Assembly (NCBI GenBank): GCA_010015585.1
Contig: ML975174.1
Reading direction: 5' to 3' (one strand)
DNA length: 47,147 nt
Origin: Eremomyces bilateralis CBS 781.70
Lineage: Eukaryota
Positions 1 to 47,147 of the stretch are shown here, in pieces. The notes under the pieces were generated by a model, which was not told the origin of the DNA, ran no database searches, and saw nothing but the letters and a program-made list of their open reading frames with translations. A program made the position numbers and the translations under genes. How positions within the stretch are numbered: position 1 is the first letter of the stretch; the number at the start of each line of letters is the position of its first letter.

Positions 1-539
1 GTCGACTTTGAAGGTTATTTGTGCTTATTGTTACCTTGAAGCTGAAACCTATTCTAAGTGCAGCGGTCTGCAGAAACATCCTGGAGGCTTGGAGCTGGAG
101 TATATATTTGATATTCCTGGTTCAGACTCTGGCAAACTTGCTTTGTCCAAAGATAAGGATACCCGTCAACACAAATGATCTGGTACAAACGAAAGGACCT
201 AAGTCACTTGTACTGGTGATACTACACAACAGTAAACGGTCAACTAGCAGATGATGATTTTGGACACCAAAGTCTGTCCTATTTATTGTTGTCACTAAGC
301 CAAGAAGGTTAGACTATCAATCGTGCTGACGTTAGGCTCGATGCGAGAATGTAACATGAAGCCTGTAGAGTACTAGGGGCGTCCGATGGCCAGCTATTAG
401 GCTTTCCTGCAGTCATCAGGATTATACCTCGGAGAGAGCCCCTCATCGATCTTCCGATCATCCTCGGAGTGCTCCCCAGAGCCTAGCATCCACATTACTC
501 GATCGCTAATCAGAAGGATACCGAACCCGTATGGCGAAC

Positions 540-2246
540 TCACCCCCCCGTCGTAATCGCCATCCCAATTTCATGCTCCCGCCCATAACAACAGATCCCC
601 TCCGCCGCCATCCCCACATGCCCAACCAATATCCCCGCCACCCGATCCCGCGTCTCCCTCGCCGACGGCCGCTCCTCCGGCAACGGCGAGACCATCCTCC
701 GACATAGTCGCAGCAGCGCAGGCACTGCGCGAAACGCGCGGTGTTCCCGCGTTGCTGCCACCCCCTCCAAGTGATCCATCCAGGTGAGCAGCTTCGGCAC
801 GTTCGCGTGGAACGACGCGTCGACGCGGCTGGGCCCCTTGGATTTCGGGCGGTCGGCGTCGAGTTTGGTGGCGCGGTGTTTGAGGAAGTCGGCGGGGCGT
901 TGCTTGAGGAGGAAGGAGAGGAGGTCGAGGAAGAGGCAGCCGAGGGAGAAGATGTCGGAGTGGGGGGTGGGGATGGGGGGGTCGACAACGGGTTGGAGAG
1001 AGGAGGTGCGGGGGGTGCGGAAGTAGGTGAGGGCGCTGGTGGACTTGCGGCTAGAGGTGGAGGTGGTGCTGGAGGTGGAGACGGAGGGGCAGCGGTCGGA
1101 GGAGCTGGTGCTGGTGTTGGAGGCGCGTTCGAGGCGGAAGGAAGGGGATTTGATGGAGGTGAGGGCGGGCTGGGACTGTCTTCGGGTCGCTACTTGAAGC
1201 TCAGGGGCACTGTAGGTGTATTCTTCCTCGCGGTTCGCTTTCTTATCGCGCTGAAAGGTCCTTAGGCAGCCAATATCGCTGAATGCGATCGAGTTCTTGG
1301 AGTCGATGACGACGTTGCTCGGGCGGATGGCAGCATGGCAGAGACCATTCTGATGCATGACGATGAGAGCGTCCGCCAAGCAGTGCATCCAACCCAGCAG
1401 CAATCGATGTCGATCCGGCTTTGCCAGCCTCTGGTATTGCGGCGGATTACGGTGTGAGATGAAGGACTGTAGAGTATGCTGACCGCTGAACGTGGTGATC
1501 GTGTATCCATCCCCTTGAAAGGTGTAAGACGCATATATTGGCGCGATGTGCGGGTGCACGATCGACCTCGAGGTTCGCACATCTGCGATGAACTCTTCCT
1601 CCAACGCAGTGGACGACTGTGGCTCCTTCAAGCTCACTTTTCGTCGCACGAAAACTTCATGTGGCCGCTTCGGGAAATGCACTCGGTACCAGTCCTGCAA
1701 TGCCACAGCTGGGGGAAGTCGATGGACATACTCGATGGGAACAAACTCGTTGTGCGCGTAGTCGATATGCGAGCCTTCTTTGAGCTCCCGCAACAAGAAA
1801 GTGAATTGGGTGTTGTAAAAACGCCGGAACAAGGCATGATCAGGTTTCACCGACATCTTCAATTGGGGTACGGTATCCTCAGGAATCGGCAGGTCATCAT
1901 CGTCAAACGAATCATCCACGATGGCAAAGATCCGATCCGGAATTCCCAGGTCCTCCAAGATCATGAACCACCGTCGCGCCTTCTTGAGGATCCAGTCGAG
2001 GTAACAGTCGTTCGTCAGGCTGTCGCCGAACGCGAGCGGACGACGCAGCAGAACGCGTTGGTCTGGTCGCACCCGCGATAGGATCAACTCCGGCGTCACC
2101 TTCGAGTCGATCCGTTCGTCGGTCCACCACAGCTGCTGGAGGGGCGCGTGAGGCGTGACGAGGGAGTGCCCGGCATAACCGAAGATGAAGGCGTTCAGCG
2201 CGATGGTGTTGGGCGTGACGACGCTTGATATAGTTCGGGGAACCAT
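540..2246 (-). CDS. Protein kinase-like protein, probably a pseudokinase (568 aa, no intron evident)
   Basis: Kinase-fold motifs: HPHIAPIYASY, WMHCLADAL, HAAIRPSN (catalytic loop position), FSDIG (DFG position), YSAPE, SDIFSLGCLFL, PEERPSA. Confidence 0.8.
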   Translation of the reverse strand: MVPRTISSVVTPNTIALNAFIFGYAGHSLVTPHAPLQQLWWTDERIDSKVTPELILSRVRPDQRVLLRRPLAFGDSLTNDCYLDWILKKARRWFMILEDLGIPDRIFAIVDDSFDDDDLPIPEDTVPQLKMSVKPDHALFRRFYNTQFTFLLRELKEGSHIDYAHNEFVPIEYVHRLPPAVALQDWYRVHFPKRPHEVFVRRKVSLKEPQSSTALEEEFIADVRTSRSIVHPHIAPIYASYTFQGDGYTITTFSGQHTLQSFISHRNPPQYQRLAKPDRHRLLLGWMHCLADALIVMHQNGLCHAAIRPSNVVIDSKNSIAFSDIGCLRTFQRDKKANREEEYTYSAPELQVATRRQSQPALTSIKSPSFRLERASNTSTSSSDRCPSVSTSSTTSTSSRKSTSALTYFRTPRTSSLQPVVDPPIPTPHSDIFSLGCLFLDLLSFLLKQRPADFLKHRATKLDADRPKSKGPSRVDASFHANVPKLLTWMDHLEGVAATREHRAFRAVPALLRLCRRMVSPLPEERPSARETRDRVAGILVGHVGMAAEGICCYGREHEIGMAITTGG

Positions 2247-3084
2247 TGTCCCCGGCCGGTGGAGGGAGGAATGGGGAAAATTGGGTCGTGCTTCAAGAGG
2301 AAAGGATTCTGGATCATCTCCAGCATTTGAGGAGTGAGAGGAGCCAGTGCCCCCATCGCTACACAGCGTTATTCACTCGTACCAAGAAGGCAAGGGAGTG
2401 CGACGGCCTGGGCACAAATACTGGACATTTGCAAATTGCCTGGGTAGGGTGAAGGCAGGATGCGCATGCAGCAACGCGGTGCTACGTGGAAGAAATGACT
2501 GAACCAATATACATAACCGTTGTATGCAGTGCCATGTGGATACAACCGATTGTGCGGAGGTTTCTTTGACAGTTCCGAAGCTAGCGAAGATTCGCCCAGT
2601 GGCATCGACATGCATTGCCTTCACCCTGCCGGAGATTAAAATAAGACAGAGCTGAGATCAATACTGCTGGATCTTGATATGTCGTGCATTGAGGCGGCGC
2701 CAGGGCACACGTTCTTCCGATCTAGAAACCGTTGTGGGACCAAACTTAGAACGACACAACGTGCAGAAGCAAGGCGACAAGTTCATCGACTCGTGGACCC
2801 CCGGTACCCTTCGTTCCAATCTGGTTCCTTGCAGGCGTGGAGGTTGTGTCCAACGGTGCTAAGCGAATGGGGTCGTAGGATGTCCACCGATGGCGCGAAG
2901 TACGGTGAGACGCAATATTGACAGGTCTAGCAAAAGGTGTCGAATCGGGGTCCAGAAAGCGGGATGGGTCCAACGCCAGCGATTGGTACGGTCAGGTTAC
3001 ACAAAATCCAACGCTGCACAACACCACGTCAACACCGCCATATCGATGCGGGGAACCACTGACCGAAAAGGACGCATAACTCCC

Positions 3085-4755
3085 CTACGCCCACATCCCC
3101 AACGACCACTTTCCCCTCTCCCCCGCCGCCCCGATCCCAGGCCCAAAGCTTTTTCTTGTAGGTCCCCCATCGGCGTCCTTGTCCTTCGCGTAGCCCGCCA
3201 GCCCTTCCTTGAGGAACCGGTCCCTGTCGACCTCGACGACGCCTTTGACGCGCAGGAACGCAAGGAGGCTAGCGCCGCTCCAGGCGCCTTGCGTCTCGAC
3301 GAGGCGAAGCATCCCTTGGATCGGGGCGGTCGCGGCGCGGCGATTTTGGATGGATAAGGCGATGGGGTCGGGGTCGGGGGTGCGGTGGGCGGGAGGGATG
3401 TATTCTTCTTCTGAAGCAGAGTCGTTGTCTGTCGGAGTTGGTTTCGTGGCACCCGGGGACGGCGTGGGATTTTTGTTCGTAGTTCTTGGCCGACGAGGTC
3501 TCCCTTTGCCATAGTCGCCCACGGGGTCCCATCCACGCGTCTGAATCAAATATTCCAGCTCTTGCTTGATCCTTCGCTTCAATCCAGGGACGTTTGCGAT
3601 ACCGCCGGTGACAATGATCCGAGACATGCATATCTTGCGCACATCAATCGGCAGGGCTAGCAAGGAGCGGAATATTGCTAACTGGATGGATTGTTCGTGG
3701 TCATCAAGGTCTTTGGTAGCAGAGCCATGAGCAAACAGTGCCGATTCTATTGCAGCTGCAATGTCTTGAAAAGGTATTTGAAGGGTGACTGGCGGATCCG
3801 TCGTCGTGATTTCAATGTCGCTCCGGGGAAGGTCCGTTTCGTCATTTGAAAGATTGGCTTTGGAAGCGCTTCGAGCGTCAGCCAGCTGTCGACACCAACC
3901 GAGCCGGTATAGGACTTCTTCCGCCTCATTGAGACCCAATGTAGGACACTTCCCCGACTCCGATTGACCGTCCGCGAACCGCTTCGACACCTGCTCGTTC
4001 AACAACTTCGCCAACTCCCGCAACACTCTCTTCCCGGCTCGCACGCTCCGTGAATGTGTAATCTCTCGGTACTCCGCCACCGACGTGATGCGCGTCTCCG
4101 CCCAACCCACGTCCACTACCAGACAAGACCGCACCCCTGCCCCGATCGCCGTCGCGATCGAGGAGGAAATAATACTGATGCTCGGAACTTGGATCGAGCT
4201 GAATAGCGTGGACAACACCACCGAGAGGAGCGGCCGGGGGAAGACCGAAGGGAGAACCACCGTCATCTTCCTCGGAAGCAGGTCCAACATCAAATTCGTC
4301 CTCTCAGCCAAGCGTACCGCGCGCTCGATCTTATCCCGCACCAGATCGAGGTCCAACTCTCTCGTATCCATATCCCACAGCTCATACTCGTTCCCCCACC
4401 CCTGCGCCTCCAGTGAAACAGGCCCATCCTCCCGATACCCCGGCAGCCACGGCCGGAAGTCCCCAACGCGCCGCTCATCTTCGGGGCCGAACGTCATGGC
4501 GACCCGATGCGCATGCTCGCCACCGAAGCCGACCCGCAAGTAGCGGCTTCCGAATTCCAGGACGAGGAAGTTCTCGTCCCGGTGCATGAGCGAGCTGGGG
4601 GAGCCGTAGAGGGAGGCGAGAGAGCGGCTGTAGGCGCCGGCGATGGGGGTGTGGGGAGAGTTGGGGGAGGACAAGGCTGAGGCGGTGATTTGGGAGGGAG
4701 AGGGCCGGGCACGCATGGAGGAGGGCTTGCGGAGGGTTTCTGATGAAGAAGCCAT
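3085..4755 (-). CDS. arp11: Actin-related protein of dynactin (Arp11/Arp10, Neurospora RO7-like)
   Basis: Actin-fold motifs LVLEFGSRYLRVGFGGE, LVVDVGWAET, LLALPIDVRKICMSRIIVTGGIANVPGLK, AWSGASLL; C-terminal WSLGMWA typical of fungal RO7 proteins. Confidence 0.85.
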   Translation of the reverse strand: MASSSETLRKPSSMRARPSPSQITASALSSPNSPHTPIAGAYSRSLASLYGSPSSLMHRDENFLVLEFGSRYLRVGFGGEHAHRVAMTFGPEDERRVGDFRPWLPGYREDGPVSLEAQGWGNEYELWDMDTRELDLDLVRDKIERAVRLAERTNLMLDLLPRKMTVVLPSVFPRPLLSVVLSTLFSSIQVPSISIISSSIATAIGAGVRSCLVVDVGWAETRITSVAEYREITHSRSVRAGKRVLRELAKLLNEQVSKRFADGQSESGKCPTLGLNEAEEVLYRLGWCRQLADARSASKANLSNDETDLPRSDIEITTTDPPVTLQIPFQDIAAAIESALFAHGSATKDLDDHEQSIQLAIFRSLLALPIDVRKICMSRIIVTGGIANVPGLKRRIKQELEYLIQTRGWDPVGDYGKGRPRRPRTTNKNPTPSPGATKPTPTDNDSASEEEYIPPAHRTPDPDPIALSIQNRRAATAPIQGMLRLVETQGAWSGASLLAFLRVKGVVEVDRDRFLKEGLAGYAKDKDADGGPTRKSFGPGIGAAGERGKWSLGMWA

Positions 4756-6100
4756 GATTTTGCGAGGTGAATTTGCTCAATCGGGACTTGGATGGGTGTT
4801 GGGGGCAGGCTGGCTCATATATCGGGCTTTGTTCTTAGGGATTCGTCACGCATATGAAGAATTGCCAGGTAACCGCCAAGACTTTGAGCGCGACTGAACT
4901 GAAAAATGGTCGAACAAATGTAATATCCGCATAAACGCTCAATAAGACTCCAGGGGCAATTTGTGGAATGGTAAGAAGTGCTCAACAGCACATGATTAGG
5001 CGAGGAGAAGATGGGTATACGATCGCAAATCCGAGCTCACTCAATCTTAAGGATTATCACAGCAAATGGTCCCAACACCTTCATGGGAGTTTTCATGTCG
5101 CGGAGTAAAGGAGGTTGTGATGTTTATCCTGGACAGCTCGTGGTGGTCTTATTGGGAACCGTTTGATGGGGGATGTCTGTGTAATTATATGTCTGTGTCG
5201 AAATTGAGGCATTAAGGCAAGAAGTTTGCATGTGGGGTGGTTCTCTAATTATCGGATTCAGGAGTTAAGTTGTTCACGATTGTTTTGTTCTCCGAGTCTC
5301 TCTCCAAAGAAGTTCCGTATATTCAAATGCTACAGATGATAGGACGTAATGGGTATACATGCTCGGATCATACTTGATATGTCCCTTGAAATTGCGAAAC
5401 TTATGAGGAGTGATAGGTAAAACGTACCTGAAGCAGCGGGATACATCCGTATCAGTAGCAGAACTGGAGTGAATGGTGGAAATCAACTGCATTATCATCT
5501 GGAACTTCTCGTTGGCGGGTGAAGGAACTGGACGAGGAACTGGATTCAAGTTTCACTGGATTCCATCGCAGGTGAAGCGTCTTGAAAGTGGAGGAGGAAA
5601 GGAAAGTGACTCTCACTTGCTCTTCTCCAGGATCGATATTCCATCCCACATCTTCCACTCTTCATCTTCTTCCACTCTCTTGCCCACACCAATTTTGGGA
5701 CTGACCTTGAATTCGGAGACCCCCTAATATCCCACCACCTTTTCCGTTGTCTATACATGCTCTTTGTTAATTGCTATACCCTCGATAATTCCCTGACCCT
5801 TTTTACCGCCGACCACTCCTCTGCCACCCACCACTTGGAGAGATCGCCTGATTGGCCAGCTTCCGCGGCTACCCAACTTCGACACCTTCGAATCGAATCG
5901 CTCTCCCAACCACGCAACACGGTCTTGCACCGCTGCCTGTCTCAGGCGTCGTTCTACCCAATTTCTCCTGACCGTCAAGGCGTGGCCAAACCCTCTTCCT
6001 TTCTCGCCGCTCATCCCGTCCGTCCGCCGCCATCGTTCCCTCTTCCATCCGACCCGATCCATCGTAACTCGACATCGGGTGACCCCCGAAATCCGCCAGC

Positions 6101-7824
6101 ATGTCTGCCGACCAATTCAAGACGCGGACGATGAAGAGGAAGAATGTGAAGGGCCTGGCTCTATCGTCCACTCCGCGTCCGCCGGTTACTGCTACCGGCG
6201 ACTCACAGGTCGCTGGCGCCAGTGGCAATTCTCGCTCAGATCGCGGCGATACGTTGGAGATTGGCGTGGAGTTCCGGCTGGATCTTCGGGCGGAAGATCT
6301 CGTCGTCCTGAAAGAGCTGGGTTCGGGCAATGGTGGGACCGTCAGTAAGGTCCAGCATGCTGCCACCAGGGTGATCATGGCCCGCAAGGTAAGCCCTTCT
6401 TAATCCTCCGGTCCATCGTGACGCTGACATGGTGAACAGATCATCCGTGTGGAAGCCAAGGAGGAAGTGAGGAAGCGCATCGTTCGCGAACTCCAGATCA
6501 TGCACGAATGCAATTCTCCCTACATCGTCTCGTTCTACGGTGCCTTCATGAGCGAGACAGGCGACGTCATCATGTGTATGGAGTATATGGACTGCGGGTA
6601 AGTATAGCTACACACTTCAACTCGAAGCACCCATGACTCTGACACATCTGTAGATCCCTCGATTCCATTTCTCGCAACTTCGGTCCTGTCCGAGTCGATG
6701 TCCTTGGCAAGATTGCCGAGGCCGTGCTCGGTGGACTCAGCTACCTCTACCGCACCCACCGTATCATGCACCGCGACATCAAACCTTCCAACGTCGTCGT
6801 GAACTCACGCGGTGGAATCAAGGTGTGCGACTTCGGCGTCTCCTCGGAACTGGAGGGCTCGATCGCCGAAACTTTCGTCGGCACCGGCACCTACATGGCC
6901 CCCGAGCGCATCCAGGGCTCCCCGTACACCGTCAAGAGCGACGTCTGGAGCGTCGGCCTCACGCTCATGGAGCTGGCGATCGGCCGGTTCCCGTTCCAAA
7001 CCGACCCCGCGGATGGTGGACCGCAGGGAATCCTCGACCTGCTCCAGCAGATCGTCCTTGAACCTGCGCCGAAGCTTCCGAAGTCCGATGCGTTCCCACA
7101 GATCCTCGAGGACATGATTTCCAAGTGTCTGCTAAAGGATCCGGCTCACCGACCCACGCCGCAGGAACTCTTCGTAAGTCTACATCCCTCCGTGACTTTG
7201 TGGTGGAAACCCTTACTAACAGCCATTCAGGAAGCCGATCCCTTCCTCCTCGCCGCCAAACGCACCCCCGTCGACCTCGAAGCCTGGGCCATCAGCATGA
7301 TGGAACGCCACAACCGCAAATCCCACCTCATGCTCGGCCAACCCGCCTCCAACGCCACCAAAGCCCACATGCTCCGCTCCATCCCCGACACCACCGTCAC
7401 CTCCTCCCTCCCCTACGCCCAACCCCCTTCCTCCCTCCCTACCGACTCCCCCAGCTCCGGCTCCACCTCCACCTCCGGCACCGCGCCTCCCGTCCCCCTC
7501 GGCCACCCCATGTCCGCTACCGACGCATACATGGATGTCGACGTGCACATGAGCAACCTCTCCATCGACGCCCCGCGGATGGCCTCCTCCGCCCGCGACC
7601 CCCCGATGTCCCGCGAATTCCAGCACCGCCCCGCCGATCGCCAATATCCCGCTGACCGCCAATACCCTGCCGATCGTCAATATCCCGCCCGCACCAGCAG
7701 CGCCAACAGCTTCGGAAGCATGTCAGCCGGCATGGGCGGCGTGTCGAACCACGGGAAGCTCGCTGAGCGAGGCCCGTCGACGGGCGGACTTCCCGGGCGC
7801 GACGTGAGGAAGCTGGGTCTCTGA
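6101..7824 (+). CDS. ste7: MAP kinase kinase Ste7 (pheromone/filamentation pathway); exons 6101-6388, 6440-6597, 6654-7173, 7231-7824
   Basis: N-terminal MAPK docking motif MKRKNVKGLAL; ELGSGNGGTV, HRDIKPSN, CDFGVS, SIAETFVGTGTYMAPERI; three GT-AG introns with branch sites, and splicing gives one continuous frame. Confidence 0.95.
7630..7689 (+). repeat. 18-bp coding tandem repeat (PADRQY x3) in the Ste7 C-terminal tail
   Basis: cccgccgatcgccaatat / cccgctgaccgccaatac / cctgccgatcgtcaatat; the units differ only at synonymous sites. Confidence 0.9.
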
Positions 7825-8952
7825 TTGAAGTTCGGGGGGTTTGCGGTTTGTCGACCCCAGCCGGTTATTGATGGATCGCGACGGTGTCCTACCTACGTCC
7901 CGTTGTCTTGCGCCGGAGTTTCTCGGACAGCTTTCACGATGGAATTGGCGCGTGGATGGATTTGCCAGGGAGCGGCATTGATGGATGATACGCACTCGTA
8001 CGCTCTGCTTCACGCTGCATGGATTGTCGACTGTTGTCTTCCCTTGACGAGGCTTTTCGGCCGTAGAGCATTGGTGGCATATTGATGGAGTAATGCAGGC
8101 GTTTTCGGGGGTTGCTAGTTGCTATACGCTGTTGGGCGACGGCGGACTGGATTGTCGTTACGTGCAAAGTTTAGCGGTTAATTCGGCTCTTGAGCGAAAT
8201 ACGATTCAGAAATCAAAATACATCATGCGGGATGTGGGATATGAGATATGGGATGATGTGGTTAGAGTGGTGGCTGGATGCTTTAAAGACCGTGTACCGT
8301 ATCTGGATTTCAAATCGAGTCTTCAGTCTTGTCCATACCTTAGTTTCTATTTCCTTTCATCACTCAACTTTCATGACGATGCATCTGTAGGTCCATGAGG
8401 GATTATCGACTACAGTATCGTGGCGTGGTTGCGTCACCGGGACTAGACTAAGGTACCAAGTCGCCCTCCTCGGCTGGAAGCTTGAAATTGGCGCTTCAGC
8501 TGCTCAGCAGACCACCGCCACCAACACCACCAATGCCATCACTTCATCCCATCCCACAGCTTGCATTCCCTCCTGACTTGTACATACGTACCTTGACTTG
8601 CATTTTCGTGCCGATTCTAGATTCCAGATTCCAGATCCCAGAACTTCGAATTCCCTCGTCCTACCGTTCCATTATCGTTCAACCATCTCTCCTATTGTTC
8701 ATCCCTCTTTTGTGTGGTATATCTCATCTTCATTCGTCCATTGCAGGCATCCCCTCTCCTATCTAGTCCTCCGTGTACAATCAATCTCTCAATAACAACC
8801 ACTGTCCCGTTTCCTATCCTACGTTCTCTCGACTTCGGTTATCTTCCCCGGATCACCGTGTGCGACACCGACTCATATCCACCCACCCCGTCAATCTCGG
8901 CGCCGCTCCCCGCATCCAGCGGAGCGCTCCGGATTGTCCACCCTCCTTTCAG

Positions 8953-10233
8953 ATGAACCCGTCCGACGCTCCGGCGACCACCACCACGTCGTTTGATGCC
9001 GGATTGGCCTACCTGGACGAAGACAGCAACCGTCCTCCCGCAACCGAACGCGTGGAAGATAGCACGGCGAGTCGCGGACCTGAAGACGAGAGCACTAGCG
9101 CTCATCTAGATCGTCCGACAGGGAGAAAGCCGGCGCCGCTGAAGAAGAAGAAGCTAGCTATGGAGGATAAGAAAGAGGACAAGAAAGAGGGATCGCCTCC
9201 ATCAGACACGCAATTCGACGCCAAACCGTCCGCCAGTCTCCCCATCCAGCCGCGCCCTTTAGCAGCATCCGCATCACCACCGCAATCCCCTCCCGACGAC
9301 CGAATCGTCCCCGGATCACCGCACAGCACATCCAACGCCTTCGGCCCCTCCTCCCCCCGCCACCGCCTCCGCTCCACCTCTCCCCGCGTCCACTCCCCCG
9401 CGTCCTCCCAGATCTTCGAACGCAACGTCCAAGAGAGCGTCGACCCGGAAGACATGCCGCGCGCGATCCCCTCGCACATCCAGACTGAAGACCACATCCC
9501 CCCCGTGCTCGAGGCGTCCTCGCTCGCCATTACCGACGACCACCTGAACCCCGACGAGGTTGAGATCGTGATGCACTCCGCCCACCAACCCGCCGCCGCC
9601 TCCGTCGCTGCTGGCACCGACAGCCTCCACTCCGCTCTCTCCGCCTCCCTCCACTCCGCCACCCACTCCCCCCTCCCCGACGACGCCCCATCCCTCGACT
9701 CCCTCCCCCCCACCTCCCCCTCCCCCGACTCCTCCGACGCCTCCCCCCTCGACGCCGCTGACCCCCGTCGCCTCTCCTTCATCTCCTTCGCCGACCTCCT
9801 CCAAGCCGAACACATCGAGACCGCCTCCTCCGCCAGCCCCAACCGCGAATCCCTCTTCCTCCCCCTCCACGCCTCCCCCCTCCCCAACCGCTCCCCGTCC
9901 CCCGTCCCCCGATCCCGCACCTCCCTCTCCTCCGCCCCCCCCGCCTCACCCCCCACCTCTGGCGCCGCCAGTGTCAAGGGGCTCGAGATCTCCGGGGCGC
10001 GCTCGCCGCCGAGGCCGTTGGTGCTGGGGTCGCCCGGGCAGAGCGCCGCGGGGGGGGCGCAGAGTCCGCCGCTGTCCGGGGATTTGATGGTCGAGACGAT
10101 GAGTCAGGCGTTGAGGCGGACGGGAAGTGGGGATTTGAGGGATGGGGGGATGGGGGGATTGGGGGGAAGGAGCGCGCCGGTGAGTGCGGTGACGTTGGAG
10201 GATGCGGGGGCGGATGATCGGTTGTTTAGGTAG
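8953..10233 (+). CDS. Ser/Pro-rich hypothetical protein, probably a conserved fungal protein
   Basis: Long ORF with strong codon bias; ordered blocks SSQIFERNVQE, IPSHIQTEDHIPPVLEASS and RRLSFISFADL sit in a low-complexity background. ATG at 8953 follows tttcag, so an upstream exon is possible. Confidence 0.7.
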   Translation: MNPSDAPATTTTSFDAGLAYLDEDSNRPPATERVEDSTASRGPEDESTSAHLDRPTGRKPAPLKKKKLAMEDKKEDKKEGSPPSDTQFDAKPSASLPIQPRPLAASASPPQSPPDDRIVPGSPHSTSNAFGPSSPRHRLRSTSPRVHSPASSQIFERNVQESVDPEDMPRAIPSHIQTEDHIPPVLEASSLAITDDHLNPDEVEIVMHSAHQPAAASVAAGTDSLHSALSASLHSATHSPLPDDAPSLDSLPPTSPSPDSSDASPLDAADPRRLSFISFADLLQAEHIETASSASPNRESLFLPLHASPLPNRSPSPVPRSRTSLSSAPPASPPTSGAASVKGLEISGARSPPRPLVLGSPGQSAAGGAQSPPLSGDLMVETMSQALRRTGSGDLRDGGMGGLGGRSAPVSAVTLEDAGADDRLFR

Positions 10234-13200
10234 GGGGGATCGTGGGTGTATAGGGAATTGGTTACGAGATGGGGTTCGGACGGAGGCGATTTTACTCGAG
10301 CTCATTTTTGACGCGGACAGCGTCCATTCCTTCTGACGAAGGCGTTTCGAGGGCAGGCGTCACTGGATACGGCCACGCTGGCATATTACCTATTTTTTTG
10401 GATTTCTTCTTCAAGTCACCAGGCGTTCTTGGATATGCGACAGTTATCGTCACTCCGAACGAGAGCTTTAGTCTATGAACGCCCATTCCTATCCCCCGTA
10501 GTACATCTGTGTTTTCCATGCTACCTTTGCGTTTCGTGATAGCACCGCACTAGCTTTCGCCCACATCAGGATATCGTACATCTCCTTACTCCTGAAAAGC
10601 CACTAGCCACGGATTTCAACGATACCAAGGCCACTCCCCCTGACAGAAAATCCGAACCCCTTGAAGTCCCTTGCAACAGCGACACCACCGCAAACAAAGA
10701 TGTCATGCTCCTCGCACTCCATCGCAAACCCGATCGTTAGGCCCGCATGGATTCTATCTGCAGCCCGCATGGATCCTCTCTGCAGCCCCCAACCGCTGTA
10801 TCCATTATCCCACGACGTGCACCTCCACGCACCAGTCCCTGCCGTGCGCAGCCATGGATGCTCCGTACCTGCATGGATTCCCACCACTCGTGTACCCTTG
10901 GCATTACTTATGGTGGTCGACGCACATAGGTGATAGTCTGATAGAGGACGGAGGACAGGTCACATCGATGCGCCGAGAGAGACAGACATGGATATCTGGA
11001 ATTCTGGAGGCCTGGTGTGACGCGTTGCCGCGGCGGTCCACCGTCTCGGCTGCATCTGCCAGGAACCGGACCGATGCCGACGGACGCGGGAGTCTCAAGT
11101 TGCCGTGTTCGGTGCCGCGGAGCCTAGGAGATTTCCCATCGGCAATACAGGAGTCAGCGATACGGTTTCATGATTCCCCCCCAAATCTACGGACGTTACG
11201 ATAATAGGAGCGCCCAGCGTTCAGCGTTCATCGTTCTAGAATCGAAACCATCTCAGAGCCGAGAAAAGGGACAACTCATCCAAGCTGGTGTTACACCGTT
11301 ATTAATAGTCCATGCTACAATGATTGAAAACGCGGTTGATGTTTCAGTTTTGAACGGTTATCTCCGCTCCCACTTATTCTTGAGATGATGTATGGACATC
11401 AGGGGTATGGACTGTGGACAGGAATTACCTAGCTGACGATCAGATGGGGTGGTAATTAGGGTCTAGGAGAGGAAATGAGCAATCATATGTTGGTCGTGTA
11501 ACTAAAATTTGATGAATGCTTATTGCTTTCTCATTTCTGGCGCCGTTCGATCATCGGTATTTGGTGTATACCATTCTGGTCGTGATGCTGCATCCAACAG
11601 ACACGACAACCATGATATATCTGTCGCCAGTGACCAGTCACCACTCACCAGCTAGCCATCCATCCGCCATCTCAATCGAATATCCTGATTTCAGGATCTT
11701 CAGCTCATCTCGATTCTAGCCCTATTATGGACCCCCATCCCATTTCCTCTGGGTCGCTTAGTCGCATCTTCATTTCGGGGATCCATCCGTGCGCTCTGCC
11801 TTGTGCGCCGGTGCCGTCGTGCGACTTGTCAATTGTCATCAGATTCAGGGACGCAGGCGAGTCATCTAAGCTTGTGCGTACCTGGCGTTTGAATTCTGGA
11901 TCCAGGATTCGCATGGGAGGCAGGGAGCGAGGTGGATTGGAATGAGTTGCCGGATCGCGTCTTGGACTTTGGAGGTCAAGAGGCGCGTAATAGTGGATGC
12001 TTACTGCTAAAATCTCACCAGTTACCACCACGTGAAATTCACAACGAGTCAACTCATCTTGGAACATGGCAGCAGGGGAGCCTGGACTGGATATCAAGAT
12101 GATTAATGGTTAATGTGTACAGATGGTTGCGCCCTGTGCGGGAAAGGAACGGGCCTTCCAGAGCTCAAGACCGGGTCGGCTGAATCTCTCGATAGTCTTG
12201 AATAACGATGAATCGGACGAATTGCCAAAGACAGACTCGACATGTATCGGGATTCGGTAGATAGCAACATGCGCCCTCCAGCCTTACTATGTAGTATGTA
12301 CATCTCATTTGCTTTGGTCTTTCCATGTGGACATCGTCGGGAGTCCCGACCATCGGTAGCCATAAGCCAAGGCATTGTCCGTGCGAAGCTGTGAATTGGT
12401 CTCATGGTCTGGGTGACGAGTTGCACGTATCGAATAATTAGCACATCGGGATTCAGTTGTTTCGCTTCGACCCGCCGAGTTCGAGATTAAGGCTTGTGAC
12501 GGCATCGGGATCGAATGGTGTTGGGTCCTAGATATTTTTCATAGAGTGGACAGTTGTACCATAAGCCCATAGCCATAAGGGTAAAGGGAGAGCTGTTGCT
12601 TGCGGTGTTACGATGCCGTTCATCCTGTAAACTCCATCTTCGCTCGTTCCATTCACATCGCCATATGCCAACGGATACCTATTGTTTATACCCTATTGTC
12701 TATACCTATTATCTATTGTTCAACCTTATTGTATACCACTCTCACCTGCTAGTCTCGGTGTATTTGCTTATTCCTTAGCATCCCTCGATACCCATCATTG
12801 CCCATCCTGGTGTTAGCTAAACCTCCCCCTGTTGCTGATCCGTCGTCGTTCGCTTCACCAGACAGTGCGGAGTTGTCCGTCTTAGCTAGCAGTCTAGCAC
12901 CGAGAACTCCCCTCCCCAACTGCCTCACATTCGGTGAGAGGTGCTCGAAAAGTGCATCGATCACTTCCGATGACGGCCTGCCTTAACCTCCACCAATCGC
13001 CCTTTTCGAACCTAAACCCTCCATGTCCCTCGACATACATATCCTCGACATACACATGATCGATGCGCGCTGACCGTCGGCTGCTCCAACTCTCCCAAAC
13101 TCCTCCCAACGCCCCCGGACGAACGCCGTATATATAGACCGAAGCTACCTGGAGTAAGGTGGATGCTTTCACCGGGACCTGGGCTGTTGGTGTGACGGAG

Positions 13201-13256
13201 AAGGTTGTTTCCGATTCATCTTCGCGGAGGTTCTAGTACGGGGAGTGGACAATTCG

Positions 13257-16200
13257 ATGATGCGCGAGATGGATACGAATCGCTCGCTGCGACGTCGCAA
13301 CGACCAGCGCCGACGGGAATTATCTCCCGTCTCGTCCTCCTTCGCCACCGACCGACCGCGGATCGATGAGCGTGAACTGCGAAATATCCCCGCATTGACA
13401 GACCGGTCGGTGTCGGGGTCCAGTTCCCTCTACTCGAACCGCAATCCCATGGGATCCACCATCCGCACTGTGACACCGGACTCCATTCCAGAAGGCCACA
13501 CTTCCGTCACCACGCCAGTCAACGAAGATGACCCGGACTTCCTTTCTTCCGCGCCCGCATCGCCGCAAATCACCCCGAGAAACCCCTTCGATCTTGACCG
13601 CCAAGACCCATCCACCATACGGGAAACTCTACCACCACTTCCACCGCGTCCTTTGCTATCCAGGCCGGGTTCGAGCGATCGAATACCCTCCCTTCGCAAC
13701 GTGAGGGAACTTCGGGCGTCTGGAGACTCTCATTCACAAAACCGTCCGCGCACCCGCACCCTGGACGAGGTGCGGGAGTCGAGCCCCTCGACGCGGTTAA
13801 TCAAGGGACGGGGCCGGATTGGTTCGGTGCATTCGAGCAGTCCTACGCGGCAGTATCAAACCTTAGAGGAGACAGTCATGTCGATTGGACATCCGTCTAC
13901 CGTCCCGGCATTCGCGCTCCAGAACCGGTCGGTAAGCAATCGGAACCGTTTGGTCAAAGCGCCACCAAGGACAGCGGATAGCTTCAATTCCAACTCCATC
14001 GACCCCGTGAACATCGGGCAACCGGAGAGCTTCCCAACGCCAGTCCAAGCGACCAACGCGCGGAGGATCCTCGAACTCATGCGATCGTCGTGCGGCAGAA
14101 TGGAAGGAAGGCTCGCGTTCCGGAGAGGGAACGTCGACCAGTGGACATTGGCGTACTGTAGCGTGAACGAAGAGGCCGGGAGCTTGGTGTATGAGATATA
14201 CAGCAACAAGAACGACATGAACCCAAAGACCTTGATCCCCGACCTTCGAAGCTGTCAGATCCGCACCGGCTTCGATGGCGAAGGTCGCATGCCGTACTTG
14301 GATGTGTGTCCGCACTGCTCCAACCTCGAAGTCCACCTTCGCCCGCACACCCAGGATGAATTCGACTCCTGGTTCGCCGCCCTACTCTGCTGGCAACCCA
14401 TCCGCCCCAAAGGCCTCCAGAATCGCATGACGAAGCCCCAATCGCCGGTGATCAGCGAACGTCGCCTCGCGGACTCCCGCCGCCATTCCGAAGTCTCGTT
14501 GCTCAAGGAGGCGCCCATCATCAAGGTCGGCAAAATGACGTTTTGGGACACCAGCGTTTCGCACAGCAACACAAGTGGCACCCCACGTGGCGTGCGGCCG
14601 CAGGTGCAGCGGATGGAGAGCTTCGCGTCGAAGCGGTGGCGACGCGTATCTTGCACGTTGCGCGAGAACGGTGAGCTCAAGCTCTATTCCGAGTCGGACG
14701 TGACGCTGGTGTCGGTGGTACAATTGTCCCACCTGTCCCGATGCGCCGTGCAGCGATTGGACCCGTCTGTGCTGGATGAAGAGTTTTGCATCGCCATCTT
14801 CCCGCAGTACTCCATGACCTCGACGCACATTTCTCTAGTTCGCCCCATCGTCCTTTCTCTCGACACCCGCGTGCAGTACGAAGTGTGGGTCGTCTTATTA
14901 CGCGCATTTACTATTCCGCAATTATACGGGCCGAAACAACAATCCATCCAGGACGAGAGGTCGTCGCCTCAGCCTTCGCAAGGCCTCTTTAGTCCTACGA
15001 CCGCAGACATGTTCCGTATGGAGCGCTCTTTGAACGTACGGATCATGGAAGCACGCATTATAGATCACTCTTCCTCGAAGGCTCCGGAATCGAGTCATAA
15101 TGGGAAATCCCCCGACCCAGGAAGCCCGTCTATTGCGCACTACGCCGAAATGCAGCTGGATGGCGAGACACGAGCGCGCACTATGGCCAAGGACGGGAAC
15201 AATCCGTTCTGGCGAGAAGAGTTCGACTTCCATGACCTCCCCGACGTCACGTCCATCGCTACGATCCTCGTGAAAAAGAAAATCCCGCAACATCTGCAGA
15301 AGGAGAAGAATAATAAAGACGAAACGAGACGCATCTTTGACGTGCTAAGTTCCTCAGCCAACCATACTTCCAACGGCGGCTACTCCGACGTCAACTTCGA
15401 CGCGACGGTGGGAAAGGTGGATATTGTGCTCGACGACGTTGACCCCGCCAAGGAGGGAGAAAAGTGGTGGCCCCTCGTCAACAGCTACGGCGCCCGCGTC
15501 GGCGAAGCGCTTCTGCGCCTCGAGGCGGACGAGTGTGTCATCCTCATGGCACGCGACTACCAGCCGCTATCGGAACTACTCCACCGCTTCTCCAGCGGGC
15601 TCACGCTACAGATCGCGCACATGGTCCCGGGCGACCTACGACGGTTGAGCGATTGCCTGCTCAACATCTTCCAGGTCAGCGGCACGGCAGGTGACTGGAT
15701 CATGGCGCTCGTAGAGGAAGAGGTTGACGGCACGGTGAAGGAGACCCCCGTGTCGCGGTTGCGGTTCGCGCGGCGGATGGGGTCCAACGAGTCGTCGGAG
15801 AACTTCGGCAGCACGAGCGAGCGTGAGCAGCTGGTGCGCGACCTGGGGAAGAACGCGACGCTGGAGGCGAACCTCCTGTTCCGCGGCAACACCCTGCTAA
15901 CGAAGAGCTTGGACACACATATGAAGCGGCTGGGGAAGGAGTATCTGGACGAGATCCTCGGGGAGAAGTTGACGGAGATCGCGGGGCAGAATCCAGACTG
16001 CGAAGTGGATCCGAATCGGGTGGCGTCGGGAGCGAGCCTCGATCGGAATTGGAAGCGGTTGATCAAGTACACGGAGGAGATCTGGTTTTGTATTTTCCAT
16101 TCGGTCACGCGGTGCCCGCCGGAGTTGCGGCTGATCTTCCGCCATATTCGAGCGTGCGCGGAAGATCGGTATGGGGACTTCTTGCGGTCGGTCAAGTACA

Positions 16201-17391
16201 GCAGCGTGAGCGGCTTCCTGTTCCTCCGGTTCTTTGTGCCGGCAGTGCTCAACCCCAAGCTGTTTGGGCTACTGAAAGGTGTGTCTCGTATCCCAACCGC
16301 CCTATCATGTGCTGAACTCTACAGATCATCCCCAGACACAAGCCCGCCGCACATTAACCCTCATTGCCAAGTCCCTGCAAGGGCTCGCCAACATGAGCAC
16401 CTTCGGCTCCAAAGAGCACTGGATGGAGCCCATGAACGTCTTCCTCACCTCGCACCGCCAAGAATTCAAAACTCTCATCGATAACATCTGCAGCATCCCC
16501 TCCTCCGCGTCCCCCCTCCCCACCCTCACCCCCTCCTACAGCACCCCCATCCAAATCCTCCAACGCCTCCCCCCCACTTCCCGTGAAGGCTTCCCCTCCC
16601 TCCCCTACCTCATCGATCACGCTCGCAACTTCGCCAACCTCGTCGCCCTCTGGCTCGACCGCTCCACGCCCATGGCCAACAACATCCGCCCCTCCGACGG
16701 CGACCTCCTTAAGTTCCACCGCCTCTGCGTCGCCATCGCCGCCCGCACCACCGACTGCCTCGCTCGTGCCGAGCGCGCAGACCGCCCGTCTAGCGCCCTC
16801 AGCGTCCGCTGGGAGGACCTCATAGATCAGCTGGGTCATGTCGCTGGCATCGAGGCGCAGCAGGGCGCCGATTCGCCGCGTCCTAGCCATGGGCAGCAGC
16901 CGTCGCTGAGCGGGTCTGTCGCGAGTACGAATCACACCGAGACCGACGACATGGGGAGCCCGACGGCAATGTGGGCGTCACCGCCAGTAAACGGGTCTGG
17001 GCGACGGGACCGCCGCGATCGGAGTAGCAGCGCGAGTGGCGCGCACGGACCGTATGCGCCATCCAGCGCGAGCACAACAGGGCCGGAGTTCACGCCTCCC
17101 GGCAGCGCGTCCGGAATGGAAGAGCGGAGCACGGGACGCAGTACAGAAATGGAGTTCAGTGCGGGGAGAGCGCTGGATTATCCGCTGGAAGGACGGCGGG
17201 GGAGTAATTTTGCGTTGCATCGGAGTGGACCGAGTAGTACGGTGAGCAGCGACGCGGAGGGGCCGACGGCGTTGCCGCGGTTTGAGCGGCGGGGGAGGGG
17301 AGAGAGGGTGCTGAGGGAGGGGGGGGAGGAGAGGAGGGAGAAGGGGTTTAAGCATGGGTTTATGCCGGGGTTTAAGAAGCGGAAGGGATGA
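13257..17391 (+). CDS. bud2: Ras GTPase-activating protein with PH-like and C2 domains (Bud2/Cla2-like); intron 16279-16324
   Basis: PH-like region (WRRVSCTLRENGELKLY), C2 domain (NPFWREEFDF), RasGAP arginine finger LFRGNT and signature FLFLRFFVPAVLNPKLF; splicing joins the 13245 and 16279 ORFs (LKDHPQ...RTLTLIAKSLQGLAN). Start codon uncertain. Confidence 0.85.
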
Positions 17392-17729
17392 TTAATGGGG
17401 GTGAGCGGTTGATGTGGATGTTCTTGCTGATGTTGTTGATACCAATACCTACCTCTTCATCGGTGGGTAGACGCCGTGTTGGCATGTCATACGTTGGATG
17501 CACGGAAGGCTGGATTCCCACGGCCGGATTAGGTGCCTAGATTTCTCATTCTACAATGGCTTGGTTTGCGATCGGCGATGATACCTACCTTACATATAAA
17601 GATCGACGCGGGAGATGGCGGTTGATAAGCGTTTGCATAGCATATAAACGGGTACCTCGTATCACCGTTGTTGGCTATGGTGACTGTCACCATGTGAATA
17701 TCCATTTCGAGTACTCTGTAAACTGTATG

Positions 17730-18415
17730 GGGGTATCACTAAATGAACACGCACGGTTTTCTCCATGAACACGTTCCCAACCCGGTTTAGTACGGGTCTC
17801 CATAGGAGTCCATCAAGATATAGATCATAGGACATGAGATACGCTCAAAGCAAGCAGAAAAACTATTGTATACTGAATCAGAGATTGAGCATCATGAAAA
17901 AAGCACCACCTGAGGTCCTCCGTGTCTCCTCGGGCTCGTTTCCAGTCCCCATTCCTGTTCCCCCATAAGGCTGTTGAGGTCGGGCGGCGAGGTCTATATC
18001 ATCATCAAGATCGATTGGGAGGTCGAGTATGTCGTTAGGGTCTTGATCAGACGATTCGTCAGTTGATAGTTCTTCAATTTTGTCGCTAATCTGTTCGTCT
18101 CTAGGACCAACCTATCCCCTCCGCGATAAGGCTCTCGAGCCTCATTTCCTATCTCGTCTTCACCGGCATCCGACGAATATCCGTACGCATCGAGGCCGGG
18201 CACTTGGAGACAGAGACGAGCCATTTCAAGGCGCGATTAAGTGACATTTCTACATACAATTGACACCAGACAGATATTGGGAGGTTTGGAGGGGTATGGA
18301 GACATGCACTAAACCGGTTTGGGAACGTGTTCATGTATCAATACGGAACGTGTTCATGTATCAATACGGAACGTGTTCATGGAGAGAACTGGGCGTGTTC
18401 ATTTAGTGTTACCCC
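17730..18415. mobile_element. Non-autonomous DNA transposon (MITE-like) with ~75-bp imperfect TIRs
   Basis: Left end ggggtatcactaaatgaacacgcacggttttctccatgaacacgttcccaacccggtttag matches the reverse complement of the right end (ggggtaacactaaatgaacacgcccagttctctccatgaacacgttcc...caaaccggtttag); no TSD found. Confidence 0.8.
18322..18381 (+). repeat. 23-bp tandem repeat (about 2.6 copies) inside the right TIR
   Basis: ggaacgtgttcatgtatcaatac at 18322 and 18345, partial copy at 18368. Confidence 0.9.
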
Positions 18416-18982
18416 TTAAATACATAGAGAAGACTGAGGAGTCCTGATTAGGCCTAGCCCAGGGGTAGAGGGCAGTGAAAGGAATGTTAGGTGGCAGTAG
18501 AAACTAACATGGGCATCTTGCGACACATTCCAGCTCTTTCGACCAATTGTAGGATTCCTGCTCTTAAGGATCAAGGTCAATCTATCTACGCTCTTTTGGA
18601 ATCTAACGGTGTTTTCCCACTGTGTCGCTGCATTCATCACCTGATTGAGCGATACCGCTATTTAACTCACACATATGCCCAGCCAGTTTGATCAGTGCGG
18701 CTTTAGAAGGCACTTCGAGGAACACGGATACCGAGTCGAGCTGTACAACGCTATTGCGATAATAGCGCTTAAAGAGACTTGCACGAGCATGGCCTATCAC
18801 AAAGCTCCTTAGTTATATCTGAACCAGCTACGTTAAGAAATGATGTTAGCGTGGGAAGCCCTAACAACGCTAAGAAAGTACGTGGATGCAGGGAAATTGC
18901 TGGCATACTACGTAGGAATGTACACAGGAGTGAGAATGTGCCCTTACAATCAATCGCTTCACTAGCACCTCTACTATAGCTA

Positions 18983-20931
18983 CTCGTGCCAGGCTTCCCC
19001 CCCCTCTAGGGTGGGTGCGCCACAGAACAACGCAAACCACAGATCAACGCAAAATCGAGTAAATCAAGCAACAAAACAATCAATTTATTCTACCACGGTT
19101 GAGTATCTATAAAATAAGGGATATTTTCTTGATCCCCAGTAGCTGTAGCAGCTGTTTCACCATTTATTTCTCCCCTGCGAGCCTCCTCTGTGAGCTCACG
19201 TTGCCTTTTCTTCGTATCGCGCGCCCGGCGTCGCTCACGCTTCTCCCACTCCTCCCTCATTTCCGTAGCCTTCCGCTCGTCAATCCGGCGATTTGCATCC
19301 TTAACATAAAGAGGACCTCCTGCATTAACACGTCGACGAGTTGTTTTTCGTTTGCGATTGTGGCTGGCATCTAAATAGCGATCTAAGTCGCTGCCTTGTT
19401 GCGCGCCGAGCTCTGCTTGCAGTAAACTGCCATTGAAAATCTTGTTTATCTTTTTATTAAGCGACGGCGAGACTTCGCCAAGGACATCCTCTATATCCGC
19501 AAGGTTTTTCTTCACCTTCTCAATACTGTGTCGGAGTTTTTGTACATTCTTTGGCGAGGAAAGTTGGGAGGAAGATATAGAGGGGGTCTTTTCACGTTCG
19601 GGTTCGCCGTCCAAAAACTCAAGCACAGGGCCATCATCTGCACATAACTTTTCCAACTCTTTAATAACAAGCTCAGGCTTAATTGGCCATACTCTTCGTC
19701 TTGTCCAGCCGGCGCGGAGAACTCGTGGGGTAAAGGCTTTCTCCCTTATTGCAGGTAGAGCCGAAAGGAACTGCCGATGGTTGAAGCTCTCATCACCCAG
19801 GCGTGCAGCCTCATTGACAGCCTTTGCATGCCAGTGCTTGTACTGCTGAAAAGGGATTCCATCCAGAGGTTGTAAATGGTGTGTCATGTGTGGTGGAAGG
19901 AAGTAAGGAATAATTCGGCGGTCCTCACAGAATTTGAGGAAGTCGTATGTCAGGTGTGAACCATGGTTGTCAAGTAAGAGGAGCCGGTATTCAGAAGATA
20001 TAGCTGGGCGCGTCTCTATATCGAAATGATGAATCCAATCATATCCTCCTTCATCAGTGATATACCCATTAGGTGTAAGGGTGATCATCCAGTTGTCTGG
20101 AAGCCCACAATCCTTATACCAATCCAGATGGTATGAGCCTGCCAGAACAAGAAAGGGGTTAGTTGGTTTGCCTTCAGCAGAGATACATTCAATGACAGTG
20201 ACCAATTTCCGTGTCATGGCACTTCCGATGTTTGCATTTGCTTCAGGAAAAGCAGTTATAACCTTCTCAACCTTTCCCTGGCCAATCTGGAAGCCTGTCT
20301 CATCCATGTTGTAGATGTTGCATGGGCGGATGTGATGGCTTTTGATAGCAATCTCCCAGCGATCATAAAAAGTCTGCACTATCCCAATATCTTCAGCCTG
20401 TATACGCTTAGGATCCATTGGACGCTGTTTAATGCGCTTATATTCGGGTGGAAGGCGTTTAAGGAAGCGGTACGTCCACATTTTTGAGACTGTTGGAGGT
20501 GGGGTTTCTGGGTTTGCGTGGTTTCGAGAGAGGATGGCATTGGCGCAATTTGTCACCATTTCAGCAGTCGGCGGGCGGCCAGCTTCGTCAAGCTGTTTGA
20601 TCCAGTGTTTAACTGCATCCTCCTGTGCTTTATCAAGTATTCGGTTGGCAGGCTTTGGAGCTTTCTTCGACGGCTTGCCATTGATACGTGATCGAAGGGC
20701 GTAGTAAGGAACGCGATACTCGTTGTGTAACGACGTGATATTTTTATTTTCACCACGTCGGTACTCGGTGACAGCTGCAAGGATTCGACTCTCTTGATCA
20801 TCTTCCTCAGGAGGCATGTTGGTGTTGAGATAATTAACTATTTGAGTTGAATTTACAGATTTTGCGTTGTTGTGTGGTTTGCGTTGATCTGTGGCGCACC
20901 CACCCTGGAGGGGGGGGAAGCCTGGCACGAG
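18983..20931 (-). mobile_element. Full-length Fot1/pogo-type Tc1-mariner DNA transposon with TA target site duplication
   Basis: TA|ctcgtgccaggcttcccccccctc..gggtgggtgcgccacaga.caacgcaaaccaca...caacgcaaaatc at both ends in inverted orientation (~73 bp); TA at 18981-18982 and 20932-20933; encloses a transposase ORF. Confidence 0.95.
19090..20817 (-). CDS. Fot1/pogo transposase (HTH + CENP-B-type HTH + DDE_1 domain), 575 aa, uninterrupted
   Basis: DDD triad motifs YNMDETGF, LLLLDNHGSH and LQPLD; ECISAEG; LPPHMTHHLQP; first ATG inside the TIR boundary at 20817. Confidence 0.95.
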   Translation of the reverse strand: MPPEEDDQESRILAAVTEYRRGENKNITSLHNEYRVPYYALRSRINGKPSKKAPKPANRILDKAQEDAVKHWIKQLDEAGRPPTAEMVTNCANAILSRNHANPETPPPTVSKMWTYRFLKRLPPEYKRIKQRPMDPKRIQAEDIGIVQTFYDRWEIAIKSHHIRPCNIYNMDETGFQIGQGKVEKVITAFPEANANIGSAMTRKLVTVIECISAEGKPTNPFLVLAGSYHLDWYKDCGLPDNWMITLTPNGYITDEGGYDWIHHFDIETRPAISSEYRLLLLDNHGSHLTYDFLKFCEDRRIIPYFLPPHMTHHLQPLDGIPFQQYKHWHAKAVNEAARLGDESFNHRQFLSALPAIREKAFTPRVLRAGWTRRRVWPIKPELVIKELEKLCADDGPVLEFLDGEPEREKTPSISSSQLSSPKNVQKLRHSIEKVKKNLADIEDVLGEVSPSLNKKINKIFNGSLLQAELGAQQGSDLDRYLDASHNRKRKTTRRRVNAGGPLYVKDANRRIDERKATEMREEWEKRERRRARDTKKRQRELTEEARRGEINGETAATATGDQENIPYFIDTQPW

Positions 20932-21616
20932 TATATAGCCCGAGAGTATCTGTAAAGCTAGCAGATTTACCTAGTCGCGCGCTCTGGTAGTAGAGATTCA
21001 TATACTAAACCGATTTAACTAGCTAGCTAGATATCTTTTCTAAACAATGGGAATCGTCACTAACAACTTGCGTTGCGTCTCTGCAGTACTCTAACTGCGT
21101 TTAGGCAGCGAACTTGCTTAATCATCACCCCCGCGTAATGCAAGTTTATGCAACAGTTGCAGGCTGAGGAATCGATCCACAGTAGCATCTGGTTAGCCGT
21201 TAGATTTCGGTCTACTAGTAGTCCAGTAAGCTGTTGAGAAAATCAGATATTAGACCGGCGCCGTCGGTCTAACTATTCCCCCGTGTAGAGCTAACTTAGC
21301 GCAAGGTCTCTCTTGTATAGATCTGGTGGATCTGACAGGAGCGAGATTACACCTTACTACACAATGTGGTCCTTTCGACAGCCCGTTTCAACCCTCCTAA
21401 TATGATCACTGTTGTGCTAACTATTGCACAATTGATAATATGGATGTCTGCTTTATAATTCTTTGATTATGAATTCGAGCGACCAATTCGATTTCGAGGG
21501 AACGCCTTGCGCATCTGCGCTTCAGTTTCGCCATTGCCATGGAATATATAAGTATTGCTTGAATCATTCCTCTCTACTTTGCATTCAGTTCATTTTCAAA
21601 GTCATTTGCATCTGCC

Positions 21617-22810
21617 ATGGCACCAATTCGTACCGCTATCATTGGCCTCTCCGCCGCACCCACAGGCTCAGCCTGGGCTGCCTTAGCTCATTTTCCGTAT
21701 CTGTCCCAGTCTCCCGAATATCAGGTTGTTGCGCTTCTTAACAGCAGCAAAGAAGCAGCAGAAACAGCAATCAAGAAGTTCAACTTCCCAGGAGACACGA
21801 AGGCTTACGGCACCTCTGAAGAGCTGGCTGCGGACGATGAAGTGGATCTTGTCGTTTGTTGCATCCGTATCGATGAACACTACGCTAGCTAGAAACCTAT
21901 TTTGGAGAGAGGAAAGGCGTCGGTGTTCTGTGAATGGCCGCTTGGGGCAGACTTGAAGGAGTTTCGTGAGATGACAGATGCCATTGGGGAGACCGGGGTC
22001 GGCAATGTTGTTGGATTTCAGGGCGGCTTCACTCCCCTAGTCACTACTCTTAAGGCCCTCATCGCGGATGGGAAGATTGGGAAAGTCCTTTCTAGTACCG
22101 TGACGGCCTCTGGCATGCATGGAGGCCCGTCTACCCCGAAGGCTTATGCATTCACCGACGACCGTAAAATTGGAGCAAACACCCTCACAATCGTATTCGG
22201 CCATTGTTAGTATTTCAATCATGCAGCCCCGAACTGAGCTACCTACTGACCCTTCACAGTTACCGAGGCCCTCTTCGCCGTTGTTGGGAAATTGGCTTCA
22301 TTCAACTTGATCCTAGACACTAAGTGGCGAACGGCCACCGTTCTTGATGAGCATAATGACCTTGCAGTTTTCGGGACCCAGGACCGGACTTCTCCCGATG
22401 ATGTACTCCTGCAGGGGCGCGTCGAATCCGGGGCCCTCCTGTCTGTCCACCTTCGAGGCGGGCCGCCGAGTCCAAGCGAAACGGTCCCCGATACGATCTG
22501 GAGAATCTATGGGGAGAAGGGGGAAATCACCATCTCTTCCCCCCAACCCAACATTATTAATACCGTAGAGGGGGTAAGCATTGAGCTCCACGATCATGCG
22601 AGTCAAAAGGTGGAGAAGATCGAGATACGGAAAGATAAGCTGGAACACTTGCCAGAGCCCGCTAGGAACATAGGGAGAGTTTATGAGGCGTTTGCGGACA
22701 AGACGTGGTACCCAGATTTCCAGCATGCCCTCCGGAGATATAAACTTGTCTATGAGATTTATCGTCGCTTTGACAACGGACAACAGGATACCAAGCCTCA
22801 TTATGCCTAG
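21617..22810 (+). pseudogene. Gfo/Idh/MocA-family NAD(P)-dependent oxidoreductase (Gal80-like) with a premature stop; intron 22206-22259
   Basis: MAPIRTAIIGLS...WAALAHFPYL, DEVDLVVCCIRIDEHY, VFCEWPLG, IGKVLSS, WRIYGEKGEI, NIGRVYEAFA, YPDFQHAL; one in-frame TAG at 21890-21892 (HYAS*KPILERGK) and the same frame continues after it. Confidence 0.8.
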
Positions 22811-23526
22811 TGTTATGGTTCCAGGCCGGTCCCCTGAAACGATAGTCACGTGGCTAGGTTAGCAGTCGACGTCTTCAACATCGTGTACGCATTAGTGTCA
22901 CAGAATATACACGTCTATTTCGTAGGGAATAGGTGCCTATAGCAAAACAGTGTGGGACCCCGTCTCTGAGGTGAAAAGGGTAGAATTTGAGTAGTTAATT
23001 AACTAACTTAGTTAGTGCCAGTTGACACTTGACATGGGCATGGATAGGGGATATCTCAGCCTTAACGCCTTAGTGCCCTTGCATTGCTGCAGCTGGCATC
23101 ATCTCCGCCCTGAAAGTCACATCGATCATCATCAAATCAGTGGTCAAATCAGAATCAAATCATGTGTAACTCTCGGCAATCAAACTGGTTCTAAATCGAT
23201 GATGGGGGCTGCGCAATAATGCTTTAGGGGGGATTTCGAATTGAAACCGTCCGAATCCCCAAGTCCAACATCTCACTCTCCCCTCTCTTCCGATTCGACT
23301 AACCACGTTCTCCGCCTTCTACTCCGCCAGATCAGCACTGCCTCAGTCCATACCTCCATACTTGACCCCTCCCCGTCCTTCATGAAACGTTTCTGTCCCG
23401 TTTGATCCTGAACAGCTTCACTAAACACCCGTTTATGGTTCTCTCCCAGTTCGCGCCTTCATTTCGTCTACTATTCATGCCCCGTCCCTTCGTTTAACTA
23501 CGCGTTTCGGTGGATCAACCTTCACC

Positions 23527-26037
23527 ATGGACTCTTATACTCCCTACCTCGACCCCTTCACCAACTCTCAGCAGACCTTCCCTCCCTCCGCGACGCCTGC
23601 CGACCTCTCCCTCGACTCCTCCGGCTTGAGTTTTGACTTCGAGAGTCAACTCGGCCTCGACAATGAAGACCTGACCCTCCTCCCCTCCATCACTCCCCCT
23701 GAGCTCATGTCCGACACCCCCGAACAATCCGACTCCTCCGGCGTGTTTCCACCCCACTTCGGCATGCCCTGGAAGGGTCCGTTAACGTTCGACGACACGT
23801 CTCTCGCACAGACGACCGAATTCGACGCCGCCTTCGCACCGAACCAGAGCATGGAAGCGCATTGGGTGTTCCAACAAAATGCATACGGTTACGATGTGGG
23901 GAACCTGGGACAGCCCGTCGATCACGGTTTCCCCGCGAGCGTGCTTGAGAGCCAGAAGGCCAGTTCCCCAGACCTGATGTTTCCTCCGCCCCCCGTTCCG
24001 AGCTTTCTCCCGTTGCGCACGCGCGGCGGCACGATTTCAGCCAAGACGCAAGAGGTGGACACGCCGGTGAAGGCGTGCAAGGGGTTTCGGATCCCGGCGG
24101 AGACGCGCATCGTGCTGGAGCGATACTTTCAATCGCAACCGTATCCGGGGAACGCGCAGTTGGAAGAGCTGGCCTCTTCGACGAACCTGCAGCTCGCGAC
24201 CATCAAGAATTGGTTCAGCAATACACGCGCTCGGAGATTGAAAGGTACGTGACCATCAGCCAAGACAATGTCTTGCTAACGACTAGCAGGTGAAGCCAAC
24301 GGTCATGGCGCTCGCGCACCCGCGAAACCGGAGAGCATCAAACTGACCAAGTCCTCACTTGATGCCTTATCTGCCGATCAGCCCGTCGCCAAAGACAGTA
24401 ACCCTCTAGAACGCTTCTTGGCGACACCGTTAGAAGAAGACAATCGAGCCATCGCGATCATCAAGAATGCCTCCGCCTCTCCATGCCCCACTCCTACCCC
24501 GAATCCCATTCATAGATACACGCCGTATGGTCGAATCGAATCGGGTCGGCGAAGTCGAGCGGACTCGGTTTGTTCGGCGGCCAGCTCGGTCGGTTCAGGT
24601 GCATCATCCCCCGCACCCAGCGTGTCGGTGGTATCGTCCACCGGTCGAGCATCAAGGCGCGGGCGCCGCAGACACATACAGGCCGGTCCATCGGGCTACG
24701 TCCTGGATTCGAAGAAGGTTGTCCAATACGTGAAGAAGTTCTACTGCACGTTCTGCGGACGGGCCTTTTCCAACAAATACGAATGGAATCGGCACGAGGA
24801 ATCGGTTCACGTCCCTCAGAAGCTGTGGATTTGCTGTCCAAGCAGCATCGCTGAGCAGGAGAGATTGAGTGAATGTCCATTGTGTCCTACGACATCACCA
24901 TCCAAGGAGCATTTGGCAGCGCACAATTTCTACGAATGCGCCAACAAGCCACAAGAGCAGCGGACGTTCACGCGACGGGACCATCTTATCCAGCATATCC
25001 AGCAGTCGCACCGGAAGGAATGCACCAATCGTGATCAACTATTATCCGACATCCGCTCCACCCCCGATGACTGGGTCTTCCCCATCAGCCAAACCCAACT
25101 CGGCGACCTCCCCCTCCTCTGCGGCTTCTGCGGCAAAAAATCTGACACCTGGCCCGACCGTGTCGCGCACATCGCCGACCACTTCCGCCAAGGCACCGAC
25201 CTCTCCGAATGGTGGCTGAAGCGCCAAGCCCACTCCCTCCCCACCACGCACCCCGCCGAGCAACGTCGCTCCCGCGAGCTCACCGCTGCCGACCACTCCC
25301 TCTTCGGCCCCGCTGCCGCCCTCCACCCCTGTCGCTGCACCCACTGCCACCGCGCCTTCCCCTCCCTCGACGTCGCCCGCTCCACCCACACCATCTGCGA
25401 GTTCTTCTCCTGCTCCCTCCTTCCCGGCATCCGCTCCGCCTTCGACCCCCTCTTCACCTCCCGCTGCTACTACTGCCCCCAGGCCTTCGACAACTCCCCG
25501 GACTGGGCCGACCGCCTCATCCACCTCACCCTCATCCACAAGTACCGCGGCTGCGCGCAGGAGCAGTTTTTTAGTCGCGAGGCGTTCGCGCGACATCTGA
25601 TGGCCGAGCACCGCGGCGTGATGGAGGAGAATCGGCGGGGGGAGCTGCTGAGCGTGACGAGTGAGTGGGTACCGGAGGAGCAGCATTCGCACGGGAGGCC
25701 GTCGTCGGTAATGTTGGGGGCTGGGAGGGAGTTCGCGACGAAGAGTCGGTTGCATAAGTTTCAGGATATGTGTCAGCGAGTGGTACGAGCGCATTTCGAG
25801 GCCGTGCCGGTTGAGGTTGAGCCGGAGACGAGTCTGCCGAGAGGAAGTGAGTTGGCGGACGCGACAGCGGGGGCGGCGGTGGAGATGGAGATAGAGATGG
25901 AGATGGCGGGGTCGGGGTCGTTCGGGGAGGCAGGAATGGGTGATTCGTTTGTGGAGGATCCGTTGCGGTCAACGGTGGACCTGGGGCTTGGTCCGATGGA
26001 TACAGCGGCGTTCTATACCCAGTCATATTTGTCATAG
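23527..26037 (+). CDS. Homeobox plus C2H2 zinc-finger transcription factor; intron 24245-24289
   Basis: Homeodomain (YFQSQPYP...IKNWFSNTRARR), NPLERFLATP linker, C2H2 fingers FYCTFCGRAFSNKYEWNRHEESVH, RTFTRRDHLIQHIQQSH, CGFCG...RVAHIADHF; splicing GTACGT...GCTAAC...CAG joins the frames. Confidence 0.9.
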
Positions 26038-26537
26038 TACTCGAGACATCTGAGGAATTTAGTGAGGGACTAAGGTTTGGTCGCTGACTTACAGCTATAT
26101 TACCTCTTTGTATGCTACATCATCGTCCGGTGTTTACCTCGGATCGGTGTAATTTTGTATGACGGCTTCGTTGTTACCTACATGTAGGATGTATTTAAGT
26201 CCGCAGCCTGATGGAGAGGACGAGGAGTCTGTCAACCTCGGTGATGATGCGAGTTATAGCCTAATACATTCAAAGCCCTGTCTATAGACAATTCATCACC
26301 GCATAGTCATAGATAAATATGGATAGAAAAAAGCTCCATATGGGAAGATATCTCCAATACTAACACCTCTAGTTATAAAAATATACTCCAATTTTAACAC
26401 TTCCGGTCCTTTACATTGACATCGTCATCTCGAGCATAAAGTCTTAACTGCATCATATTTCAAAGCGCCCCGTCCTCTCCAAGTCCCGATACACTTCCCC
26501 AACCATGCTCCCACCTTAACGTTCAACTGCCGTCGAA

Positions 26538-28710
26538 TCATGCTAGGAACATTAGCAACCCATCCCCTCCTACACAACCAGAGACCACTTACCAGCGCCC
26601 GCAGTCGTCGCGGCATCCGCACTGCTCTCCGCCGCTTCCGCTTCTTCCAAGCCACTAAGATTGATCCCCACCGCCTTCGCCCACACCGGGTCGATATTCT
26701 CCTCCTTGAAATAATACGAGACGTCGGAGCCGGGCACCGTGTCGAGCAGGGAGTAACCCATGCCCAGGAACGCCCAGGGGTTCTTGTTGTAGTATTTGAT
26801 CTCGAAGTCCTCGTAGCGGGGCTTCGAGATGGTCTCAACTACTGGGGGTTAGCAAGGAGGTTAGAGGAGGGTGGGGCGGACGAACTGTAGTGCAGGGAGG
26901 AGCCAGGCCAGATGGCGTTGACGCGGCCAGTGTCGTTGTTCTTGTACCAGGAGCGGCAGGAGTCTTTCCAGACGGTGTGTTTGATCCATTCCTGGGCACG
27001 TCAGTCGATCAGTGGCGCGGAGGCCAATGGGGGGTGCGCACCTGTGCGTGCTCATTGAAGAGGTCGCTCATCTCTTGCTTTGGGACCCAGCTCTTGATGT
27101 TCTCGTTCTGCATCTTGTGGATGACGTCAACAGTGTAGTTCACCACGTACTGGAGCGGGCCTGCCACACTGCCGTTCTCGACGGGCCATGCTGCTCGGTG
27201 GTTAGCGGACGCTCAGTGAGGAAGGATAGTGACTGACTGGGTCCGATGAACATCACCATGTTCGGCATGTCGGAGACCGCGAGCCCCAGGTAGGATTCGG
27301 GGACCTTGGCCCACTTGTCGTTCAGAGAGACGCCATTTCGGCCGATGATGGGGAATCGTGGACGATAGGTTACGTCGAAACCGGTGGCGCAGATTATCGT
27401 GTCGCACTTCCGCTCTTCTCCATCGGCACCGACCACGCCCTCTTCGGTGATTCTCTCCACGGCCGTGAAGTGGACATCGATGTTCTTCTCCTGGATTGCG
27501 AGCATGTAGGGATCGCCGGGGGTGACTCTGCGGCCTGCCACGGAGACTGATCAGCTCTGGGATGGTTCCTCGTCCCGGGTTGACTTACATCCGACTTGGA
27601 ACTTTGGTGTATATCCTTGCAGCAACCTTTCGTCCTTGATGAACTCCTTCATCCTCTCCCTGAAGAGCGCTTGCCCCAGTTTCTGTCCTTCCGACTCGTG
27701 GTAGAAAGTTCCCCACATGCCGTTGATTTGATTCTCAATGTCTTTCGAGTGGGCGACCATGTTTTTCGGGTTGCTTCGGAAATTATCCTGCTCCTCTTTG
27801 GTGTATATCTTGTTTTGGCTGTGGCTGTCTGCGAATTGAACGAACCAGACACCTAGGACGATTTAGCAACTCCGTCCTGGTCTATGGGGGGGCAGTACGG
27901 ACCAGTGCGAACAAAGATATCCATATGATTGACGTGCGGCTGCATATTTGGGACGGTCTGTATTGACGATGCCCCTGAGCCGATGACCGCAACCCTGTCG
28001 TTCTTCCACTCCTCTTCTTGATAATCCTTGGGCCACCGTGCGGTATGCACAACCCGACCTTTGAACGACTTGAGACCAGGTAGATCCGGCCATTTGAAAT
28101 CGTTGAGAATCCCTGATGCGTACAGGAATAGATCGCATGTCTCCTCGAACTCTCGGACTGATCCGTCTGGTGCGGACTGACGCAAAGATATCTTCCATTT
28201 GCCTTCATCCTCCAACCACTCTGCGCGTGTCACTAAAGTATTAAAGGTCATGTATTTTCGAAGGCCAAACGCCTCGCAGACTTTGTCTAGGTACGCCCAG
28301 ATGTCAGCGGAGCGACTGAAGAATCTGGGCCAGTCAGGGTAGAGCGCCCAGTTATACGTGTATGCTGCCGATGGGACGTCGCACGCGGCACCAGGATAAC
28401 GATTCTCCAGCCATGTTCCTGGTCACCGTAAGTATGTGTGGCTACTACGACTTTCGTCATCCATGGGGTGTCAATGGGATGCGTTACCTCCAATGTCATG
28501 GTTTTTGTCGTATATGACCAGGTCCACATTCTCACAGAACTTTTGAATACTCCGCGCCATCATGATGCTGGAGAACCCAGCGCCGATAGTGAGAACCTTC
28601 AACTTGCGGTTCTTCGGGTCATTCAACACGATATTCGGAATATCATACCCACCTGCACCGGGCGTGGAATAGTCCACCTTCCCGTCGATGAGGTTGAGAT
28701 TTGGAGCCAT
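26538..28710 (-). CDS. Flavin-binding (Baeyer-Villiger-type, StcW/MoxY-like) monooxygenase; exons about 28710-28488, 28418-27903, 27852-27589, 27534-27238, 27190-27042, 26991-26886, 26838-26593, and possibly 26542-26538
   Basis: [29 protein letters not shown] fingerprint [65 protein letters not shown]. All junctions are GT-AG. The 3' end is 26570 if the last intron is not spliced. Confidence 0.9.
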
Positions 28711-29919
28711 GGCGAACTTGGAGAACGACTTTGAACAGTGAAAAATGTATAACAGAAGATGAAATATTCAAAAAGGACTTTGAAGACTGTAAGATAAACT
28801 TATAGAACAGCCAAAATCGGGAGGCGTGCGGCCATTCTACGCCCGGAGTCCCCGATCTTGACTCGATCCCGTTGCGGAGTCCAAGCCATATCGTGTGGAC
28901 GAACGCCATACCCCGCTATTCCTTCTCGCCTCGGATCTGGCTTAGGTTACAATCTGAAATTAACGTGACGATAGGTTGCAGCGAATACAGTCAAAGAAGA
29001 GGGGAATCCTTTCCCAGACAGATGTTCCTTTTGGCCCCTTGGGGCGGTTGAAGCTCTGGTAACATAATTGGATGGGGGTACAGGGTGCCCCCCACTCATA
29101 GGGAATGATCAGGTACAGAACACTTCATCTGCACCTATTTCATGTTGTAAGACGAGTGAGGGACTAGTTCCAGTTCTAAGCAGGCGGTGGGAATTATTCA
29201 TTCTAATCGTGAATCGGGGATCTCTGGAGGACGAACCCCACAGCCCCGCAGTGGGGAGGGAGGATCTGTGGAAGGACTCAATCAACGTATTGACGTATCC
29301 GTGGCCCTTGGACCCACACCGAAGGGCCACGGTGTCAGGGCACGAAGAATGAGGCAAAACTCTGTGATTCGTGATATACTAGAATCAATCTACAAAGGGG
29401 AAAGGGAGATCTAAGTGTGAGGGGAAATATTCAGTAGGCCTTGGGGTGACCACAACACATCGTGAGGCCGTAAGGCATCCACATCCCAAGGCCCCAAGGC
29501 ATCAAACTGAATTCAATCTTCGATCCTTCACACACGGATATAACTTCACGTATAACGTACTCAGTAATACTTCAGCTTTGACGTCCTTATACTGCCCTAT
29601 TGAGAGACTGTATATAGGATGAGCTTACTGACTAAACGGGGTATAAATTTGTGATTCTATCTTTAGACAAATAACATAGGCAAAAAATTTCAATGATTGA
29701 GGGCTTTCGACTAACTTATGGGATGCTAAAAAAGGTTATATATTGCTTTCCGCTATTTCCAAATACCTCCAAAAGTCCAGCCATTAGTCACGACCGTGAG
29801 AAGAACATTGTTAAGCAGCTAAAAAATGAAGACATCTCTTGGTTACAGACAGGATTCGGCCCCGTTGATCATGCCGTGCCGGACGAGTCCGATCATCGAC
29901 TATCTTTATCCCTTTCCAT

Positions 29920-30669
29920 TCAGCCCCTAACAACCGCCAGCAAGAACCCATCATACCCCTTCTCCCCCACCGTTTGCAACACCACCGCGTCCACCCGACT
30001 GTCCTTCCCCGCCAATTCCACCACCTTTCGACTCCCCCGAATCCGCTCATCCTGCTTCCCCAGCTCCTCGTCCGCCAAATTCCCTCGCCGCACCACGTTA
30101 TCCACCACGATCGTACCCCCGGGCACCGACAACTGCACCGCCACATCAAAATACTCCCAGTTATTCTGCTTGTCCGCATCGATGAACACGAACCCAAACG
30201 GCTCCCGCTTCCCCGCCTTCACCTCCTCCAACAGCCGCGGGAGCACCTCGACCCCCGCGCCCACCTCCACGCTGACCCGGTCGCTCACGCCCGCGCGCTC
30301 GAGGTTCTCCCGCGCGATCTTCGCATGGTGCGCGTCGAACTCAACCGTCACGACATTGGTGTCGGCCTTGTTGGCACCGGCACCGGCGCTGTGGCTCAGC
30401 CAGATGGTGCTGAAGGCGCCGAGGGTGCCGACTTCGAGGATGTTCGTCGCGCGCGCGGCGCGGGCGAGCAGCATGAGGAATTTGCCTTGCGAGGCGGTGA
30501 CGGCGATGTCGGGGAGGCCGCTGGCCTGCGCGTGCGCGTGAGCGGCGTCTAGGGTGGATTTGGTGGGCGCGAAGGGAGGGGCGGAGGTGTCGAGGCTCTT
30601 TTCGGTGTATTTGTCGACGGCGATCCACGCGGGAGCAGGAACACCGACTGAAGAGTTAGTGGTCGACAT
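29920..30669 (-). CDS. SAM-dependent O-methyltransferase family 3 (MdmC/caffeoyl-CoA OMT-like), intronless
   Basis: GLPDIAVTASQGKFL, ILEVGTLGAFSTIWL, FVFIDADK, IVVDNVVRRG, LQTVGEKGYDGF. Confidence 0.92.
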   Translation of the reverse strand: MSTTNSSVGVPAPAWIAVDKYTEKSLDTSAPPFAPTKSTLDAAHAHAQASGLPDIAVTASQGKFLMLLARAARATNILEVGTLGAFSTIWLSHSAGAGANKADTNVVTVEFDAHHAKIARENLERAGVSDRVSVEVGAGVEVLPRLLEEVKAGKREPFGFVFIDADKQNNWEYFDVAVQLSVPGGTIVVDNVVRRGNLADEELGKQDERIRGSRKVVELAGKDSRVDAVVLQTVGEKGYDGFLLAVVRG

Positions 30670-31912
30670 GTCTGTTGTGGGCGGATGATATTGCGATGGT
30701 TAAGTAAAATCCTTCCCGTTGATCGCGTCCACTCAAATTGTGAAGTACAGGTAATGGAGATGGAGATGTCGACGGTCTGAGTTCGATGGAAAGATGGTCT
30801 CTGGCTTTACTGATATAGGCATCGATGTCCTCCCGATGTCGCTGCTGTCCTTATCACATCATTCCTACTTTGAGAAGGTGCCATCTTCCTCTGACTCACT
30901 TGGACCATGATGTTGTGACTGAGGACGCGCAATCCGTGGGAAACTTGTGGAATGCAACGCCGCGCACCCCAGACCGGATATGGAGTCGGCGTTAAGCCAT
31001 GCGGACCGAAGTTCGCTTGAGTGGACGGAATAGAATTGTATCATAGATGTATTCGTTACGTCGCTTTTCTCGGCGGTTAGCTGAACTACCTAGCTAAAAC
31101 TCGGGAAGCTCGGGAGCTCCGAGTTCGTGTTGTGACGACAGGATGGCTTCCCTGTTCTTTACCGTGCCCAACCTAATTACGTCCTCCTTCGCGATAGGAC
31201 ATTGTTGAATGTATGGAATATTCATGTGTGCTCCTCCAAGGAGGCGCACACGCTTTGCTCCTGAGATGGATAGACGGAATTACCAATGTGTACCAAGAGG
31301 ATAAGTTGATAGAGCGAAGGGGTTCGTTTGATTTTTCCAGTTGTTGGGACGACGCCCCACAGTTCAGAAGCATCTGATTCCGTCACATTCATCATGTTTC
31401 TCGTCTTCACCAACGCCTGCAAGCGGATTTTCTTCTCACCAGAACGAAGCACATGAGAAACCTACTGTGAACTGTAATCACCGGTACTCTTTATATCTCA
31501 TAGTATTAGTCGCTCTCTCTGGTTCAACGTTCTATCCGTCATCAATCATCTGGAGCTCACTTCTCAAGCGGTGGTCCACTTACATAGGACCGAACCGTGG
31601 ATGAGACTATCGCCGCGAACCACCTAAATCGAAGTAATCGGCGCTGTCTAGACTCTGGAGTAGCTACACAATTGAGACGTTTCCTATTGCGCTCCCTTCT
31701 CCTGGAATCCTCCTTCCCACCGCGAGGAACCTGTTCCTAGCTCTATCAACAGCGTGCTCTCAAAATTTTCTCAAAATTCCCTTAATTTTTAATACCGGTC
31801 ACAGTCATCTCTATCCATAATCTTCTACCAGCACGCACTCGCACAATTGCTAGGTTCCGATTCAATCAAGAGCTGGAAAATTCCGATATCTGGGACTTCA
31901 CCCGCTGTCGCC

Positions 31913-32941
31913 ATGGCGGCTCCCCCCAGGATACACTTCGTCCGTCACGGACAGGCGTTTCATAACCTCTCTGCAGACTTATACCACCTCCCCGATCCCT
32001 TACTGACTCCCCTTGGGAAACGCCAATGCGAAGAACTCCGCAATACCTTCCCCCACCACGCCTCGATATCAATCATCATCTCCTCCCCCCTAACGCGGTG
32101 CCTCCAAACCTCCGTGCTCGCCTTCCCCGCCACGATATCCCGTCCAGGCACCCCACGACAGTCATCCTCGCGCTCGCCCTCCTCCAACACCTCCTACGCA
32201 AACTCCCCAACCAGCTCCCGCCACGAAAAATCCCGCGACCGACCCCCCCACCCCGACCTTACCTCCCCGACCGCGCCCGCCTCCGAAGTCCACCCCCGTC
32301 CGATCGTCGCGCAACCCCTCCTCCAAGAAACCTCCCATCTCCCCTGCGACACCGGCACCGCCTTTCCCCTCCTCCTTGGCGGCCTCCCGAACCTCCTCGG
32401 CATCTCCGCCGCGCGCGTCGACCTCTCGCACCTCACCGACCACGAGTGGCTGGACAAGCGGGCGAACGGCCCGCACGGGACGTCGGGGAAGTCGCTGGAA
32501 GCGCGGGCGAAGAGTGCGCGGCAGTGGTTGCGGATGCTAAGGAATAAGGGGCACACGGACGTGGCGGTGGTGTGTCATGCGGGGTTTCTGGGATGGTTGA
32601 CGGGGACGCGGAGGGCGAGTTGGGCCGTGCAGAAGGGGAAAGATCAGTGGGAGAACTGCGAGTGGCGGACGTATGAGTTTGTGAGCGGGGATGATAAGGA
32701 TGCGGTGTTGGTGGAGGCGGCGGAAAGTCGGGTGAGGAGGGGGGTGTGTTCGGAGGAGGAGGCAGCGCATGAGGAGACGGAGAAGAGTGCGGCGAGGAAG
32801 AGCTGGAAGGACTTGTTAAAGCCGAAGAAGGGGGAGAGGGATGAGGATGGTGGAGAGGGATATGGGGGGGAGATGGAGAGCCTGAATAAGGCACAGCACA
32901 CTACGCTGATGAAGAATCGAGACTGGGTAGGCGGGTATTGA
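31913..32941 (+). CDS. Histidine phosphatase / phosphoglycerate mutase-like protein
   Basis: IHFVRHGQAFHN (RHG motif), DPLLTPLG, SSPLTRCLQT, QETSHLPCDTG, VVCHAGFL, WENCEWRTYEF; ATG in a gccATGg context. Confidence 0.9.
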   Translation: MAAPPRIHFVRHGQAFHNLSADLYHLPDPLLTPLGKRQCEELRNTFPHHASISIIISSPLTRCLQTSVLAFPATISRPGTPRQSSSRSPSSNTSYANSPTSSRHEKSRDRPPHPDLTSPTAPASEVHPRPIVAQPLLQETSHLPCDTGTAFPLLLGGLPNLLGISAARVDLSHLTDHEWLDKRANGPHGTSGKSLEARAKSARQWLRMLRNKGHTDVAVVCHAGFLGWLTGTRRASWAVQKGKDQWENCEWRTYEFVSGDDKDAVLVEAAESRVRRGVCSEEEAAHEETEKSAARKSWKDLLKPKKGERDEDGGEGYGGEMESLNKAQHTTLMKNRDWVGGY

Positions 32942-33444
32942 TATCGCATGGAGGTTATGGCGAGTCTTTGGAGGATTTTTCCACTCATATGTGGACATGT
33001 CACGGATCCGACTTAATCAGGGTTTCGACTTTCACTTCCAGCTTGGGGATGGCATGGAAGGTCTAAAGTACCGTATACCTCCAGGGGCGTAAGTAACCCC
33101 ACATTGCTCCTATTAACTCCTAATTTAACGACATTGATCAAGTTCTGAATGGCACTATTCCAGATAACACTTAAGTATGCATGCATCGGGTCTAGATACC
33201 ATCTCCCGACTTCATGACCACATCATCCATCGAATATCGCGCTACACCGCTGTATATCCCCCCGCCCGTACATGTCTATCCGCCTGCGAAACTTATCCCA
33301 CGCCCAACCACCCCTCTCCCTCGTCCTCATCCCACAATTCAGCGAATCCTACTCTACTCAACACCATAAAACCTCAACATCGAACTTCAATCCATTGCTA
33401 GCCACGCAGCCTAGCTCTCCCCACATCAAGCATCCCTCATTCCC

Positions 33445-33561
33445 TCACAGAATGGTGCAGGGAATAATACAGCAGCTGCAGCTGTCGCCGCATTCGAGGC
33501 ATTTGGTGTCGGCGGGTTTGGGTTTGAGGACGGAGGGGACCGAGGTGGTGGAGGCGGGCAT
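33445..33561 (-). CDS. Small Cys-rich CaaX-box peptide MPASTTSVPSVLKPKPADTKCLECGDSCSCCIIPCTIL (38 aa); 5'UTR intron about 33612-33676
   Basis: Translated by hand (below the ORF-track cutoff). Good start context ccgccacaATG, mostly C-ending codons, ends CTIL-stop (CaaX); upstream GTAAGT...CTGAC...CCCCCAG intron. Confidence 0.7.
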   Translation of the reverse strand: MPASTTSVPSVLKPKPADTKCLECGDSCSCCIIPCTIL

Positions 33562-35523
33562 TGTGGCGGTTCACAATGCGATTGTTCTGAGGTAGACGTG
33601 CGATGGAGCTCCTGGGGGAAGTCAGAGGTTGGTATAGATGATAGATGATAGGGTCGGATCTTCGGCGGGGACTTACCTTTGGCTTGGAGGTGTGAAAGAT
33701 GGGAGTGAGAGGAAGGGTAGAACGTTGAGCTTCGGAGAAGTTGCTGCGGGAAATAGGGAGCAATGGCAGATTACTGGAGGTACTGTATTTAGGAGACACA
33801 ACTGGAGGGAACCATAGGGATGTTATTTGAAGTCAAAGAGAGATATCAGCGCTTCGTGAATCGGAGTTGAAACATGAACAGCCCCATCATGTTGATCAAG
33901 CAGAGGAGAGCAAGTGAGGTCTGTGGCTGTGCAACTATATTTTTGTGGGGTAACATAGGGTTTGCCTACGAATTGAAACGGCGCCAGTCTATTCTTGGAT
34001 CGGTGATGACGTCGACTCTGGGTAGGGTTGTTGTGCTCGGGATACCGGAGTAGTGAAGTTCAGATCTATTGTGTTCCATCTTCCAGCTTTGAGCCTTCTC
34101 AAAGGAATTCAAGGCGGTGTCTACGGAGTAGATATGTGGATAATTGGCAGTTGGATACAGATCATTGCCGACCCTCAGACTTCAACTGGTGGAGGGTAGG
34201 ATGTGTCGAACTTTGCTATATCTACCCTTCTTCTATATTCCTAGAGGGGGCTTCCCTTGTGGGGGTTTAGCTTGGTTGGGTAGATTCATCAGGATGGACA
34301 TGCAGGCTAGGAGACTTCAAGGCCGTGATAGCATAAGGGGTATCGTAAATCGTAGCAGTCTTAGACTTCAGCGACCATATGCTCTCCGGCGCCTGTGTAT
34401 AGTAGACATTAGAAACATCCCGAATCCAAGGCACTGAAAGCATCGATGAGGTACCTATCTAGAGGCACCATCCCACCAGTTCTACCATTGAGCTGTCGGC
34501 TTTCAGCCTTCCTCAACTTGGTACAGGATACTTTGGATAATGGATAGGATCCTCTTTACATTAGAATGCATGGAATACAACATATCTCGCAGCAGCCTCC
34601 ATCACACGTAGGACATGCTATGCAACCGGTCTGGACGGTCAACTTGATAGATTACTGATCGAGGAGGTTGAGCTGATCATTGACGACAGCACCTTGCTGA
34701 TTGATGATGTCAGCGCGGTATATGTGCTGGGTGGTCTTGTTCAGACAGTATTGTTCAAGTTAGCGGGTAAACCCGTAGTATAGGATCGAACAGGTGCGAA
34801 TGACATATCGAAGTCTCTTGGTGGGTAGGAGAGTATTGAGGGACCGATGGAGTGATGCGAAGGGGATTCAGGGGTGGCAAGTTGGGCATTGGGGTATTAG
34901 GAGATTGTTCACAGAAGCAATAACACAGTTGAAAGTAGTAGATTGACAAAATAATGTGCCCATGGTCAAGAAATAAGCAAAGTACCTCGAGTACGGTTAA
35001 CGGTACAGAAAGCTGAGGATCCATCTTCTGCTGGGGCAAAGGCCCGAGCCGCACCCCATCCCATCAGATCGCGTACCAGATATGAGATCAGATAAGGGAC
35101 CGACGTAGGGCTACGCTAATATTTCTATCTCATATTATTTCCTACCTTACCGGGCTTCCCGCCGTCATTTTCTCTGCCTACTCTTGTGCAGTCTCTCCGC
35201 AACCTTTCCTCCCACTAGTTAGAAAGGAGAGAGTTAGTACTCCATCCTTCGCCTTCGACGTGCTTGTCTAGCCTCCGGAATCGGAGAGTCAGACCAAGCT
35301 GCCTAATTCAAAGGCGGATAAAACGGCGATTTTATATCTAAGGATGTAACGTAGATGGCTAATTGATCACGGAATAGATGGACGAGGTTAGGAGATTACG
35401 AAGCCCACCGACGATCTTATCTTATCTGATGGAGTCGGTGACTCCACCCATGCGTGCCATGCACTCCATGTCACATGCAGAACCAGGGATAGAAATTACA
35501 TGTAAAACCAGCCTTTGTATGTA

Positions 35524-35936
35524 GGCTGGTGAGATTTTCCCCCCTCAGAAGTACCAAAATAACCAGTTTTGAAATTTACAAGGCAATGTAGCCACATTTT
35601 CACCATTATTTTCAAATTAAAAACTCAGAGAGAGTTCTTTAGAATTCCCTCTTGCTCTTGGACCCCAAAATTTGATTCTAATAAGCTGCGGGGTTGCGTG
35701 ATTTGGAATTGAAGTCGTGGTAGTTTTTTCATATAACTCATCAAGTTCAACACACAATTTAACCACAACGCAACGGGGATTTGGAGCTCTAAATTAGCAG
35801 GATCGGTTATCCAGGCTTTAGTATTCTTCTTATTTTTTAAAAATTATATTATTTCGAAGCTGGCGTTGAGCTGTTTGGAGTTGAAGTTGAAATATGGTGG
35901 TTTTGATACCTCTGAGGGGGGAAAATCTCACCAGCC
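35524..35936. mobile_element. Mutator-like (MULE) MITE, 413 bp, 9-bp TSD ttgtatgta
   Basis: TIR ggctggtgagattttcccccctcaga perfect for 26 bp and degenerate beyond; ttgtatgta directly flanks both ends (35515-35523 and 35937-35945); AT-rich non-coding interior. Confidence 0.92.
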
Positions 35937-36415
35937 TTGTATGTAACAATTGGAAATGTAACGTAAATTAGCAATTTTTTGTATTACTGTGACATTTACA
36001 GCTAGTCCCAATGCGGTTAAAATTAATGCCTTATTATCTATCTCAGTCTAGTTTATTGATACCTTGATGCCTCAGGTAGAGGTAATTTATCCTGAATTTG
36101 GCGAGTTGGTCGGCTTGGTCCATTCCTCACAGAAATTCCCTGGGCCCATCAAAACGCGCCTGTAAACTTGGCATGCAACGGAAATATTTTGGAGCGAACT
36201 ATACTAGCTGAATACCTCCGTTGGCGCGGCCCTTTTTTCAGCTACGAAGTCCTGACTCTCATCCTGTCTCTTCAGATCGACAATCCTTTCATGCATTCCG
36301 TATAGAACATTGACACGCAAAAGAGCTAGGACGCTGCTACCAGGTGGCAGTTGGGGTTGCGAGTTGTCAGCAGTAGAATCATTTTTTCCAGATACGCTGT
36401 TATATATTGTCCATA

Positions 36416-38138
36416 ATGACTGCCCAACACGATCCGACTCTGCCCGACGAGGAACACGCGCCGCTTCTCTGCGAGGGGGATCGGGTTCAAAACCATGGCG
36501 CCATTCTGGATGCATATGGATCTGGGGAGGTCGACAATGCCGAAGAAGGTGGTCTCGCATCCCCTGACTTGAAAGAGCCGAGTACTTTGAAATTGATCGT
36601 GATCATGGGCAGCATATGGGTTGGCGTTTTCCTTGGTGCTCTCGGTAGAACTCTCTGCCCAATCCTTTTAATATCCGAACTTCGCTAATATAGTTCTAGA
36701 TGCCACGGTCATTGCGACTCTCAGCGCCCCTATTTCCACTTCGTTCCATTCCTTCACCCTCGTATCCTGGCTCGCATCCTCGTATCTCATCTCCAATGCG
36801 GCCCTCCAGCCCCTTTCCGGCCGCCTCACCGACATCTTCGGCCGTCGGTCCGGCCTAATCTTCTCCAACGTCTTCTTCGGGGCCGGGAATCTGATCTGCG
36901 GTCTTGCCAGCTCTGAAGCCGCCATGATCTTTGGCCGCGTCATCGCCGGAATGGGAGGCGGAGGCCTGTTTGCCATCAGCACGTTCGTCGCTTCGGACTT
37001 GATTCCGCTTCGCCAGCGCGGCCTCTGGCAAGGCTTTGGGAATGTGTGCTATGGCCTTGGCGCGGGTCTCGGAGGCGTGTTCGGTGGGTGGATTAACGAT
37101 CGCTGGGGATGGCGGTGGGCGTTTCTTATCCAAGTGCCTTGTGTTGCAGTCTCGGGCGTCCTGGTCGCTTTTACGGTCAATATCCCGGTGAAGGAGAATA
37201 ATCTCTCTAGAATTCGCCGCGTCGATTTTCTTGGGGCGATGACGCTGGTCGTGTCGTTGACCCTTCTCCTTCTCGGTCTCAACTCGGGTGGCAACATCGT
37301 GCCCTGGACCCATCCCCTGGTTTTGACCGCGTTGCCACTCTCTTTGGTGTTCCTCGTGGCATTTATATTTGTGGAGGACCGAGTCCCCGAACCTATCATA
37401 CCTACACGTCTTCTAACGCGTCGAGCGGTCTGGGCTCCATGTGTTGTCAATTGGCTTCAGACGATGGCTGTCTTCGCGGTTGTGTTCTACATTCCAATCT
37501 ACTTTCAAATCCGCGGCCTCAGTGCGACTCAATCAGGAGCAAGGATGATTCCCCAGGCGCTTGGCGCTGCTATTGGATCCCTGGGCTCTGGATTGATCAT
37601 GCGAGCGACAGGACGCTACTACTACTTGAACCTCGTTACTCAAGCCTTATTTTTGGCCGGTTTTGCACTTATCGCGATAACCTTCGACCAGGACACCCCC
37701 GATGCCCCCCCCTATATCTACATCCTTATGGTCGGAATTGGATATGGAGGGATGCTGACCATCACACTTCTTGCACTGATCAGTGCGGAGGATCATAAGC
37801 ATCACTCGGTCATTACTTCCGCGTCGTATGCATTCAGAAGCACTGGCTCGACTCTCGGAATCGCGATCGCCAGCGGCGTTTTCCAAAACCTGCTGAAGTC
37901 GGGCCTCTGGAAGAGATTCGGTGATCGAGAGAATGCGGGAGAGATCATAGGGCGGGTGCGAGATTCCATTGATGAAATTCGTCATCTGCCTCCTGGATGG
38001 CAGAAAGGCGTACTAGAGGTTTACATGGCGAGTTTCAAAGGTGTTTGGTGGACCATGTTCGGTCTTGCAGTTTTGAGTGCACTCTGCAGTCTCCTCATGA
38101 AAGAGCACGTTTTGCATAATACCCTAGCGAGGGATTAA
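36416..38138 (+). CDS. MFS transporter, 14-TM DHA2/Vba-like multidrug or vacuolar basic amino acid transporter; intron 36645-36699
   Basis: EHAPLL N-terminal dileucine-type motif; GVFLGALDATVIATL; QPLSGRLTDIFGRR (MFS motif A); GRVIAGMGGGG; SDLIPLRQRGLWQG; many hydrophobic helices. Confidence 0.92.
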
Positions 38139-38240
38139 TATCACTCGGGGCTGCATCTCCAGGCACATAAAACCAACGTTGGGCCTAGATATAGGATTAG
38201 AGCGATCTATACTATATCGACTTTTAGCCAATTCGCGAGC

Positions 38241-39639
38241 TTAGTCAAGCTTCACCACGCTGCCTGTAACATCGTTGGTCGTGCTAGGCGGCAACTTCCC
38301 TGCTCCAGCGATCAACAAATACCGCGGATCCTGCTGGAACACCAACAACGACCTCGTGTAAGACTTGCCCTCCGGCGTGGCCACTTTCTCCCATGCGTCC
38401 TCGGCCCCCAGCGCTTTGTTGATGAAGATCTCCGTCCTCGTTCCGCACGACACAACGATCGTACCATGCTTGCCGCCGACCGGCGTCCACACGACGTACG
38501 GCGAGCCATCCGGCACGGTCCCGTCCTTGGAGACGATGGGATGGTGGGGCGCGTCGTTGAACTTCTCGGGGTTCTTGGAGAGGCGGTAGAAGACGGGGAA
38601 GCTGTAGTTCGGTTCGGTGGGGTTGGGGCCGCCTCCATACTCGTATACGTAGATGTATTGACCTGATATAGTGAGCGGAGTGAGAGGAACACTTCCTTAG
38701 GGACTTACCGTTGGGCAGATACGCGACGGTCGGCATTCCTGGGCGGTCGGTATAGGTTGGGTACGCGACATCAGTAACAGGAGGACCCCAGTTGATCAAG
38801 TCCGACGACGTCTGATGGGAAAGCTTCTGACCATACGTGGCGTTATCGCGCTGGTCCGCATAATAATAAATGAGCTTCTTCTGGTATGTCATCAAGAATG
38901 GCTCCCCTGTCAACGATCAGCTTCGAACTTTCGAGATTGCAACGATTCGGAATGAAATCTCGGCAATATGGCTCTTGTCACTTACACACTGGAGTTTCTC
39001 CCTGTCATCCGGCTGTCAGTCCTCGTGGATGCTAGAAGGGGTCTAAGTCCACTTACATTGTTCGGAATCGCCACTCCTCCCTTCGCTACATGAGACACAA
39101 ACTCCCACGTCCGCCCCCAATCTTTGGATGCGTACAACTCAAGCTATCCAGCATGTTAGCTACTAATAACCCATCCTTAGGGATAATCTTACCTGCGTTG
39201 ACGACAGATCCATCGGAATCGCCGACCCAGCAAGCAGCAGCGTCCCCTTCTTAAACCCCCCAATCGTCTCCGGAAGCAGATACAAAAACGGCTGATATCG
39301 CAGCCCAACCCCCAGCTCCGTGTCCTGCACGCGGGCGATCTCCGCCCACGTCTCGCCGCTGTCGGCCGATCGGTAGATGGGGAAGTGCACTAACGGCGGC
39401 TCGGGGCTGTAGTTCTCCCAGGTGGCGAGAAGGTCGTTGTTCGGGAGCTGGACGGTCCGCGCGTACAGGACGTGCGGGTCGGTGTAGTTGCGCGGCGGGC
39501 TGTGGATCACGACGCTGGAGAGCTCGTGGGGTCGGGTTTGGGGTCGCGGAGGGGATTGGGCGTCCACGGGGGTTGAGACAGCCGTGGAGATGATGGCGGC
39601 GGCGGCGACGAGCCACGCTTTGATGGGGAGGGACAACAT
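38241..39639 (-). CDS. Secreted BNR/Asp-box glycoside hydrolase, GH93 exo-alpha-1,5-L-arabinanase-like; exons 39639-39193, 39143-39057, 39001-38986, 38906-38709, 38662-38241
   Basis: Signal peptide; VLYAR, LLATWENYS, Asp-box SADSGETW, LRYQPFLY, spliced GETPVWEPFL, YYADQRD, DRPGMP, YEYGGG, GSPYVVW, YTRSL. Confidence 0.88.
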
Positions 39640-40659
39640 GTTGATCGCGGAAACGAGGTAGTGCGGATGTCGTAGCTCTGCACCGTGACTTCAGATTCTT
39701 CGCGATGTGGAGATCAGTCCATGATAATTTATATTCGGCGCTTTCCGCCCTCTTTTCCCCTGCACGCATCATTGCTATATGCCTCGCATTGGCAACCAGG
39801 TTTTCATATATCTAGCCTGTTCCCCGGAAACCCGAATTTAACCATTCGCTATGGTACTTGTCCTCCACCAATGGCGAGACCGTTCCCGTTCGCAGATCCC
39901 TGACTAGGATTGATGAAGCCAATTAGACAAGACATGTCGTATGACCCGACGGGCATTTCTCGCAGGTCGCTTCGATCTTTGAGGGAAAATTAGAGAAGTT
40001 TAATGCCTTTGCATTGGAGATGCTGAGGATTGCGGTATTCCAAGCCGGAGAATTGCAAACTGTTGGATGACTGTCTTCGGTAACTCGGTAAGCATCCTGG
40101 CTCAGCCAATATACCCATCGACAGGCCATCCCTATTCCCTGATCGAAAATATTCCAAGCTGAATATTATAAGAATATTATAAGATCTCGAAAATGTGTAG
40201 GACAGGTACAGTTTTCTACCTGTTTTGGTTCCTTCCTTTTCATGCTCCATGGTATGACTGAAACATGTTTGGCCAACGCTTCGCCAGCGTCATGCGGATG
40301 AGCTGTGGAGTGGTTTATAAATCGTGGCTGGTGGTGTTATGTGATCTATTCTTGAAGTTGGCATTGAAGGGGACGAACGTGAAACTTGCATTAGTCAAAC
40401 TTTGTTCGATATTCTTTTGCTCCCCTATAGATCATATCCAACATTCGTATCATACATCAAGTCGACACCGTCAGTCCTCATCCCAAACCGTTGTATTTGG
40501 AACTTTAGCAGGTTATTTGGTTCCAGTGCATTGCATCCGTGCAAGTTTCTAGATGGCATAAATCACAGTCTCGAGTGCAAGTAGGGTCCCAGCCACCTTG
40601 AGTCAATGACTGTTGTGCCCAAAAGAGTGGGATGTGTTCAGGTAGCATTAAGTAAAATT

Positions 40660-42132
40660 CTATACCCGGACCTGGGAGCTGCTTTTCTCAAGACTAGGAG
40701 CGAACCGAGCAACAATAGCACGACCAACCCTAATGCTTGGCTCGTCCAGAATCCTCGTGCCCAGCTCCGCAAGGAGCATAGTCAACGGAAAAATAAACGC
40801 CTGCGAGACCAAAAACCCGGTCGAAAATCCAATAGGCCCGGCATCCGGGATCGCCAGCTTATAGTCGAACCAGGTCCTAATATCGCCCGGGACTCTGCCA
40901 AACATGCGCTCGATACGGTCGCCGACCGTCCATAGGAAAGGGATGTGGAGGAGATAGAGGGAAAAGCTGATCCGTCCCAGATATTTCAGCCATCGGGTGG
41001 TGAAGAAGGACTGCAACCATTTGAGTCTGAGGACGGCGTAGACGAGGAGAATGGCGCCGGGGGTGTTCCAGAAGCGCCAATACTCGTCTTTGAAATACAT
41101 CGCTGGAATGAGCATCGTCATGTAATACCACCCGGGCGTGTTGTAGGAAAGCTCCGGATCGTCGTGTTTATCAGACGGTTGACACACAATCCACCAAGCC
41201 AAAACGAACAGCACGTTATAAACCACGTTTGTCACTCGGTTCGAGAAGCGCTTGATCAAAACACGGTCGATGCCATCCAGATCGTTGATGGCGAGAGCCA
41301 CGCCACCCATAAAGCAGGACATCGACCACTGCTTGATGAACAAGAAGATGATACCGGTGATGCTGAAAAGGCTCATCCGATATCGTGGGACAAACGCTGT
41401 CACTGCGAGCATTGAATACACTAGCAGGGAGCCTGTGAATTCAATAGGCATCGTCCAAGCCGGCGGATCGTACGGATACCACTGCGTAAATGACCCATGC
41501 TTGATGAACGGATTCATCAGCAAAGCGGTTTCATATACCCAGTTCCTGAGCTCCAGAAGAAGACTGTCTTGCGGCACCGGCCATTCCAAGACAGGCGCCA
41601 GTCCAAATGGCAGGTGCATGATGAAAACAAACGAAAGCGCTATGGTGAGCGCTGGGATATACAGCCGAAACGGGCGGCGAATAACCGCAGAAAGCAGCCG
41701 GCGATGTGCTGCAGCTGTGTCCCCATCGCGAATGAGTCGAAGGGGACCGGCACTGAGCACATAGCCTGAGAGGACGAAGAAGATCGCAACGGCGGCATTG
41801 CCACCGTTGAAAAAGATGCGGAGGAAGGGGAAGGTGGCAAACGCTGTTCGGCCGTGATATCCAAAGCCTTCATGGAGGATGTCATGTGAGCTATACCATG
41901 AGGGGTGTTGATGGCTCATGTAGACCAGGAAACAGGCGAGACCGCGTAGTCCATCGAGAAATGCAGTAGCCCGAGCCGGCGGTTTGGGTGCCGGTATGCT
42001 TGGTTCATCTTCCGTGGAAAGTAGCAGATTTTCGTTTTCAGAGTGGTCTTGGAGACCCTCATCTTCGACAGCCCATTCCAGTTCTATATCGTCCACCCAT
42101 TGCTCTTCTATGTCATCCGGGTGTGAAACCAT
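40660..42132 (-). CDS. Membrane acyltransferase family 3 (OafA-like; fungal 'hard surface induced protein 3'-like)
   Basis: TAFLDGLRGLACFLVYMSH, AVAIFFVLSGYVLS, RRPFRLYIP, WTMPIEFTGS, YLGRISFSLYLLH; multiple TM segments; ATG 42132. Confidence 0.88.
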   Translation of the reverse strand: MVSHPDDIEEQWVDDIELEWAVEDEGLQDHSENENLLLSTEDEPSIPAPKPPARATAFLDGLRGLACFLVYMSHQHPSWYSSHDILHEGFGYHGRTAFATFPFLRIFFNGGNAAVAIFFVLSGYVLSAGPLRLIRDGDTAAAHRRLLSAVIRRPFRLYIPALTIALSFVFIMHLPFGLAPVLEWPVPQDSLLLELRNWVYETALLMNPFIKHGSFTQWYPYDPPAWTMPIEFTGSLLVYSMLAVTAFVPRYRMSLFSITGIIFLFIKQWSMSCFMGGVALAINDLDGIDRVLIKRFSNRVTNVVYNVLFVLAWWIVCQPSDKHDDPELSYNTPGWYYMTMLIPAMYFKDEYWRFWNTPGAILLVYAVLRLKWLQSFFTTRWLKYLGRISFSLYLLHIPFLWTVGDRIERMFGRVPGDIRTWFDYKLAIPDAGPIGFSTGFLVSQAFIFPLTMLLAELGTRILDEPSIRVGRAIVARFAPSLEKSSSQVRV

Positions 42133-42520
42133 CTGAGCTGATGAATCAGGGCAACCGATCGTTAACGTCAACACTCCCCACGTAGCAACATTGCTGGCCT
42201 CGTGATGGTGTTTGCGACGAAAATATGTCTGTAAATGTGTAATTTCTTGTCGAGGACACGAAACAACTCACAAACCACGATCCAAGATCGCAAGGTTAAA
42301 CGTATCAAAGTTCCAGCCATCCGCAATCTGCATGTGATTACGTTAGTCCGGATCTGGGCTAGTGACGCCCCTGAACAGGGGATTGCAGATTAAATAATCC
42401 ACATTTGTTGATCGTTTTGGCGTGTCAATCAATCACAGAAACAATCGGTAACTGTCGCACGTGATGTGCTAAAATGGTTGGGAGTGAGATGCTGTTGTTC
42501 CAGCAGCGAAGTTGTTGTAT

Positions 42521-42558
42521 TGTGTAAGTTGTGTGTAAGTTGTGTGTAAGTTGTGTGT
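42521..42558 (+). repeat. 11-bp tandem repeat (tgtgtaagttg x3.5)
   Basis: Read directly from the sequence. Confidence 0.9.
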
Positions 42559-43502
42559 TCTAGCTGAATGCCTGGTCCCCCGGCCCTACAGATATACGAG
42601 AGTCACGGCAAGATTATTAATGCAGTTTGTAGCCTTGGACTCCTAGAGCTCATGCCTTGGCCTGCGACAGTAACCTATCAGAGGTAGTGAGATGCTTGTA
42701 TTCGGTCAGAAGTACATAGTTTACCTTGGAGGGTATATATATACCCAGGCTTATGTAATCTTATGTAATCTACAAGAGGCGGTGACTAAGTAATAGTCGC
42801 GGATTTCCGACAACATGTTACTTTGGAAGTTTGGATAATTACCGAAGACCGCGGGCATAATATAGCATTACAGTAGTCAAATGAAGTTCCCAGCTTTCTC
42901 GAAGACGTCTTGAGAATCTGGCAATGCTAAATGTAAGGGTCTCACTGTAGGAAATCTCCAATCGTGAGGCAAACATTGAATTGTTGCTATGAAGGAGGAA
43001 TCTATCTAAAGTGTGCAAGGCGTTATGTCCTGATGCTGCAGAGCAAACAGCAGGGCGCATACCGGGGTTTATGTAATCGTCTATTGACTGTTAGTATCCC
43101 GTTACGGCTGCAAACGGTAAAAATTAGCACTTGGCTACTTAACGGATGCTTACCATGTAAACGTCAGACCATATAAGCGCTTGACTAGGTTAGGCGTTTG
43201 GTTATTTTACGGTATGTGTAAATACCGGTTGTTCAACGGTTTGTGAACGGTTTGTTAAGGAATAGTGGGCCCTAGTGGCTGCCAATAGGATCTCCTCAAT
43301 TTTAATGCCTGACAGCCTGAGGCGCTCAAAATACACATGATTTTCAGCGTCACGTGCCTCATTGCCGATGTTCTCCCAGCCTTGGTCTAACATGCCTTGC
43401 CTGGTGCTACCCCCATGCACTCCTCCCATACCAACACGATGCTCCACCAGCCACACCACGAGTTCCATGCCACTAGTTACAGTGGCCAGCAAGCCCCCAT
43501 TG

Positions 43503-46500
43503 TTACATAAACTGGATCCTCGAGTCGACATACATCACGGTGCGAGAGGCGTTGTCGAGCGTAAGCTGAGCATTGTTCTCTGTAATCGGGACAACGTATA
43601 ACTGGCGTCCGGTGATCGAGGGGAGGCCGACGAGGGTCTGCTCTTCGCTGAGCTCGAAGAGGGGATAATTAAAGACGCGATCTTGACGTAACGGTTCGAA
43701 TGGAACGGCGGGAGTAATGAGGAAGAATATGCGGCAGTTATCTAGGGATATTAGCAGTAAACTCGGGCCAAGAGGGAGGCTGCTTACCTTTCAGGGCCTC
43801 ATGGATAAAGATCTGGTCGATACGACCAAGCATACCACTGTCATACTCTACGTAATGGCCACGGCTTAGAGTGATACGCTGCTCAGATCTCCTATAAGCA
43901 GAAGGTCAGCCTGTCTTACCCATTAAATGCCACTGCATAGTACTTACATCTCCCCCTCCCGGCGCGGCTCCCTCCAGACAAACGATACCTTCTTCCACCA
44001 ACGAAGTCGACGGGTGCCAGGATGGTTGACAGGCATCTTGTAGTCGGCACTATACGACCGGAAAAGTTTGGCGCGAAACCCGGCGGAGAACTTAGAGACA
44101 GACACTGGGAGCTGGAGTGTCTGCTCTACGTACTTGTTAGGAATCCGACCAAGCACAGACGGTTGACGATGCGTATCGTCCTCCCTGGTAGCCAGGGAGA
44201 TATCATGGTCTGCGTCCAACTCCCCAGCTCCGGTAGCTCCAGGGACCACTTGGAGCTGAGCGATCGTAGCGTGAGGCATCAGGGAGGTAAACAACTGGGG
44301 ACAACGTACACGGAGGTTTTGGAACTGGGCACTAAGGGCGGGATGCGTGACCTGGAAACTCCCATGGAGTAAGAAGCGGAGCGTCATGGTAAAGCTCTCA
44401 ATTTCAAGGAGATCCTTCTCAGGGTGCTTCTTATTCGTCCTAAGGATGTTCTTCTTATAGGATCGATGCTTCAGCTCACCACCAAGAGCATGGACGTTAG
44501 AGACGAGTGCATACTGGTCCTGTACCAGTGGGTAGTGAAGGGCAGCATGGACATTGGGGCGACTGATATTGTTCCTGTATCCCGCCGCCTTGTTTTTGGT
44601 CGACGCAGCCTCTTTCTTGGTGATGGCTACTGGAGTTGTAGAGGCAGTAATGATAGACATAGGGGTCTGCGTTGGCTGCGTCGACGAACCTGGCTCAACG
44701 GATCCTGTACGAGAACCAACACGAGAGAATGCCCTGGTCTGAATTGCCGCAGCACGAGAGGCCACTTCGCAGAGCCGTTGGAACATAGAGCGAGACGCCG
44801 TAATCTCCATATGTAGGGATGCGCGCTCCGCGGTAGTCAGATAGGCGGCGGAGAGGAGAGTATTTACCTTTGCCACTGATGCAACAGCCTTGACCAGAAT
44901 AGTAACGATATGGTCATTGGTAGGGAGCTTGGGGTTTTCCACAGCGGCCAGCTCAAGGACCTCGGTGCTAAAGACAATATGTGCCTCCTGGAGAAAGGTC
45001 GGCTTGATATGCGAGGCACGCAGCCAAAGGCGGAAGAGAACGGGTATAATAACAGACCAGCGAGCGTGCTCTTGGAGCGTATAGGAGCCGATATAAAATA
45101 GCGGCGACTGAATGCGGTTCCATCCTGGTGGAAATGGGAACGAGCGTACTTTCTGCGTATATCCAATAGCCGCTTGGGGGGTTAGTACTTGGTCAAGTAT
45201 AGCCAAGTGTAACAGCTCCGTAATACCACCTGCTTCGGAGTGCGCCATATCACCAGGGCAATCAATATTAATAGGATTGCAAGGGGCCAGCTTCTTCAAG
45301 GCAGGGAATTCGACACGCATGCCGTTGGCTCTGGCGAATGCCTCGTGGTGCGTCTTTTGCCAGACCGAATCCATATGCTGGCGTTGACGCATGACTTCGA
45401 AATGGTACCGACCACTGTGGACGATATTAAAGTCCAGGTTGCCTCGTCGAGGAGCGTCGATGGTACAGAAACGGCAGTTGAAATTTGCGGTCGGCCCCAG
45501 GAACCCTCCATTTAGCTGTTGCTGCGGCATATCACCGATGAATGCAAGGAAGGGAATACATACGAAGTATGTCTTGCCGTTGATATCCATATCAACGCCC
45601 CTATCCAGTCTTTGCATCAACTCTAGGGCGTCGACGACGTCGTCAAAGTTGCTACCGTGAGGGCCCAAAGTCAGTGGAAATACATTGGCCGGAATATTCC
45701 GCTCGGCTTGGACAAGGCAGGCCAGGAGAAGATAGAAGCCCATAATAGTACGGTGCATGTTACGGAAGAGCCCGAAGCCATCGAGATACCCAAGGATAGG
45801 TACAGACAAGATATCCGTCCCCCTAGGCCTATTCCGCTTTGCGAAATTGCTGACGAAATATTCTCGCCCATAGACCTCAAGCTCAAGTTCGCCGCGGATC
45901 GGGTGGGTCTTAAAGATAGGCCGGATACCTGTATTCTGGTTATAGACCCGACGTACAATATGCTCGTTTGGAGAGAGGCTGTCTGTTGATCGATCGCTAG
46001 GGAGTTGTACAGAGCTCCTGAAGGCATAGTCGAAATAGACAGTAATGTCTGTTAGGCGCTCAATCAATTCTTCGGGGACAACGTCGATAGTATCATCTAG
46101 CATAATGAATTCGCGGGAGTGAGGAGGCGGGTCGAGAGTAAGATTTTGGTACGTTGGGCGAGAGAGGAACTGGTTTATTAGCTGAAACCGCTGGACCTTG
46201 AGGACAATCGAACCCTCTGGGCTACTATGCTCGCGATATGTGCGGAAATCCCTTCCAAAAGCCACGATTTGGCCAAGATGCGGCTTTTGCGTCATCGTCT
46301 GACAGAGACACTGTGTATCGTTGCATTTGAAACGGACGAGATCCGAAGGAAAAACTGGCTCGGTCGTATTTGGATAGTAGCCGTACTGACCAGAAGAGCA
46401 ACGGATTGACGACGCCCAGGCAATAGATTCCCAGAGCTCTTTAGGCGAGTCGACGAACCTAGCCATCCCAAAGAACATATTTGAGCGTAGCTCGGTGTTC

Positions 46501-47147
46501 AAGATTGTCCTAAAGAGCTCGAACGGGTTAAAGAAGTAGAGGTTCTCTGCATGCGTTCGTAAACCGGCCTCAGCCTCCCCACGGCGGCCACTCGGGAGCT
46601 TGTTAGCACTGAGGGTAATCGGTTTAGAGCGGATTTCGAGGAGGGGCAGTTGTTCGTTCACTTGTTTCTTTATAGTATCAACCCTTTTAGGGAGCTTGCT
46701 GATCTCTTTATTGCTAGTAAGGTTCAGAACCTCAACGAGCGCCTTATACTGGGACCGAGGGACACCGTACTGCTGTACCCATGTGCCCATTGCAAGGGCG
46801 AAGTCAGTCATTGGCTGGGTGGCAATCCTGCGTGGCAGAGGTAGAGAGGTATCTGAAGGAATGAAATACTTGGAGTTGGCAGCGAAGGGGTGAGGAGCTT
46901 CTTGGGTAACTTGACTTGTCTCCGTGTTAGCCACCGTCTGACTACTAATAGTAGCGGTCTCTTCATCGGATTCGATATCGTTAGCAACAGGCGTTAAATC
47001 CTCGATATCCTCTGCCGGGAACTGGTATTCAGCAAGTTCACGACGGTCATCCAGGGTAGGCATCGTCTCATTAAGCTCGCTTGCTAGCATGGCCTGCGTA
47101 CCCCCGAGTATGGCTTCGAAGCTATCAAACCCAAGGTCTTCTTCAGT
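43503..47147 (-). CDS. Large CACTA/Plavaka-like (CMC-related) DDE transposase-like protein, 5'-truncated by the window edge; introns 43892-43947 and 43742-43787
   Basis: Motifs YLDGFGLFRN, FLAFIGDMPQQ, CRFC, GDMAHSEAGGI, PNVHAALHY, GELKHR; frame is open to the window end; two canonical introns extend it to ...GMLGRIDQIFIH...LVGLPSI...IQFM* at 43503. Confidence 0.7.

What the first reader, a model, noticed from the sequence alone, without database searches (positions are those of the whole stretch)
33445..33561. Hidden 38-aa Cys-rich CaaX peptide gene: candidate a-factor-type lipopeptide pheromone or a new class of lipidated peptide
Seen: a minus-strand ORF missing from the ORF track reads MPASTTSVPSVLKPKPADTKCLECGDSCSCCIIPCTIL*. 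It has a strong start context (ccgccacaATG), heavily C-ending codons like the neighbouring real genes, and a canonical 5'UTR intron (donor 33676, branch CTGAC, acceptor 33612). It lies in about 3.4 kb with no other gene. Established: ascomycete a-factor-type pheromone precursors are very short, often begin with MP-S/T-rich segments, end in CaaX and are routinely missed by annotation; CaaX ending in L favours geranylgeranylation. Inference: five extra Cys (CxxC, CxCC) upstream of the CaaX Cys are not typical of classical a-factors. They suggest palmitoylation sites or a metal-binding cluster, i.e. either an unusual pheromone or a membrane-anchored metallothionein-like signalling peptide.
Basis: partly seen in the sequence, partly recalled or inferred. 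Interest (0 to 1): 0.85.

Follow-up and report, generated by a model that had tools for sequence, protein, structure and literature searches.

The report
Unannotated Cys-rich CaaX peptide gene
A real, spliced and transcribed 38-codon fungal gene encodes a cysteine-rich peptide with a lipid-attachment tail; it is a divergent relative of a peptide family already proposed, but not proven, to be the missing mating pheromone of another fungal class.

Summary
The ORF at 33445-33561(-) reads as stated. It is the first ATG of its transcript, and contigs of an RNA run carry the predicted 65-nt 5'UTR intron (33612-33676) spliced out.

It is not a new class. It belongs to the small Cys-rich CaaX family that Wilson et al. 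2023 (PMC10569646) reported in 111 Leotiomycetes as a "putative a-factor pheromone" (B. cinerea BCIN_13g03330; S10 File). A profile built from 19 distinct metagenome members, without the window, hits this ORF at E=1.9e-07. The next of 1622 frames scores E=0.26. Family CDSs show pN<pS in 171 of 171 pairs.

New points: the window's proteins match NCBI records of a Dothideomycete, so the family reaches beyond Leotiomycetes. This copy is also the shortest and most divergent seen: no NGPGS block, CSCC instead of CCC, one I-P, and a CTIL ending.

Function is unproven. My odds: exported a-factor-type prenylated pheromone about 0.45; cell-retained prenyl/palmitoyl Cys-cluster peptide about 0.3; metal-binding about 0.1. 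Verdict: new member of a known kind.

The parts
33445..33561 (-). Coding sequence, 38 codons plus TGA: MPASTTSVPSVLKPKPADTKCLECGDSCSCCIIPCTIL*
   Evidence: Family profile E=1.9e-07. Covered by RNA contigs.
33448..33459 (-). CaaX box C35-T-I-L, flush with the stop codon; predicted prenylation site
   Evidence: The Cys column is invariant in alignment A1. Family endings are CTVM, CVVM, CSVM, CTIL and CVIL. Prenylation itself is inferred.
33457..33501 (-). Cys cluster C21-x2-C24-x3-C28-x-C30-C31-x3-C35
   Evidence: Invariant columns are K20 C21 E23 C24 C28 C30 I33 P34 C35.
33520..33555 (-). Ser/Thr-rich block ASTTSVPSVLKP, which aligns with the family's A(A/S)S(T)ISSIVKP
   Evidence: HMM alignment, profile positions 18-29; alignment A1.
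33562..33611 (-). 5'UTR part of exon 2. It has no upstream ATG and carries an in-frame TGA at 33571-33573.
33612..33676 (-). 5'UTR intron, 65 nt, GTAAGT...CTGAC...CAG
   Evidence: Sequence. Loose ends of 4 RNA contigs at 33613 continue with exon-1 letters, 22 of 24 matching.
33677..33771 (-). Exon 1 (5'UTR); the 5' end is not mapped
   Evidence: The depth bin 33505-33771 is the deepest of the 8 kb laid, and depth falls beyond it. Contigs cannot show a transcript start.
33238..33444 (-). 3'UTR, extent not mapped. It converges on the 3' end of the His_Phos_1 gene (31913-32941, +).
   Evidence: Depth bin 33238-33504. One RNA contig runs unbroken from 30586 to 33486.

Best explanation
Shown here. 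This is a real, unannotated, transcribed gene with one spliced 5'UTR intron. [quoted passage not shown] The host is a Dothideomycete. I put membership at about 0.9.

Inferred from established CaaX biochemistry. The precursor is prenylated on Cys35. Because X is Leu, geranylgeranyl is predicted, whereas most relatives end in Met, which predicts farnesyl. The -TIL tripeptide is then removed and the new C-terminal Cys is methyl-esterified.

My commitment for the next step, at about 0.45. The Ser/Thr-rich N-terminal part is cut off, and the lipidated Cys-rich C-terminal peptide is exported by a Ste6-type ABC transporter. It then acts as the hydrophobic (a-factor-type) signal for the Ste3-class receptor, possibly with further non-mating roles.
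For: Gene reality: (ORF, first ATG, spliced RNA contigs).

Membership:
- S10 File of PMC10569646 lists sequences such as ...SIVKPE..GKTKCLECDGYECCCIPIPCTVM*. One ends in CTIL, four have a single I-P, and one 45-aa member starts MPPSNTT.
- A degenerate DNA pattern found 56 metagenome loci. Of these, 24 encode the full family C-terminus ending at a stop, 1 is broken, and 31 are unrelated.
- A profile of the 19 distinct full-length members, without the window, gives E=1.9e-07 and 27.9 bits. The alignment runs to both C-termini. The next of 1622 frames scores 0.26.
- 1 of 2000 shuffles with the pattern residues fixed reaches the real score.

Coding constraint: pN<pS in 171 of 171 pairs among the 19, with mean pS 0.68 and pN 0.19. 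Outside the pattern columns this also holds in 171 of 171 pairs. For the window against each of the 19, pN is 0.29-0.42 and pS is 0.45-1.0.

Pheromone reading:
- The precursor is short, has a Ser/Thr-rich start (MPAST...) and ends in CaaX, like the Sordariales a-factors MPST...GYCVVM.
- Many Colletotrichum a-factor candidates in S2 File end in CVIL, so CaaL endings do occur among such candidates.
- The gene sits under the deepest RNA bin of the 8 kb laid. The tool warns that contig depth cannot rank genes.

Host class: a RasGAP ORF in the window is 100% identical to an NCBI protein of Eremomyces bilateralis CBS 781.70. Every other organism-named hit listed is a Dothideomycete.
Against: No experiment shows that any family member is a pheromone.

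Wilson et al. report the following (passages read):
- No mating-type-dependent expression in three heterothallic Leotiomycetes.
- 11 of 12 species without a functional STE3 still carry the gene.
- Conservation at genus and family level that they call unique for a partner attractant.

Further points against:
- No sequence in their S2 File of Sordariomycete and yeast a-factors has a comparable Cys cluster.
- The family's GY motif and its NGPGSAAS block are missing from the window peptide.
- Ste12 pheromone-response elements are not enriched upstream: 1 of 20 upstream regions against 1 of 20 downstream.
- Seven of the profile's 57 positions were fixed by my own search pattern, so part of the HMM score is circular. 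addresses this.
- The RNA run's growth condition and strand are unknown.
Confidence: 0.45

Rival explanations
1. Same gene and same family, but the product is not a secreted pheromone. After prenylation, the neighbouring cysteines (C28, C30, C31; CCC in relatives) are palmitoylated. The peptide then stays on the cytosolic face of membranes as a multiply lipidated micro-protein, like the C-terminal tails of Ras/Rho proteins or the small Cys-rich CYSTM stress proteins. Its role would be in membrane organisation or stress tolerance.
For: - Cysteines 4-7 residues upstream of the prenyl-Cys are placed as the palmitoylation sites of Ras-type tails are (my recalled knowledge, no call).
- The 20-aa core is nearly invariant across a whole class, whereas Sordariomycete a-factors differ strongly between orders.
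- The gene is retained in 11 of 12 species without a functional STE3, and expression is independent of mating type.
- Family endings switch between M and L, so the kind of prenyl group seems not to matter.
- The ESM-Atlas features of a relative (L054) place a fungal cluster auto-named 'CYSTM domain-containing' third at 0.90. This is a lead only.
Against: - Pfam CYSTM (PF12734) matches 0 of 20 family members, even at E up to 10.
- The peptide has no hydrophobic helix.
- A conserved Ser/Thr-rich N-terminal block fits a processed pro-region at least as well.
- Palmitoylation was not tested.
Confidence: 0.3
2. A prenyl-anchored metal-binding peptide, that is a membrane-tethered, metallothionein-like or metallochaperone-like Cu(I)/Zn(II) cluster formed by C-x2-C and C-x-CC. 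In idea it is comparable to the isoprenylated heavy-metal-associated plant proteins.
For: - Six Cys in the last 18 residues, with C-x2-C and C-x-C spacings.
- The highest Cys fraction (0.16) of 265 ATG-ORFs of 30-100 aa in the window.
- Acidic residues interleaved with the cysteines.
- Deep RNA contigs, as is usual for metallothionein genes (depth caveat applies).
Against: - No Pfam family, metallothionein or otherwise, matches at E up to 1 for the peptide or up to 10 for 20 of 20 members.
- Mac1-type and Ace1-type copper elements are not enriched upstream of the 20 genes: 1 of 20 and 4 of 20 upstream, against 0 of 20 and 5 of 20 downstream, and none in the window.
- AlphaFold gives no fold, but it cannot model metal clusters.
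Confidence: 0.1
3. The ORF is incidental within an abundant non-coding transcript.
For: The ORF is very short. It has no Pfam match and no significant true hit among 1.84 billion representative proteins.
Against: - It is the first ATG of the transcript.
- It shows strong C3 codon bias in this frame only.
- The ORF, with its stop in the same place, recurs in 24 metagenome loci and in the 111 species the authors report, with pN<pS in 171 of 171 pairs.
Confidence: 0.02

Closest known systems
Leotiomycete 'putative a-factor pheromone' family (Botrytis cinerea BCIN_13g03330; Wilson et al. 2023, PMC10569646)
   Same: Both are short, mostly unannotated ORFs with a Ser/Thr-rich N-terminal part. They share the ..S-[IV]-[VL]-K-P.. 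motif, the T-K-C-[LIF]-E-C motif, a CC(C) run, I-P-C-[TV]-[VI]-[ML] and a stop flush with the CaaX. One published member also ends in CTIL.
   Different: - 38 aa against the published 45-64.
- No M-C start and no LVNRNGPGSAAS block.
- GDS instead of DGY, so no GY motif.
- C-S-C-C instead of C-C-C.
- I-I-P instead of I-P-I-P.
- The host is a Dothideomycete, not a Leotiomycete.
- 38-53% identity to the 19 relatives aligned.
Sordariomycete a-factor-type precursors (N. crassa mfa-1 / S. macrospora ppg2 type; sequences in S2 File of PMC10569646)
   Same: Very short precursors that start M-P-S/A-T/S and end in CaaX. Some candidates (Colletotrichum) end in CVIL.
   Different: They have no Cys cluster, and the 21-24-aa forms have no K-C-x-E-C core. 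Similarity was judged by eye only. I did not run these paper sequences through a tool.
Aspergillus fumigatus a-factor-like pheromone PpgB (Krappmann et al. 2025, Curr Biol 35:2414)
   Same: From the title and citing sentences only, it is a long-missed a-factor-like pheromone gene of a non-Sordariomycete.
   Different: Unknown. The paper is not held, so I saw neither its sequence nor its text, and no comparison was possible.
Prenyl-plus-palmitoyl C-terminal tails of Ras/Rho proteins and G-gamma subunits (recalled knowledge)
   Same: A CaaX box with extra cysteines a few residues upstream.
   Different: Those tails are attached to folded GTPase or G-gamma domains. Here the tail is nearly the whole protein.
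CYSTM small Cys-rich tail-anchored stress proteins (Pfam PF12734)
   Same: Small, Cys-rich at the C-terminus, and found in fungi. A fungal cluster with that automatic name is an ESM-Atlas feature neighbour of a family member at 0.90.
   Different: The Pfam model matches 0 of 20 members. The peptide has no transmembrane helix, and CYSTM proteins have no CaaX.

Membership tests
BCIN_13g03330 family (Leotiomycete putative a-factor) | Short stand-alone ORF (published range 45-64 aa) | tested here: met
   38 aa, shorter than any published member. An in-frame stop lies 4 codons upstream of the ATG.
BCIN_13g03330 family (Leotiomycete putative a-factor) | C-terminal CaaX/CPaX immediately before the stop | tested here: met
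   CTIL*, the same ending as H. bicolor in S10 and as L009, L016 and L030.
BCIN_13g03330 family (Leotiomycete putative a-factor) | Conserved core K-C-x-E-C-x(3,4)-C/CC-C-I-P-(I-P)-C and upstream S-[IV]-[VL]-K-P | tested here: met
   Profile without the window: E=1.9e-07 against a next best of 0.26 among 1622 frames. 1 of 2000 constrained shuffles reaches the score. Invariant columns are listed.
BCIN_13g03330 family (Leotiomycete putative a-factor) | Ser/Thr-rich N-terminal part | tested here: met
   5 of the first 10 residues are S or T.
BCIN_13g03330 family (Leotiomycete putative a-factor) | Gly-Tyr motif near the C-terminus (87 of 111 published members) | tested here: not met
   The window has G-D-S. 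The motif is not universal in the family (L018 has GDSS).
BCIN_13g03330 family (Leotiomycete putative a-factor) | N-terminal M-C...LVNRNGPGSAAS block | tested here: not met
   Absent. The alignment starts at profile position 18. L009 and A. pellizariae are also shortened.
a-factor-type lipopeptide pheromone (Ste3 ligand) | Prenylation, aaX cleavage and carboxymethylation of the CaaX Cys | not testable with these tools
   Only the motif is seen.
a-factor-type lipopeptide pheromone (Ste3 ligand) | Export and activation of the Ste3-class receptor | not testable with these tools
a-factor-type lipopeptide pheromone (Ste3 ligand) | Mating-type-linked or mating-induced expression; Ste12/MAT control | tested here: inconclusive
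   One RNA run of unknown condition. There is one PRE-like heptamer at 33874 in the window, but only 1 of 20 family upstream regions has one. The paper reports no mating-type dependence in 3 species.
Fungal metallothioneins | Match to a metallothionein family model | tested here: not met
   Pfam: 0 families for the peptide at E up to 1, and 0 of 20 members at E up to 10.
Fungal metallothioneins | Metal binding and metal-induced transcription | tested here: inconclusive
   Copper-element motifs are not enriched. Binding is not testable here.
CYSTM (PF12734) | Match to the Pfam model; C-terminal Cys-rich transmembrane helix | tested here: not met
   0 of 20 members match. No hydrophobic helix is present.

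The most novel reading that the evidence does not exclude
The family is not a mate attractant at all. It would be an ancient micro-protein, present before Leotiomycetes and Dothideomycetes split, whose whole function lies in a prenylated, multiply S-acylated or metal-bridged Cys cluster on membranes. That would make it a previously unrecognised kind of lipidated micro-protein, mislabelled as a pheromone because it ends in CaaX.
Probability: 0.35. Interest if true: 0.7.

Novelty: new member of a known kind. Interest (0 to 1): 0.5.

Why it matters
The hydrophobic a-type pheromone has been a long-standing gap outside the Sordariomycetes. My full-text searches for it in Dothideomycetes returned no paper reporting one.

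This gene shows that the only published candidate family for the sister lineages is older than the Leotiomycetes. As the most divergent member seen, it marks out a minimal conserved core: A-S-x-T-x-x-S-[IV]-[VL]-K-P ... T-K-C-x-E-C ... C-x-C/CC ... I-P-C-T-[VI]-[ML].

That core gives a profile for finding the gene in other classes. It also allows a sharp test. If the family co-occurs with classical a-factor genes, it is something else, namely a conserved lipidated Cys-cluster micro-protein.

It is also a concrete example of a strongly transcribed gene missing from a deposited fungal annotation.

Tried and rejected
- phmmer of the peptide against 1.84 billion representatives gave 2 hits at E up to 0.001. 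Both are 258- and 390-aa repeat proteins that match only V-L-K-P-K-P-A-like repeats, so I judge them spurious.
- The word-indexed search with the 41-aa frame found no candidate sharing three 5-residue words.
- The exact look-up did not find the peptide in the collection.
- No whole genome is held for the window. I therefore could not look for Ste3, Ste6, paralogues or a classical a-factor gene.
- Sequencing runs: no RNA holder is listed as such. The one holder is labelled 'RNA?'.
- Pfam gave nothing for the peptide or for any of 20 family members. The PDB sequence profile search had a best E of 2.5.
- AlphaFold2 on alignment A1 gave mean pLDDT 48.2 and no secondary structure, so no fold search was run.
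- ESM Atlas: the window's nearest cluster scores 0.85. It is a 56-aa, 91-member Ascomycota 'hypothetical protein' cluster, and by those descriptors it looks like the first hit of relative L054 (0.96). This is a lead only.
- Promoter motifs (Ste12 PRE, Mac1 CuRE, Ace1, STRE, TATA) show no enrichment upstream against downstream of the 20 genes. ACAAAG occurs upstream in 9 of 20 (13 sites) against 4 of 20 downstream (4 sites), but not in the window.
- A consensus-motif 5'UTR intron is present in 10 of 19 related loci. These are unverified, and some contigs may already be spliced RNA.
- Earlier notes of this scan held nothing relevant.
- The Krappmann et al. 2025 paper could not be read, and two further searches found no text describing its peptide.

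Full report
1. The observation

The minus-strand ORF at 33445-33561 reads MPASTTSVPSVLKPKPADTKCLECGDSCSCCIIPCTIL*. Its context is accgccacaATG. An in-frame TGA lies four codons upstream. No other ATG lies between 33800 and the start on that strand, so the ORF cannot be longer and it is the first ATG met by a scanning ribosome.

27 of its 38 codons end in C (0.71). Four neighbouring ORFs show 0.32-0.39, and the other two frames of the same stretch show 0.21 and 0.37.

The predicted intron is there in sequence: GTAAGT at 33676, CTGAC at 33625-33621 and CAG ending at 33612, giving 65 nt.

2. Transcript evidence

One public run (X1, kept as contigs, labelled 'RNA?') holds 63% of the sampled words of 33200-33900. 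Laid on 29500-37500, it behaves as RNA. One 2801-nt contig skips a 55-nt GT..AG intron of the neighbouring MFS gene (36643/36699), and summed depth ranges from 1.3 to 16722.

Four contigs stop matching at 33613 and run on with letters that equal the + strand from 33679 onwards in 22 of 24 positions.

The bin 33505-33771 is the deepest of the 30 bins. The tool warns that contig depth cannot rank genes, so I use this only as 'clearly transcribed'. Strand, ends and growth condition are not known.

3. Why ordinary searches fail

- Pfam gives nothing.
- The exact peptide is not among 15 billion collected proteins. The O-methyltransferase next door, from the same 309,810-bp contig, is there.
- phmmer against 1.84 billion representatives returns only two repeat proteins that match the V-L-K-P-K-P-A stretch.
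- The word-indexed search finds no candidate.

So the gene is unannotated in the deposited record and invisible to standard look-ups.

4. What it is

A literature search led to Wilson et al. 2023 (PMC10569646). I read passages of the text and supplements S2 and S10.

They screened annotated proteins of 100 aa or fewer that end in CaaX/CPaX. They found one gene, B. cinerea BCIN_13g03330, conserved in 111 Leotiomycetes and mostly unannotated. It is 45-64 aa long and Ser/Thr-rich at the N-terminus. It usually ends in CTVM, and rarely in CVVM, CIVM, CTIL, CSIM or CSVM.

S10 prints sequences such as ...GPGSAASSTISSIVKPEGGAAGKTKCIECDGYECCCIPIPCTVM*. The window peptide shares A-S-x-T-x-x-S-[IV]-[VL]-K-P, T-K-C-L-E-C, C-C-I, I-P-C-T and a stop flush with the CaaX. 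Published variants bridge the differences:
- One member ends in CTIL.
- Four have a single I-P.
- A. pellizariae is 45 aa, starts MPPSNTT and has C-G-E-Y-S-C-C-C.

I did not put paper sequences into tools. Instead I scanned the metagenome contigs with a degenerate pattern for K-C-x-E-C-x5-C-C-I.

Of the 56 loci found, 24 encode the complete family C-terminus ending at a stop, one (L021) is broken after KCIECDG, and 31 are unrelated. Of the 24, 22 have an in-frame ATG and they give 19 distinct proteins. The closest to the window are L018/L038 (KCLECGDSSCCCIPIPCVVM*), L016 (KCIECGDYECCCIPCTIL*) and L032 (...CVIL*).

A profile of the 19, without the window, scored against all 1622 stop-to-stop frames of 15 aa or more in the window. 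It finds the ORF at E=1.9e-07 (27.9 bits), aligned from profile position 18 to the last position and to the last residue of the peptide. The next frame has E=0.26.

Seven residues were dictated by my pattern, so I held them fixed and permuted the other 30. One of 2000 shuffles reaches the real score (28.0 bits against 7.9 +/- 4.6).

In alignment A1 the window is 38-53% identical to the 19. The columns K20 C21 E23 C24 C28 C30 I33 P34 C35 are invariant.

6. Protein-level selection

Among the 19 distinct coding sequences, pN<pS in 171 of 171 pairs, with mean pS 0.68 and pN 0.19. Outside the pattern columns this also holds in 171 of 171 pairs (0.63 against 0.24). In the last 6-7 codons pS is 0.75 and pN is 0.09. 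For the window against each of the 19, pN is 0.29-0.42 and pS is 0.45-1.0.

The pairs are not independent and pS is saturated. The direction is nonetheless unambiguous: this is a coding gene.

7. Host

- The O-methyltransferase's best organism-named relatives are Dothideomycetes at 55-60% identity, with Chaetothyriales close behind. No Leotiomycete appears among the organism-named hits of the 120 listed.
- The RasGAP ORF (13257-16484) is 100% identical to an NCBI protein filed under Eremomyces bilateralis CBS 781.70, on a contig of the same length. Every other organism-named hit is a Dothideomycete at 57-64%.
- The taxonomy places this species in Dothideomycetes, order Eremomycetales.

Wilson et al. 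describe the family only from Leotiomycetes and call it the first a-factor candidate outside the Sordariomycetes. My full-text searches for an a-factor in Dothideomycetes returned only that paper and a Huntiella study. The window therefore extends the family to a second class. This implies either presence in the common ancestor or transfer.

8. How it most likely works

Shown: a gene, a spliced transcript, family membership and purifying selection.

Inferred from established CaaX biochemistry: prenylation of Cys35, removal of TIL and carboxymethylation. Leu at X predicts geranylgeranyl transferase I, while the Met of most relatives predicts farnesyl transferase.

Beyond that the evidence divides.

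For an exported a-factor-type pheromone (my odds about 0.45):
- The overall architecture fits. The M-P-A-S-T start resembles the Sordariales a-factors M-P-S-T-...-G-Y-C-V-V-M.
- CVIL endings occur among Colletotrichum a-factor candidates, so Leu is no objection.
- Sordariales a-factors are themselves identical across genera in that file.

Against it:
- Expression does not depend on mating type in three species.
- 11 of 12 STE3-defective species retain the gene.
- The core is near-invariant across a whole class, while Sordariomycete a-factors differ between orders.
- The Cys cluster has no counterpart in any listed a-factor.
- Ste12 elements are not enriched.

These same points favour a cell-retained peptide that is prenylated and S-acylated (about 0.3). 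The cysteines 4-7 residues before the prenyl-Cys sit where Ras-type palmitoylation sites sit (recalled knowledge).

A metal-binding cluster (about 0.1) has only composition in its favour. No metallothionein model matches and copper elements are not enriched.

An incidental ORF is excluded by the conservation data.

9. Other structure and family look-ups

- The PDB profile search has a best E of 2.5.
- Pfam matches 0 of 20 members.
- AlphaFold2 with the alignment gives mean pLDDT 48.2 and no secondary structure. This fits a disordered processing substrate but proves nothing.
- The ESM Atlas places the window (0.85) and L054 (0.96) nearest a cluster with the same descriptors: 56 aa, 91 members, Ascomycota, 'hypothetical protein'. 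A fungal cluster auto-named CYSTM ranks third for L054 at 0.90. These are leads only, and the Pfam CYSTM model does not match.

10. Verdict

The gene is a candidate a-factor-type precursor in the sense already published for its relatives, and it is not a new class.

What is new:
- The host class.
- The unannotated status in this genome.
- A minimal, divergent form that marks out the conserved core.

What I could not do:
- Search fungal genomes. None is held, and the window's genome is not held.
- Read Krappmann et al. 2025 on A. fumigatus PpgB.
- Place the M-A-C-type metagenome relatives taxonomically.

Noticed in passing
window 30586-33486: One RNA contig of run X1 (2901 nt, depth 1019) is colinear with the genome across about 1.3 kb of apparently ORF-poor DNA (30670-31912). 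This lies between the O-methyltransferase and the His_Phos_1 gene. The contig then runs through that gene into the 3' end of the peptide gene. This suggests an unannotated transcript or a very long 5'UTR, and convergent overlapping 3'UTRs.
   Followed up: no
window 36643-36699: A 55-nt GT..AG intron of the MFS transporter gene is confirmed as spliced in an RNA contig.
   Followed up: partly
window 19090-20817 (-): An uninterrupted 575-aa ORF with DDE_1 endonuclease and Tc5-type HTH domains. It looks like an intact pogo/Tc5-like transposase.
   Followed up: no
L032 (metagenome locus), match at 182-220 (-): This family member has a perfect C-terminal core (KCLECGDFECCCIPLPCVIL*) but no in-frame ATG in a long open upstream frame. 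Its start may lie in another exon, or the N-terminal part may differ.
   Followed up: no
L021 (metagenome locus), match at 601-639 (-): This family-like copy is interrupted by a stop right after KCIECDG. It may be a pseudogene, a frameshift or an intron inside the coding part.
   Followed up: no
upstream 450 nt of the 20 family genes (19 loci plus the window): The HMG-box-like hexamer ACAAAG occurs upstream in 9 of 20 genes (13 sites), against 4 of 20 downstream (4 sites). There is none in the window. This may hint at MAT/HMG control in some lineages, or it may be chance or shared descent.
   Followed up: partly
metagenome loci L010, L014, L016, L045, L054, L056 (and L009): A subgroup of relatives starts M-A-C and often has S-I-A-E-S-I-I-K-P instead of S-T-I-S-S-I-V-K-P. 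No sequence in the published Leotiomycete list starts that way, so they may come from yet another lineage.
   Followed up: no
P0002, P0003 (hits): Two predicted proteins of 258 and 390 aa consist of repeated LPIVLKPKPATVRL and ADCPEAEARHGQTG units. They look like translations of a repeated DNA element rather than real proteins.
   Followed up: no
window 33272-33595 (+): A 107-aa ATG-ORF lies antisense to the peptide gene. The splice orientation of the RNA (GT..AG on the minus strand) argues that it is not the expressed frame.
   Followed up: partly
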